Origin: Opitutia bacterium
Lineage (GTDB): Bacteria; Verrucomicrobiota; Verrucomicrobiia; Opitutales; Opitutaceae
Length of the DNA: 64,000 nucleotides
Assembly: GCA_947478395.1 (NCBI GenBank)
Contig: CANJVR010000002.1
Span: 704,001 to 768,000 of the forward strand
Direction of reading: 5' to 3'
Part shown: in pieces, positions 1 to 64,000 of the stretch
Position numbering within the stretch: position 1 is the stretch's first letter
How the letters are laid out: the number at the start of each line of letters is the position of its first letter
Made by a program: the position numbers and the translations under genes
The notes under the pieces: model-generated
The model's database searches: none
The model's input: only the letters and a program-made list of their open reading frames with translations
What the model was told of the DNA's origin: nothing

Positions 1-1425
1 CAACAGCGCGGAGGCCACAGTTTCCAGCAAAGCGCTGAGCACGAGTCGGCCGCGTCCACCGAACCGCGCCACCTCGCGGCCCCGGCCGAGCATGGCCACG
101 ATGCTTACGACCTTCGGCAAAAAAAGCAGCAGCATCGTAAACGCGAACAGCGTCAGCGCCTCAGGGACTTCCACCATGTAGCCGAAGACCGAAGTAAAAT
201 CCTGCGGTCGAGTTACCGTTGGCCGCGTCATCAGGCCGAATACATAGATTGTGCTCAACAGCAGGAACACGAGCCAGAGCAGCGACGAGGCGTACGCCAT
301 CACCCCCATGAGCAGGTGAAACCGGTTCGCCGGACGAAAGCCCCGCGTCGTGAGCAGCCAGGCATGCTGCATGTTGCCCTGACACCAGCGCCGGTCCCGC
401 TTGGCGCTGTCGATGAGCGTCGGCGGACCCTCCTCGTAACTGCCCTCGATCTCTGCCGCCAGCCACACCGCCCAGCCGGCTCGGCGCATCAGCGCCGCCT
501 CGACAAAATCGTGCGAAAGAATCCGACCGCCAAAAGGCTCGCTCCCCGGGAGGTCCGGCAGCGAACAATGATCAATGAAAGGCTGCACGCGGATGATCGC
601 GTTATGCCCCCAGTAATTCCCATCGTGTTGCTGCCAATAATTCAGCCCCGCGAGAAATAGCGGGCTGTAAAGACGGTTCGCGAACGATTGCAGCCGCGCA
701 TAAAGCGTCTCGCCCTGCACGATGGCGGGCGCGGTCTGAATGATTCCCACAAGGGGATTCTTCTCCATCATCGCCACCAGCTGCACCAGCGCCCGACCCG
801 TCATGATCGAATCCGCGTCGAGCACCACCATGTAGCGGTAATTTTTTCCCCAGCGCCGGAGAAAATCCGCCACGTTGCCCGCCTTCTTGTTAATCTGCTG
901 GCGGCGCTTGCGGTAAAAAATCCGCCCGAATCCGCCCACCTGTTTGCACAATTCAACCCAAGCGACCTCCTCCTGGATCCACTGATTCGGGCGGGTCGAA
1001 TCGCTGAGGATAAAAAAATCGAAATGCTCGAGCTGCTTCGTCTCCTGTACGGAGCGATAGATGAGCCGCAGCCCCTCAAACACGCGGCTGACGTCCTCGT
1101 TGAAAACGGGCATGACAATCGCGGTTGATGCGAGTGTTGGCACCTCATCCGGATCGACCGTGGCCGCAATGCGCGAGCTGTCGCCGCCGCGGTTGATCAC
1201 ATAAAAGCCGACGAGCGCCGTGCAAAACCCCGTCGCGATATGGGCGAACAAAACCACGAAGAGCGCCAGCAAAACCAACTCCATACCGGTGATCCCATTT
1301 CGCCAGAGCAGGTCCGCCATGAACCATGAAGCGAGACTCGTCAGGCAGAAGATGCTCGAGAAAAACAAAAACCGCCGGCGGTTCAGCCGTCGCGAATCCA
1401 TCCGGTCATTAAGGAAAATGCGCAC
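1..1425 (-). CDS. opgH: Glucans biosynthesis glucosyltransferase H (GT2), 3'-partial, runs off the window
   Basis: Hand translation (absent from the ORF track) gives N-terminal TM helices, IVMPVFNED, RDRRWCQGNMQH and LVLSALLETVASALL. Start is GTG 1425 or ATG 1401. Lies downstream of opgG. Confidence 0.93.
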   Translation of the reverse strand, partial: MRIFLNDRMDSRRLNRRRFLFFSSIFCLTSLASWFMADLLWRNGITGMELVLLALFVVLFAHIATGFCTALVGFYVINRGGDSSRIAATVDPDEVPTLASTAIVMPVFNEDVSRVFEGLRLIYRSVQETKQLEHFDFFILSDSTRPNQWIQEEVAWVELCKQVGGFGRIFYRKRRQQINKKAGNVADFLRRWGKNYRYMVVLDADSIMTGRALVQLVAMMEKNPLVGIIQTAPAIVQGETLYARLQSFANRLYSPLFLAGLNYWQQHDGNYWGHNAIIRVQPFIDHCSLPDLPGSEPFGGRILSHDFVEAALMRRAGWAVWLAAEIEGSYEEGPPTLIDSAKRDRRWCQGNMQHAWLLTTRGFRPANRFHLLMGVMAYASSLLWLVFLLLSTIYVFGLMTRPTVTRPQDFTSVFGYMVEVPEALTLFAFTMLLLFLPKVVSIVAMLGRGREVARFGGRGRLVLSALLETVASALL

Positions 1426-1458
1426 AGGATCGTTCGATGTTCTTGGGGCGTTAAGGAC

Positions 1459-2046
1459 TCAACGTGTAACGCGGAAGATCGCGCCAAGCGCAGCGACGAA
1501 AAGCAGCCAGAGAAACAGGGTCCGCAGGATCGGCCATTTCTCGAAACGCTCGAGGGTTTCGCCGGCGGCACCGGGAATCAGACCGAGGTCGATGGGCCGC
1601 GGCACCATATTCGACACGGCCAGGTCGGGGCCTGCCACCAGCGAACTCGCTCGGATCGCATCGGCGAATTCTGCCGGGATGTTTTTCACGTCCAGGAAAG
1701 CGTACGGCCAGCGCTCCGAGCCGTCGCTGAGGAGCAGCGCCAGCCGTCCGTCGATCGCAATGCGCTCGTGCGGCTGGCCGCTCCGGTCAAGGACCGTGGC
1801 AAACCACGCATCCATCATGGCCTCGGTTTCCTCCGCGGCCAACGTGGTGAGATCGAGCGCGGGCTGCGCCGCGTGACGCTGCGCCGCGCGCTCCAGAATT
1901 TCCTGAATGAGCCGGCTTTGGTGCAGTCGGTTGTGGATGCGGTGCGCGCGAAGATAATCCTCAACCCGCACATAGGCGGCGTTCCACGCGTCCATCGTTC
2001 CGGTTCGCGGCCGAAACGAACTCAGGGATTCCATAGATAGCTCCAT
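1459..2046 (-). CDS. Hypothetical membrane protein between opgG and opgH
   Basis: 195-aa ORF with a C-terminal TM helix, overlapping the opgG stop. Start may be ATG 2034. Confidence 0.8.
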   Translation of the reverse strand: MELSMESLSSFRPRTGTMDAWNAAYVRVEDYLRAHRIHNRLHQSRLIQEILERAAQRHAAQPALDLTTLAAEETEAMMDAWFATVLDRSGQPHERIAIDGRLALLLSDGSERWPYAFLDVKNIPAEFADAIRASSLVAGPDLAVSNMVPRPIDLGLIPGAAGETLERFEKWPILRTLFLWLLFVAALGAIFRVTR

Positions 2047-3641
2047 GTTTCCGTCAAAACGTGGGGACTCTTACGCAGAAAACAACGCAGTTCCACGGGC
2101 CGCCCCGTGCCGTCAGGTTTGATGCCGAAGCCCAGCCGCCAGCTTTGGTTAAACGGATTTTTCTGAACGGTTTTGTACGCGAGGGTCGCGCCGGCGCCCA
2201 CGATCACCACGGGCTCGATCTTGTAGTCGTTGGGCTGACCCCGCAGATCGGCCCCATCGAAGTCGATCACGAAGCGCCTCAGTTCCGGCTCATGCGTCCG
2301 AGAAAATCCGATACGCGTCGCAACCGCCACGCCCGCCGGCGGGTGAATCTGGTCACGAAACCAGTGGAGCTTATACTCGTAGTCGATCGGCTGGCCCACC
2401 GCCGGCAGCTGATCCGGCACCCAGAAGGCGACGATGTTATCGTTGGTCTCATCCGCCGCGGGTAACTCGGCCAGACGGACCGTACCACGGCCCCAATCGC
2501 CGACTGGCTCAATCCACGCATTGGTGCGGGCGTGATACGACGCCTCCAAATCCTGATAGGAGTCAAATTGACGGTCACGTTGGACCAGACCGAAGCCGCG
2601 CGGGTGATTGTCCGAGAACGCAGCTACACGCGTCGCCTTGGGATTAGAAAGCGGGCGCCAAATCCATTCGCCGGCGCCCGTGGCGACCATCAAGCCGTCC
2701 GAATCGTGCACTTCAGGTCGAAAATCTCCGTAGTTGGTCCCTGAGTTTTCGCCGTACCAAAACATGCTCGTCAGCGGAGCCAGTCCAAGGACCTTCGGAT
2801 TCTTCCGGCAGTAGAGCGCCGCCTTGATTTCCATCAGTGTCTCCGCGCCCGGCGTGACGGTAAACCGGTACGCGCCCGCCAGACTCGGGCTGTCCATCAG
2901 CGCATAGATCGTGAACTGCTTCGCGGTGGTCGACGGCCGCTCGATCCAGAATTCCTCGAAAACGGGAAACTCCTCCCCGTCGGACTCCGCGGTATTGACC
3001 GCCAGACCGCGCGCCGAGAGCCCGTAGACCGTGTTGATGCACAGTGAACGGAAGTAGCTCGCGCCCTGAAACGAAACGAGTTCGTCCCACGGACGGTCGA
3101 GCGGACCGAGCATGCGAAACCCGGCGAAACCAATTTTATCGCTGAGACCTTCGCCGACCTTGAGCTTGCCGTACTTGAACAAGCTGGACGAAAACCGGAT
3201 CGGCACCACGGTGCGTCCGGCAATTTCATTGAGCTGAATGGTCCGGTCGAAAACGAAACCCGGGTGGGAAAACTGAACTTGAAACGGGACGACCTCGCGG
3301 CGCCAGCGGGTCTGCTCTTCTTCGAACGTGATGAGCCGGTATTCGTCGTAGCTCAGGCGCAGGAGCGATTCGGGCACCGTGGTCGGCCGCCGTACGAACG
3401 GGCGCGCGGAAAGGTCCTTGGCCTTGGCGCGCAACGACTCGAAGTCGAAACCCTTATCCGCCGCTTGGCTCAAGTCCGCGGCGACGACGAACGCCAGTAA
3501 CGCACCCACCAGGCGGGTCGCCGCTTTCCAGCCGGATCGTATTTGTGCGCGGCCCGATGTGCTCGGGGCACCCTCGCCCCGCGCAAAATTATCGTTGGCC
3601 GCACCAACGGTTTCGCCCGAGCAAAAATATGAATCGTTCAT
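2022..3641 (-). CDS. opgG: Periplasmic glucan biosynthesis protein OpgG/MdoG
   Basis: Motifs FQGASYFRS, YGLSARGLA, DFRPEVHDSDGL, DETNDNIVAFW and C-terminal TETWSY. Start uncertain. Confidence 0.95.
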   Translation of the reverse strand: MNDSYFCSGETVGAANDNFARGEGAPSTSGRAQIRSGWKAATRLVGALLAFVVAADLSQAADKGFDFESLRAKAKDLSARPFVRRPTTVPESLLRLSYDEYRLITFEEEQTRWRREVVPFQVQFSHPGFVFDRTIQLNEIAGRTVVPIRFSSSLFKYGKLKVGEGLSDKIGFAGFRMLGPLDRPWDELVSFQGASYFRSLCINTVYGLSARGLAVNTAESDGEEFPVFEEFWIERPSTTAKQFTIYALMDSPSLAGAYRFTVTPGAETLMEIKAALYCRKNPKVLGLAPLTSMFWYGENSGTNYGDFRPEVHDSDGLMVATGAGEWIWRPLSNPKATRVAAFSDNHPRGFGLVQRDRQFDSYQDLEASYHARTNAWIEPVGDWGRGTVRLAELPAADETNDNIVAFWVPDQLPAVGQPIDYEYKLHWFRDQIHPPAGVAVATRIGFSRTHEPELRRFVIDFDGADLRGQPNDYKIEPVVIVGAGATLAYKTVQKNPFNQSWRLGFGIKPDGTGRPVELRCFLRKSPHVLTETWSYLWNP

Positions 3642-4552
3642 TTATCCAAAAAAAAGCCGCGCTGTTTATCGGTAATGGGAAGCGCGGCGCGCTCCATCAC
3701 CTTCAGTATATCTTCCCAGATCATCCGCTTCGAGCGGTTCGTCTGACTGCGCAAAATATAGCTCGGGTGGTAGGTCACCATGAGCTGCTTACCCGCAAAT
3801 TCGTGCCATCTCCCACGCACTTCGCCGAGCGTTTTAAATGTTCCGAAACCGAGCAATCCCTGCGCCGCGGTGGAACCCAACGCGACGATCACCGCCGGTT
3901 GCACCACCTCGATCTGCGCCCGAAAAAATGGGAGACAGTAGCGCATCTCCTCCTCTGTCGGAGGACGATTTCCAACCGGCTCCCCGCCCCCGACCACGGG
4001 CACATCGGGCCGCCAGTTCATGATGTTAGCGATATAGACGTCGGACCGTTTCAGCCCCATCGCGCCAATCATTTTAGTGAGCAACTGCCCCGCGGGCCCG
4101 ACGAAAGGCTCGCCCTGGATCTCTTCTTCCGCTCCCGGCGCCTCGCCGACAAACATGATCTGCGCATCGAGATTACCGACCCCCAGAACGACTTTCTTGC
4201 CCGGACGCATCTGCGCACGATAGACCGGATCAGCAGTCACAAGCGCCAGCAGCGCCGCCGACCGCGCGGCTTTGTCGCCCTCGGGTAATTTAAAACTGGG
4301 CGAAGGCGGCAACGTTGAGCGCGACGGGGCAACCGGGACGGCCACCGCGGGCTTTGCTGCGAGCGACACCGCCGGAGACGCGACCGCCAATACCACCCCA
4401 GGTTTTGTCGGCGGCGTATCTCCCGCCGCGGGTTGCCGAGCTACAGCACGACGCAACGCCAGCAAACCCTCGGCGCTCACGCTGACCGTTTTCACTCCCG
4501 CCGATTTTAAACGGCGGAGTTCATTTGTGAGCACAGTGAGAGCGGATCGCAT
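3638..4552 (-). CDS. Uracil-DNA glycosylase, family 4
   Basis: Motifs FVGEAPGAEEE, PFVGPAGQLL, NRPPT and TYHPSY. Confidence 0.92.
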   Translation of the reverse strand: MRSALTVLTNELRRLKSAGVKTVSVSAEGLLALRRAVARQPAAGDTPPTKPGVVLAVASPAVSLAAKPAVAVPVAPSRSTLPPSPSFKLPEGDKAARSAALLALVTADPVYRAQMRPGKKVVLGVGNLDAQIMFVGEAPGAEEEIQGEPFVGPAGQLLTKMIGAMGLKRSDVYIANIMNWRPDVPVVGGGEPVGNRPPTEEEMRYCLPFFRAQIEVVQPAVIVALGSTAAQGLLGFGTFKTLGEVRGRWHEFAGKQLMVTYHPSYILRSQTNRSKRMIWEDILKVMERAALPITDKQRGFFLDK

Positions 4553-4561
4553 GGCTGCTTT

Positions 4562-5155
4562 CTAGACGCGGAGCTGAATGAGTTTCTCCACGTGCTTGCC
4601 GAGCAAATCAAATTCGAGGTTCACGGCCTCACCGCCGCGGCGCGCGTGAAGATTCGTGGCCAGCATCGTGTGTGGAATCAGCCAGACGGCGAACTCGGTG
4701 TCGGCGACTTCGGCGATGGTCAGGGAAATCCCATCGATCGCGATGCTGCCTTTGTGGACGATATAACGCGTCAGATCCCGCGAAACGCGCACCCGTAAAT
4801 AATAATCTTTCCCACGTGGTTCGAGCGCCACCACGGTTCCCGTCGTATCGATATGGCCGGTCACAAAATGTCCGCCCACTTTACCGCCGAAGCGGAGACT
4901 GCGCTCGAGATTCACGGGGGAGCCCGCGGCCAAAGCCCCGAAATTCGTGAGACGGCGCGTCTCCTCCAGCACGTCGAAGTGCAGCGCGTTTTCACTTAAG
5001 CGCGCGAGGGTCAGACAACAGCCATTAACGGCAATGCTGTCGCCGAGCGTCGCATCGATGCGGGCCCGTTCACCCGCGATCGAAAGCTCCCATGCCTCAG
5101 CCTCCGGCCGGAACGAAACCACTTTACCAACTTCCTCAACGATGCCCGTAAACAT
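4562..5155 (-). CDS. ribE: Riboflavin synthase (alpha chain)
   Basis: N-terminal MFTGIVE, GDSIAVNGCCLT, GGHFVTGHID, GSIAIDGISLT. Confidence 0.97.
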   Translation of the reverse strand: MFTGIVEEVGKVVSFRPEAEAWELSIAGERARIDATLGDSIAVNGCCLTLARLSENALHFDVLEETRRLTNFGALAAGSPVNLERSLRFGGKVGGHFVTGHIDTTGTVVALEPRGKDYYLRVRVSRDLTRYIVHKGSIAIDGISLTIAEVADTEFAVWLIPHTMLATNLHARRGGEAVNLEFDLLGKHVEKLIQLRV

Positions 5156-5167
5156 GGTGCGATCGGG

Positions 5168-6595
5168 CTATTTCAACTTGGCGCGCAGGACCGCCGTGTC
5201 GCCGCCGCGGCTCACCAGCAGCACAAATTCGGTCCGCTGCGCATCCGCTTCGATGGCGACGAGTTTTTCCACGGCGGCGGCAAACGTCTTCACCTCGACG
5301 CCGTCGATCTCACGGATCCAGTCATCGGGCCGCAGGCCGGCGGTGGCGACGGGACTGTTGCCCCGCGCAAAATCCGCGACGACGCCGGTACGCTCGGTGA
5401 ATTTCACGCGGCGCGCGACCGCATCCCCGTAGACGAATTCGCGCGCGGTGAAACCGAGCCGTTCGAAATATTTGCGCTCCGCCTCGCGCATCAGCTTCGG
5501 CTCGTCACCGAGCGTCGCCTTCAATTCCACTCGCTCGCTTCCGCGCAGCACGGTGAAAGCCATGACGTCGCCCGGCACGCGCCGCTCGACCTCGCGTTCG
5601 ACAAACGCAACCACCACGCGGTCGGGCTTGAAGCGCGGCAACGGTTTGCCGTCGATCGCGAGCACGATATCGCGCGCCTGCATGCCGGCTTTTTCGGCGG
5701 GACTGCCGTCGAGGATTTCGCTGACGACCGCGCCGGACTGCGATTCCAGTTTCAAAAACGCCGCGACCTCGCGGTCCATCGGCTCAAAGCCATCGGCCCC
5801 CAGCCAAGCCAGCGGGCGGCCCGAAATATTTTTCGGAATCCGCCCGAGATACGGGAGTACTTCCTCAGCGAGCTGAAACGCACTGCTTTCCTCGACGTTG
5901 ATCAGCATGATCGGCGAGCCGCCTCGCTCCATGCGGGAAAACTGAACAAAGGTCTGGCCGAACGACGTCGAGGCGAGCCCGATGAACTGGCCCGCGAGAT
6001 TAAACACCGGCAGGCCGGGACCAGCGATTTCCTGCTGGGCGATCGCGGTGCGCTGCGGGAGCGCCTGAATCAGGGCGATGTGACTTTTCAAAATATAAGG
6101 GGCGAAATCCTCATCCTTGTTGCGCAAGCCCAAGCCCCAAATTTCCTCCGCCAAAGCCGGGACCGGCGGTACGCCCGGTGCCGCAAACGCGGTGATCGGC
6201 ACGAGTTGCCCCCGCAGTTTTTCTTCCACCCGGACGAAATGCCAGCCGGTGAGCACGTCCTGTCCGAGGTATTCGCCGGTTGAACTCGTGGCGTCGCCCG
6301 GCAGGTAAACCTTGAAATCTTTCATCTGCGCGGCTGCAGCGCGGGGATCGATCGCGGCCGCGGGCAGGATGATCGTGCCCATCTTGTCCGCCACGATCCC
6401 GAACGCGACGTTCGGGCGGCGGTCGGTTTCAGTGATCGCGATGTATTCCACGGCGACCACGCTCTTCAGGCGCTCCGCCCAAAGGGCCGGTAAGTCCGAG
6501 GCTTTGAGTCTCACCGGTCCTGTTAGACCTAGAAGACTGAGAAGACCGACCCGTGCGACCAGCGGTAGTTTAAATTTCAGAAAACGAAATTTCAT
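5168..6595 (-). CDS. Exported HtrA-like trypsin-fold/PDZ protein lacking the catalytic triad
   Basis: Signal peptide and two PDZ domains (GSPAEKAG, NSPVATAGLRPDD). Collinear with the neighbouring HtrA but lacks His/Asp/Ser motifs. Confidence 0.8.
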   Translation of the reverse strand: MKFRFLKFKLPLVARVGLLSLLGLTGPVRLKASDLPALWAERLKSVVAVEYIAITETDRRPNVAFGIVADKMGTIILPAAAIDPRAAAAQMKDFKVYLPGDATSSTGEYLGQDVLTGWHFVRVEEKLRGQLVPITAFAAPGVPPVPALAEEIWGLGLRNKDEDFAPYILKSHIALIQALPQRTAIAQQEIAGPGLPVFNLAGQFIGLASTSFGQTFVQFSRMERGGSPIMLINVEESSAFQLAEEVLPYLGRIPKNISGRPLAWLGADGFEPMDREVAAFLKLESQSGAVVSEILDGSPAEKAGMQARDIVLAIDGKPLPRFKPDRVVVAFVEREVERRVPGDVMAFTVLRGSERVELKATLGDEPKLMREAERKYFERLGFTAREFVYGDAVARRVKFTERTGVVADFARGNSPVATAGLRPDDWIREIDGVEVKTFAAAVEKLVAIEADAQRTEFVLLVSRGGDTAVLRAKLK

Positions 6596-7950
6596 GGTTT
6601 GAGAATATAGAGCGACACCCGCCGGTCGCGGCGCGCTTCGAAGAGCGTCGGTGCCGGCTTGAGTTCATAGGCGGTGTGCGCGGCCTGAATGACCGCGAGC
6701 GAGGCGACCGGTTGCTGATTAATTTTCGTGATGATATCGCCGCGGGCTACCCCGGCTACCTCGGCCGGGAAGCCCGGTTGTACGCCGATCACGAGCACGC
6801 CGCTGTCGTCGGCCAGCTGCGATTCGCGGGCGAACGCCCGCGATACCTTGCGTACACTCAGACCCCATTTTTCAAAGGCCCATTCTTCGCCGACCCGACT
6901 TTCGAGGCGCTCCGTCGTGACCGTGACGTCGGTGGTCTGGCCCGCGCGTTTGTAGGTGAGCCGAAGCTTCGAGCCGACGGGCTGGCTCGCGATGAGATTT
7001 TGAATCGGCGGCAACTGCTCGGGAAAACGTCCATCCAAGTTGGTGCCGTCGACGGACAGGACAATGTCGCCGCCGCGCAATCCGGCCTTCGCGGCCGGCG
7101 AACCCGGGTCGACGCTGTCGACGAGTACGCCGGTGTTGAGCGCCAGCGCGTAGAAGTTTTCCAGATCCTGCACCTTGCGCGGGACAATGCCGATGTAGCT
7201 GCGGACGATCGTGCCATCCTTAACCAGGCCGCTGACGATTTTTTTGGCGATATTGGCGGGGATGGCGAAGCCCAGATTGTTTGCACCGAGATAGCCACGG
7301 GAGCTGATGCCGACAACCTTGCCGTCCTCCGTGACCAACGGACCGCCGGAGTTGCCGGGATTGATCGCCGCGTCGGTTTGCAACCAGGTATTGAACGCGC
7401 CGGTCTCGTAGCCATTGACCCCGATGTCGTCGGCGAAGTAGCGGTTGTTATTGGAAATGATTCCGCGGGTGACCGTGCGGGTCAGGCCATGCGGCGTGCC
7501 GACAGCGTAAACGGTCTGACCCGGGAAAAGTTTTCCGCTGTCCCCAAAATCAGCGGTCGCGAATTTTAATCCGCGGCGTTTTGCCTCCGCCATATCGATC
7601 CGCAAAAGCGCGAGATCCGTCCAGTGGTCCCAGCCGACCAGCTTCGCGTCGACGTTCTCAAGGTTGGCCAGCGTGATCGTGAGCTCGACCGCGTGGGGAT
7701 TGGCCACATGGGCATTCGTGAGGACCAGTCCGTCCGCGTTCAAAATCACGCCGGACCCAATGCTACCCACGTAACGGCGCGCGCCCGATTCGAACGACAC
7801 CTCGCGCACGGTGATGCAAACGACGGCGTCCAACAACTGGTTAAATCCTTTGCTCATGGCCGCGTGCGCCGAGGAAATCGCGAGGCCCGCGGCGAGCGCG
7901 AAGGCGAAGATTGACCGAGCAACTGAAAGATTAACAGTGGAGTGTTTCAC
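6592..7950 (-). CDS. HtrA/DegP-family serine protease with two PDZ domains
   Basis: Motifs [38 protein letters not shown]; signal peptide. Confidence 0.93.
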
Positions 7951-7953
7951 GCG

Positions 7954-10530
<2,577 letters not shown>

Positions 10531-10658
10531 CCTCGTCCGCAGATAGGAGCCCTGCGAGTCCCTTCCTGCATCCGCCCCACGCGCTGGAGCGTCGCGTTCG
10601 TTTTTCGCCGCCCCATTTCCGTCTTCCGCCCCGGCCCTCGCGCCTCCAACCTGCGCCG

Positions 10659-11504
10659 GTGCCGCTTTCCGCCTTCCTGCCTTCCGGGTTCGATCCCACC
10701 AAACCCGTCGCCCTCATCGCCGGCCAGGGCCTCTATCCGCAACTGGTCGCTCACGCCATTCGTGCCGCCGGCATTCCACTCAAACTGGTCGCGTTCCACG
10801 AAGAGACCAACCCCGAGCTCGTGGCGTCGTTTTCCGACGCCGACCGCCGCACGTTGCTCGTGGGTCAACTGGGGAAAATGCTGCGTGCCCTGCAGGATTT
10901 CGACGCGGGAAGCGCCATCATGGCCGGACAAATCGCGCCGAAACGGCTGTTCAAGGGTCTGCATCCCGACCTGAAGGCGACCCGGATTTTATTTTCCCTA
11001 AAACGCCGCAACGCTGAGACGATCTTCGGTGCGATCGCCACCGAAATTACCCAGCTCGGCATCGCGTTACTCGACGCCCGCTCGTTCCTCGACGATCAAC
11101 TCGCCACGACCGGCAACATGACGGGGCGCAGTTTCCCGATCGATGACGAGTATCTTAAACACGGTATCGAGATCGCCCGCGAATGCGCTCGGCTCGACAT
11201 CGGTCAGGGCTGCGTCGTGCGCAAGGGCACGGTGCTCGCAGTCGAGGCTTACGAAGGCACCGATGAAATGCTCCGCCGCGCGGGCACGCTAAAAACCGAC
11301 GGCACCCTCTTCGTGAAAACCGTGAAGGCCCGCCAGGATTTTCGGTTCGACGTGCCGTGCTTCGGGCTGCGCACGCTCGAGACCATGCGCGAAGCCAAGA
11401 TCTCCGCCGCGGCTCTGGAAACCGGGCGTGTGCTGATCCTCGACAAGCCCGCCGTCCTAACTCAGGCGCGGGCGTGGGGCATTAATTTGATGGGGTTTGA
11501 ATAA
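10659..11504 (+). CDS. lpxI: UDP-2,3-diacylglucosamine diphosphatase, LpxI family
   Basis: LIAGQG.YP, LDIGQGCVV, AVEAYEGTD, QDFRFDVP. Confidence 0.88.
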   Translation: MPLSAFLPSGFDPTKPVALIAGQGLYPQLVAHAIRAAGIPLKLVAFHEETNPELVASFSDADRRTLLVGQLGKMLRALQDFDAGSAIMAGQIAPKRLFKGLHPDLKATRILFSLKRRNAETIFGAIATEITQLGIALLDARSFLDDQLATTGNMTGRSFPIDDEYLKHGIEIARECARLDIGQGCVVRKGTVLAVEAYEGTDEMLRRAGTLKTDGTLFVKTVKARQDFRFDVPCFGLRTLETMREAKISAAALETGRVLILDKPAVLTQARAWGINLMGFE

Positions 11505-11618
11505 CGGCGCGGCGGATTAGGTCCGCTTTGTGAAATGCGGCCGGGGCCGGCGGCGCTCCCGCGAATCCTTGCACCGCCCGACTTGCGCTCGACCCGTCTC
11601 CCTCCATCGTCCTTTCCT

Positions 11619-12098
11619 ATGCAACCCGACGTCGTCGCCGTCACCATCAAGGGAGTCATTCCCACCTCGAATGGCTGTGCCGTTTTTCTCGGCGACGACT
11701 CGAAAAGCTTTGTCATCTACGTCGACAATTCCGTCGGCAACGCGATCCAGATGACGCTCAGCGGCATCAAAAAAGAGCGTCCACTCACGCACGACCTGAT
11801 CGGCAGCATCCTGCTCGGCCTCGACGCGCGTCTCGAACACATCGTCGTCAACGACGCGAACAAGGACACGTTCTTCGCCCGTATCCTCCTGCGCATGGAA
11901 AACGAGCTGGGCAAAAAAATCGTCGAAATCGACGCCCGCCCGAGCGACTCCATCGTTCTCGCCCTCCAGCAACGCCGCCCCATTTACGTCGCGCGCGAAG
12001 TGTTCGCCAATGCGCCCGACATGTCGGACACGCTCGCCCGTTTTGAAAAACAACGGGCCGAGGAACGGGAATCATCGAGCGACGAAGAGACGACCTGA
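11619..12098 (+). CDS. Bifunctional nuclease family protein (DUF151)
   Basis: RPLTHDL and IDARPSDSIVLAL motifs. Confidence 0.9.
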   Translation: MQPDVVAVTIKGVIPTSNGCAVFLGDDSKSFVIYVDNSVGNAIQMTLSGIKKERPLTHDLIGSILLGLDARLEHIVVNDANKDTFFARILLRMENELGKKIVEIDARPSDSIVLALQQRRPIYVAREVFANAPDMSDTLARFEKQRAEERESSSDEETT

Positions 12099-12100
12099 AC

Positions 12101-13183
12101 GTGCCGCTCCCCTCGCCGCAAATCCCCGGCCAGCCGCGCACCGCGCTGGCGCCGATGCAGGACGTCACCGACCTCGCCTTCATGGGCGTGATCGCGCACT
12201 ACGGCGCTCCCGACTATTTTTTCACCGAGTTCTTCCGCGTGCACGCGTCGTCGCGCCTAGAGAAACATATCCTGCGATCCATCGATGAAAACAAGACGGG
12301 GCGCCCGGTCTTTGCCCAATTGATCGGCGAAGATCTCGAACAGCTCGCCCGCACTGCCGCCGAATTGCTCGAGCACCGCGTCGCCGGCATCGACCTCAAC
12401 CTCGGCTGCCCCGCCCCGAAGGTTTATAAAAAAAACGTCGGCGGCGGTTTGCTGCGCGATCCCGAACGTATTGGAGAAATCCTCGGCACGCTTCGCGCCA
12501 CCGTACCCGGGTTGTTCACGGTGAAAATGCGCATTGGTTTCGAGGACGCGCGGCACTTCGACCGGATTCTCGATCTGGTCAACGAACACCGCGTCGACCT
12601 CCTCAGCGTTCACGGTCGCACCGTGAAGGAAATGTACCGCAGTGAAGTGCACTACGATTTCATCGCCCGCGCCGTAGCGCGCGTGCAGTGTCCCGTGCTC
12701 GCCAATGGCAATATTACGTCGTCCGCTACCGCGGTCCGCGTGGTCGGATCGACGCGAGCCGCCGGAGTGATGATCGGCCGCCACGCCATCCGCAATCCGT
12801 GGATTTTCCGCCAGTGCCGCGAGCAGTTCGCGGATACCAATGTTCCGGTCTTTCAGCCCACGCTAGGCGACGTGCGTGACTACATCGAGCGACTCTATCG
12901 TGCCACGCAAGCGCCCGGACTCCTCGAGCGCTATCACGTGAACAAGATGAAAAAGTATCTCAACTTCGTCGGCCAGAGCGTGGACGCGACGGGCGCTTTT
13001 TTGCATGACATGCGCCGCGTGGAGAGTGAGACGGAGTTATTTTCCATCTGCGATCGCCACCTGCTCGCCGAGCCCGCGAAAGCATTTTCCTCCGAGCCCT
13101 ACGCCGGGGTGATCGCACGCCCGAATTGCGAAACCCCGAGCGAGACGAGCGACGGTTGCTCGTTGGAAGCGATCACCGCCTAA
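12101..13183 (+). CDS. tRNA-dihydrouridine synthase family protein
   Basis: LAPMQDVTD, DLNLGCP, VHGRT, ANGNI, GVMIGR. Confidence 0.93.
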   Translation: MPLPSPQIPGQPRTALAPMQDVTDLAFMGVIAHYGAPDYFFTEFFRVHASSRLEKHILRSIDENKTGRPVFAQLIGEDLEQLARTAAELLEHRVAGIDLNLGCPAPKVYKKNVGGGLLRDPERIGEILGTLRATVPGLFTVKMRIGFEDARHFDRILDLVNEHRVDLLSVHGRTVKEMYRSEVHYDFIARAVARVQCPVLANGNITSSATAVRVVGSTRAAGVMIGRHAIRNPWIFRQCREQFADTNVPVFQPTLGDVRDYIERLYRATQAPGLLERYHVNKMKKYLNFVGQSVDATGAFLHDMRRVESETELFSICDRHLLAEPAKAFSSEPYAGVIARPNCETPSETSDGCSLEAITA

Positions 13184-13199
13184 TTTAGCCGGTCGGTCC

Positions 13200-13736
13200 C
13201 TACTCGAGGCCCAACGCCTTCCGTCCTTCGGGCGAGATCATCTGGGGAGTCCAAATGGGATCCCAAACGATGTGAACTTTCGCGGATTCGACTGAGGGCA
13301 GCGCCGCGATCTTTTGCCGCGCATCCTCGGCGATCGTCGGGCCCATGCCACAACCTTGCGCCGTCAGCGTCATTTTTACTTCGACCGAATTTCGTCCGGC
13401 CGCGACCGGCTCGATCGCCAGATCATAGACGAGCCCAAGATCCACGATGTTCACCGGGATCTCGGGATCGAAACAGGTCTTCAACGTCGCCCAAACCGCC
13501 TGCTCGTTAAACTCCCCCACACCCTGCGCGGCGCTCTGCGCTTCCGCTTTGGGCACGTAGCCGCGAAGCGCCGGAGCGTTTTCCGCTGCAATGCGAAATA
13601 GGCCGCGATCCGTGCGCACCGTCACATTGCCGCCGAGGCTCTGGGTGATGAATACATCCGTCCCCGCCGTTAAAGTCACCACGTCGCCCGCCGGGATCGC
13701 GGTCGCCGAAACATCCTGAATCAAAATTGTTTCCAT
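13200..13736 (-). CDS. sufT: Fe-S cluster assembly protein SufT (DUF59)
   Basis: FDPEIPVNIVDLGLVY, MTLTAQGCGMG, ITQSLGG. Confidence 0.88.
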   Translation of the reverse strand: METILIQDVSATAIPAGDVVTLTAGTDVFITQSLGGNVTVRTDRGLFRIAAENAPALRGYVPKAEAQSAAQGVGEFNEQAVWATLKTCFDPEIPVNIVDLGLVYDLAIEPVAAGRNSVEVKMTLTAQGCGMGPTIAEDARQKIAALPSVESAKVHIVWDPIWTPQMISPEGRKALGLE

Positions 13737-13745
13737 GGTAGGGCC

Positions 13746-15572
13746 TTAGCGAATGGACAGATCGATGGGCAGCCGCGCGTAGACCCCCTTAGGATCATTA
13801 AAGGTGCGTAGCGTCGAAAGCTCGGTTTTTAAGCGCTCCGTGATTTTTTCCACGACGTCGCCCCGCGCCGCGGCCCGGGAGTCGGGGGAGAATTTCTCGA
13901 ACAACTCGGCGATCGCCTCCGCCAATTCTTTCTTCTGCGGATACTCCAAAAGGCGGTAGTTGGTCCCTAGGTTTGCCTTCGATGCGGCATATTTGATCGC
14001 CGCATCAAGTCCGCCAATTTCATCGACCAAGCCGAGTTTCTTCGCTTCCGCACCGGACCACACGCGACCCTGCGCGATTTCCTCGACGGTCTCGCGTTTG
14101 ATTTTGCGGGCGTCCGCGACCTTGGTCACGAACTCGCCGTAGATCCAGTCCACCAGGTTTTGTAGGACCGCGAGTTCCTCCGGTGTCTTCGGACGGGTGA
14201 TGGTGAGGGCGTCGGCAAACTTCCCGGTCTTCACGCTTTCAAAGGTGAGGCCAAAATCGTTCGCGAGTTTTTTGACGTCGAATTGAATCCCAAACACCCC
14301 GATCGAACCCGTGATCGTCGTGGGCTCCGCGAAAATTCGGTCGCCGTAGGCTGAAATCCAATAGCCGCCCGAAGCCGCGTAGGAGCCCATCGAAACAATC
14401 ACGGGCTTAACCTTGCGGGCGAGGCGCACTTCGCGGCCGATGTTTTCCGAGGCGGATGCGCTGCCGCCGGGGCTGTTCACGCGCAACACGATCGCCTTGA
14501 CGGAAGCGTCCTGCCGCATCTCGCGCAGCTCGCGCGCAAATTTTGTCCCGCCGATTTCGCCCCGCTCGCCTTCGCCATCGACGATCGAACCCTCCGCGTA
14601 AACCACCGCGATCCGATCGTGGCCCGACATGCCAGCCGCTTCCCCGGGCTTGGTGGAGTCAAGTTTGTCCCGCGCGATCTTCGCATAGTCCCCGAGCCCG
14701 ATTTGCTTGAACGTATGTTTGTCGGTTCCTGCGCCCGTTTGGGCTTTGAGGTCGTCGATGACTTCGTCGCGGTAGGCAATGCGGTCCACCAGATGGCCCG
14801 CCTTTGCGGCCTCGGGCCGGATGAGACCTTGGGCGTCGACCACTTCTTGGAGTTTTCCGGCCGTGATACCACGCGCGAGGGCGATATCCCCGACCATGCT
14901 ACCCCAGATGTCATCGAGTAATTTTTGCGTCTGCTCGCGATTCTCCGGGCTCATGTCCTTGCGGGTATAGGGCTCGACGAACGATTTGTATTTTCCGACG
15001 CGCGTGACCTGCACGCCGATCCCGTATTTTTCGAACGCACCCGTGTAGAACATCGCCTCGCTCGCGAGCCCGGGCATCATAATCAGCCCGTAAGGATCGA
15101 GGGCGATATCGGTCGCGGCCGAAGCCAGGAAATAGTCTTTCGTGGTCGCCGACTCGAGATAGGCCTTCACCGGTTTGCCGCCGGCTTTGAAATCGAGCAG
15201 CGCCGCGCGCACTTCCTTCAAAGCCGCGTAACCGGATCCGTAACCCGAAGGAGCCAGCGCGCCCTTGAGGAGAATGCCCGCGATGCGGTTGTCGTCCCGA
15301 GCCGCGCGAAGGGCGCGCGTGACCGAGCGTAATTGCAGCGTGTTGGTATGGCCGCCGGTGAACTGGCTCAAATCAACCACGGGGGGAGAATCGGTGATAT
15401 TGGCGTCGAGATCGAATACCAGATATGCCCCGCGCTCCAGCGACGGCGCCTTTTTTTCACCGCTCATTGACACGATCGCGCCAAGGATGCCGATGAACAA
15501 TAGCGCCGCACCGCCGGTGAAGATGACGAGCGCCGCGATCGCACCGAGCATCGAGGTGAAAAAGTTTTTCAT
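13746..15572 (-). CDS. sppA: Signal peptide peptidase SppA (long form)
   Basis: VGKYKS, RVNSPGGS, AASGGYWI, TITGSIGV, QGRVWSG. Confidence 0.96.
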   Translation of the reverse strand: MKNFFTSMLGAIAALVIFTGGAALLFIGILGAIVSMSGEKKAPSLERGAYLVFDLDANITDSPPVVDLSQFTGGHTNTLQLRSVTRALRAARDDNRIAGILLKGALAPSGYGSGYAALKEVRAALLDFKAGGKPVKAYLESATTKDYFLASAATDIALDPYGLIMMPGLASEAMFYTGAFEKYGIGVQVTRVGKYKSFVEPYTRKDMSPENREQTQKLLDDIWGSMVGDIALARGITAGKLQEVVDAQGLIRPEAAKAGHLVDRIAYRDEVIDDLKAQTGAGTDKHTFKQIGLGDYAKIARDKLDSTKPGEAAGMSGHDRIAVVYAEGSIVDGEGERGEIGGTKFARELREMRQDASVKAIVLRVNSPGGSASASENIGREVRLARKVKPVIVSMGSYAASGGYWISAYGDRIFAEPTTITGSIGVFGIQFDVKKLANDFGLTFESVKTGKFADALTITRPKTPEELAVLQNLVDWIYGEFVTKVADARKIKRETVEEIAQGRVWSGAEAKKLGLVDEIGGLDAAIKYAASKANLGTNYRLLEYPQKKELAEAIAELFEKFSPDSRAAARGDVVEKITERLKTELSTLRTFNDPKGVYARLPIDLSIR

Positions 15573-15742
15573 AAGTTTTGCGCACCGTAGCCGCTTTCCC
15601 CCCCGCAGCCAGTAGAAAGGAAAAACGCCCGGCCAGCCCCCGGCCTTAAGCCCCGGTCCTTTGGGCCGATCTTAGCGGGATCGTCACATTTTCAATCCAC
15701 GAAGAATTTGCCTAGCTCCCCTCCAAAACTAAACTCGGCTTC

Positions 15743-17236
15743 ATGAGTGACCAAAAAGAGCTGCTAACGACGAACCGCAAGGCTCTCACGATCAACCTCG
15801 ATGAACCGCGCTACGGAACGTTCGCCGAGATCGGCGCGGGCCAAGAAGTGGCGCGGGTGTTTTTTCAGGCCGGAGGTGCTTCCGGGACCATCGCGAAATC
15901 CATTTCGGCCTACGACATGACCTTCAGCGACGCCATCTATGGCAAGGCGCCACGTTACGTCTCGCGTGAACGCCTGCTGCTGATGCTCGACCGCGAGTAT
16001 CAATTGCTCATCGAACGCCTGGCAGCGCAGCGCGGCGATCGCACCACTTTCTTTGTTTTCGCCAACACGGTCTCGGCTCGGAATTTCAAGGGGACGAACG
16101 AGGCCCACGGCTGGCTCGGCGTCCGATTTCAAACCGCACCCGGCGATGAACCCAGCGATGTCCTCCTGCACGTCCGCATGTGGGACAAGGAAAACGTACT
16201 CCAGCAGCAGGCGCTCGGCATCATCGGCGTCAATCTCCTCTACGGCGCATTCTACTACCACGCGGACCCGAAAAAATTAATCGAGTCGCTTCTCGACGGC
16301 CTTTCGTCGGATCGCATCGAGGTCGATATGCTCAAGCTCACCGGCCCGGCGTTCAAGAACGTCGATAACCGGCTCATGTCACTCTGCCTCGTGCAGTACG
16401 GCCTCACCAACGCGGTGATGTTCGGCCCCAACGGCGATGTGCTCCAGCCGTCCGAGGTGCTCTACAAAAAGGCGATCCTCGTCGAGCGCGGTAGCTTCCG
16501 GCCGGTCACACATGTCAACGTCGACATGCTCACCTGCGCCACGGCCCAGTTCGTCCAGGAGTCACCTGTAAAGGGCAAGGATGTCGTGGTGCTCATGGAA
16601 ATCACGATGAACAACCTGCTCGCGGCCGGGGAAATCGATGCGGAAGATTTTCTCGCGCGCGTCGACCTGTTGGGCGACATCGGCTTCACGGTGCTGATTT
16701 CCAACTACTCCGAGTACTACCGGCTCACGTCTTACTTCCGGCGGTACACGAAGGAAATGATCGGCGTCGCAATGGGCATCAACAACCTGATCGAGATTTT
16801 CAACGAGAAGTACTACGAGAATCTCGAAGGTGGCATTCTAGAATCGTTCGGGCGCCTCTTCCGGAACTCCGTCAAGCTGTACATCTATCCAATGCGCCAG
16901 GAAGGCTACGACCGCTACAGCACGGCGAGCGACAGTGCGTACGGCGGCGGAACCGTGACCACCCACGCGTTCGCTTCCTCGGTGCTGATCAACGCGAAGA
17001 ACGTCCACATCGTCGACCGCCTGCGCAATCTCTACGCCCATTTGCTCGAGGCGCACTACATCGAGTGCATCATTGGCTTCGATCAGAGCATCCTGCATAT
17101 TTTCTCCCGCGACGTCCTCCGCCGCATCAAGGAAGGCGATACCCAATGGGAAACGATGGTGCCCACCGCCGTGGTGTCCGCGATCAAGAAGCGCGGATTG
17201 TTCGGCTACACCGCCGCCATCAAGCAGGCCAGTTAA
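15743..17236 (+). CDS. Conserved protein with CinA/PncC-like N-terminus and NadD-like nucleotidyltransferase C-terminus
   Basis: GSFRPVTHVN resembles the NadD G[ST]FxPxHxGH motif. The tail IFSRDVLRRI...VP..V...IKKRGLFG resembles the NadD C-terminus. Function inferred. Confidence 0.6.
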   Translation: MSDQKELLTTNRKALTINLDEPRYGTFAEIGAGQEVARVFFQAGGASGTIAKSISAYDMTFSDAIYGKAPRYVSRERLLLMLDREYQLLIERLAAQRGDRTTFFVFANTVSARNFKGTNEAHGWLGVRFQTAPGDEPSDVLLHVRMWDKENVLQQQALGIIGVNLLYGAFYYHADPKKLIESLLDGLSSDRIEVDMLKLTGPAFKNVDNRLMSLCLVQYGLTNAVMFGPNGDVLQPSEVLYKKAILVERGSFRPVTHVNVDMLTCATAQFVQESPVKGKDVVVLMEITMNNLLAAGEIDAEDFLARVDLLGDIGFTVLISNYSEYYRLTSYFRRYTKEMIGVAMGINNLIEIFNEKYYENLEGGILESFGRLFRNSVKLYIYPMRQEGYDRYSTASDSAYGGGTVTTHAFASSVLINAKNVHIVDRLRNLYAHLLEAHYIECIIGFDQSILHIFSRDVLRRIKEGDTQWETMVPTAVVSAIKKRGLFGYTAAIKQAS

Positions 17237-17331
17237 CCTGAGGTTGGAGTTGTCCGCACGTCCGGCGGCCGCTCGCGTTATATTCCCGATGCGCCGGGTC
17301 GGCAACGTTTACGCGGTGAGCTGAGTCGCGG

Positions 17332-17359
17332 CGGCGGGCGAGCGACAACCTGCCCTACC
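17332..17359 (-). repeat. GTAG-type REP-like element (GGTAGGGC family)
   Basis: Reverse complement reads GGTAGGGCAGGTTGTCGCTCGCCCGCCG. Sits between convergent genes; similar to 44771-44868. Confidence 0.45.
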
Positions 17360-17390
17360 TCCGGAGCATATTTCTTAAAGCGCCGTCGGA

Positions 17391-18482
17391 CTACACCAAC
17401 GGCACAGCCAGTCCCAGCACAGCGGGGGTGGATTTAACGTGACGCCAGCGCCACGTATCCAAATCAGGCCAGCGCCCGACGGTCAGTTGCACCTCGATCT
17501 GGTCACCCACGGCAAAATCATCGCGCTCGCACCGCAAAATCCGGAAGCCCCAGTGGGGCGCGCGGCAGGGATCGAGCGGATTGGAGCTCAACGTCAGATC
17601 GTCATCAACCCGCGCGCGAAAATAAACGGCCAGCCCATCTAGCCGCCCCGCGTTGACCACCGTCCGCCGGAACGTCACCTCACCCGGCAGATCGCCCTCA
17701 TTGAGCGTTTGGAGGTCGATCGTCAGCAAGGGCTCGGGCTCGCCGAGAAAATGCTCGACGAGATGGAGGTCGGTACTGACGAGTTGATAATAATTCGGAT
17801 CCTGCGGCCGGTGCCGTTCCAGCGAGGCGTAGTCGAATCCGCACACCTCAAGCTCCCAGATAAACGGCACGAGCCGATCATCGCGCACTTTGATCGGCTC
17901 ACAGAAGAACTCAAAAGCACTCGGCAAAATGAGGCCGCCAGGCTTGAGCACGCGGTCCCGCAGATCAGCAACGTTTGCAACCATGCCTTCATCGAAAAGG
18001 CCGTCACCCATTTGCTCGTGCAAGATGACGTCCACCCGCTGCGTCACCTTGAAACCCGTGCTGTGCGTGGCGATGAACTCCACTTCCTCAATCCCATTTT
18101 CCACCGCGAGTGTGCGGGCGTGTTTTAAAATTTCCGAATGGTCGATCGCGTACACATGCGCGGCTCCCCGCCGCGCGGCGAGTGCCGCCAGGATGCCTGT
18201 GCCCGTGCCTAGGTCGATGACGCGGTCCCCGGGCTGGATGTGGCGGGTGATCGCCGCGTCGTAAAATGCCATGCGACGCTGATCCGCCAGCATGCGCTCC
18301 TGCGCGTGAAAACCCGCAAACATACGGCCGTTGTGCGCGCGATAATCGGATTCAGCCGAGAGCGGCGGATAAACCCACGCGGCAAAACGGGGCCGGGCCT
18401 CAATCCACGCCCGCAACATCCAGCTGCACTGCCGGCAGAAGCCAAAAACGCGAACGCTGAGAGATTGGAGCAGTGATAACAT
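17391..18482 (-). CDS. Protein arginine N-methyltransferase-like SAM-dependent methyltransferase
   Basis: ERMLADQRR, VIDLGTGTGIL, double-E loop EQMGDGLFDE, LKPGGLILP, PHW loop. Start uncertain. Confidence 0.85.
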   Translation of the reverse strand: MLSLLQSLSVRVFGFCRQCSWMLRAWIEARPRFAAWVYPPLSAESDYRAHNGRMFAGFHAQERMLADQRRMAFYDAAITRHIQPGDRVIDLGTGTGILAALAARRGAAHVYAIDHSEILKHARTLAVENGIEEVEFIATHSTGFKVTQRVDVILHEQMGDGLFDEGMVANVADLRDRVLKPGGLILPSAFEFFCEPIKVRDDRLVPFIWELEVCGFDYASLERHRPQDPNYYQLVSTDLHLVEHFLGEPEPLLTIDLQTLNEGDLPGEVTFRRTVVNAGRLDGLAVYFRARVDDDLTLSSNPLDPCRAPHWGFRILRCERDDFAVGDQIEVQLTVGRWPDLDTWRWRHVKSTPAVLGLAVPLV

Positions 18483-18582
18483 CGGAAGTATCAAGAGGCG
18501 AAATTAGGCCGCGGATAAATCCGCCCGGCACGCAACCATCTCTCGTGGTCGCCAGAACGTCGCTCCACAAAACCGGGGCATG

Positions 18583-18608
18583 AAAAAACACGGCGAGAGC
18601 CGTGTTTT
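18583..18608 (-). terminator. Intrinsic terminator after the Lys-rich peptide gene
   Basis: Minus strand reads AAAACACGGC-TCTC-GCCGTGTTTTTT. Confidence 0.75.
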
Positions 18609-18650
18609 GCCTTTGCGCTGACGGCACCTTAAGGCGCCGAGTTAGACCGC

Positions 18651-18752
18651 TTAGCGGCTGCTCTTCTTGCCGCCTTTGGCGACTTTTTTCTTCGCAGCAG
18701 ATTTAGCGGGGGCTTTTTTAACAGGTTTCTTGGAGCTTTTTGATTTGGCCAT
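18651..18752 (-). CDS. 33-aa Lys-rich histone-H1-like basic peptide
   Basis: Hand translation MAKSKSSKKPVKKAPAKSAAKKKVAKGGKKSSR*. ATG start, TAA stop, terminator downstream. Below the ORF-track cutoff. Confidence 0.8.
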   Translation of the reverse strand: MAKSKSSKKPVKKAPAKSAAKKKVAKGGKKSSR

Positions 18753-18977
18753 GGTGATATTTGTTATCGTCCGGATCGAAAGGTTCGCCCGGAACTCCAG
18801 CGAGAAGCCGTGATCTCCGTGCTAAGCGCAAGCTTTAAGATAATTTTTGTACACCGACTGCATCGCACACGAGATCACGGCTTCCATCAAAAAAGTGATT
18901 CCCGCAATTTAACGGGCGGGCGATCGCAGCCTTCGAGCGCCGTTTTCAAAACAGACGACATCGGACGCGGACCACAG

Positions 18978-21719
18978 CTAGAGGAGCTCCCCGTCCGGCG
19001 TCGAAGTGCGCCGCGCCGTGACCCCCGCCAGACGACGGCAGGTTGCCAGCGTATCGATCTCGCCCACTGTCTTTTCATTACGGATACGGGCAATGCGGGG
19101 AAAACGCAGCGCAAAACCGCTCTGGTGCCGCGTACTCGGCTGGATCGAATCAAAGGCGATCTCAATGACCGTGTCAGGCACAACGTGACGCCGCCGGCCC
19201 TGGACCTCGAGTGTCGTTTCCAAAAAATGACCGGTCAGCGCGGCGATCTTAGCATCCGTGAGACCCGAGTATGCTTTCCCCACCGTGAGGAGCCGATTGC
19301 CGTTTTCTTCGTCGCGGATGGCGAACGTGTAATCGCTAAGCACATCGCGACGCTTGCCGTGACCGAACTCGACCGCGACCACGACAACATCGAGCGTGGC
19401 GTAGGCTTTTTTAAATTTGATCCACGCGAGTCCGCGCCGACCCGGCGTGTAAAGACTCATCGGATCTTTCGCCATCAGGCCTTCGTGTCCACGCGCGCGC
19501 GCGGCGAGGAACGCGGCCTCGATTTCGCGCGCCGTGCTGGCTTGTGTCACCGGCGCGATGGCCAACGACGTTCGTCGGGCCCCGCTTGAAACCGAGAGGA
19601 TTTCCGCCAGCGCGGCGCGGCGTTCCAGCAAAGGAGTTTTCAGCCAGCTCACACCGTCCCGCCAAAGAAGATCGTAGACCGAAAAAGCGACCGGGATTTC
19701 GGCGCCGAGGAAAAAATCGTCACCCTTGCGCCCGAGTCTTTTTTGCAGCTCGGCAAACGGCAGCGCGCGATCCCCCCGCCACGCGAGCAGTTCGCCGTCG
19801 AGGATACAGTCGGCCGGTAGCGATTGAGCGGCGCGCACGAGGTCGGGAAATTGCTCCGTGATCCGGTGTAGATCGCGCGAGTACAGCTCGACCCGTTCGC
19901 CCTGCTTGTGCAGCTGGCAGCGGATGCCGTCGTACTTTTCCTCGAGCCAAACCGGGGCGGCCAGGCGCTCGAGCACCGCCGTGGCGGTGGGCTCGGGACT
20001 CGCGAGCATAAATTGGACGGGGTGAAACACCCGTAGCTGGATCGCTTCGAGTTGACCGGCAAACGCCGCGACCGTGACCGCGGACAAATCGCCGCACTGC
20101 ATGTGGGCTTCACGAATAAGATCGAGCGCCTGGCCAGTGGCCGCCGCGAGCGCTTCCTCCACCAGGCTGTCCTTCAAACCAATGCGGAGATCGCCGAGAA
20201 TAATCTTGGTCAGATATTTTGCTTCGAACGGCGCTAGCGTCGCGAAACGAGCCTGAAGCAGGTCGAGTTTCGCCGTGGGCTCACGCTTCGTGGCCAGCAA
20301 AGCCAATAGTTCGGCGAGGTCCGCCAACGCCCATGGCTGCGGCGCGGTACGGCCGGTGAGCACCGCCTCGGCGGCATCGCCCGCGTCAGGGAATCTTTGA
20401 TAAGCGGCGCGGTAGTCCGCCGGAGTCAAACCGGCGACGGCGAGCACCGCACGCTGCACCACCGCCCACCCGAGATTGAGCGTACGGTCCGAGGATTGGG
20501 GAAAAGCCCGTCCGGTTAAATAAAGCGAGGCGAGTGCGGCATTTCCCGGCGTAAGCCGCCCCAGGTAGTCGCGGATCAAGGTGATCTTATCCCGACGTGC
20601 GGCGGTGAGCTTGAGCTGATCCGCGAGTCGGGAAAACGCGGCGAAATCCTCGGGGCACGTGACCGCCGGAGCCGTCGGCAAAGTTGTCGAAGGCAAATCC
20701 GATCTCAGCGGCGACCGGCGGATATTTTGCGCCGGAAGTGAAAGCTCGATCTGGTTGGGCTGATTAATCGCCCACGCGTCGACCCCGCGCTCGCGCAGCG
20801 TCTGCGCGAATTGCGCGGAGAATCCATGCAGCGTCAGCACGCGTCGCGGTTGCACCAATTCGACAAACCGCAGGAGGTCGTTGAAGTCGGCGTGGTCGGA
20901 AAGCGGGAACGCCGCGTCACATTGATAGCGATAAATCGCGGCGGGATCGAGCGCCCAGCCGGTGATGACCGCCGTGCGGTGACGCGTAATTTTCTTCAGG
21001 AAAGCGGAGGCGCTCGACTGGGGCGGACAAATCACGACGTGGCCCGCAAGTTCGGGCGCGGAAAATTCACGGTAAGCAGGAAACGTCAGACCCAGTTCCT
21101 CGCAGACCCGCGTGAGTTTTAGCGTTTGCGGATGGAGCATCACGGGCAACCCGGCACCCGCAAGACTCGCCAGCAGTTCCTGGCTCTTCCCGAGACTGTA
21201 ACCGAAGAGCACAGGCGTCTCGCCGTCTTCGAGGGTCTGATGACAAAAGAGAACAATCGCGGCGAGCACCTCGACGGTGGGAGGAAGCACGTAGCGCGGC
21301 AGACCGTAGGTCGTTTCCATGATGAGCACATCGGCGCGCGGCGTGGCGCATGGCTCCGCGGAAAGGCCGCGGCGGAGTTTGAAGTCGCCGGTGTACAACA
21401 AAGAACCGTGCGCGGCGTGATCGAGCAGACATTGGGCCGAGCCAAAAATATGGCCCGCCGGATGGAGTGTCACAGTGGTATCGGCGGTGAGCTGTTCGGT
21501 GTGGCCGAAAGGCAGCACGTGTTCGATTCGCTTCGCCGGTAGTCGTGCCCGCATGAGCCGGGCGGTTCCGGACGAGCAGAGAATTTCCCGATGGGCCGCG
21601 AGGTGGTCGAAATGCGCATGGGAAACAAACGAGCGCGCGGTCGGAAAGTGCGCGTCGAGCCACCAGTCGGTTTGCGGCAGATAAAGGCTGCCCGAACGAA
21701 ATTGAATGTCCCAAGCCAT
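18978..21719 (-). CDS. Fusion of a metallo-beta-lactamase/beta-CASP nuclease and an ATP-dependent DNA ligase
   Basis: N-terminal SHAHFDH, AGHIFGS, YTGDFK, SDHAD. C-terminal EEKYDGIRCQ, LDGE, EGLMAK, ALRFPRI. Likely start ATG 21719. Confidence 0.92.
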   Translation of the reverse strand: MAWDIQFRSGSLYLPQTDWWLDAHFPTARSFVSHAHFDHLAAHREILCSSGTARLMRARLPAKRIEHVLPFGHTEQLTADTTVTLHPAGHIFGSAQCLLDHAAHGSLLYTGDFKLRRGLSAEPCATPRADVLIMETTYGLPRYVLPPTVEVLAAIVLFCHQTLEDGETPVLFGYSLGKSQELLASLAGAGLPVMLHPQTLKLTRVCEELGLTFPAYREFSAPELAGHVVICPPQSSASAFLKKITRHRTAVITGWALDPAAIYRYQCDAAFPLSDHADFNDLLRFVELVQPRRVLTLHGFSAQFAQTLRERGVDAWAINQPNQIELSLPAQNIRRSPLRSDLPSTTLPTAPAVTCPEDFAAFSRLADQLKLTAARRDKITLIRDYLGRLTPGNAALASLYLTGRAFPQSSDRTLNLGWAVVQRAVLAVAGLTPADYRAAYQRFPDAGDAAEAVLTGRTAPQPWALADLAELLALLATKREPTAKLDLLQARFATLAPFEAKYLTKIILGDLRIGLKDSLVEEALAAATGQALDLIREAHMQCGDLSAVTVAAFAGQLEAIQLRVFHPVQFMLASPEPTATAVLERLAAPVWLEEKYDGIRCQLHKQGERVELYSRDLHRITEQFPDLVRAAQSLPADCILDGELLAWRGDRALPFAELQKRLGRKGDDFFLGAEIPVAFSVYDLLWRDGVSWLKTPLLERRAALAEILSVSSGARRTSLAIAPVTQASTAREIEAAFLAARARGHEGLMAKDPMSLYTPGRRGLAWIKFKKAYATLDVVVVAVEFGHGKRRDVLSDYTFAIRDEENGNRLLTVGKAYSGLTDAKIAALTGHFLETTLEVQGRRRHVVPDTVIEIAFDSIQPSTRHQSGFALRFPRIARIRNEKTVGEIDTLATCRRLAGVTARRTSTPDGELL

Positions 21720-21922
21720 CAGGGAAGGAAAACGCAGGGGACGCGCCCCCGCGTTGGACGCAAGCCCAAGCTCGGAAAATCGCAGGAGCTCAGGGTCCCG
21801 ATGCAGAAGGGGTGCCCCACCCCGCTTGGACGTTATATCGCCGGCGACGCTTTTGCGGGGTGAGGGCACCCCGCCTCCATGGCAGACGTTTCAGCGCCGG
21901 AACATCCAGCGCCGGAAATGAA

Positions 21923-22180
21923 TCAGGGCCAACCAAGCGCGCGGACAATAAGGAGCGCGGCGAGCAGGCTCAAAACCGTCCCCATCAACCAACGCCAAAA
22001 CCAAGCGGTTCGGGCTGGCTCGGGCGCTTCGTCGGGCAGGTCCAGCCCATCGTAGATCGATTGCTCCCGCCAGCCGGTGCGTTCGTCCGCTCCGCACTCC
22101 GGACAGGCCAAGGCGCGCGGCGCGATGTCCGCGCCGCATTGCGCACATTCCTCCGGAGCGATTCGCTCGGACGCCTTCAT
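21923..22180 (-). CDS. Small zinc-ribbon membrane protein
   Basis: 85 aa with CAQC...CPECG and a C-terminal TM helix. ATGA overlap with the upstream transporter. Confidence 0.75.
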   Translation of the reverse strand: MKASERIAPEECAQCGADIAPRALACPECGADERTGWREQSIYDGLDLPDEAPEPARTAWFWRWLMGTVLSLLAALLIVRALGWP

Positions 22181-23325
22181 GCACTTAGTGGCTTCAGGTA
22201 TTTTCGTTTCCCGAGACGCCAGGCGGTCACGACAAAGGCCGTGAGCGGGATGGCCAAAAGCATACCAAGGATGCCATCGAGCGCCGTGCCCCAAAAGAAA
22301 ATCGAAATAATGATTATGACCGGATGAAGCCCGGTGCGCTGGCCCATGATCTTCGGCGTGAGAAACCAGCCCTCCACCGATTGCACGACGACCTTTACCG
22401 CCAGCACAAGCGCGGCGAGTTTCCAACCACCGCCCGGTTGAAAAAACGCCAGCGGCAGCGTCACGAGCAGACCGATGATGCTGCCGAGATAGGGCACGAT
22501 GTTGAGCAGCCCCACGGTCAAACCGATCACGAGGCCGAATTTGAGACCGATCAGCGTGAAGCCGAGCGCGAGCAGCACGCCCATGATCAGGCCAATGAGC
22601 AGCTGACCGCGGAAAAACGATTCGACGATGCCCACGAATTCGCTGATCAAAAAAGCGATGTCTTCGCGCCCACCGGATGGGACGAACGGGAGCTCCATCG
22701 AAACTTTCTGCTTCGGATTGCCGCGCATTAAGAGGAAGAAAAATAGATAGACGGGAACGATAGCGACGTGGCTAAGAAACGCGAAGGTGCCGACCACGCC
22801 GCCGCCGGTGGCGGCGAGCGACGGCAGAAACGAGGCGATCTTGGTGTTCAGCTCGTAGAGCGTCGAATCGACCATTTTACTCACGGTCGGATTCTCGATG
22901 CGGGCGCGGATGACCTCGATCCAAGTCGGATAATGAATCTGGCCGTATTTGGTCACGTCGCTCCAGAGCGTGGGAACGTAGTCGATGAAATCCAGCACCT
23001 GATCGATCACGGGTGGCACGATCAGCAGCAACATGCCGCCGATCACGATCACGAAGAGGGCATAGAGCACAGAAACCGCGACGGTACGCCGGCCGCGGAC
23101 CCATATTTCCAGACGTTGCACCACGGGTCGCAGGATCAACGCTAGCACGCCCGCGACGGCGAGCGGCCATAGCACTCCGGAAAAATATCCGACCAGGCGG
23201 CTCACGCCGACCAGGACTGCGACCATCATCGCCGCCACGCCCAACACGGCGAAAAACGTGATGCTGAAAGCGACCGCTCGACGCTGCCCGGGGCCGAGAA
23301 GAGGTGAACCTGTGGACAAAGACAC
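22177..23325 (-). CDS. AI-2E family transporter
   Basis: Multiple TM helices, FFRGQLL, IVPYLG, QSVEGWFLTPKIMG, GLHP. Likely start GTG 23325. Confidence 0.9.
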   Translation of the reverse strand: MSLSTGSPLLGPGQRRAVAFSITFFAVLGVAAMMVAVLVGVSRLVGYFSGVLWPLAVAGVLALILRPVVQRLEIWVRGRRTVAVSVLYALFVIVIGGMLLLIVPPVIDQVLDFIDYVPTLWSDVTKYGQIHYPTWIEVIRARIENPTVSKMVDSTLYELNTKIASFLPSLAATGGGVVGTFAFLSHVAIVPVYLFFFLLMRGNPKQKVSMELPFVPSGGREDIAFLISEFVGIVESFFRGQLLIGLIMGVLLALGFTLIGLKFGLVIGLTVGLLNIVPYLGSIIGLLVTLPLAFFQPGGGWKLAALVLAVKVVVQSVEGWFLTPKIMGQRTGLHPVIIIISIFFWGTALDGILGMLLAIPLTAFVVTAWRLGKRKYLKPLSA

Positions 23326-23602
23326 GGCGGCGAGGTTGAGAATGCCGGAGGCGGTTGACGAGTGCGGAAACAGGAAGAGCAAACGCGTCCGCCGCCAAAA
23401 CAATACCTTCAAAATCAAGATCGGCGGCTCGCTGGCGAGCGCCGGAGCATCCGCGAGCGGACCGGCCCACACGCGCACTCAACCCTCGCGGCCATCCGCG
23501 CGGCCTTCAGGTATTGGCGGAGCAAGCTTCGTCGGCGCACCGCAGAAAGTGCGCGAGGTGCATTGACCTACGCCTCGGATGCGTAAGCTGCGCGTTCAAC
23601 GA

Positions 23603-26467
23603 ATGCAGGCCGCGACCCACATCCACGTCAAAGGTGCACGTGAGCACAACCTCAAGAACCTCGACCTGCGCATCCCGCGCGGAAAACTCGTCGTTTTTAC
23701 CGGGCCAAGCGGCTCCGGCAAATCGTCGCTGGCTTTCGACACGATCTACGCGGAGGGCTACCGCAAATACATGGAGAGCCTTTCCACCCAGGCGCGCCAG
23801 GTCCTCGATCAACTGAAGCGGCCTGATGTCGACTTTATCCACGGACTTTCACCCGTGCTCGCGATCGAGCAGCGCACCGGGGGAAGTTCGCCGCGCACCA
23901 CCATCGCAACCGTCACCGAGCTGGCCGACTACGCGCAGTTACTCTGGGCGCTGGCGGGCGAGCAGCGGTGTCCGAAGGACGGCGGACGCGTGGTGCAGCG
24001 ATCACTCGACGACAATGTGCAACGCGTGCTCACCGCGTGCGCCGGCGAGCGGGTCGTGCTCCTCGCGCCAGCCCTGCGGGCCAAAACGAGCGTGTTACGG
24101 GACGAACTGCCTCGTCTGCGTCAGCGCGGCTTCCAACGCGTGCGGCTCGATGGAGAAATAAAAAACCTCGACGATCCCAAGTTGGTCGCCACCGGTCTCG
24201 GCACGAAGGAAATTCAGGTCGACCTCGTGATTGACCGGCTGGTCGCCAACGCGGACCAACGCAGCCGGCTGGCGGACTCGCTCGAACTCGCGTTCCGCGA
24301 GGGCAAGGACCGCGTGATCGTACTCGCGCAAAAAAACGCCGAAGCCCCGTGGCGCGAATTGGGCCTGAGCCAGTCACTCGCGTGCGAAATTTGCGGCGAC
24401 GTTTTCGACAAACTCACGCCGCGGCATTTTTCGTTCAATCACGGGGAAGGCGCCTGCGGCACGTGCAGCGGCTTGGGGCGCAAACTGCGTTTTGTGCCGG
24501 AGCTGATCGTACCTGATCCGGAAAAATCCGTGCGTGAAGGCGCGCTCAAGCCGTGGCGTATCGGCGGGAAAAATCTCATCATCAAACACAACGCGCTGCT
24601 GAAACAGCTCGCGGCGCAGTTGCCCTTCGACGCGGAAGTTCCGTGGAAAAAACTCCCGGAGGAAACGCGAACCGCCATCCTGCGCGGCGCGGGGGAACGC
24701 GAATTCGCGTTTAAGCTGCGGCGGATGCGCGAGGCCAAGGCCACCCCATTCGCGGGCGTGATCGCCGACCTGGAGGACAGTTTTCGGAACACGGACAGCG
24801 ATGGTTTTCGAGCGCGCCTGACGACCTTCATGGTCAGCGGCGAGTGCCCCGAGTGCCACGGCACCCGGCTTACCGCGCGCAGCGGCGCGGTGATGGTCGC
24901 GCAGAAAACGTTTCCCCAATTCATGGCGCTCGACATCGGCGAGGCGCATGCGTTTGCGCGCGATCTCGTCACGACCTACAGCGGCGATGCGGCGTTGAAT
25001 GAAGTCGTCGTTGGTATCGAGCAACGGCTCCATTTTCTCCTCGAAACCGGCCTCGGCTACCTGACGCTCGAACGCGACTACGCAACCCTCTCAGGTGGGG
25101 AATCACAGCGCGTTCGCCTTGCCACCCAGCTGGGCATGGGACTGATCGGCGTGATCTACGTGCTCGACGAACCGAGCATCGGGCTGCACGCACACGACAA
25201 CCAAAAGCTGATCGAGACACTCGTCGCCCTGCGCGATCGCGGCAACACCGTGCTCGTGGTCGAACACGACGAGGACACGATGCGGGCCGCGGATGAAATC
25301 ATCGAACTCGGTCCGCAGGCTGGAGTCGAAGGCGGACGCCTTTTATTTCAAGGTACGCCGCTCGCGCTCGCTGCGCTGCCTCCGACGCTGTCGCGGACCG
25401 GACCATATTTGGCCCGGATCCAATCGGTCACGAAGGAAGCAAAATTAAAAACGCCGGACGGCGCCTGGCTGACCGTGCGGGCCGCGGGGGAACACAATCT
25501 CAAGGGCATCGACGCGAAGTTTCCCATCGGGTTGCTGACCTGCGTGACCGGAGTTTCGGGTTCGGGCAAAAGCACCCTGGTGAACGATGTGCTCGCGGCC
25601 GCGGCCGCGCGAAAACTCAACGGCGCACGCACCCTTCCCGGCAAACACCGGCACATCGAGAATCTCGATTTCTTCGAGAAACTCGTGCAGGTCGACCAGG
25701 AGCCCATCGGGCGAAGCCCGCGGTCTAATCCCGCGACGTATACCGATCTGCTCGGGCTGTTGCGGGATCTTTTTGCCCAGGTGCCGCTCGCCAAAGTGCG
25801 CGGCTATAAGGCCAGCCGGTTTTCTTTCAACGTGCGCGGCGGACGTTGCGAGCGCTGCCAAGGCGATGGGGCGATCAAACTCGACATGCAGTTCATGGCG
25901 GACGCGTATGCGCCGTGTCCGAGCTGCAACGGACAGCGTTACAACCGCGAAACGCTGGAGATTTTGTTTCACGGAAAATCGATTGCGGACGTGCTCGCGA
26001 TGACCGTGCGGGAAGCGATCGTACTTTTTCGCAACATTCCACGGGTCCTCGACAAACTTGCCACGCTCGACGCCGTCGGGCTCGGTTATCTCACACTGGG
26101 GCAGTCGGCGACGACCCTTTCAGGCGGCGAGGCGCAACGACTGAAACTGTCGCTCGAACTCAGCAAACGCCAGCAGGGCTCGGTGCTCTACATTCTCGAC
26201 GAACCCACGACGGGGCTGCACTGGGTCGATATCCAAAATCTCATGGATCTGTTGTTCAAGCTGCGCGACCAGGGCAACACGGTCATCGTGATCGAGCACA
26301 ATCTCGACGTGATCCATCTCGCGGACTGGGTCATCGATCTGGGACCGGGCGGTGGACGCGATGGCGGCGAACTGATTTACGCCGGTCCGCGCGCCGGGCT
26401 CGAAGCGAGCGAACGTTCCCTGACCGGCCAGGCGCTGAAACGCTGGAGCCGGACCTCAAAGAAGTAG
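23603..26467 (+). CDS. uvrA: Excinuclease ABC subunit A
   Basis: [39 protein letters not shown], zinc fingers. Confidence 0.97.
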
Positions 26468-26604
26468 ATCAGCGGACCGTGCGGCCTACCACGCATTGCG
26501 CCCGCCAAGGTACGAATCCCGGCCACTTTGCTGCCCGCCGACGCCCCATTTTACGCCCGCGGGCGGCTCGCAGCCCCCTCGCCTGCGCGTTTTGCCCGCC
26601 GCCC

Positions 26605-26625
26605 ATGTCACTTATTAAGTGACAT
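26605..26625. promoter_or_regulatory. 21-bp perfect palindrome, copy 1 (putative protein-binding site)
   Basis: ATGTCACTTA-T-TAAGTGACAT, just past the stop of the HTH gene. Confidence 0.75.
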
Positions 26626-26652
26626 TCCAACCGGCCGTCCCGCGGAAATTTT

Positions 26653-27018
26653 TCACGCGGGCCGGCGCTTGAGATGCACAGCGGCAAGCCACGCGAGCAA
26701 TTGCAGGGTGCGTTCGGCGTCGGGCATCTGGGTGCGCGAGGTGACAAAGGCGTTTACCCGCTGGCGGTGAAGTCCAAGCAGTCGGGCCAGATTAGCCTGC
26801 GTACCATAGCGGCGAAGGTGCGGTCGCAGTTGAGCGCGCAATTCGTTCCATAGTGGAGTCTCGCGCCCTGGACGCAGCGTAACGCCCCGCTTGGGCCTCC
26901 GGCCAATCTGAAAGGCCTTGATCGAGTGTGCCGCGTAGCTGGCGGACGCCTGAAGGATAATATCCGCGAGTTGGATGGGAAGTTCGAGCGACCGGGGGAT
27001 GATTGAAGGTTGGGGCAT
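26653..27018 (-). CDS. Small Cro/XRE-like helix-turn-helix protein
   Basis: RYGTQANLARLLGLHRQRVNAFV...MPDAERTLQLL pattern. Likely ATG at 27018. Confidence 0.75.
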   Translation of the reverse strand: MPQPSIIPRSLELPIQLADIILQASASYAAHSIKAFQIGRRPKRGVTLRPGRETPLWNELRAQLRPHLRRYGTQANLARLLGLHRQRVNAFVTSRTQMPDAERTLQLLAWLAAVHLKRRPA

Positions 27019-27042
27019 GTCACCTATTAAGTGACATGCCCC
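27012..27042. promoter_or_regulatory. Palindrome copy 2, extended to 31 bp, overlapping the HTH start codon
   Basis: GGGGC-ATGTCACCTA-T-TAAGTGACAT-GCCCC, one mismatch. Confidence 0.75.
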
Positions 27043-27084
27043 GCGCATTTCCACGGTCGGCGCTGTCTTATGAGTACGTTTTGA

Positions 27085-27105
27085 ATGTCACTTAATAAGT
27101 GACAA
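27085..27105. promoter_or_regulatory. Palindrome copy 3
   Basis: ATGTCACTTA-A-TAAGTGACAA in the divergent intergenic region. Confidence 0.75.
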
Positions 27106-27218
27106 GTGCGTGGTCCACGACGGCGGAAGAGGGGCGATGTGAGCCGACGCGTGTGGCGCGGGAGTGAAAGGGCTAGTTGGGTCTCGTATCGGGAGGTCGA
27201 AGGGTAAAGGGTGCCCCC

Positions 27219-27881
27219 ATGCCGCCTGACCCCAACGCGCAGTTTGACCAGACCGTTTTGTCGATGATCGAGCACAGTCCAGTAGGCGCGGTGCCCCACA
27301 CCCCCGCCTACCGCGACGCCCTCGTGCGACTGTACGCCACCCATCAAGTCTACGCCGACGCAGACCACAAAGACGGGCATGTGACCGTGCGCTCGCTCAC
27401 CCAGAGTGCCAGCTTTCAGGCCGCAAACGCAGAGGCTTTCGCGGAGAGCAAAATAGCCGCCGAGGCGCTGGAATCCAACGGGGCCATTTTCGATCGCTAC
27501 CTGCAATCGCGGCCCGAAGCGACGCGCGCGAAGGCCGAGAGTTTTCGGTTACGCGTAGTGGGCCGGTCGATTCATCACCGCAAACATCACGGTGCATCCG
27601 CTCCGCCCCTCGTGCATGACGCCGTGCACAGCCTTTTCTTGGTGCCGGGCGCCGGTCCTCATCCAGGACTGCCGGGAAATTATCTTTATGGCTCGGTATT
27701 CGAGGTGAACGCGACGATCACCCCCAGCCCATGGGCGATCGCCGTACACGACGCGGATGACGGTGCGGCGTTGTTCGACGCGCCCGATTTGGCGTCAGCC
27801 TGGGCCAAATTGCGCGAGCTGCAGGAAAGCGCGCCTTTTCACTTGAGCGAGTTGGCGGCGCTGGGCTTCAGGCCGAATTAA
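27219..27881 (+). CDS. Hypothetical protein
   Basis: Long ORF with protein-like composition filling the gap. No family recognised. Confidence 0.7.
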   Translation: MPPDPNAQFDQTVLSMIEHSPVGAVPHTPAYRDALVRLYATHQVYADADHKDGHVTVRSLTQSASFQAANAEAFAESKIAAEALESNGAIFDRYLQSRPEATRAKAESFRLRVVGRSIHHRKHHGASAPPLVHDAVHSLFLVPGAGPHPGLPGNYLYGSVFEVNATITPSPWAIAVHDADDGAALFDAPDLASAWAKLRELQESAPFHLSELAALGFRPN

Positions 27882-27884
27882 GAG

Positions 27885-28000
27885 CCGATCCGAACGGCCC
27901 CAGGAAATATTCTTGGGTAGGTCAACCCGCTTGCCCGCGCTCCGGGTTAAAGAGCGCGCGCAGCCGCGCAAACCTACGGGAGGAGGATGATTCGGATCGG
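27885..28000. ncRNA. Candidate structured RNA (rod-shaped with central bubble, possibly 6S-like)
   Basis: Nested stems CCGATCCGAA/TTCGGATCGG, GTAGGT/ACCTAC and CGCGCTC/GAGCGCG. Confidence 0.35.
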
Positions 28001-28141
28001 ATCTAAGTCTGGATGCTCTCCAGCCCGACAAATTTCTCTGTCTGTCTTGGATGATCCTTCGCGTTTACCTGCGACGTCTCCGCGGCCGGCTTAATTTCCG
28101 CTCGCCCCGCCCTTCGGCGTCGCATCCTCTCGACGCTTCGC

Positions 28142-28978
28142 ATGCGTTTTTTCCGGTTAATTTCTCTCTTGGGCCCCAGCATCCTTGCCGCGTGGGCGCA
28201 GCCGCCCGCCACGCTCCAGCCGGGTGAAGTGTTCACCTATAGCGTGGGTTGGGGGATTTTCGGCGGAGCCGGGGAAATCAAAATCGCCGCGGACCAGCCG
28301 CCCACCCAGCCTGACCAACTGCGGATTATGACCACAACCCGAACGCGCGGGTTTGCCCACACGCTCTACGCTTTCGACGCCGCGTCGGAATCCATTTTTG
28401 ACCTGAAAACCGGCCACCTCCTCCGCATCGCCGAAAAATCTGCCACGGAGAGCAAGCAGACCGAAACGCGGCTCACGTTCGAATATCAGGCGCGCACCTT
28501 CCGCTACACCGACACGCTTCGTCCCGCGCGTTCGCTCACGCTGCCCCTACCCGCGGGCGAGCCGCTCGATCTCATCAACTGCCTCCTGCAAACCCGGACC
28601 TGGAATCTTCCGCTGGGCGAGCACCGCGACGTTCTCGCGGTCTTCGATGACGAGCTTTATGAGCTCACGGTCTACGCGGAAAGCTACGAAGAAATTACCA
28701 CGCCGCTGGGTACGTTCAAGACGCTGGTGCTCGTGCCCAAAATGGAAAAGGGCCCGCTCAAGGGCATGTTCAAACGCGGCTCGACCGTACGCGTGTGGAT
28801 TTCCCAGGACGAACGTCACCTGCCGGTGCGTTTCAAAGTCGACTTCAGATTCGGTGCCGGCACGGCGACGCTCACCGATTACCAGCCGCCCTTGGCGGCG
28901 GCCACTTCCACTAAAAAACCGGCAGCTAACCGGGTCGGCGCCGGACCTCAGCCGAATGGATCGAATCCTCATCCTTAG
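28142..28978 (+). CDS. DUF3108-like exported protein
   Basis: Signal peptide, GEVFTYSVGWG, ITTPLGTFKT, VWISQDERHLPVR. Confidence 0.75.
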   Translation: MRFFRLISLLGPSILAAWAQPPATLQPGEVFTYSVGWGIFGGAGEIKIAADQPPTQPDQLRIMTTTRTRGFAHTLYAFDAASESIFDLKTGHLLRIAEKSATESKQTETRLTFEYQARTFRYTDTLRPARSLTLPLPAGEPLDLINCLLQTRTWNLPLGEHRDVLAVFDDELYELTVYAESYEEITTPLGTFKTLVLVPKMEKGPLKGMFKRGSTVRVWISQDERHLPVRFKVDFRFGAGTATLTDYQPPLAAATSTKKPAANRVGAGPQPNGSNPHP

Positions 28979-29867
28979 AGGCGGCGCGCTCGGCGATTTT
29001 ATCGTCACGCTACCAGCGCTCGCGGCCTTGCGCGCGCGGTGGCCTGCCGCCCGGATCGAATTCGCGGGAAACGCCATCGCTGCGCGGCTCGCGCTGACGC
29101 GCGGTTTGCTCGACGCGATCCACTCACAACATGAATCCCGCTGGGCGGCGCTCTACTCCGGGCGCCCGTTGCCTGCGGATTTCGCCGCGTGGCTCGCGCG
29201 CTTTGACCTCGTGCTCGCCTTCTGGCCCGATCCCGCCGGCGATCTTGCGCGCCATTTTCCTTTCTCTCCGGCGCAGACTTTTCTTTTCGAGACCGCCCAG
29301 CCGGCGACCGCGCCCGCCGCAGCGCATTTTTGCGCGCCGCTGCGTGGACTCGGCCTCGCGGTGCCGCCAGACCAGCTCTGCTTTCAGTTTTCGTTGCCGA
29401 AGCCAGAACAGTTCAGGACTGACGCGCCCGGCTCGCCGCAAATCGCAATTCATCCCGGCAGTGGATCGCCCACGAAAAACTGGCCGCTCGAACGGTGGCT
29501 CAAGCTTTGCTCGCAGCTCAAAACTTCCCATGACGCGGAGTTTCTGATCATCACCGGCGAGGCCGAGCCAGCCGCGACGCGCGACGCATTCGCCCACTTG
29601 GGTCGCTCCGCTCACGCTCTTCCGTTGGAAGAACTGATCGTCGCGATCGCGTCGTGCCGATTATTCCTCGGCCACGATTCCGGCGTAAGCCATCTCGCGG
29701 CGGCCTGCGGCGTACCGAGCGTGTTACTTTTTGGCCCGACCGATCCGGCTACATGGGCTCCGCCGGCACCGCACGTCAGTGTGATCAGGCAAGGCGGGAC
29801 GCTGCCGGCGATTTCCGTTTCTGACGTCGAGTCGATGGCGACGCATCTGCTCGCGGCGCAAAAATAA
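28956..29867 (+). CDS. Glycosyltransferase family 9 (LPS heptosyltransferase-like)
   Basis: GGALGDFI, IHPGSGS..KNWP, GHDSGVSHLAAA, LFGPT. Confidence 0.9.
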   Translation: MDRILILRGGALGDFIVTLPALAALRARWPAARIEFAGNAIAARLALTRGLLDAIHSQHESRWAALYSGRPLPADFAAWLARFDLVLAFWPDPAGDLARHFPFSPAQTFLFETAQPATAPAAAHFCAPLRGLGLAVPPDQLCFQFSLPKPEQFRTDAPGSPQIAIHPGSGSPTKNWPLERWLKLCSQLKTSHDAEFLIITGEAEPAATRDAFAHLGRSAHALPLEELIVAIASCRLFLGHDSGVSHLAAACGVPSVLLFGPTDPATWAPPAPHVSVIRQGGTLPAISVSDVESMATHLLAAQK

Positions 29868-30378
29868 AGCGCCAGCGTTTCGCCGCCCAAACCGGGCCCG
29901 CGTAGTCCACTCCGATCCGCGGAGTCGTATTCACCCTGCGCTTTGGCACCGTCACACCGCGATCTTCGATCCAAAGCGAATCCAAGGTGTCGGCTATCTT
30001 CGCATTGAACTGTCGGTCGATGCCCAGCGCTTTGGTTACCCGGCCCGGCCCGCTCGTACCTTCGACACCGCGGATCAAGACGGCGGCCGGCCAGTCTTTC
30101 GGTCCGACCACGAGGTTAAGCATTTCGTGAATTCCGTAGCAGAGATAAACGTACCAACGTCCGCCTTCGGCATAAAGCACTTGAGTTCGCCGGGTGCGCC
30201 CCGCGCGGGCGTGGCAGGCCAGATCACGTTCGCCGTCGTAGGCTTCGACTTCGGTGATCATACGCGCTGCTTCGCGCCCATCTGGCCAGCGTCGCACGAG
30301 AAATTTTCCCAGCAACGCTCGCGCGTGCGCCACGGTTCGCTTTTCGGCCCACGCTTTCGCTTTGATTATCCGCCCCAC
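29785..30378 (-). CDS. mpg: DNA-3-methyladenine glycosylase (MPG/AAG)
   Basis: ITEVEAY, YVYLCYGIH, AVLIRG, GPGRV, PRIGV. Likely GTG start 30378. Confidence 0.92.
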   Translation of the reverse strand: MGRIIKAKAWAEKRTVAHARALLGKFLVRRWPDGREAARMITEVEAYDGERDLACHARAGRTRRTQVLYAEGGRWYVYLCYGIHEMLNLVVGPKDWPAAVLIRGVEGTSGPGRVTKALGIDRQFNAKIADTLDSLWIEDRGVTVPKRRVNTTPRIGVDYAGPVWAAKRWRFIFAPRADASPSTRRQKRKSPAASRLA

Positions 30379-30404
30379 GGCCTTTGATTGCGCGCAACTC
30401 TTTC

Positions 30405-31805
30405 GTGAACGCAACCACCGCGCGCTCAGCCGCCGCTCACCGCAAGGCCGATCTTCTTCGCAGCTTTCGCCTGTGCACGGCCGACGGCTTGGTTGCGATG
30501 CCAGTGGTCACGATGTCGCTGCCGGTAAATGTTTTTATCACCGCGCTGGTGACCAAGGCATTCGTGCTGCCCAAACCGGCGATCGGGCTGATGAGCGCGA
30601 TGCCCTTCCTCGCGAATTTCCTCCAGATCTTCACCGCCTCCGCCATCGCCCGCTGGCGTCCACCCCGCGTCGTCAGCGTAATCGCGGCCACGATCCACCT
30701 CACGCTCTGGGTCGCGCTCGGCGTTTTAATGCCGCTGATCCCGCGGGCCGACCCCGATGCCGCAGCCCGCTGGCTGATTCTCTGGTTTTTCATGTCGAGC
30801 TGCTTCGCGGCCGTCGCGGGCGTGACGTGGAATTCCTGGGTGCAAGAATGGGTGCCGCCCCGACTGCGGGGGAAATACTTTTCCCGCCGCAACGCATCCC
30901 TGCAGTTTTCCACGCTCACGTTCCTGTTTATTACCGGGTGGGTGCTGGCGCACTGGGACTACGCGATCCCGGCGTTCCAGGCGATCATCGCGGGCGCGGT
31001 ACTCACGCGGGGTTTTTCGCTGTACTGGCAGGGGATTGCGCCGACGCGTGCGCTGCCGCACGCGCACGTGCCGGCGCGATCGTTCAGCGAGCAAGTGCAG
31101 ATCCTGCGGCGGTCGTCCTCGTTTTTGCGGTTCATCGCATTCGGCGCGGTGTGGTCATTCGCCGCCAACTGTTTCGGACCATTCTATCACGTGTTCATGT
31201 TTGAACAGCTCCGGTTTTCCGCGTTCGACGTTGGCGTACTCTCCACGCTCACGGCGCTTGGCGGTGCGCTGGCGCTACCGGCTTGGGGTCGGTTGCTCGA
31301 TCGATTTGGCAACAAGCCAGTGATGACCTTCGCGCTAATCTGCTGGCAGCTGCAAAATTTTCTGTGGTGCTTCGTGACGCCCGCGAACCGGAATCTACTT
31401 TATGGCATGTGGGTGTTCGGCGGACTCACGAGCGCGTGTTTTGTTCTCGGTCAATTTACGCTTTTGCTCCGATTACTTCCCGTCGAAGCCAAAAATCTCG
31501 CGATCGGGCTAAACCTCGCGATCACGTCTCTGGTGGCCGCCATCGCTCCCATCGTCGGCGGCGCCGTCCTCGCCTGGGGGCTCGGGCGCTGGAGCGATAG
31601 CCTCGCCGTCTACCATACTACATTTCTCCTTCAGCCCATTCTGGCCATCGCGAGTGCGGCGATTCTTCTCAGCGTCCATGAACCCGCTGCCGGGTCGCTC
31701 ACGATGGTCTTCGGGGCGATGCGGAACATCCGCACGTTAGGCGGCGTGCTGGGGTTGGATTTCCTCATCAACTACGTTTTCTACCGCGGGCCGATGAAGC
31801 GGTAA
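30405..31805 (+). CDS. MFS transporter
   Basis: About 12 hydrophobic segments; WGRLLDRFGNK loop motif. Confidence 0.85.
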   Translation: MNATTARSAAAHRKADLLRSFRLCTADGLVAMPVVTMSLPVNVFITALVTKAFVLPKPAIGLMSAMPFLANFLQIFTASAIARWRPPRVVSVIAATIHLTLWVALGVLMPLIPRADPDAAARWLILWFFMSSCFAAVAGVTWNSWVQEWVPPRLRGKYFSRRNASLQFSTLTFLFITGWVLAHWDYAIPAFQAIIAGAVLTRGFSLYWQGIAPTRALPHAHVPARSFSEQVQILRRSSSFLRFIAFGAVWSFAANCFGPFYHVFMFEQLRFSAFDVGVLSTLTALGGALALPAWGRLLDRFGNKPVMTFALICWQLQNFLWCFVTPANRNLLYGMWVFGGLTSACFVLGQFTLLLRLLPVEAKNLAIGLNLAITSLVAAIAPIVGGAVLAWGLGRWSDSLAVYHTTFLLQPILAIASAAILLSVHEPAAGSLTMVFGAMRNIRTLGGVLGLDFLINYVFYRGPMKR

Positions 31806-31995
31806 CCGCAGCAGCGCTTGCAGAGCCTACAGCCAAGCCGAATAACGCGTCGCCCGTGGATCAGCGCGCTTGGAGCGCTAGCCAGTAAGGACAATCGCCG
31901 GGTTAATCGGATAGCCTCGAGGTTTCCAGAGTGAGATTCGCCAAATAAAGCCTTGCGTTAGCTCCCGCGAAACCGTTTTTTCTCCGTTTTTATTC

Positions 31996-32310
31996 ATGAA
32001 AGCCACTATCAAAACCCAAGGCCAGCAGTTCACTGTGACCGAAGGCGACATCCTCATCGTCAACCGCTATCCCAAGACGGAAGCCGGTCAAACGGTTGAG
32101 ATTACCGACGTACTGGCCGCTGGCGAAGGCGCCGACTACCGCGTGGGCCGCCCCACTTTGATGGGTGCTTCCGTCTCCGTCACGATCTTGGAAAACAAGC
32201 GCGGCGACAAGGTCATCGCGTTCAAGAAAAAGAAACGCAAAGGCTTCGAGAAAAAGCGCGGCCATCGTCAGGAGCTTTCGGTCATCAAGATCAAGAGCAT
32301 CACCGTCTGA
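31996..32310 (+). CDS. rplU: 50S ribosomal protein L21
   Basis: [18 protein letters not shown]; upstream of rpmA. Confidence 0.97.
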
Positions 32311-32337
32311 TTTTAATTCTAAAGGAAACCACCCACC

Positions 32338-32583
32338 ATGGCGCATAAAACAGGTCAAAGCTCCACGTCCAACGGCCGCTCCAGCAAGGCAAAGCGTCTC
32401 GGAGTGAAACTCTACGGCAGCGAAGCCGTTCGGGCTGGCGGTATCATCATCCGCCAGCGCGGCAGCAAGACCCACGCCGGCAAGAACGTCGGCACCGGTC
32501 GCGACTGGACCCTCTTCGCGCTGAAGGACGGCGTCGTGAAATACGACAAAGTCCACCGCAGCGTCGAGGTCGTCGTCGGCTAA
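32338..32583 (+). CDS. rpmA: 50S ribosomal protein L27
   Basis: MAHK...NGR.S..KRLGVK, IIIRQRG. Confidence 0.97.
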
Positions 32584-32606
32584 CGTTCCCGTCCTTTCAA
32601 AATTTC

Positions 32607-32635
32607 AACGCAGTCCGCATGGACTGCGTTTTTTT
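32607..32635 (+). terminator. Intrinsic terminator of rplU-rpmA
   Basis: AACGCAGTCC-GCAT-GGACTGCGTT followed by a T-run. Confidence 0.85.
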
Positions 32636-32742
32636 ATGGGCGTATGCCCGGCCCCCTTGGCGGCGACTGCCTGCGCGTCGCGCAAAAGCTGAGGTCTTCC
32701 GCGCAAAGCTGGAGCGGCGAAAGTTTTCCGTGGCGGCTTTGA

Positions 32743-32814
32743 GTAACGGCAGGCGTCGCTGCCTGCCAGGTTCGGCCGTCCTCGTTTCGGGCAGGCAGGG
32801 ACGCCTGCCGCTAC
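32743..32814. repeat. Inverted REP doublet (GTAGCGGCAGGCGTCCCTGCCTGCC family)
   Basis: 25-bp arms at 32743-32767 and 32790-32814, inverted, two mismatches. Confidence 0.7.
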
Positions 32815-32851
32815 GCTACGTCGTGAGCGGCTGCGCTTTTGGTTAAAGCGA

Positions 32852-33931
32852 CTAGTTGGCCGCGGGATAACTCCCGAGCCATTTCACCATCGGACAGAAA
32901 CTCCGCAGGTCGGCAAGGGCCGCCTTCATGGCTGGGTCGTCGTGGTGGCCGCTGACATCGAGAAAAAAATAATAATCCCACGGCCGCTTCTTGCTCGGCC
33001 GCGACTCGATCTTCGAAAGATTAATGCCTCGGCTCGCGAGCGGATTGAGCATCTTGAGCAACGCGCCCGAGTGCGCCGCGGCTTCATCGCCGAGCGACAC
33101 CAACAGACTCGTGATGTCTTTCCCGCCGCCCACCGGGCCGGAGGATCGCCGTCCCAGCACGAAGAAGCGCGTGGTGTTGTCCGCCTTGTCCTGAATATTT
33201 CGCGCGAGCACCGGTACGCCGTGAAATTCCGCCGCGAGTTCACTCGCCACCGCGGCCACGCCCGGTTCGACCTTCGCGATCTGCACCGCGCGCGAGGTGC
33301 TCGTCGCGTCGACCAGCTGCGCATGCGGCACGTGGCGCTGCAGCCAGTTCCGGCACTGCGCGAGCGCTTGGTCTTTGGACAACACTTTTTGAATTTTTTC
33401 CAACGGCGTCGCGGAGATTAGAGCGTGCGTGATCTCCAGATAAACTTGCGCCACGATTTTCAGATCGCTGTCGACGAAGCTGTCCAACGCCTCGCGCACC
33501 GAACCCTCGGTGGAGTTTTCAATCGGGATCACGGCATAGTCGGCCTCACCTTTTTCAACCGCCGTGAAAATATCACCGACCGATGCCATGGCGTGATAGT
33601 CCACGCTCGCGCCGAATTTCTTCATCGCGGCAGCGTGCGTGTTCGTCGCTTCCGGCCCGAGATAAGCGATCATCAGCGGCTTCTCGAGCGCGATGGCCGC
33701 CGACATGATCTCGCGATAGATCGCCCGCAAGGCGTCATCTTTGATCGGCCCCTGATTCTGGCCGCAGACTTTTCGCATGACCGCGTCCTCGCGCTCCGCG
33801 ACATAGATCTCGCCGCCCGTGCTACGCTTCACCTTGCCGATCTCGGCCGCCAGCGCGAGCCGCTGGTTGATCAGCTCGACGAGTTGGCGATCGAGGGTAT
33901 CGATCTTTTCGCGAATAGGGCCGAGGTCCAT
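32852..33931 (-). CDS. pheA: Chorismate mutase/prephenate dehydratase
   Basis: N-terminal CM (IREKIDTLD), IPIENSTEG, NTTRF, INLSKIESRP. Confidence 0.96.
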   Translation of the reverse strand: MDLGPIREKIDTLDRQLVELINQRLALAAEIGKVKRSTGGEIYVAEREDAVMRKVCGQNQGPIKDDALRAIYREIMSAAIALEKPLMIAYLGPEATNTHAAAMKKFGASVDYHAMASVGDIFTAVEKGEADYAVIPIENSTEGSVREALDSFVDSDLKIVAQVYLEITHALISATPLEKIQKVLSKDQALAQCRNWLQRHVPHAQLVDATSTSRAVQIAKVEPGVAAVASELAAEFHGVPVLARNIQDKADNTTRFFVLGRRSSGPVGGGKDITSLLVSLGDEAAAHSGALLKMLNPLASRGINLSKIESRPSKKRPWDYYFFLDVSGHHDDPAMKAALADLRSFCPMVKWLGSYPAAN

Positions 33932-33934
33932 GGG

Positions 33935-34825
33935 TCAGGAAGCGGGCGTGGGGTCCGGGACGACGGGCTCTTGCGGCGCGTCCGCGGTCGCATCGACCAC
34001 CGTCGTTCCACTCTCCGTTGCGAGCGTGAGTTGTTCTGTCTCCAAGCCCATCTCCGCATCGCCCAGAGTGTGCGGCGTGGTGGCCTTTTTGAGCCACTCG
34101 TCGATTTGCCGCGACGATAGCACGTCGGACGCGGGCAACTCGTCGAGCGACTTGATCCCGGTATATTCGAGAAATTTGTCGGTTGTGCCGTATTGGAGCG
34201 GACGGCCCGGTAAATCTGCGCGGCCCACGATATAAATGAGATCGCGCTCGAGCAGTTTGTTCACGCCGGCCTCGGCCGAAACGCCGCGGATGGTCTCAAT
34301 TTCGGTCCGCGTAACGGGCTGGCGATAGGCCACCACCGCGAGCGTTTCCAGCGACGACTGGCTCAACTTCACGGGCGGCGGCTCCTGACGCAAAATCCGC
34401 ACCCAGCGTGCGAACTGCGGCTGGGTAACCAATCGATAACCGCTCGAGCCCTCGATCAGCAGCAGGCCTTCGTCGGCCAGCCGAAGCTCCGCCGCGATCT
34501 CGTCCATCACTTCCCGGATCTGGGCCGTCGTCACGAGCGAAGGCACGTCTTGATAAAGCTCCGCCTCACCCGGCAGCTCCGCAACGACCTCGGTCACTTC
34601 GCCCGCGTCGGCGACGCTGGCGACCGGCACCTCGACCCGCGGAAGAACCACCTCGCCCGCCGCGGGCGGTTCATCGGTCGGAACGTCGTCACTGACGATC
34701 CCCGGCAAAGGGAGCGTCTGCTGTTCATGAAACCGCGTGAACACCGCCTGCACATCCTTTACTGCCAGCGGCAGATTTGAGGAGAGCAGCAAGGCCTTGA
34801 GCACTTTTTTGAGATTGAACGCCAT
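33935..34825 (-). CDS. scpB: SMC-Scp complex subunit ScpB
   Basis: [33 protein letters not shown]. Likely ATG 34825. Confidence 0.93.
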
Positions 34826-34988
34826 GCGGAGAAAAACGCCGCGAGTGAATCGCGCGGCCGGCGGCTCACGCAACCTTGAAAAGTTGCGGTTTCCGTTCCG
34901 CACGATTTTCCGCGGCGCTTTGGGTGCCCGGACGCGAACGCGCTTGCCCGCCTGCCTGGCGCTTGGTCTGCTGCGCACCGCTTTACCC

Positions 34989-36689
34989 ATGTCAAAATCC
35001 CTCGAAAATCTTCGCCCGCATTCTTCCATTGTTCACGACGGTCCCAGCCGCGCGGGCGCCCGTTCGATGCTCCGCCCCGTTGGTTTCACCGACGAAGACT
35101 TCAAGAAGCCGGTCGTCGGCATTGCCTCACTTTGGAGCATGGTCACGCCGTGTAACATGCACTTGGACCAGCTTTCCCGCGAAGCCGAAGCGGGAGCCAA
35201 CGCCGCGGGCGGCAAGGCGATCATCTTCGGGACCATCACGGTTTCCGACGGGATCAGCATGGGGACGCCGGGCATGCGTTATTCGCTCGTTTCGCGTGAG
35301 GTGATCGCGGATTCGATCGAGACGGTTTCTGGCGCCGAAGGCTTTGACGCGATCGTGACGGTGGGCGGTTGCGACAAAAACATGCCCGGTTGTCTCATGG
35401 CGCTGGCGCGGCTGAACCGGCCTGGAGTGTTTGTCTACGGCGGCACCATTTTGCCCGGCTTCCACCCCGCGACGAAAAAAGAATGCGATATCGTTTCGGT
35501 TTACGAGGCGATCGGGCAACACGCGGCCGGCAAGGTCGACGACAAGGGCCTGGCCGCGCTGGAAAATTGCTCGATTCCCGGCCCAGGCTCCTGCGGCGGC
35601 ATGTACACGGCCAACACGATGGCTTCGGCCATCGAGGCCCTCGGCATGTCGCTGCCGAATTCCTCGGCGCAGATTGCGATCAGTGCCGAGAAAAAAGCCG
35701 ATTGCCGCAACGCCGGCGCCGCGGCGATCGAGTTGCTCAAGCGGAACATCAAGCCGCGGGATATCATGACGCGAAAAGCGTTCGAAAACGCCATCGTCGT
35801 TACGATCGCCCTCGGCGGCTCGACCAACGCCGTGCTGCATTTGCTCGCGATGGCGCACAGTGCGGGCGTGAAGCTTTCCATCGATGATTTCACCAAGATC
35901 GGCAAACGCGTGCCGGTCCTGGCCGATCTCAAGCCCTCCGGCAAATACGGGATGGTGCATCTCACGCGCATCGGCGGATTGCCGCCGTTGATGAAGGTGT
36001 TGCTCGACGCCGGTCTGCTGCATGGCGACTGCATCACCGTGACGGGCAAGACCGTCGCGGAAAACCTGAAGAACGTCGGCGCCTACCCGGTCGATCAGGA
36101 TGTGGTCCGCCCGCTTTCGAATCCGATCAAGGCGGACAGCCATCTCCGCATTCTCTATGGCAATCTCGCTCCCGAAGGTGCGGTGGCGAAAATTTCCGGC
36201 AAAGAAGGCCTCGTTTTCAGTGGCAAAGCGATCGTGTTCGAAGGTGAGGAAGCGGCGCTCAAGGCCATTCTCGAAGGTAAAGTAAAAGCCGGCCATGTCG
36301 TGGTCATTCGCAACGAAGGCCCCGTCGGCGGCCCCGGCATGCGTGAAATGCTCAGTCCCACGAGCGCCATCATGGGTCGCGGTCTCGGCAAAGATGTCGC
36401 CCTGATTACCGACGGTCGTTTCTCGGGCGGCAGCCACGGTTTTGTGGTCGGCCACATCGCGCCGGAAGCGGCGCTGGGCGGACCGATCGGCATTTTAAAA
36501 AATGGCGACCCGATCACGATCAACGCCCTGAAGAACGAGCTCACGCTCGATCTCACGGCGAAGGAAATCAAGGCCCGCCAGAAAGCGTGGAAGCCGAAGA
36601 AGGCCAAGGAAACTCGCGGCGTGCTCGCGAAGTATGCCAAGCTGGTCACGAGTGCTTCCGAAGGGGCTGTGACCGATAAAGATCTCTGA
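34989..36689 (+). CDS. ilvD: Dihydroxy-acid dehydratase
   Basis: [39 protein letters not shown]. Confidence 0.97.
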
Positions 36690-36694
36690 AAAAG

Positions 36695-36741
36695 ATAGGT
36701 CCCGTAGGTCCTATAGGTCTTGAAAGACCAATAGGACCTAC
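36695..36741. repeat. Foldback repeat made of 9-bp units
   Basis: ATAGGTCCC GTAGGTCCT ATAGGTCTT, then inverted AAGACCAAT AGGACCTAC. Confidence 0.7.
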
Positions 36742-37296
36742 CTTTGAAAACTCCTGCGGTTTCTCGACATTCTGTTTCTTATACCGCCGTTCTGCCGGAA
36801 ATCCTGCTCGAGGCCCCGAATTTGCCGATCGAGCAGATCGTTCGCTTCATGGATCAGGCCGAGCGCGATTTTGGCCCCCACTTCGCCGGGGCTAGTTTCG
36901 ACAAACGCCCGAAACTCACCGTAGCCCGCTCCGGGTTTTTCGTCCAAGCGCCGCACGAACCCAGCTTCTTTCGCATCCTTGGCCCAAATCGCCAGCTGCC
37001 TCACCCGCGAAAAATCGTCGTAGTCCGCCAGCAGTTCCTCGAGGCTCGCCCGCGCGACATTGGTTAGCTTGAGCTTCATCTCCTTCGAGGTCCCCGACGC
37101 CTTTGAACCTTCGAGGATATTCTGCTTTTCCGACCGCGCCGCCGCACCCTCTGGTCGATCGTACGATCTCCCTTCCGCAGAAACCATTCACGAAATCGAT
37201 CCGTGAGGTCGTAAACAATCTCCGCCTTTTGAAGCGACCGCAGTTCGCGATAGTGCCCGTAGCCGGCAGAAGTTTTCCGGGGCTTACACACTCCAT
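36738..37296 (-). pseudogene. Frameshifted four-helix-bundle (IVS/S23-like) protein gene with suffix domain
   Basis: Family-like segments lie in three frames: MECVSPGKLLP / GHYRELRSLQKAEIVYDLT..GDRTIDQ / AARSEKQNILEGSKASGTSKEM..VARASLEELL.DY. Frameshifts near 37260 and 37143. Confidence 0.8.
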
Positions 37297-37464
37297 CTTG
37301 CGCGCAACGTAGGCGACCCTTGTTCGCCGAGTAGCCCTTTCTCGGGCTCATCTTGCCAAAGTAGAGTTCACTCGGACCGCCCGTTTTTCCGGACTGTTCT
37401 GCCCTGATCTTTTAAATCGCCCGCAGCCTTTCCCCGAGCCCCGCGTCGTACCGCTGGCCACCCT

Positions 37465-39774
37465 ATGCCTTCGCTTCTTCCCTCCTCCACCGCAGCCCGT
37501 CTCCTCGCGCTCGCTTTCCTGGCCCCGCTTTCTGCGTCACTGGTCACCGCCTCCGCTGCGCCGGTCGTCGCCAAGGCCACCGCCAGCGCGCCGGTCACGG
37601 TCAAGGACAACGGCACGCATTTCGTTTTAGACAACGGCATCGTCACCGCGCACATCAACAAACGGAATGGCAGCCTCGAACAGGTGATCTACAAAGGCGT
37701 GGATCGCGCCGGTCACGATCAGGGCGCCGTAGGCGTCTGGGAACAGGACCCGTCCGCCGCCGCTGCGAGCGGGGGCCTAACGCAGTTGATCACGATCGAC
37801 CCCGCAAAAAACGGCGGCACACGCGGCGAGATCGCCATCAAGGGCGTCACAGGCGGCAAAGTGATGCTCACCCCGAACGCTCCCGGCGGCGGCACTCTGT
37901 GCGACCTCGAACTGCGCTACGCCATCGGCCAAGGCGAGAGCGGCATCTATACCTACGCGATTTTTTCCCACCCGGAATCCTATGGCGCGATGGGCGTCGG
38001 CGAGAGCCGCTTCATCCTGCGCGTGAATCAGTCCTTCGATTGGATTTCGGTCGACGCCGACCGCAATCTCCTCGCCGCCGGCCCGCTCAATTGGGGCACC
38101 GGCGTCGTCGTCCACGCCAAGGAGCAGCGCGTCATGAGCCAGGGGCCGTACAAAAATTCCGTCGAGCACAAGTACAGCTACAACGCGATCCAGTACAAAA
38201 TCCCCGCCTACGGCTGGTCGAGCACGCAGGAGCACGTCGGCGTGTGGTTCATCAACCCCACCATCGAATACCTCAGCGGCGGCGCCTCAAAACAGGAACT
38301 GGTCTGCCACTATGGCGACAACGACAACCCCGATCCCATCCTGCTGAACTATTGGCGCGGCACGCACTACGGCGGCGGGGCAACGTGCACCATCGCGGCC
38401 GGCGAAGCGTGGAGCAAAGTCGTCGGTCCGATGTTTATCTACGTTAACTCCCTCGATGGATTCGACACGCCTTCCAAGGCCGACCTCGACACCTTCGCCG
38501 CCACGGCCGGCAACCCCACCGTTCCGTCAGCGTGGAAAACCAACGCCACCGCGCTCTGGCACGACGCGCTTACCCAAGCGAAAAGCGAGACGGGGAAATG
38601 GCCCTACGCGTGGGTGAACGGCGTCGACTACCCGCACAAAGCCGAGCGCGCCACCGTGACCGGACAACTCGCGCTCAATGACCCGCTGGCCCCCGTCCCG
38701 TTGAAAAAATTCACGAGCCTCACGATCGGCCTCGCTTACCCCGACACCGTCGTGCCCGCGCCCGCTGGCCCTCCTCCGACCGGTGCACCCAACGGCGCGG
38801 CAGCTCCCGCCGGCGGCCCACCCCGCGGCGGACGCGGCGGTTTCGGCGGACCACGCACCGTCGATTGGGCGCACGATGCGAAACATTATCAATTTTGGAC
38901 CGACGGCGCCGCCGACGGAAAATTCACGATCCCCAACGTGCGTCCCGGCAAATATACGCTGCACGCCTTTGCGGACGGCGTCCTCGGCGAATTCGCGCAG
39001 ACCGATATCGTCGTCGAAGCCGGCAAGGCGGTCGATCTCGGCAAACTCGAATGGAAGCCCGTGCGTTACGGCAAACAGGTCTGGGAAATCGGCGTGCCCA
39101 ACCGCAACGCCAGCGAGTTCCTGAAGGGCGACGCCGACAACTACTGGCTCTGGGGCTGGCCGCTGCGTTACGCCCTCCTCTTTCCGCATGACCTCACCTA
39201 CACGGTTGGCCAAAGCGACTGGCACAAAGACTGGTTCTTCGAACAAGTCCCCCACGCGGAAGATCTGTCTTTCGTGAATCCCGAAGCGAAAGATCCGGCC
39301 AACCAAAAATTCGGCTGGGTCAAAGCCGAATCTCGCGCGCAATTTCCGACGACCGATCGCGACGGCGGCGTCTGGCGGCGCTACGGCCGCGGCCGCGCGA
39401 CCACGTGGACGATCAAGTTCAAGATGGATAAAGCCGCACCCGGCACCGCGACGCTACGCCTCGCGCTGGCCGGCGCCGACGGCCAGGGCCTCACCGTCGC
39501 GATCAACGGCAAGGAGGCCGGCTCGATCCGTCCAGCATCAACGAACGCGCTTCGTTACAATACCGATAAAGGCGTCTGGCAGGAACAGACGGTAAAGTTC
39601 GACGCCGCCCTACTGCAGGCCGGCGAAAACGAGCTGACCCTGACCGTCCCCGCCGGCGACGTAACCAGTGGTGTCGTCTACGATTACCTCCGACTCGAAA
39701 TCGGCGAAACGAAAACAGCCAAGGCCACCGCGGATAAGGAAGTGTTAGGTTCCGGGTTCCGCGTCTCAAGTTAA
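37465..39774 (+). CDS. Rhamnogalacturonan lyase, polysaccharide lyase family 4
   Basis: Signal peptide, EHKYSY, EYLSGG..KQEL, GKFTIPNVRPGKYTL, VWEIGVP.R.A.EF, VYDYLRLE. Confidence 0.85.
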   Translation: MPSLLPSSTAARLLALAFLAPLSASLVTASAAPVVAKATASAPVTVKDNGTHFVLDNGIVTAHINKRNGSLEQVIYKGVDRAGHDQGAVGVWEQDPSAAAASGGLTQLITIDPAKNGGTRGEIAIKGVTGGKVMLTPNAPGGGTLCDLELRYAIGQGESGIYTYAIFSHPESYGAMGVGESRFILRVNQSFDWISVDADRNLLAAGPLNWGTGVVVHAKEQRVMSQGPYKNSVEHKYSYNAIQYKIPAYGWSSTQEHVGVWFINPTIEYLSGGASKQELVCHYGDNDNPDPILLNYWRGTHYGGGATCTIAAGEAWSKVVGPMFIYVNSLDGFDTPSKADLDTFAATAGNPTVPSAWKTNATALWHDALTQAKSETGKWPYAWVNGVDYPHKAERATVTGQLALNDPLAPVPLKKFTSLTIGLAYPDTVVPAPAGPPPTGAPNGAAAPAGGPPRGGRGGFGGPRTVDWAHDAKHYQFWTDGAADGKFTIPNVRPGKYTLHAFADGVLGEFAQTDIVVEAGKAVDLGKLEWKPVRYGKQVWEIGVPNRNASEFLKGDADNYWLWGWPLRYALLFPHDLTYTVGQSDWHKDWFFEQVPHAEDLSFVNPEAKDPANQKFGWVKAESRAQFPTTDRDGGVWRRYGRGRATTWTIKFKMDKAAPGTATLRLALAGADGQGLTVAINGKEAGSIRPASTNALRYNTDKGVWQEQTVKFDAALLQAGENELTLTVPAGDVTSGVVYDYLRLEIGETKTAKATADKEVLGSGFRVSS

Positions 39775-39812
39775 GCGCTTTTTCGAATAAAACTCAGCAC
39801 ACGTGGGCCAGC

Positions 39813-40040
39813 GCTCTGGCCCACGTCAATGATCGCGGCGGCCGCACCCGCGCCGACAACAACGGCACCAACATCGGCGTCTGGCGTGAGTACAAGCAGA
39901 CGTTCAACGCGAATCTCCTGAAGGTGGGCGAAAACCAAACTCAACTCACGGTCCCGGCGGGTGAGCTTACGAGCGGCGGCGTCTACGACTACCTTCGTCT
40001 CGAGCTCGACGAAAACACGAGTGCGACCGCGAGTCTCTGA
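39813..40040 (+). pseudogene. Start-less C-terminal remnant of a paralogous PL4 lyase
   Basis: Translates to ...GVWREYKQTFNANLLKVGENQTQLTVPAGELTSGGVYDYLRLELDE...*, collinear with the upstream lyase C-terminus. Confidence 0.8.
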
Positions 40041-40050
40041 GCTGAGATCA

Positions 40051-40180
40051 GCGCAAAGACGCGCAGGGGCGACGGCAGAGCAAAGGAAAAGAGGTTCGGA
40101 TTGTGTGATCGAACTTCGGTACGCTCTGCTCACGGTCTCGCCTTCTTCGCTCCGAACTTCGCCCCTTCGCGTCTTCGCGC
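40051..40180. repeat. 22-bp inverted-repeat foldback element
   Basis: GCGCAAAGACGCGCAGGGGCGA (40051-40072) versus the reverse complement of 40159-40180, two mismatches. Confidence 0.65.
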
Positions 40181-40255
40181 TTAATCCGAAACTCCGCGCC
40201 CGCCTCGCACTTTCCGCTTTGTCCTGCCGCACGCGCCTGTTACCTCTTCGGTCTC

Positions 40256-41836
40256 ATGACATGGTCCCGCTTTAAAACGCTCTACTACCAGAATGCGCAG
40301 CTCGGCGTGGCGCTCGACATTTCACGCATCCCTTTTCCCGCCGATTTTCTGGCCACAAAAGAAGCGGCCATCCAGCAGGCTTTCCTCGACATGGCCGCCC
40401 TCGAGCAGGGCGCCATCGCGAATCACGACGAGAAACGCATGGTCGGGCATTACTGGCTTCGCGCCCCGCAGCTCGCGCCGACGGCCGACCTGAGGCACGA
40501 AATTTCCTCCACGCTCACGGCGATCAAGGACTTTGCCGCCAAAGTTCACTCGGGCGCCATCGCCGGACCAAAAGGTAAATTCAAAAACCTGCTCGTCATC
40601 GGCATCGGCGGTTCCGCGCTCGGGCCCCAATTCGTGCACCACGCGCTCGGCCGCCCGCGCAAGGACAAACTCGCCGTTTCCTTTTTCGACAACACCGATC
40701 CCGACGGCATCGACTACGTTCTCGCCGGACTGCGCGGGCAGCTCGCGAAAACCATCGTCGTCGTCATTTCGAAATCCGGCGGTACCGCCGAAACGCGCAA
40801 CGGCCAGCTCGAAGCCGCCGCCGCGTTTCAAGCCGCCGGTCTCGATTTCACCAAGCACTACGTCGCCATCACCGGTGCCGGATCGAAGCTCGACCGAACC
40901 GCCATCGCCCAAAACTGGCTCGCGCGTTTCCCGATGTGGGATTGGGTCGGTGGCCGCACATCCGAACTCAGCGCGGTCGGCCTTTTACCCGCCGCACTTC
41001 AAGGCCTCGATATTCAGGCGATGCTCGACGGCGCCGCGGCGATGGACGTCGTCACGCGCCACCCCACCACCGCGCAGAATCCCGCCGCGCTGCTCGCGCT
41101 CATGTGGTATAGCGCGACCGATGGACGCGGCGCCAAAGACATGGTCGTGCTACCGTACAAGGATCGGCTCCTCCTGTTCTCGCGTTACCTCCAGCAGCTC
41201 GTGATGGAATCGCTCGGCAAGGAGCACGATCTCAAGGGTAACGTCGTCAACCAAGGCATCGCAGTCTACGGCAACAAGGGATCGACCGATCAACACGCGT
41301 ACGTGCAGCAGCTGCGCGAGGGCGTGAACAATTTCTTTGTCACGTTCATCGAGGTCCTGAAGGACCGGGACGCGAAGACGTCGCTCGAAGTCGAGCCCGG
41401 CGTCACCGCCGGCGATTTCCTGCAAGGCTTTTACCTGGGCACGCGGGACGCGCTGAGCGAAAAAGACCGCCACTCGGTTTCAATCACGCTGCCGGATATT
41501 TCACCGCGCTCGATCGGCATGTTGATCGCCCTCTACGAACGCGTGGTCGGCCTCTACGCCTCGCTGATCGGCATCAATGCCTATCACCAACCCGGGGTGG
41601 AAGCCGGCAAGAAGGCCGCGGGCGGCGTCATCGCGCTCCAGCTCAAGCTCACCGCGGCCCTCAAAGCCGCGCCGGAAAAAACGTTCACCGCCGAGGAACT
41701 CGCGACGGCCGTCGGCTCGCCGGACAGCGCCGAACTCGTTTTTAAAATTCTGGAACACCTCGCCGCCAACAAAGGCCGCGGGGTGAAAAAACGCGCGAAA
41801 ATGCTGTGGTATAAATCCACCTATCGCTCCGCCTGA
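40256..41836 (+). CDS. pgi: Glucose-6-phosphate isomerase
   Basis: [44 protein letters not shown]. Confidence 0.97.
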
Positions 41837-41862
41837 TCAAACCGGGTCCGCGCCACAAAAAA

Positions 41863-42594
41863 ATGAACCGCCTGTTGCTGATACTGAGCCTCTGTGCGTT
41901 TACGCTGTGCGGTTCACTGGGAGCGCTTTATTGGCAGGTGTTGGATGCCCGGCGCGAACTGGCGGCGCGCAACGCGGTGCTGGACCAGCAACTGACGTCG
42001 TCGCGCGAACTCGCCGTGTCGTTCCAAAAACAGGCCGTTACGTTCGAAGCTCAACTGACCGTGTCCAAAGCCCAGCTGGTCGCATCGGACAACCGCACCA
42101 CGCAACTCACCGTCGATCTGGCGCAAACCAAGGCGGCCCTCGCCGCACGGGAGCAAGCGGAGCGCACGTTGCGCGATGAACTGAGTTCGCTGCGCCGGGA
42201 TCTGGCCGACACCCGCGCCGTGGCGATTTCCCCCGCTACCGTTACGGCTTATAAAAATACCATCGCCGAACTCGAGCGCCAGCTGGCGACCGCCAAGGAC
42301 GGCGCCGCCCTCCCCACCGCAGCCGGCGCTTCCACAGCTGTTTTTTCCAGCCGTTCCGGTCGCTCCTCGGCGACGATTGTCAGCGTGGGTCCCGAAAGCG
42401 CCTTTGTGGTTTTGAACTACGGCTCCAGCCGCGGCGCCTCGGTGGGCCAGCGATTTGTGCTGCGCAGCGGGTCCGATATTCTCGGCAGCGCGCTCATCAG
42501 CGACGTACGTTCGCAGTTCTCTGTTGCACAGGTGGAACCTGAATCGTTACACGGCATCTTGCACAAAGGCGATTTGGCCATATTGACTCCCTGA
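41863..42594 (+). CDS. Membrane-anchored coiled-coil protein with a C-terminal beta domain
   Basis: N-terminal TM, heptad-rich middle, C-terminal FVVLNYGS..GA..GQ.F. Confidence 0.7.
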   Translation: MNRLLLILSLCAFTLCGSLGALYWQVLDARRELAARNAVLDQQLTSSRELAVSFQKQAVTFEAQLTVSKAQLVASDNRTTQLTVDLAQTKAALAAREQAERTLRDELSSLRRDLADTRAVAISPATVTAYKNTIAELERQLATAKDGAALPTAAGASTAVFSSRSGRSSATIVSVGPESAFVVLNYGSSRGASVGQRFVLRSGSDILGSALISDVRSQFSVAQVEPESLHGILHKGDLAILTP

Positions 42595-42597
42595 ACC

Positions 42598-42759
42598 ATG
42601 ACCTCTTTCAAGCGACTCCTTCTCTGGGTTCTCATTGCATGCGGCGCGCTCCTCACGGGGTGCGAGACGCGCAGCAGCAAAAACACCGCCATCCCGTGGA
42701 GCCGCCCCGCCGGTTGGGAAGGCCAGATCCCCGGTATGGGCCAGCAGGGCGGACGCTGA
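42598..42759 (+). CDS. Small lipoprotein (53 aa)
   Basis: Hand translation MTSFKRLLLWVLIACGALLTGCETRSSKNTAIPWSRPAGWEGQIPGMGQQGGR*. Lipobox LTGC; starts 3 bp after the upstream stop. Confidence 0.8.
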   Translation: MTSFKRLLLWVLIACGALLTGCETRSSKNTAIPWSRPAGWEGQIPGMGQQGGR

Positions 42760-42785
42760 TTGCCACTGCTCATTCGATTCGGGAC

Positions 42786-42812
42786 AAATCCGGCCCAGCG
42801 CCGGATTTTTTT
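42786..42812 (+). terminator. Intrinsic terminator
   Basis: AAATCCGGC-CCAGC-GCCGGATTT followed by a T-run. Confidence 0.75.
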
Positions 42813-42914
42813 GGGATAGCGCGGCGCCTCAGCCTGGGGTTGGGTTCCAGAACGAGGACTGAAGCCTCGCGCCAAATTAAAATATTCCCCAGGCAGTTCA
42901 CTGCCCGCGCTTAA

Positions 42915-43640
42915 ATGTCCGAAACTCCTCCCGCCAACGCTTCGCTGACGCCCCAGCCCGGCCACCTTTACGTCGTCGCGACTCCGATCGGAAATCTCGC
43001 GGATATGACGGAGCGCGCCCGCGCGATTCTCGGTTCCGTTGATCTCGTCGCGTGCGAAGATACACGCACGACCGGTTTCCTGCTCACGCGTCTGGGCCTG
43101 CGGCGCGAACTCATCGCCTACCACGAACACAACGAAACCGAAGCCGCCGAACGTCTCGCCGCCGAACTTGCCGCGGGTAAATCGGTCGCCGTTGTGAGCG
43201 ACGCCGGCACCCCCGCACTGAGCGATCCCGGTTTCCGACTCGTGCGGGCCTGCCGGCGACGTGGTCTGCCCGTGATCCCGGTACCCGGTGCGAGTGCACT
43301 GACCGCGGTCCTCAGCGCGAGCGGCCTGCCCACCAACGGATTCCTTTTCGTCGGATTCTTGCCCGCGAAGAGCGCCGCGCGCGTCGCGTTTTTCGAGAAA
43401 TACCGAGCGTTCGACTACACCCTCGCCCTCTACGAAAGCTGTCATCGCATCGACAAGGCCGTCGACGAAATCGTCACCACCCTCGGCGAATCGCGCGTGA
43501 TCTGCGTGGCCAAGGAAGTCACGAAACTTCACGAAAGCTGGCTCGTCGGCCCGGCCGTCGAGGTCCGCGATCGGCTCGGAAAGATGAGCCTCAAAGGCGA
43601 ATTCGTCGTCCTCATCGCCCCAGCCGATTTCGTGCTCTGA
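42915..43640 (+). CDS. rsmI: 16S rRNA (cytidine(1402)-2'-O)-methyltransferase
   Basis: LYVVATPIGNL, CEDTR, VSDAGTP..SDPG, KGEFV. Confidence 0.96.
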   Translation: MSETPPANASLTPQPGHLYVVATPIGNLADMTERARAILGSVDLVACEDTRTTGFLLTRLGLRRELIAYHEHNETEAAERLAAELAAGKSVAVVSDAGTPALSDPGFRLVRACRRRGLPVIPVPGASALTAVLSASGLPTNGFLFVGFLPAKSAARVAFFEKYRAFDYTLALYESCHRIDKAVDEIVTTLGESRVICVAKEVTKLHESWLVGPAVEVRDRLGKMSLKGEFVVLIAPADFVL

Positions 43641-43670
43641 GCGGTTTAAGTTTTTTCGTGGGCGCATCGT

Positions 43671-43695
43671 GTAGCGGCCGGCGTCACTGGCTGCC
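43671..43695 (+). repeat. Single REP copy (GTAGCGGC family)
   Basis: GTAGCGGCCGGCGTCACTGGCTGCC, three mismatches to the reverse complement of the 32790-32814 arm. Confidence 0.55.
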
Positions 43696-43746
43696 GGTTT
43701 CAACATCCGCGTAGCGGCTACGCTTTTGGTTGAACCCTCTGGTTGT

Positions 43747-43810
43747 CCGCGGAACCCACGGAATACCCGGAAACGAAACTTTCCTTCCGCGTGTTCCGTG
43801 TGTTCCGTGG
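43747..43810. repeat. Foldback repeat made of 9-bp units
   Basis: CCGCGGAAC CCACGGAAT ACCCGGAAA ... CTTCCGCGT GTTCCGTGT GTTCCGTGG. Confidence 0.65.
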
Positions 43811-43814
43811 GCGC

Positions 43815-44753
43815 ATGTCCGGTCCCTCCGTTGCCGTCATCGATATTGGCTCAAACTCGATCAAAATTCTGGTCGCGGCCCGAAACGCCGAGGGCTTCCT
43901 CACCGCGCAAAAATATCGCATGATCGACGCCCGGATCAGTGCCGGCATCAGTCGCACCCAGCCGCGCCTCTCCGAGGAGGGCATGGCCCGGGGCCTCGCC
44001 GCCATCACCGATCTACTCGACGAGGCGAAAGCCCATTCGCCGTCGAAAATTATTCTGGTCGCCACGAGTGCCGTGCGCGACGCGCTCAATCAGGAGGAAT
44101 TCATCGAACGCGTGGCCCTGGCGACCGGTCATCGCATCCGCCTGCTCTCAGGTGAAGACGAAGCTAAACTCATTGGCCGAGGCCTCACCTGCGATCCAGC
44201 GCTCACCACGCTGCGCGATTTTCATGTGTTCGATCTCGGTGGCGGCAGCTTGGAATGCCTCGCGTTCCGTGAACGCATGATCGAGCAAGCGGTCAGTCTG
44301 CCTCTCGGCTGCGTGCGCCTTGCCGAGCGATTCGTAGCCGATCTCGAGGCTCCTTTCTCCCGTGAGAGCGCGCAGGCCATCGCGGACCACACGCGCACCA
44401 CGCTCGCCCAAGCCCGTTTTAAATTTTCCCTGCCGGCCACCGCAATCGCGGTCGGCACCGGCGGAACGCTCACCACGATGCGCACCATCGTAGCGGCGCG
44501 ATCCGGCGACACACTCGAAGCCACACCCACGTTTATTTCGTTGGCCGAAATTCGCACGATGCTCGACTGGTTGAGCGGGCTTACGCTGCCCGAACGAAAA
44601 CAGGTCCCCGGTCTGCCGCCCGCACGCGCCGATGTTTTTCCGACGGCTCTCGCCACGCTCATCGCCTTGGCCGAGGTGGGCCACCTCCGCGGATTCGAGA
44701 ACTCCCTCTATAATTTGCGCTGGGGACTTGTGGCCGAGACGATGGAGTTGTGA
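43815..44753 (+). CDS. Ppx/GppA family phosphatase
   Basis: IDIGSNS, ATSAVRDA.N, LSGEDEA, DLGGGSLE. Confidence 0.92.
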   Translation: MSGPSVAVIDIGSNSIKILVAARNAEGFLTAQKYRMIDARISAGISRTQPRLSEEGMARGLAAITDLLDEAKAHSPSKIILVATSAVRDALNQEEFIERVALATGHRIRLLSGEDEAKLIGRGLTCDPALTTLRDFHVFDLGGGSLECLAFRERMIEQAVSLPLGCVRLAERFVADLEAPFSRESAQAIADHTRTTLAQARFKFSLPATAIAVGTGGTLTTMRTIVAARSGDTLEATPTFISLAEIRTMLDWLSGLTLPERKQVPGLPPARADVFPTALATLIALAEVGHLRGFENSLYNLRWGLVAETMEL

Positions 44754-44770
44754 AACGGGTAGAGTCCGGA

Positions 44771-44868
44771 GGCAGGGCGGGATTATCCCTGCCCCGCCGT
44801 ATTTAACTGTGTAGCCGCCAGACCGCATCAAACGCGTCACCGGCGCCGTAAGGATAGCGCGCCCTACC
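44771..44868. repeat. Degenerate inverted REP doublet (GGTAGGGC family)
   Basis: GGCAGGGCGGGATTATCCCTGCCCCGCCG ... CGGCGCCGTAAGGATAGCGCGCCCTACC. Confidence 0.5.
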
Positions 44869-45174
44869 TTATCGGGAGCTTCCTGATCGCGTTTGGCGGT
44901 TTCCCTACCGTCGATTGGTTTAGCGCCGCGCTAGAGCTGATCTTTTTCCTGATCGCCCGCTTGGAATATCCGCGCGTCGTCAGCGGTGAGCCGACGGACA
45001 AGGCGGAGCGTCCTCGCGGGCGCCGAATTTATCTGGCAGCGCAAAGTGCCTACGGTTCCTCCAGCCAGCGCTGCAGGGCGGCGATGTCTGCGTTCTCAAT
45101 CGCGGATCCGCGCCCATCCCGTCTACTAACAAGCCGATGCCCGCTGTGAAAATTCCGGAGCGGGGCTTAAAGAC

Positions 45175-46107
45175 TCAATTACGCACCGAGGTTTTTTCAC
45201 CGGTCGGAAAGTCGGCGGGAATTTTTTGCGTGACCGCGCCAGTGGCCGCCCACTCGGTGCCGCGCTGGAGCGTGACGATGAAGCCTACGCACGTGAGCGG
45301 GATGAAAGGCGGCTGGCTGTTCGGGCCGACGTGGCCGAGCGTGGTGTGAAAGACGCGGCCCTTGCCGTAGTCGATCGCCATCAGCACGGGCTCGTCTTCG
45401 CCCGAGGCATTGGGAAATTTCGCTTTGTCGGCCAGAGCGGTGGCGAGAACGGTCACGTTTTTCGCCGGACCGCGGAGGTGACTGTAAATTTCATCCCTCG
45501 GATGCAGCCACGAGACGGGCAGTCCCTTCATGATCGGGTGCTCGGGCGTGCGTGTGACGACGCTAAAGTCGTGTGGCGCAGGATGCCCGTAGTTACCAGG
45601 GCTGTCTTCCGCCACCGTGTGGCCGTCGCGCCAGCGTATTTTCAATCCGACGCCGGGCTTGCGGCCGTTGACGCCGCCCGAGGGCGTCATGCCCCAGCCT
45701 CCGACGCCAATCATGTCGTTGAATTCGGGCCAATTCGGAAACCCGTTGTCGGCCGCGTGAATCGTCACGAGCCCCCCGCCGTTTTTCATATAGTCGACCA
45801 ACGCCTGCTTCGTGGCCGCGGGCCAGTCGATCGTCTCGTAGTCCAGCACGACGACGCCGTAGCCGGAAAACTTCGGGTTGAAATCGGATGTCTCCACATC
45901 CTTGGCGGGCGCGGTGACGACATCGACCGCGAACAAGCCGGTCTGCTCCAGATAAGTTTTCACGAGCGGACCGCTTTTGGTCCAATCGTGAAAGCGGTTA
46001 GACTGGCCGGTGAGCAGCATGACCTTGATCGGGGTCGCGGCAAATGTGCTGAGGGTGAGGTGCATCGCGAGGACAACGAGAAGGAAGACGCGGGCGGATG
46101 GTTTCAT
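45175..46107 (-). CDS. Exported ThuA-like domain protein
   Basis: Signal peptide, GGGLVTIHAA, HPIMKGLP, DEIY, YGKGRVFHTTLGH. Confidence 0.88.
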   Translation of the reverse strand: MKPSARVFLLVVLAMHLTLSTFAATPIKVMLLTGQSNRFHDWTKSGPLVKTYLEQTGLFAVDVVTAPAKDVETSDFNPKFSGYGVVVLDYETIDWPAATKQALVDYMKNGGGLVTIHAADNGFPNWPEFNDMIGVGGWGMTPSGGVNGRKPGVGLKIRWRDGHTVAEDSPGNYGHPAPHDFSVVTRTPEHPIMKGLPVSWLHPRDEIYSHLRGPAKNVTVLATALADKAKFPNASGEDEPVLMAIDYGKGRVFHTTLGHVGPNSQPPFIPLTCVGFIVTLQRGTEWAATGAVTQKIPADFPTGEKTSVRN

Positions 46108-46539
46108 AGAAGCAACGTGAAATAGAGGAGCAACACAACCGAGGGGGACATCGGATCGCTCACGGAAGCGATACAGGGGTCGCGCCGCGCGAAAAGCAAA
46201 CGCTTGGTCTCACTATTGCGCGCTAGAGGCGGACGCGCCGTGCCCCGTTACGGGCCGATCGGGATCAAGTCTAATGTTACTACTCCCCTGCACTGGGCCG
46301 CGTCGCAGGCGATGTTAATCATATTCCTTTGGCTGGTCGCCATCTTCGTCTGCCTTCAGGCTTAACCCCGACCGAACCCCATGTCCACGCCCTGTCGTTT
46401 CCTTCACCGTGCCGCATTTGTGACCGCGGGCGCATCCGTCAGCGTAGGGTACTTCCGGCCTGATGCCGCCCTGGGCAAGACAGACCAGGCGGCGCGCAAT
46501 TTTGGCCTCGGTTAACATCAGAGCGCCACAGCCATCGCG

Positions 46540-47412
46540 ATGAATCTCCGCCCTGCGCATACGCCCGCCACGGAACCGTACCTGAAGGGACGCAGCTTCG
46601 TTCGCTCGCTGGCGTTCGCGTGCACGCTGGCCACGGTATCCGCGCCGGCGCAAGAATCCAGTGCTCAACTGAGCGATCGCGCCGATCGCGCCGCGCCTCG
46701 GACGGATCCCAATTCGCAACTGGCCCACGCCCAGTTGCTCGAAAAAGCGCAGCACGGCGGCATCGACATTTATTTCCTCGGCGACTCGATCATCCGCCGA
46801 TGGGGCGCCAACGACTACCCCTATTTTCAATCCAACTGGAAACGTAATTTCTTTGGCTGGAACGCCGCGAATTTCGGCTGGGGCGCGGACCGAATCCAAA
46901 ATATTCTTTGGCGCGTGGAGAACGGCGAGCTGACCGGCGTGAATCCCAAGGTGATCGTGATTCTCGCCGGAACGAACAACGTCGGCCCGCAAGCAGCCGA
47001 CGAAGCCAAGATTGCCGACATCACCCGCGGCCTGCAGGCGCTCGTTAATCTCTGTCGCGCAAAGGCGCCAGCCGCCACCATTGTGCTCACCGCAATTTTC
47101 CCCCGGAACGACAACCCGGCCGCCATTCCGGGCATCAATCGCATCAACGAAAATCTCGCGCGTTTCGCGGATGGAAAATCCATCCGCTTCGTCAACATCA
47201 ACGCCCGTCTCGCCGCCGCAGACGGGAAGCTCTTCGACGGCATGATGGGCGACAAGCTTCACCCCACGATCAAAGGCTACCAAATTTGGGCCGACGCGTT
47301 GAACCCCATCTTCACGGAATTGCTCGGCCCTCCCGCCACCACCGATCACGCGCCCCCGCCGACCGGCGATCCGAGCGCCACCAAGTCTCGCCCCGCTCCC
47401 CCGAAACCTTAA
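46540..47412 (+). CDS. SGNH/GDSL esterase
   Basis: FLGDSI, NFGWGAD, LAGTNN, DKLHP. Confidence 0.9.
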   Translation: MNLRPAHTPATEPYLKGRSFVRSLAFACTLATVSAPAQESSAQLSDRADRAAPRTDPNSQLAHAQLLEKAQHGGIDIYFLGDSIIRRWGANDYPYFQSNWKRNFFGWNAANFGWGADRIQNILWRVENGELTGVNPKVIVILAGTNNVGPQAADEAKIADITRGLQALVNLCRAKAPAATIVLTAIFPRNDNPAAIPGINRINENLARFADGKSIRFVNINARLAAADGKLFDGMMGDKLHPTIKGYQIWADALNPIFTELLGPPATTDHAPPPTGDPSATKSRPAPPKP

Positions 47413-47422
47413 CCCTAATCGC

Positions 47423-48952
47423 ATGAAACCCGTCGCATCTTCCATCGTTTCACCCGCACGAATTTTATTCGCCGGACTTTTGTCTGTGAGTGCCGGCGTC
47501 CACTCGAATGCCCAAACCCCTCCCGTTCCCGCCGCCGCGCCCGCTGCGTTTCCCGGCATGCCGAGCGCGGAGGAGCGTCAACGCATGCAGGAGCTCACCG
47601 CGCAGGATCACAAAAATATGATGGAGCAGCTCGGCATCACGAAACTCCGCCCCGGCCCGAGCGGGCAGACCGGCCCGAACGTCGTCAATCCCGCCAACTA
47701 CGATCCAGCGAAGGCCAACCCGTTTCCCGATCTACCGGACGTGCTCGTCTCGAAAGGTGGACAAAAAATCACCACGTCCACCCAGTGGTGGAGCGTGCGT
47801 CGCCCGGAAATCGTCGAAGACTTCGAACGCGAAGTGATCGGCCGCGTGCCTAAAAATGTCCCGAGTATTAAGTGGGAGGTCACGCGCACGGCCAACGCCA
47901 AGGTCGGCGATCTAGCCGTCGTCGCGAAACAGGTCATCGGGCACGTGGATAACTCCGCGTACCCCGGTATCACGGTCGACATCAAGATGGCCGTTGTCAC
48001 GCCGGCGGATGCGAAGGGACCCGTGCCGGTTTTGATGATGTTTGGTTCCGGCGGCATGCCGGATGATCCGGCTCCGGGCTTCGGCCGTGGTCCGGCGCGC
48101 GCTGGCGCGCCGGCGGGACCAATCGATCCACCGTCGACGAATCAACTCATCGCCGCCGGCTGGGGCTACGTTTCCATCAGCACCACGAGCATCCAGGCCG
48201 ACAACGGTGCAGGCCTCACAAAAGGCATCATCGGCCTCACGAACAAAGGCCAGCCCCGCAAACCCGAGGATTGGGGCTCGCTCCGCGCGTGGGCGTGGGG
48301 CGCGGCCCGCGCCCTCGACTTTCTCGAAACCGATCCCGCCATCGACGCCAAGCACGTGGGAATCGAGGGCGTATCGCGGTACGGCAAGGCCGCGCTTGTC
48401 ACGCTGGCGTTCGAGTCGCGCTTCGCGCTCGCCCTCGTCGGTTCCTCCGGCGAAGGCGGAGCGAAATTGCACCGCCGTAATTTTGGCGAGTCCGTGGAAA
48501 ATCTCACCGGCTCGGGCGAATACCACTGGATGGGTGGCAACTTTCTGAAATACGGCGCGGAGGAATCCAAATTCGGACGCAAAACCGCCGCCGATCTGCC
48601 CGTCGACGCGCACGAGTTGATCGCGCTCTGCGCGCCACGCCCCACTTTCATCAGCTACGGCATCCCGGAAAAGGGCGACGCCAATTGGTTGGACCAGCAA
48701 GGCAGCTACATGGCCACCGTTGCAGCCGGCCCCGTTTTCCGCCTGCTCGGCGCGCGCGACATCGGCGATAAAAACGACTATCACGTGGCCAAAATGCCGC
48801 CGTTCAACACGAGCCTGCTCGACGGTGAACTGGGGTGGCGCCAGCACGACGGTGGACACGAGGACCGCTCAAACATGAAGCACTTCATCACGTGGGCGGA
48901 CAAACTCATTCGCCACACCACGCCGGTGACCAGCGCGAAAACGGCACCGTAA
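47423..48952 (+). CDS. CE15 glucuronoyl esterase-like carbohydrate esterase
   Basis: Nucleophile motif GVSRYGK, WAWGA.RALD.L, LPVDAHELIAL.APRP, HDGGH. Confidence 0.85.
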   Translation: MKPVASSIVSPARILFAGLLSVSAGVHSNAQTPPVPAAAPAAFPGMPSAEERQRMQELTAQDHKNMMEQLGITKLRPGPSGQTGPNVVNPANYDPAKANPFPDLPDVLVSKGGQKITTSTQWWSVRRPEIVEDFEREVIGRVPKNVPSIKWEVTRTANAKVGDLAVVAKQVIGHVDNSAYPGITVDIKMAVVTPADAKGPVPVLMMFGSGGMPDDPAPGFGRGPARAGAPAGPIDPPSTNQLIAAGWGYVSISTTSIQADNGAGLTKGIIGLTNKGQPRKPEDWGSLRAWAWGAARALDFLETDPAIDAKHVGIEGVSRYGKAALVTLAFESRFALALVGSSGEGGAKLHRRNFGESVENLTGSGEYHWMGGNFLKYGAEESKFGRKTAADLPVDAHELIALCAPRPTFISYGIPEKGDANWLDQQGSYMATVAAGPVFRLLGARDIGDKNDYHVAKMPPFNTSLLDGELGWRQHDGGHEDRSNMKHFITWADKLIRHTTPVTSAKTAP

Positions 48953-49052
48953 AGAACCAAGCGCACCGGTTGGAAAAACGCGGATTGGCTCGGACCGATC
49001 AAGGCGTCCGTTTTTTTGGTATGGTTTAACCGAAAGCGCAGACGCTAACGAC

Positions 49053-49122
49053 GTCGCGGCAGGGGTCCCTGCCTGCCGCCACCAGGACACCGGTCCCGGC
49101 AGGCAGAGACGCCTGCCGGGAC
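49053..49122. repeat. Inverted REP doublet (same family as 32743-32814)
   Basis: GTCGCGGCAGGGGTCCCTGCCTGCC ... GGCAGGCAGAGACGCCTGCCGGGAC. Confidence 0.65.
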
Positions 49123-49526
49123 CCGAAACGGCCACGGAAAAGCTCAAATCGCTCGAGAGTAACCGGGGACACCTGGGTGGGCGGAAAAGCGTCGCGCCGA
49201 CCTACCCCGCCGAGCCAGATCCGGCCGATAACTCGGGGTCGTTTTGATTGAACACCGGCTGCGCCATGACCGCTTCACTCGGCGTGGCCTGTGCCGGACC
49301 ATGCAACGAGAACCGCGGATAGCGCGAATACAGCTGATGAATGCTCCGCGTGTTTTGGACGAATGGACGATGCCCTAAAACTGAAAGACGAAGTCTCTTT
49401 TCGACCATCACACGCAACGTCTGAAAATCCGCGCGATCAGCGTTATTCCGGTCCCGACTGCATCGCCCCGGCTAAGACCATTCCCACCATTGCGCGGTAA
49501 TGTGGTACGAGCGCTTGAATCGACGC

Positions 49527-49559
49527 AAAAAAACAGCCGTCGTTTGCACGACGGCTGTT
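49527..49559 (-). terminator. Intrinsic terminator of the TonB receptor gene
   Basis: Minus strand reads AACAGCCGTCGT-GCAA-ACGACGGCTGTTTTTTT. Confidence 0.85.
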
Positions 49560-49583
49560 GATCTCTTCAGCTCGAGGAAACCT

Positions 49584-52500
49584 TTAGAAATCGACCGAGG
49601 TCGTGAAGATCACCTTGCGCGGATCCAGATAGTTGAAGCTGCTCGGGAACATACCGAGGAGCGGATTCGTCGTCTGGCCGAGCACGCGATAGGTCGTATA
49701 GTTGTTGAAGATCAAATCGCTCTTGTCCGTGAGGTTATTCACATTGAGCTGGAAGCGGACGTTATACTTCCCGAACCGGGTACGATACGCCATATTGGCA
49801 TCCTGCGTGAAATAGGACGGCTGGTAGAGGTAAGAGAACGCAGCCGCTTGATTTTCCGCCGGAGTTGCAGCGCGCGCACCGGGAGCAGTGAGGCCGAACA
49901 GGATGGCGGCGGGGGTGCTCGTCACCTTGCGCTGGCCGCGACCGCTGATGCCGTAGCCAACCGAGAAACCGCGCAGCGCCGTTTCACGCCCGAACTGATA
50001 GGTCGCCGCGAGGCTGCCCGTCCATTTGTTCGTGCCGTTGTTCGTCGTGCCGGGCGCACTGCCAGCGATGTTGTTCTGGATATTGAGAATCTGGCTGGCG
50101 ATATTTTGACCCTCGGCCGCCGTCAGCGCCTCACCCTTGTCGTTCACGAGAGCAGTTGCCCACGAGGACCACTTGGCTTGGAAGGCTTCGAAGTAGGCCT
50201 TGGTCACCGGACGAACGTCGATGGACTTCGTCTTCGGCAACGCGTAGTTGGCCTGAAGGCGGAGGCCGCCTAGATTCGCCACCGCTTTGAACTCGTAGCC
50301 TGAGGTCTCAAGCGCGGCAACGTCGCGCCACGACATCTGCGTATAGTTTACGTCGTTGGCGTAGGTCGGACCGGAGCTGCTCCAGAGACTGGTGAAATTG
50401 CCCGAGGGCGGTCCACTGATCTGGTCGACCTGGTTATTCTTGTAGTAGCGTGCTTCGCCGGAGAGGCGGCCATCGAGAAAGTTAAAGCGAAGGCCGAACT
50501 CCGAACCCTTACCGCGCGTCGCGCCGAACGCTGCACCGTTGATGGTACCGTCGGCGTTATAGCCGGTGATCTTGGCAGCGCCTGAAGTCGGTGGCGCGAA
50601 GTTTTCGTTATAACTGTAAAATCCGCCAACGTGCTGGCCCTTGTCGGCCCAAACCACGGCGCCGAAGTTCTTCGTGAGCGCGCCAGCCTTGGTCAGATTA
50701 TGCGCACCTGGACGGGTTCCAGTGCCGGGGACAAAGCCGCCGTAACCCTGAAGACCGTGAACGTCATTGAAACCGCCGATGTTGCCGTATTGGTCGTCGT
50801 TGAGGTCGTCGTTACGAGCACCAAAGGTGATCGCGACCCGATCGCTCAGCAATTGGAGCGCGCCGATGATTTGGGCGTAATAGATATCCTTGTGTTCGAC
50901 GGAGGCGAAACCGGTTTGAATCCAATTGTAGGTGAACCCGGGTTTGGGGCCCGGCAACGTGCCAGCGCCGCCGTTCTTCAAACCATCCTCCACATAATAA
51001 CGGTAACGGAGGGTGTTTTCCGCCGCGGTCCACACTTGGTTCGCGCCGTCGGTGCGAGCAGGACTCAAGCCCCGCGCTTCGAAACGCTCGGCGCGATTGC
51101 CGACGACGCCGGAGAGCTGAAACCGGGAGTTCCAGAACGGCAGCGGGGTGCGGAAGCTCACGAGGCCACGCCATTCGTAGACGTAGTTTTCCTGGTAGCT
51201 TTTGCCTGGCGTCATTTCGGCGTAGAGCTTGCCCGCCTTGGGATTTACGGTGCCGTCGGGCAGGTATTTGTTAATATCATACTGGAACGAGCCCGTAGTA
51301 CCGGTCAGCTGGTTGCGGTCGTTGTTGTAGTCGTAGAACTGCAGACGGGCCGAAACGAAGTCGCTGAACCGGTGGTCCAAGTTAAAGGTGTAGGTCTGCT
51401 CCTTGAAGCGGGACCACGTGTCGTTCGGGCCGAAGTTAAACTCTTTACCGCCCGGCAGTGAGGCCGTGGAAGCGATTCCAGGCAGGTCGGAGCGGCCGTT
51501 GGGCTGGATGGCGATGCCCGGTCCGGTCGAGCGGTAGGTCCGGGTGTTGGCGACATTGGTCGTTCCGCCGCCGGTGTTGATGAACGCGTTCGTGGAGGGA
51601 ATTAAGGTCCAATTCTCAGCGTTACCGCTCACCTGAGTGACACCGGCGAGACCTTGGTTAGCGGGCAAGTTGGGATTGAGGCGATCGAACAGGTAGCCCG
51701 GCGCGAAGTAGCCGATCTGATCGCTGAACGTCGTCGGCATGTTCAAGTAACGCTTGTTGTCGAACTCCACGTCGACCGCCAGCTCGGTGGTCGGCGTAAT
51801 TTTATAGACTGTCGCGAGGTCCAACGCGCGCTCCGTGCTACGAGACCCATCACGCCATTGGGACGTGCTGGAATTCGCATTCTTCTGGAAGAGCAGATTG
51901 AGGCGGCCCGCGAAATTCTTGAAGATGACCTTGTTGGTGTCCGTCGAGAATCGCCAGCCACCGTAGCTGTCCCAACGGACGGTGCCGGAGTTGGAATCGC
52001 GATTCAAACGCGCCGTCTTGGTCGCTGACGTCGCAAGGCCGCCGATCTGGCCGTCACCGAAAAACGTCGAATTCGGCCCCATCGACAGGTCGAAGCGCTC
52101 GGTGTTGAAAGTATCCTGGACGGAATAGTTCAGGAAAGTATTACGCGTCGGGTAGTTGCCGGCCGATCCAGCCCCACGGAAGTTAAACTCGAAGTCGCCG
52201 AACGGAGATCCGTTTTGGGTGAAGCTGCCGGGGTCGACGCTCATCGAGTAACGGAAAGCATCACGCATATCGGTGATCGCCCAGTCATCCATGAACTCCT
52301 TTGTGATGGAGGAAATCCCGGACGCCGTGTCCTTGAACTTCAGGTCGACGCGGCCGCCCATACCGCCATCGACGCCTTGGTAACCGATATCCTTGTCGGT
52401 GCGGACTTCGAAAACCGATAGCTGAAGCGTATCCTGGTCGGATTTGATCGCAGCGAGCTCTTCGGGATCGAGGAGGCCGTTTTTGTTTTTGTCGTATCTA

Positions 52501-52601
52501 GCGAGGGTCGCCGCGTCTACAGGCGCAGCCGTTTGCGCCGCAAGCGGCCAAGCAGCTGCAAGCGCGAATGTGACCAAGATGGTACTTACGTGGTATTTCA
52601 T
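49584..52601 (-). CDS. TonB-dependent receptor
   Basis: Signal peptide, LSVFEVRTDKDIGY, plug ISSITKEFMDD, C-terminal FQLNVNNL...DPR...TTSVDF. Confidence 0.92.
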   Translation of the reverse strand: MKYHVSTILVTFALAAAWPLAAQTAAPVDAATLARYDKNKNGLLDPEELAAIKSDQDTLQLSVFEVRTDKDIGYQGVDGGMGGRVDLKFKDTASGISSITKEFMDDWAITDMRDAFRYSMSVDPGSFTQNGSPFGDFEFNFRGAGSAGNYPTRNTFLNYSVQDTFNTERFDLSMGPNSTFFGDGQIGGLATSATKTARLNRDSNSGTVRWDSYGGWRFSTDTNKVIFKNFAGRLNLLFQKNANSSTSQWRDGSRSTERALDLATVYKITPTTELAVDVEFDNKRYLNMPTTFSDQIGYFAPGYLFDRLNPNLPANQGLAGVTQVSGNAENWTLIPSTNAFINTGGGTTNVANTRTYRSTGPGIAIQPNGRSDLPGIASTASLPGGKEFNFGPNDTWSRFKEQTYTFNLDHRFSDFVSARLQFYDYNNDRNQLTGTTGSFQYDINKYLPDGTVNPKAGKLYAEMTPGKSYQENYVYEWRGLVSFRTPLPFWNSRFQLSGVVGNRAERFEARGLSPARTDGANQVWTAAENTLRYRYYVEDGLKNGGAGTLPGPKPGFTYNWIQTGFASVEHKDIYYAQIIGALQLLSDRVAITFGARNDDLNDDQYGNIGGFNDVHGLQGYGGFVPGTGTRPGAHNLTKAGALTKNFGAVVWADKGQHVGGFYSYNENFAPPTSGAAKITGYNADGTINGAAFGATRGKGSEFGLRFNFLDGRLSGEARYYKNNQVDQISGPPSGNFTSLWSSSGPTYANDVNYTQMSWRDVAALETSGYEFKAVANLGGLRLQANYALPKTKSIDVRPVTKAYFEAFQAKWSSWATALVNDKGEALTAAEGQNIASQILNIQNNIAGSAPGTTNNGTNKWTGSLAATYQFGRETALRGFSVGYGISGRGQRKVTSTPAAILFGLTAPGARAATPAENQAAAFSYLYQPSYFTQDANMAYRTRFGKYNVRFQLNVNNLTDKSDLIFNNYTTYRVLGQTTNPLLGMFPSSFNYLDPRKVIFTTSVDF

Positions 52602-52602
52602 G

Positions 52603-52646
52603 GGTGATTGGTGATTGGTGATTGGTGATTGGTGATTGGTGATTGG
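52603..52646. repeat. Heptanucleotide tandem repeat (GGTGATT)x6+GG
   Basis: Six perfect units, 1 bp from the receptor ATG. Confidence 0.95.
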
Positions 52647-52719
52647 GGTGCCGAAGAATCAATTGCATCGTCCGGTCGCGAATAAGAGGAGGCGGGGTGC
52701 AAAAAGACTGGTCGGAAAT

Positions 52720-52729
52720 GGGGGGGGGG
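52720..52729. repeat. G10 homopolymer tract
   Basis: Ten consecutive G in the divergent intergenic region. Confidence 0.85.
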
Positions 52730-53117
52730 ATTGCGGGGTGAGCGGTGTCGAACAGATACGGACGCACCGATGGGCGCTTACTGGACAGACAAGAATGCGG
52801 GTCGCAAAAAAATCCTGAGTCTAACAGTAGTGCATAAACGCAAATGCGCTCGCTGCCCTCCCGACGAGTGGTGCAACGCCGGCCACAGCAGTGCGGCAAT
52901 TATGCGGTCGCTCCCCGATTTTCCCCGCTCCACGTCGCGCGTTTCGGCACCCGATTTTCGTTCGGGCCAAAGCGAGATCCGAAACGCCGATCGGTTGGTC
53001 AACTGTTGTAACAAAATCGCCGTCGATCCTCTCCCGCATCTATTTTACTTCTTTTGGGTCCGGCTAGCCCTCCCACCCCAAAACAACGACCGCGAGACCA
53101 CCTCGGTCCGTCCACTC

Positions 53118-54059
53118 ATGCGCCATCTTCCCCTCGCCCTTGCCTTCTCCCTTGTCGCCGCCGCCAGCGCAGCTGAACCCGCGAAGCCGACAACCGATCT
53201 CTACGAACTCGGCGCCGACTCGAAACCGCAGGCGGGCGTGCCGAAAGGAAAGGTCACCAAATTCACGATCGTCAGCAAAGTCTACGACGGCTTGACGTTC
53301 ACCTATCAGGTTTACGTCCCTGCGCAGTATGACGGCTCGAAATCCGCGTGCGTCTTCATCGGCCAGGACGGCAACAACTTCGTCCGCGAAATCAACGAGC
53401 AGACCAAACAGCCCGGCGCGTGGCAGGTGCCGGTCGTATTCGACAATCTCATCCACAAAAAGGAAATCCCAGTCACAATCGGAATTTTCATCGACCCGAG
53501 TTCGCAGCAGCAGCGCGCGATGGAATACGACACGCTCTCGGATCGTTACGCGCGTTTCGTAATCGAAGAAGTGCTTCCTGCGGTCGCCCAAACGCACAAG
53601 CTTACGAACGATCCCGAAGGCCGTGCCGTCGCCGGGTATTCTTCCGGCGCCATCTGTGCTTTCACGATGGCGTGGGAACGTCCGGATGCCTTTCGCAAGG
53701 TCGCCAGCTTTTTCGGTAGTTTTACTTCGATTGGCTACCGTCCCGCGCAGGGCGAAAAGCCGCTGCAGCCCGGCGGCGATCTCTACCCCACGCTCATCCG
53801 CCGCTCGCCGATCAAACCGCTCACGATTTTCATCCAGGACGGCTCTAACGACCTGAACAACCAATTCGGCAACTGGTATCTCGCCAACCAGCAAATGGTC
53901 TCCGCGTTCGAGTGGGCCAACGCCAACGCGCGCAATACCACCAACCGCTATCGCGTCCAACACGTCTTCGGCGACGGCGGCCACACCGCGAACCACGGCG
54001 CTTCAATCTTTCCCGACGTCATGCGCTTCCTCTTCAAAGGCTACGAACCGAAGGAGTGA
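53118..54059 (+). CDS. Exported Fes-like alpha/beta-hydrolase esterase
   Basis: Signal peptide, VYVPAQY, VFDNLIH, AGYSSGA. Likely ATG 53118. Confidence 0.85.
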   Translation: MRHLPLALAFSLVAAASAAEPAKPTTDLYELGADSKPQAGVPKGKVTKFTIVSKVYDGLTFTYQVYVPAQYDGSKSACVFIGQDGNNFVREINEQTKQPGAWQVPVVFDNLIHKKEIPVTIGIFIDPSSQQQRAMEYDTLSDRYARFVIEEVLPAVAQTHKLTNDPEGRAVAGYSSGAICAFTMAWERPDAFRKVASFFGSFTSIGYRPAQGEKPLQPGGDLYPTLIRRSPIKPLTIFIQDGSNDLNNQFGNWYLANQQMVSAFEWANANARNTTNRYRVQHVFGDGGHTANHGASIFPDVMRFLFKGYEPKE

Positions 54060-54082
54060 TCACCCGTAATTGAAACGCACCC

Positions 54083-56950
54083 ATGAATCCTAGCATGATC
54101 GCCCCCGCCCGCCTTTTCCGTCTCTTCACCGCCGCCGCCGGCTTGCTCCTTTCAGGCACCCAGGCCCACGCGGCGGAGGCCGCGCCCGCGACGCCCGCTT
54201 CGGCTGAAGGCGAGGCCGCGCCTTCCGTTCCTCATCCGTCCTATCTCTCGCCGGCTGAAAGCGCCGGGCTTGTTCAGCTCCCGCCCGGCTACCACTTGGA
54301 GCTCGTCTTGAGCGAACCCGACATCCGCGAGCCCGTCGTCAGCGTTTTCGATGGCAACGGTCGCCTCTACGTCGCGGAGATGCGTTCCTACATGCAAGAC
54401 GCCGACGCCACCAACGAGAAAGCGCGCACAAGCCGGGTATCGCTGCACTGGTCATCCAAGGGCGACGGTCACTACGACAAGCATTCCGTGTTCGTCGACA
54501 ACCTGCTGCTCCCGCGTATGATTCTGCCGCTGAAAGACAGCGTCCTGATCCAGGAAACCGATACAGGGGACGTCTACGAATATCGCGACACGAATAACGA
54601 CGGCGTCTCCGACGAGAAGAAACTTTTCTTCAGCTTTGAACCCCGCTCCGGCCAAAACCTCGAACACCAGCCCAGCGGTTTGATTTGGGCGCAGGACAAC
54701 TGGATTTATTCAACCTACAACGCCCTCCGCATTCGCTGGACTCCGAACGGCGTCGTGAAGGAACCCACCGCACCCAACGGCGGCCAGTGGGGCCTCGCGC
54801 AGGACAACTACGGCAAGACCTTTGTCGTCAATGCCGGTAACGAAAACGGCCCGAGTAATTTTCAACAGCCGATCGTCTACGGCGCATTTAAAATGCGCGA
54901 CGAGATTTCGCCCGACTTCCGGGAAGTTTTCCCGCTCGTCGGCCTCGCCGACGTGCAGGGCGGCACGCTGCGTTTCCGCCCCGTCGAGAAAACCCTCAAT
55001 CACACCACCTCCTCCGCCGGCGTCGAAATCTATCGCGGCGATCGCCTGCCCGCCGATCTGGCCGGAGATATGTTGTTTGGCGAGCCAGTCGGCCGGCTCA
55101 TCCGCCGCGCGAAAATCGAGGTAAAGGATGGCGTCACCAAGCTCCGCAACGCCTACGAAAAGAGCGAATTCATCCGCTCCTCCGATCCCTTTTTCCGCCC
55201 CGTGAATCTCCTCACCGGCCCCGATGGCACGATCTACATCACCGACATGTATCGTGGTATCATCCAAGAGGGAAACTGGACCCGCAAAGGCGCCTATCTC
55301 CGCACCGTTATCGACCAATACGGCATGGCCGAAAAAATCGGCGGCGGCCGCATCTGGCGCCTCGTCTACGATGGCATGGCCCCCGGCCCCCAGCCGCACA
55401 TGCTCGATGAGAAACCGGCTCAGCTTGTCGCCCACCTCAGCCACCCTAACGGCTGGTGGCGCGATACCGCACAGAAGCTCCTTATTCTCCAACAGGACAA
55501 GTCCGTCGTGCCCGCTTTGACCGCTCTGGCGCGTACGTCCGCCAATCCCCTCGCCCGCATTCACGCGCTCTGGACCCTCGAGGGTCTCGACGCACTCGAC
55601 GCTCCGCTCCTGCGCGAAAAAATGAAGGACTCGGATCCTCATGTACGCGTCGCCGCCATCCGCGCGAGCGAGACGCTGCTCAAGCAAGGCAACGATTCGC
55701 TGAAGGCCGACGTGCTGGCGCAGTGCAAAGATTCCGATCCCAACGTGGCCATCCAAGGCATGCTAACCAGCGATCTGCTGAAATGGCCGGAGGCAAAAAC
55801 GCTCATCCCAAAAGCCGCGATTTCCAACCCGGTCGCCGGCGTAAAGGAAATCGCCTCGCAATTGCTCAACCCCATCGGCGGCTCGATCGGCGCGCAATTC
55901 ACCGGCCCACAGCGCGTCCTGCTTGAGCGCGGCCAGCAGATTTTTCTCGAACTTTGTTTCGCGTGCCACGGTCTCGACGGCAAAGGCACGCCCATCGACG
56001 GCAAGGCCGCCACGCTCGCGCCCCCGCTCGCCGGCTCCGACACCGCGATGCTCCATCGCGACGCGATCATCAACACACTGCTCCACGGTATCGCCGGCCC
56101 CATCAAAGGAGCCGCCTACGAGGCCCAAATGGCCCCCATGGGCGCCAACGATGATACATGGATCGCGTCCGTAGCTTCCTACGTTCGCACCAGCTTCGGC
56201 AATCAAGCGCTGCCGGTAACAACGCAGGATGTCGTTCGGGTCCGGGCCGCGAACCCCAATCGCAAAGACGCATGGACGATTGCCGACCTTCAACAGCGCG
56301 TGCCCCAGCCGCTCGCCAATCAGGCCGCATGGAAGTTGACCTCGAATCGCGCGGTCACGACCGGCTCCGAACCGACCGTGGGCAATGTCGCACTGAGCTT
56401 CACCGTCCCCGCGGCGCAAATGATGGGAGCGTGGTTGCAAATTGAACTGCCGGAAAAGACCTCGCTCACCGAGGTGCGGATCAACTCGGTGAAGTCGCCC
56501 CGCAATTATATGCGCGGCTACAAAGTCGAGTTGTCGTCGGACGGCGAAGCGTGGGGCGAACCCGTCGCCACCGGCCGCGGCACTGGCCCGATCATCGAGG
56601 CTTCGTTCACGCCAACCGAGGCGAAATTTATCCGCATCACCCAGACGCAGGCCGCGGTCCAATTCGGGCGCGGCGGCGGCGCTCGCGGGGCGCCCACGGA
56701 TGGCAGTGCTGCTGCCGCTCCAGGTGCCACTTCTAATCCTCCAGCGGCGGTTGGACCCGTCGGTGGCACCGCCCAAACTCCCGCACCCACTGGCGCAATC
56801 GCCGCGGGCGCCGATGCGCCACGGGGTGGTGGCGGTGGGGGCGTTCCATTCGGCGGCGGAGGTCCCGGCGGAGCGGCACCCGCGTGGACGGTGGACGACG
56901 TGATCCTCTTCCGCGCCACCGCACCGATCTCACTCTCCTCGGTGCCTTAA
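54083..56950 (+). CDS. PVC-type beta-propeller/HEAT/cytochrome c protein with a discoidin-like domain
   Basis: LPPGYHLELVLSEP, FRPVNL..GPDG.IY, HEAT repeats (ARIHALWTLEGL), heme motif CFACH, WLQIEL..YKVELSSDG..W. Confidence 0.85.
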   Translation: MNPSMIAPARLFRLFTAAAGLLLSGTQAHAAEAAPATPASAEGEAAPSVPHPSYLSPAESAGLVQLPPGYHLELVLSEPDIREPVVSVFDGNGRLYVAEMRSYMQDADATNEKARTSRVSLHWSSKGDGHYDKHSVFVDNLLLPRMILPLKDSVLIQETDTGDVYEYRDTNNDGVSDEKKLFFSFEPRSGQNLEHQPSGLIWAQDNWIYSTYNALRIRWTPNGVVKEPTAPNGGQWGLAQDNYGKTFVVNAGNENGPSNFQQPIVYGAFKMRDEISPDFREVFPLVGLADVQGGTLRFRPVEKTLNHTTSSAGVEIYRGDRLPADLAGDMLFGEPVGRLIRRAKIEVKDGVTKLRNAYEKSEFIRSSDPFFRPVNLLTGPDGTIYITDMYRGIIQEGNWTRKGAYLRTVIDQYGMAEKIGGGRIWRLVYDGMAPGPQPHMLDEKPAQLVAHLSHPNGWWRDTAQKLLILQQDKSVVPALTALARTSANPLARIHALWTLEGLDALDAPLLREKMKDSDPHVRVAAIRASETLLKQGNDSLKADVLAQCKDSDPNVAIQGMLTSDLLKWPEAKTLIPKAAISNPVAGVKEIASQLLNPIGGSIGAQFTGPQRVLLERGQQIFLELCFACHGLDGKGTPIDGKAATLAPPLAGSDTAMLHRDAIINTLLHGIAGPIKGAAYEAQMAPMGANDDTWIASVASYVRTSFGNQALPVTTQDVVRVRAANPNRKDAWTIADLQQRVPQPLANQAAWKLTSNRAVTTGSEPTVGNVALSFTVPAAQMMGAWLQIELPEKTSLTEVRINSVKSPRNYMRGYKVELSSDGEAWGEPVATGRGTGPIIEASFTPTEAKFIRITQTQAAVQFGRGGGARGAPTDGSAAAAPGATSNPPAAVGPVGGTAQTPAPTGAIAAGADAPRGGGGGGVPFGGGGPGGAAPAWTVDDVILFRATAPISLSSVP

Positions 56951-56980
56951 CGGGCGAAGCGCCCGACGATGCCTCAAAAC

Positions 56981-57010
56981 AAAAAGCGCGGCGCGACCTG
57001 CGCTTTTTTT
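56981..57010. terminator. Bidirectional terminator between convergent genes
   Basis: AAAAAGCGC...GCGCTTTTTTT. Confidence 0.65.
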
Positions 57011-57029
57011 GTACAATTTCGCAACCCAA

Positions 57030-59201
57030 TCAGCGTGGCTTCGCAGCGGCGTCGGGTTGACCCGCGACGAAGCCGCTGACCTTGAGCCACCGCACCATCA
57101 GATCCGGCCACTGGCCGAGTTGAGGGTCGCCGAGCGACATGCTCGTGCCGTGCGGACCGACTTGATAAAAATGAGCTTCGACGGGCACGCCGGCCGCGCG
57201 GACTGCGTTCATCACGGAAACCTCCACGTTCATATGCGAGGCATCCTCGATCGTATTAAATAAAAATGTCGGCGGCGCTTCGGCCGGATGCTGCAAATTG
57301 CGGCCCCCGTAGATGAGCGCGCTGAAATTCGCCCGCGCCGAAACGCGATCGATCGGATCGGCGGCACTGGGATCGGCGGCCCCGATGTTATTGTAGAACG
57401 CGTCTCCCTCGAGCTCCGCACCAGCGGAAAAGCCGATGATGCCGATGCGGTCCGGCGTGATGCCATACTCGGCCGCATGAGCGCGAATGTAGCGCATCCC
57501 ACGCTGGCCATCCATCGTGGAGATATTGCGCGCGGGATAATTGGGCCCGATCCGGTAGCGCAAAACGAAGCCGCCGATCCCATGCTGGTTCAGAAATTTA
57601 GCGATCTGCACACCTTCGTTGTCCATCCCGCGGTTCGTGAATGCGCCACCGGGGATAACAAGAAAGGCGAGCCCGGTGTTATGGCTGGCGGGCGCGGGAA
57701 ACGCGTAGAGGGCGGGCTTGTCCTCGTCGGTGAACCCGCCGTTGGCGTCGGGGAGCGCACCCGGCGCGCCGTTGGGCCAGAGGAGAATCGGCGCTGGAAT
57801 CCCGGCTATCGGTGCGGCGCCGGCCTGCTTGATCTGCTCGACGTAGGCAACTTGGCCCGGGTTTTTAGGACCGCCGAGGATTCCGCCGACCGCTTCCGCG
57901 TCATTCGCCGGCGGAAGGACCACGGCATTCGCCGCGCTGAAGACCTCAATTTTCAAATCCATGTTGGCGTCCGCGCCGGGTTTGATTTCGACGATGTAGT
58001 CGTCCGTGTCGGTCGGGTGAACTTTGGTAAAGGACCGTTGGTCGTCGATGCTCGGCGCCAGCACGCGATGATGGCCAAAATAAGCCTGCTCGGGGGTCGG
58101 CATACCGCGGGCATTGACGAGATCGCCGCTGAACGAGTTGCTCAGCCAGCGGTTCATGTTCTGCCGCACGTCGACCTTGTAGCGACCAGCAACAGGACCT
58201 TGACCAGCCGGAAGCGAGAATTGGCCAATCGCGATACCCGCCGTGGAGTTAATCACGCGGCCCACTACCGGACCGGCGCCGACAGAATCAACCGGCGTGA
58301 AAATCACATAACCATGCGGCAGCGGCCGGCCGTCAAGGTAAGCCATGCCCTTGATCGGCAGGCGCGGCGCAGCGGTGAGAAATCCACCAAACCGCGCCCA
58401 CGTGTAAAACATTTCAGGCCAAGTCCCGAGTGAGAGATTGTCCAACGCGAGGCCGGCCTGGGCATCCGCTTTCGCGAAAAAGTGGGCATCGACCGAAGCG
58501 CGCGCGGCGCGAAGTTTGGTCCAGAGATCGATCATGCCCGTCAGGTTGCCACCGGAGTTCGTGGAACCGACGAGGAAGGTCGGAGGCACCAGCGGCGTGA
58601 CGGCAACGGGAAGCGCAGAGCCCCAAACGAGCGCCAGAAAATCAGGGCGACTTGAAACTTTATCCACCGGATCGCTCGCGTCCGCCTTGGCCTCGACTTG
58701 ATGGTTGAAAGCGGCGTCGGCCTGCACCTCCGCGCCATTGGCGAAGCCGAGGGCCGCGATGCGATCGGGGGCGATCTTGAAGTCCGCGGCATGAGCGCGG
58801 AGATATTGAACCGCGCGATTTACGTCGGTAATCGCGGCGGATCGATCGTAAGGCTGGATGCGATACCGGAGCACAAATCCGGCGATGCCGCGATCGTTGA
58901 GCCATTTCGCCAGCGGTACGCCCTCAGCGTCGATGCGGCGCGAAGTGAAGCCGCCACCAGAGACGATCAGCACGGCGGCGCCGGTGTTTTTGACCGCGGC
59001 CGGCAGAAACGGATAGACCGCAGGTTGGTCATTATCGGATGAGCCCCTGGCGTCGGGCGCACCCGCGGGCCACAAGAGCACCGGAGCCGGCAGCGCGGGC
59101 GATGATGCGGCCGAGGCGGTCGGCAACATCGCAAATGGGCTGCTGATCGCGATGGCCAAAGCCATCAGACGGATACTTGGGGAGTCGTGACGGGATATCA
59201 T
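57030..59201 (-). CDS. Exported protein with two alpha/beta-hydrolase (xylan-esterase-like) domains and a central beta-sandwich
   Basis: Duplicated LLWP.GAP.A, GG.FT.R..D.EG..AK.LN..GI.GFVLRYRI and PPTFL blocks. Confidence 0.85.
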   Translation of the reverse strand: MISRHDSPSIRLMALAIAISSPFAMLPTASAASSPALPAPVLLWPAGAPDARGSSDNDQPAVYPFLPAAVKNTGAAVLIVSGGGFTSRRIDAEGVPLAKWLNDRGIAGFVLRYRIQPYDRSAAITDVNRAVQYLRAHAADFKIAPDRIAALGFANGAEVQADAAFNHQVEAKADASDPVDKVSSRPDFLALVWGSALPVAVTPLVPPTFLVGSTNSGGNLTGMIDLWTKLRAARASVDAHFFAKADAQAGLALDNLSLGTWPEMFYTWARFGGFLTAAPRLPIKGMAYLDGRPLPHGYVIFTPVDSVGAGPVVGRVINSTAGIAIGQFSLPAGQGPVAGRYKVDVRQNMNRWLSNSFSGDLVNARGMPTPEQAYFGHHRVLAPSIDDQRSFTKVHPTDTDDYIVEIKPGADANMDLKIEVFSAANAVVLPPANDAEAVGGILGGPKNPGQVAYVEQIKQAGAAPIAGIPAPILLWPNGAPGALPDANGGFTDEDKPALYAFPAPASHNTGLAFLVIPGGAFTNRGMDNEGVQIAKFLNQHGIGGFVLRYRIGPNYPARNISTMDGQRGMRYIRAHAAEYGITPDRIGIIGFSAGAELEGDAFYNNIGAADPSAADPIDRVSARANFSALIYGGRNLQHPAEAPPTFLFNTIEDASHMNVEVSVMNAVRAAGVPVEAHFYQVGPHGTSMSLGDPQLGQWPDLMVRWLKVSGFVAGQPDAAAKPR

Positions 59202-59370
59202 ATCGGCAAGGGGTTTTGATCGTGGGCCAACGAGGCGCAGCCCGAGGTTTGGGATGAATTACAAAACTTATCAAGCGACGCGGAGCGTTTAGCCCGGTCC
59301 ATGTCTCGCGTTGATTGATCTGGGTTTTTCAGCGCACCCGTTCCGGTGACAGCCGGCGTCCCGCCAAAAC

Positions 59371-59402
59371 AAAAAAGAGCCCGGCGGGATGCGCCGGGCT
59401 CT
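59371..59402 (-). terminator. Intrinsic terminator of the second TonB receptor gene
   Basis: Minus strand reads AGAGCCCGGCG-CATCC-CGCCGGGCTCT then a T-run. Confidence 0.8.
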
Positions 59403-59431
59403 GGATAAAAAACGACTGACCCGATCTTGGG

Positions 59432-62400
59432 TTAGAAGTTGACGGTGGTCGTGAACGTAAACTTGCGCGGATCAGGGTTAACGAAGCTAGCCAGGATCTG
59501 GCTGCGCGCGTTGCCCGCGAACAAGGCATTCTGCGTGAGCGTTAGGTAAGCGTTGCCCGTGTTACCAGAGGGGCCGGAACGGCCCCAGATTGGATCCCGA
59601 CTATCCAGCACGTTCGTGACGTTGAGCTGGAAACGGTACTGGTACTTGCCAATGCGCGTCGTGTAGTTCGCTCCGGCCACGACCCCGGACTTCCAGTTGG
59701 GTGGAACCCACAGGTAGTCGTAGGCCGCCGCGGTGTTTTGCGCAACCGTGGGCGTGGTCGTATTGAACTTCAGTTGGGGATCGAGGCTGCCGCTCTTCTG
59801 GTGGCTGCGATACTGGACGCCCCCGTTCAAGGCCAAGCCCTTGAGCGGCCCGCCGGAGAACCGATACCGGCCCGTGACGTTGATGCGGTGGGTGGTGGTA
59901 CCGTTGTCCAGCGTTCCCGTCGTCAGACCTAGGAGGCTGTTATCGATGCTCGTAAGAGCGGTGGCGATTGTACCCGGATCGAGGATCGTGCGACCGTTCA
60001 GGCTGCTGCCGGCAGCAGCCTTGGCACCGGCTTCCCACTCGGCGCGATTCTTGGCGACGTACGCTTTACGCGCTTCACTTTCGCTGAGGACGTAAGTGAG
60101 CGGATGGCTGTAGTTGATCGACAGGGTGATCTCACGAGTCGGGTTCGCCGTCAGTTCGGCTTCCCAACCCTCGAGTCGGCGTGAACTGGGGTCCGAATAC
60201 GCGAATCCGGAGCCCGTAGTCGTTGTGATCAGCTTGGGATCGGTGTAACCGAGATTGAGCCAGATGTTGGCGATGTCGCCAGCGCTACCGAAGCCAGAGG
60301 CAATGTCGCGCTGCGTCGTCTTATAGTGAGACACGGTCAAATAGGCGACCCCGTTTGGAACGGAGTAGCGGAGGCCGTAGTCCTTGGTCTCGGAGCGCGT
60401 CAGCGGAGGTTCCGCGCCGCTGAGGAGCGGGTTCAGAGCGCCACTGTTGGGAACTTGAGTGTTTTCTGCGATATTCACCACGAAGCCGAGCGGGGACAGA
60501 AGCGTCTTCATGAGGCCTCCGCTCTGGAATTGGAACGGATAGGTGACCAAACCGTAGGCGACCGAGGTCGGATCGGCCTTTCGAGTCAGCGCTTTGCCGG
60601 CAATACCGTCCGTGCCGAGCACGTTCGTGTAGGTGGCTGTATTTGCCAGAGTGAGCGCCGCAATACGTGATCGGTTCGCCACGCTGCTTTGGGTTTTGCT
60701 GAAGCTGCCGGTCAGCACGAGCTTCTCGTTGAAGAAGGCGCTTTGACTGGTCACCGAGGCTTGCTTGATGGTGCGCTCAGTGATCGCGCCGCCGGTGTCT
60801 ACGTATTTCCAGGTGCCTGTTGATACCACCTTGTTGGGGTCGGTCAGGAGTTTAGATAGAGCGGGACGGGGATCGTTCCAATAGACGCGGTAAAAAAACT
60901 TATTCGCATTGTTGAAAGGATCGATGCTCGTAACCCCGCTCGTAGTCGTCGGGTTGTCGACCCGACGCCAAGCGCTGGTGCGATTTTCACCGACCCTCTT
61001 GTTACTGCTGACGTTGACACTAACCTGCTGCTTATAGTCCCACCAGCGCGGGACAAAGAATCGATAGCTGGCCAAACCGTTGATCTCCTTGGTCGCGTCC
61101 TCGCTGTAGAGATTGTTCTGCTCAACGTCGGTAAAGGGCTGGAGAAACCGGGGATTAAGCTGTCCGTCCGGCAGCAGCTTGTTGACATCAAGGATTAAGG
61201 CGTTGGCGCTGAGATTCGACCAAATGGTATTGTTGTCGAAGTTGTTGGTCGAAACGCCCATACGGAGGAAAAGATTGCCGACGCGGTGCTCGAGATTGAT
61301 TGAACCGGTATCGGTGTCACGCGCGGCGACGTTGTCCTTCGGCGCGGCTTTGAATCGCGGGTCGATATTCCGGATTGACGCCCGGCGCGCCGGCACGGCG
61401 AGAAGGTAGGGATTTCCGACGTAGGGGATACGCATGGCGTTGCCGCTGTAGATCAAGCCGCGGGTGCGGTATTGATTGCCGCCATAATCCATCATACTGT
61501 TTGTCGCAAAATTGTAGACGAACATATTGGGCGCGCTGCCGTTGGCTCCCACCGTCAGACGCTCAAGGCCCTGAGCGTTGAGCAGGGTGGCGTTGTTGGT
61601 CAGCAGCGCCGAATTATCGTTGTTGATGGTGGCACCGTCCCAGAGGTTTTGGGTGTCGCCATTGGTAATCGACCAAAGCGAATTCCACTCGTTGGCCCGC
61701 TCGTACTCGAAGGTAATCTGGGTGTTCTTGGTCAATTTCCCGACAACATTCATCGTCCACGCTTTCTTGATTTTGTCCGTGCCGGATTGAAAGCCGGGAG
61801 CATTTTGATAGAGGGCGTTGAAACGCAGGCCAACGCGGTCCCAGCCCTTAGAGTAATCGAAGGTTCCACGGTAGCCATTCCACGAGTCCACTTGGGTGGT
61901 CACATTTGTCTGCGTCCGATTGAAGGTCGCCTTCTTGCTCGAACTTCCTTGCCGCCCGCCGGGACCACCGTCGCCGAACATCGAGGTATCCGGGCCACGT
62001 TGGAATTCGAAGCGCTCGGTGTTGTAACTGTCCGCCGCACCGAAGTTGACCGCGCCGTTGCGAGTCGGGAAGTTGTCGGCGGGAGACGCACCGCGCACGA
62101 TGTTTTGGTACACACTCGTCGAAGACGGATCGGAATTCGGTACGGAAACACCAAGGTCGAATCCGATGCTGAAACCACCCGCCTGGTTCATGTCGGTGAT
62201 GTTGAAGTCGTCCATGAACTCCTTCGTCATAACCGAAATAGAGCCTGGAGTAGTCGCGAGCGGTGTATCGACGCGTCCACCGGAGAGGGTGTTACCCGCA
62301 GCGTAGCCTACGTCCTTGTCGGTACTCACCTGAAAGGGAGTGAGGACGATCGTCTCACTTGCCTTCGATGGGGTAGGCGCCGCGGTCGCAGCATTTGGCT

Positions 62401-62524
62401 TGGCAGGCGTGGTGCTCGCGTCAGCCGGAGCAGTCTGGGCCGTCGCCACAGAGAAGATGGCACTCATAGCGCCAACGAGGAGAATACAGCGGCAGAGCGC
62501 CGCCGATCGGTTTGGGGGAGTCAT
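59432..62524 (-). CDS. TonB-dependent receptor
   Basis: Signal peptide, IVLTPFQVSTDKDVGY, ISVMTKEFMDD, C-terminal FQLNVTNV...DPRKFTFTTTVNF. Confidence 0.92.
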   Translation of the reverse strand: MTPPNRSAALCRCILLVGAMSAIFSVATAQTAPADASTTPAKPNAATAAPTPSKASETIVLTPFQVSTDKDVGYAAGNTLSGGRVDTPLATTPGSISVMTKEFMDDFNITDMNQAGGFSIGFDLGVSVPNSDPSSTSVYQNIVRGASPADNFPTRNGAVNFGAADSYNTERFEFQRGPDTSMFGDGGPGGRQGSSSKKATFNRTQTNVTTQVDSWNGYRGTFDYSKGWDRVGLRFNALYQNAPGFQSGTDKIKKAWTMNVVGKLTKNTQITFEYERANEWNSLWSITNGDTQNLWDGATINNDNSALLTNNATLLNAQGLERLTVGANGSAPNMFVYNFATNSMMDYGGNQYRTRGLIYSGNAMRIPYVGNPYLLAVPARRASIRNIDPRFKAAPKDNVAARDTDTGSINLEHRVGNLFLRMGVSTNNFDNNTIWSNLSANALILDVNKLLPDGQLNPRFLQPFTDVEQNNLYSEDATKEINGLASYRFFVPRWWDYKQQVSVNVSSNKRVGENRTSAWRRVDNPTTTSGVTSIDPFNNANKFFYRVYWNDPRPALSKLLTDPNKVVSTGTWKYVDTGGAITERTIKQASVTSQSAFFNEKLVLTGSFSKTQSSVANRSRIAALTLANTATYTNVLGTDGIAGKALTRKADPTSVAYGLVTYPFQFQSGGLMKTLLSPLGFVVNIAENTQVPNSGALNPLLSGAEPPLTRSETKDYGLRYSVPNGVAYLTVSHYKTTQRDIASGFGSAGDIANIWLNLGYTDPKLITTTTGSGFAYSDPSSRRLEGWEAELTANPTREITLSINYSHPLTYVLSESEARKAYVAKNRAEWEAGAKAAAGSSLNGRTILDPGTIATALTSIDNSLLGLTTGTLDNGTTTHRINVTGRYRFSGGPLKGLALNGGVQYRSHQKSGSLDPQLKFNTTTPTVAQNTAAAYDYLWVPPNWKSGVVAGANYTTRIGKYQYRFQLNVTNVLDSRDPIWGRSGPSGNTGNAYLTLTQNALFAGNARSQILASFVNPDPRKFTFTTTVNF

Positions 62525-63133
62525 AGTTTAGGTGGAACGAAGAAACTGTTCAAACGGGACGCTGACAGGTGAAGAACAACCTTTACAGCGCTTGCATTGG
62601 GGTGGGCGCGCTGCGAAGGCCGATCAGTTCAGCGACTGCTTTTAGGCAGACCGGGTATGAGGACCCGCCTCGGCTACCGATAACAATCCGGCATTGGTAT
62701 TACCCTGAACTATGCCTTTTGTAATAGCTCAGGTCGGGCAGCTGCTTGAGGCTTAAGCCGTCAACGTTCCGGAGAAAAATCAGCGTACGAATCCAAACGT
62801 AAAGGTCGCTGCGAAAAGAATAGGCGGACTCCTCAAGGCGAGATCAACGCTGCTGAACTACGACCTGCACTCGTGAAACCGTGAGGCCGCACACGGCGAT
62901 TCAGGGGCTATGGCTGTAGTCATATCCAAAGATATGCCATATGATTCCTTCACGGCTTCGGGGACGCTGTGTCAGAGATTCTCCCTCACGCTCGTGGGTC
63001 GAACAGTCACTGCATGTGGCCTTTTCTCGCGTCCACGCGACTCAAACACATTTCGCCCCACCATTTCCACCCCCCCCGCCGATTCGGCCGGGATGCGGCA
63101 GGAAAGCCGCCTTCCGGACCCGACGTTCAGAGC

Positions 63134-64000
63134 ATGAAAATCAGATTTTTCCCAATCACGTTCGCCGCCATCTCTTGCGTCGGGTGGGCGGCCGACATCT
63201 CCGGCACGTGGAAGGCCGAATTCAACACGCAGATCGGCGTGCAAAAATACACCTACGTCTTCAAACAGGAAGGGACGACGCTCACCGGCAGGGCGGTCTC
63301 CGACATCAACGACGAGAAGCGTGAGACGGAATTGACGCAAGGGAAGGTCGCGGGGAACGCGATTTCGTTCCTCGAGACGCTGATTTTCCAAGGTAACGAA
63401 CTGCGGATTGCTTATCACGGCGAATGGTCGGGCAACGAAATCAAATTCACGCGTGAAATTGGCGAATACGCCAGGGAAGACCTCGTCGCGAAACGCGACA
63501 TGCCCAGCGTTCAGTCTGCGCGTCCGCCCGCGACGGACAGTCGCAGTGGCCGCGGCATTCAGCCCATCGTGCTTGGACCCGACGACAAAGCGATCGCGCC
63601 GCCCGCGCCGACCGGGTTCAACACCGCACGCGATGGGATCGCCCACGGGAAGCTCGAGACAGTCGAATATAATTCCAAAACCATCGGCAGCCGGCGCAAA
63701 ACACTCGTCTATACGCCGCCGGGCTACACGGCCGAAAAGAAATATCCTGTGCTCTACCTGCTGCACGGGATCGGCGGCGACGAGGAGGAATGGCATCGCG
63801 GCGCCCGGCCCGAGACGATTCTCGACAACCTAATCGCGGACCAGAAGGCCGGGCCCATGATTGTTGTTCTGCCTAATGGCCGGGCCCAGACGAACGACCG
63901 CGCTGAGGGGAACGTCATGGCCTCAGCCCCGGCGTTCGCTAAATTCGAGGGGGACCTCCTCAACGACCTAATACCGTTCATCGACGCCAAATATTCGACG
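63134..64000 (+). CDS. CE1-like esterase (XynZ feruloyl-esterase type), 3'-partial
   Basis: Hand translation: signal peptide MKIRFF, ADISGTWKAEF domain, VYTPPGY...KYPVLYLLHGIGGDE, ILDNLIA. Runs off the window. Confidence 0.85.
   Translation, partial: MKIRFFPITFAAISCVGWAADISGTWKAEFNTQIGVQKYTYVFKQEGTTLTGRAVSDINDEKRETELTQGKVAGNAISFLETLIFQGNELRIAYHGEWSGNEIKFTREIGEYAREDLVAKRDMPSVQSARPPATDSRSGRGIQPIVLGPDDKAIAPPAPTGFNTARDGIAHGKLETVEYNSKTIGSRRKTLVYTPPGYTAEKKYPVLYLLHGIGGDEEEWHRGARPETILDNLIADQKAGPMIVVLPNGRAQTNDRAEGNVMASAPAFAKFEGDLLNDLIPFIDAKYST

Follow-up and report, generated by a model that had tools for sequence, protein, structure and literature searches.

The question raised by this locus is why a gene for a predicted DNA-binding protein of the HTH class lies between copies of one 21-bp palindrome, and whether gene and palindromes form a self-contained local module, a mobile cassette, or one part of a system dispersed through the genome. 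The locus lies in a stretch of 64,000 nucleotides from an Opitutaceae genome; this whole stretch is referred to here as the window.

The locus and the HTH protein

The features of the locus, in order along the window, are these:

26605-26625, no strand: palindrome copy 1, a perfect 21-mer in the convergent gap with uvrA
26653-27018, minus strand: HTH gene, 121 aa, predicted Cro/XRE fold
27017-27037, no strand: palindrome copy 2, its centre 9 bp before the ATG, which it overlaps; 31 bp long with its self-complementary flanks
27085-27105, no strand: palindrome copy 3, its centre 77 bp upstream of the ATG
27219-27881: neighbour protein of 220 aa, on the other side of the HTH gene from uvrA

A preliminary description of this DNA had reported three copies of the palindrome at these positions around a 121-aa HTH ORF. 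Both the copies and the ORF are present, and the window contains no further match at up to 3 mismatches; shuffled sequences gave a mean of 0.01 matches (n = 100), and 0/100 reached 3. The finer geometry of that description also holds, namely 27 bp from the HTH stop to copy 1, an ATG whose A and T are the final two bases of copy 2 and whose G follows it, and centre spacings of 412 and 68 bp. Copy 3 lies where it had been placed, but its last base, at 27105, is A rather than T; the assembly has A at this position, while 6/6 other DNA runs have T. The placement of copy 2, 9 bp before the ATG, is the commonest site position in the family (46 sites). A scan of the locus for sigma-70 promoters and terminators found nothing, and in two RNA runs the contigs, which are at low cover, reach uvrA (both runs) and the other neighbour (one run) and do not extend to the HTH gene. 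The 220-aa neighbour itself, which has no match in Pfam, PHROGs, or PADLOC, is present in 16/18 genomes of the genus, and in several genomes besides this one it lies next to the HTH gene.

The HTH protein consists of an N-terminal helix (residues 9-35), a TLRPG..TPLWN motif, and a helical domain (55-115) with a predicted recognition helix at 85-92. Its two HTH matches in Pfam fall below the cut-off (YdaS, E 8e-5; HTH_31, E 0.11), PHROGs gives one weak match, to a regulator, and the one Rfam match is at chance level; a PDB sequence search and PADLOC give no match. The predicted model (pLDDT 73, pTM 0.57) is all helical, with a long N-terminal helix followed by a four-helix domain. A Foldseek search with this model returned weak matches (E 0.67 or more), and structural alignment gave Z 5-7 to cI, C proteins, and HNF1A, with HigA aligned as well; for the autoregulated XRE/Cro proteins, Z is 5-6.4 over 55-70 residues. 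This modest but consistent evidence points to a lambda-repressor-like Cro/XRE DNA-binding fold. No catalytic residue set is apparent, and the invariant residues look structural.

A single query retrieves 407 relatives of the protein, and a divergent profile 1,947. The family was found in 75/151 Opitutaceae genomes, in 1-8 copies each and patchily within genera; in the source genome the gene is single-copy. Homologue labels likewise put the family in Opitutaceae, 0/320 other genomes of the phylum have a relative, and NCBIfam has no match for 111 family members. The family is thus restricted to Opitutaceae and is without a Pfam or NCBIfam name. A search of 8,000 candidates between 269 and 2,000 aa long, a range that excludes 213-268 aa, yielded no fused, longer form, which is weak evidence. 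By dN/dS, which is 0.16 over 28 close pairs, the gene is under purifying selection.

Flanking sites and covariation across the family

If the palindrome belongs to the protein, it should accompany the gene elsewhere. From 175 collected loci, 24 duplicates were removed, leaving 151 distinct proteins. An unbiased palindrome scan of these loci gave 372 matches in the 112 kb near the genes (within 400 bp) versus 252 in the 646 kb farther away; a family pattern, which was derived from that scan's own matches, gave 366 sites in the 112 kb within 400 bp versus 30 in the 646 kb beyond. Where 300 bp or more is available on each side (121 loci), sites lie on both sides in 89, upstream only in 20, downstream only in 3, and on neither side in 9, so that a downstream copy is present in 92/121. 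The earlier proposal of a protein-plus-cognate-site unit is supported, with homologues flanked on both sides in 89 of these loci. Divergent loci that had been held out carry sites in 11/14 cases, some of them new variants missed by the family pattern.

Two smaller groups of loci differ in their arrangement. A subgroup of homologues whose helix contains RQA[VI]N (L078, L081, L091, L096, L101, L470) is without a flanking family site and is possibly orphaned or repurposed. At L010, L009, and L011, tandem sites occur every ~90 bp beside the gene with common flanks, a local duplication.

Covariation between protein and site was examined in the 139/151 loci that carry sites, with 121 protein columns ranked for each half-site base. 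The top column is residue 89 for base 3, residue 87 for base 6, and residue 97 for base 7, and residue 71 for the outer base. Q89 is accompanied by A at base 3 in 51/56 half-sites, and other residues by T in 667/670. With R87, base 6 is C in 523/554 half-sites (T in the 31 exceptions), versus 1/172 with non-R residues. At base 7, R97 goes with C in 192/194, E97 with G in 81/90, and Q97 with T/C in 350/366; at the outer base, Y71 goes with A in 376/434 and R71 with T in 118/154. Residues Y71, R87, N89, and Q97 of the window protein match the variant of its own flanking sites. Residues 87 and 89 lie within the predicted recognition helix and residue 97 in the loop behind it; the recognition helix and the following loop are the DNA-contacting parts of XRE proteins. 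The residue-base pairings concerned, Arg-G, Glu-C, and Gln-A, are the usual ones.

Shared ancestry bears on how these counts are read. Disjoint closest-pair contrasts are concordant in 8/8, 9/9, and 12/12 cases, which is not a tree-independent test. On the tree, 6-12 changes of the residues are needed, with 1-3 independent pairs on starred branches and 0 opposite, none significant in what is an underpowered comparison. In held-out divergent loci, R87-C is kept in 10/12 and R97-C in 3/3, but Q89-A3 in 0/3 (A is at base 4 instead); consequently, the site code depends on context. One orthologous locus exists in both states. L027, L110, and L112 have Q97 and the T/C variant, and L139 and L044 have E97 and the G variant, and all five have a common neighbour gene (79-90% identical), alignable spacers, and sites near -91, -9, and +400. 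Across this change from Q97 to E, all of the flanking sites have switched in place, and one L139 site is a hybrid.

The number of sites in a genome follows the presence of the gene. Over 151 genomes, the median is 35 sites with the HTH gene and 1 without it (Spearman 0.79), and at least 10 sites are found in 66/75 genomes with the gene versus 8/76 without. Within-genus contrasts agree in 20/21 genera having both gene states, so the co-occurrence of motif and HTH homologues, for which the preliminary description had proposed a check, is borne out. Genomes with more than one paralogue extend this correspondence: G113 has three paralogues and three matching site variants, into which 82/85 sites fall (counted by eye), and G081 has two paralogues and two variants. 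In G015, the dominant variant matches the one gene detected, and the minor variants, for which no gene was detected, are read as probable relics of former ones.

On this comparative evidence, the HTH protein would very probably bind the 21-bp palindrome directly, presumably as a dimer, and the copies over the ATG and at -77 would then repress the HTH gene itself.

Dispersed sites in the source genome

The preliminary description had treated gene and palindromes as a self-contained local module, and this is not supported, as the palindrome occurs at 34 places in the 3.3-Mb source assembly. By the analysis' own gene calling, 28 sites are intergenic and 6 lie in frame inside five conserved genes, in a genome that is 85% coding. 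The mismatch spectrum (0-4 mismatches) is 27, 7, 1, 0, 1, versus 0, 0, 0, 0, 6 for a reversed control, and has no tail of near misses. Besides the 34, there is one degenerate duplicate, at the overlap between the end of contig C6 and the start of C1. This overlap spans an extended palindromic copy; thus, the assembly broke at a site.

The genes with internal sites, named from their translations, are RlmN-like, a PxpBC-like fusion, 3-beta-HSD-like, MGDG-synthase-like (two sites), and a TPR protein. The RlmN loop is 33 aa in 6/15 relatives and 46 aa in the source genome, and G015 has a different site variant in the same loop and the same frame. In the MGDG-synthase-like protein, the loop exceeds that of four site-free orthologues by 19-24 aa. 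In the PxpBC linker, a site is at the same place in 3/4 orthologues, each time as another variant, and has decayed in G004, where the HTH gene was not found. The TPR-gene site is common to G015 and is length-neutral. Given these comparisons, in-gene sites both add length and persist or change in place. Old sites that persist fit selection for binding as well as drive. The constant reading frame of the in-gene copies was considered as extra evidence and rejected, there being only one stop-free frame per strand. Separately, the RlmN loop (L184-L199) gathers three unrelated kinds of repeat within the genus: besides the palindrome family, it holds GTAG-tagged inverted repeats in 6 genomes and heptamer-like tandem units in 2.

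The repeat unit is confined to the protein footprint, as shared flank fades within a few bases. Doublets are common (27/73 clusters in G122), but spacers from the doublets of five genomes are unrelated (best local score 22), with no conserved spacer or REPIN-like unit. The flanks within pairs show a slight direct-repeat likeness (p 0.02). Self-complementary flank extension of at least 6 bp is seen at 6/33 sites in the source genome (16/5,000 permutations) and does not recur in 39 pairs taken from other genomes.

One way to account for the dispersed sites is that the gene encodes an ordinary autoregulated XRE transcription factor and that the sites are the operators of its regulon. According to the main text of PMC12565409, a palindrome upstream of its own gene is a frequent target of an XRE protein. 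The window protein has an XRE-like fold and a site over its start codon, and 15/20 intergenic sites in the source genome lie 85-165 bp before a start, with 5.9 expected (the distance range having been set after the data were seen). However, this bias was not replicated in three other genomes (4/18 versus 3.9 expected), and the 43 genes neighbouring sites have no apparent common theme. Furthermore, 6/34 sites are within genes, 3/24 gaps with sites are convergent in the source genome and 6/24 in the three others, and downstream copies are as frequent as described above. A regulon is therefore quite unlikely.

Alternatively, the protein may organise the chromosome. MatP/matS, SlmA/SBS, Noc/NBS, and ParB/parS have tens of palindromic sites per chromosome, some of them in genes, with no need for a catalytic role; these systems are conserved and single-copy, with a sharply defined chromosomal placement. 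The HTH family is similar in having tens of palindromic sites, some within genes, and in needing no catalytic role. If it were an organiser of the MatP/SlmA/Noc type, selection would maintain and retune its sites for the benefit that binding or bridging brings to the cell. Several observations are in keeping with this: a repeat no larger than the footprint, orthologous in-gene sites that persist, with symmetrical differences between lineages even at amino-acid cost, the low dN/dS, and a mild shortage of sites near ter in 4/5 genomes, as judged from coarse skew maps. Clusters in the last quarter near the terminus number 11/63, 3/28, 5/23, and 4/73 (with 6 G122 sites unlisted and likely there), and a 603-kb site gap in the source genome spans the skew switch of contig C2.

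However, the gene is missing from 76/151 genomes of the taxonomic family, is patchy within genera, and has 1-8 paralogues of differing specificity in many gene contexts; moreover, it is flanked by its own sites. The sites lack a degenerate tail, ter exclusion is not sharp in G163, and strand bias appears in 1/5 genomes (45/59 single sites in G081; 11/25 in the source genome). We regard a chromosome organiser as rather unlikely. The related suggestion of a dispersed site with a cognate binder is supported by the dispersal and by the co-occurrence of gene and sites; placement relative to ori and ter is only mildly biased.

Two observations on replication geometry may be recorded here. On G081:C1, the orientation of sites follows the replichores and their density peaks near the inferred origin, beside one HTH gene, a pattern absent in four other genomes. 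In the source genome, dnaA (C1, 79 kb) lies off the GC-skew switches, which are on C3 at ~200 kb (minus to plus) and on C2 at ~350 kb (plus to minus).

Mobility and relation to known repeat systems

Sites on both sides of the gene had also suggested a fresh cassette inserted after uvrA, the palindromes serving as recombination ends for an unlinked recombinase. There are 82 context groups among the 151 loci (52 among the 98 with long flanks), and given these many contexts and several paralogues per genome, the HTH gene does move. Yet no empty site retaining one palindrome is found: the site or the HTH gene occurs in 0/14 uvrA orthologues with a visible 3' end, and the site in 0/15 orthologues of the other neighbour in the genus. 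The HTH gene is linked to this other neighbour at four further loci, with a looser linkage at one more. No excision joint is present in the contigs of six DNA runs covering the cassette (contigs drop rare variants), and across these six strain-level runs none of the three window sites is gained or lost. As many as 17 loci share one inherited context, and no partner gene is common to the 151 loci, the largest neighbour family occurring in 10/151. Taken together, these results do not support insertion at uvrA, and a minimal cassette of this kind is highly improbable. The lack of a conserved adjacent partner and of a PADLOC match also led to rejection of an R-M controller or toxin-antitoxin unit. 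A phage origin was rejected as well, with one weak partial match, not convincing, and no motif match in viral contigs.

Since the gene is flanked by the palindrome, 34 sites are scattered in the source genome, and protein and palindrome change together across relatives, it is likely that the palindromes make up a repeat family not described before, one associated with a binder and for which no cutting enzyme is detected. The reading that we favour, with somewhat better than even confidence, is that of a REP-like family in which the protein would bind both the flanking and the dispersed 21-mers, and sites would be spread, or rewritten to fit the resident protein, by host repair or recombination. 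The host route is inferred because no nuclease is linked to the gene. In this model, protein-bound sites might be copied to new places or converted at old ones, a weak inference, perhaps when the protein bridges two duplexes; such bridging would be permitted by the site pairs 44-220 bp apart and by the downstream copy. Against copying, it should be noted that no mechanism is visible: the spacers of paired sites are unrelated, and the shared flank is short. More tentatively, the nuclease-free HTH gene could be a minimal selfish or domesticated replicator whose protein drives both the making and the rewriting of its own 21-bp operators throughout the chromosome. In that case, a single residue change would reset the repeat family across the genome, and successive paralogues would leave layered, decaying families; this bolder form is possible, though we would not call it probable.

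The REP-like reading invites comparison with known systems. As described in the available text of PMC2817692 and PMC3733652, REP/RAYT units (REPtrons, TIRtrons) resemble the HTH unit in having a gene flanked by its own palindromes, co-evolution of gene and repeat, repeat abundance predicted by gene presence, several families per genome, doublets, and in-frame copies in loops. In contrast to the units described there, the HTH gene has a Cro/XRE fold rather than that of an HUH tyrosine transposase, and its sites carry no GTAG/CGTC tag. The repeat differs as well: it is a 21-mer rich in A+T, its bases covary with predicted major-groove residues, and it forms no conserved REPIN-like unit. The HTH unit behaves like a REPtron in genomic pattern and is not one by enzyme and tag. 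Rickettsia palindromic elements and intragenic REPs, as presented in the sections available of PMC3733652, are inserted in frame into flexible regions of conserved proteins, as here; the repeat of the HTH family is much shorter than the Rickettsia elements and has a cognate binder gene, none being named for them in those sections. Autoregulated XRE/Cro proteins, such as the lambda cI N-domain, R-M controller C proteins, and HigA/HipB, are alike in fold and in the palindrome at the gene start. They differ in that HTH sites are also downstream and genome-wide, with no R-M, toxin, or phage partner, and that the HTH protein has an extra N-terminal helix and the TLRPG..TPLWN motif.

A search of openly accessible literature, at the level of titles and abstract openings, found neither the repeat family nor its binder described. 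The portions consulted of PMC2817692 and PMC3733652 note GTAG repeats in O. terrae and do not mention this class of palindrome; the main text of PMC12565409, on upstream XRE motifs, has no match for an Opitutaceae taxon or the core motif, and PMC12306157 likewise gave no match. In the REP papers, as far as their available text goes, a transposase is the explanation given for palindromic repeat families that have a cognate gene, and some families (CGTC REPs) have no known driver. A repeat that is the footprint of a binder without a catalytic fold points to another route of repeat origin or turnover. With about 1,950 natural proteins, many orthogonal 21-bp operators, and a candidate code of four positions, the family makes it directly testable, by single substitutions, how a DNA-binding protein and all of its sites change together.

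One enzyme-driven alternative remains to be weighed, namely that RAYT/TIRYT (Y1) transposases act in trans to move the palindromes, which would be hairpin REPs, the HTH gene being an accessory or a passenger. Y1 genes are present in 131/151 genomes, the doublets and in-frame copies are REP-like, and the RlmN loop collects GTAG-tagged repeats, a type treated in the available text of PMC3733652. However, Y1 genes are about as frequent in genomes with the HTH gene (67/75) as in those without (64/76), and seven draft genomes with the HTH gene and 25-56 sites have no Y1 match, draft status meaning that this is not proof of absence. The site is found at 0/50 Y1 loci with a strict library and, as a single site, at 1/21 with a looser pattern. 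The two Y1 matches of the source genome lie elsewhere, without the palindrome, and neither a GTAG nor a CGTC tag is present in the flanks of the 34 sites. Linkage to Y1/RAYT genes was accordingly rejected, as Y1 loci are unflanked and Y1 presence does not track that of the HTH gene, and movement in trans is very unlikely. Two Y1 loci have features of their own. L017 (C5 near 142 kb) has a weak Y1 match between its own hairpins with 9-bp arms (1277-1298 and 1773-1794), unrelated to the palindrome and possibly a TIRtron-like unit. At L016 (C1 near 347 kb), the 5' region of a gene for a 325-aa Y1 protein is tandemly duplicated over about 180 bp.
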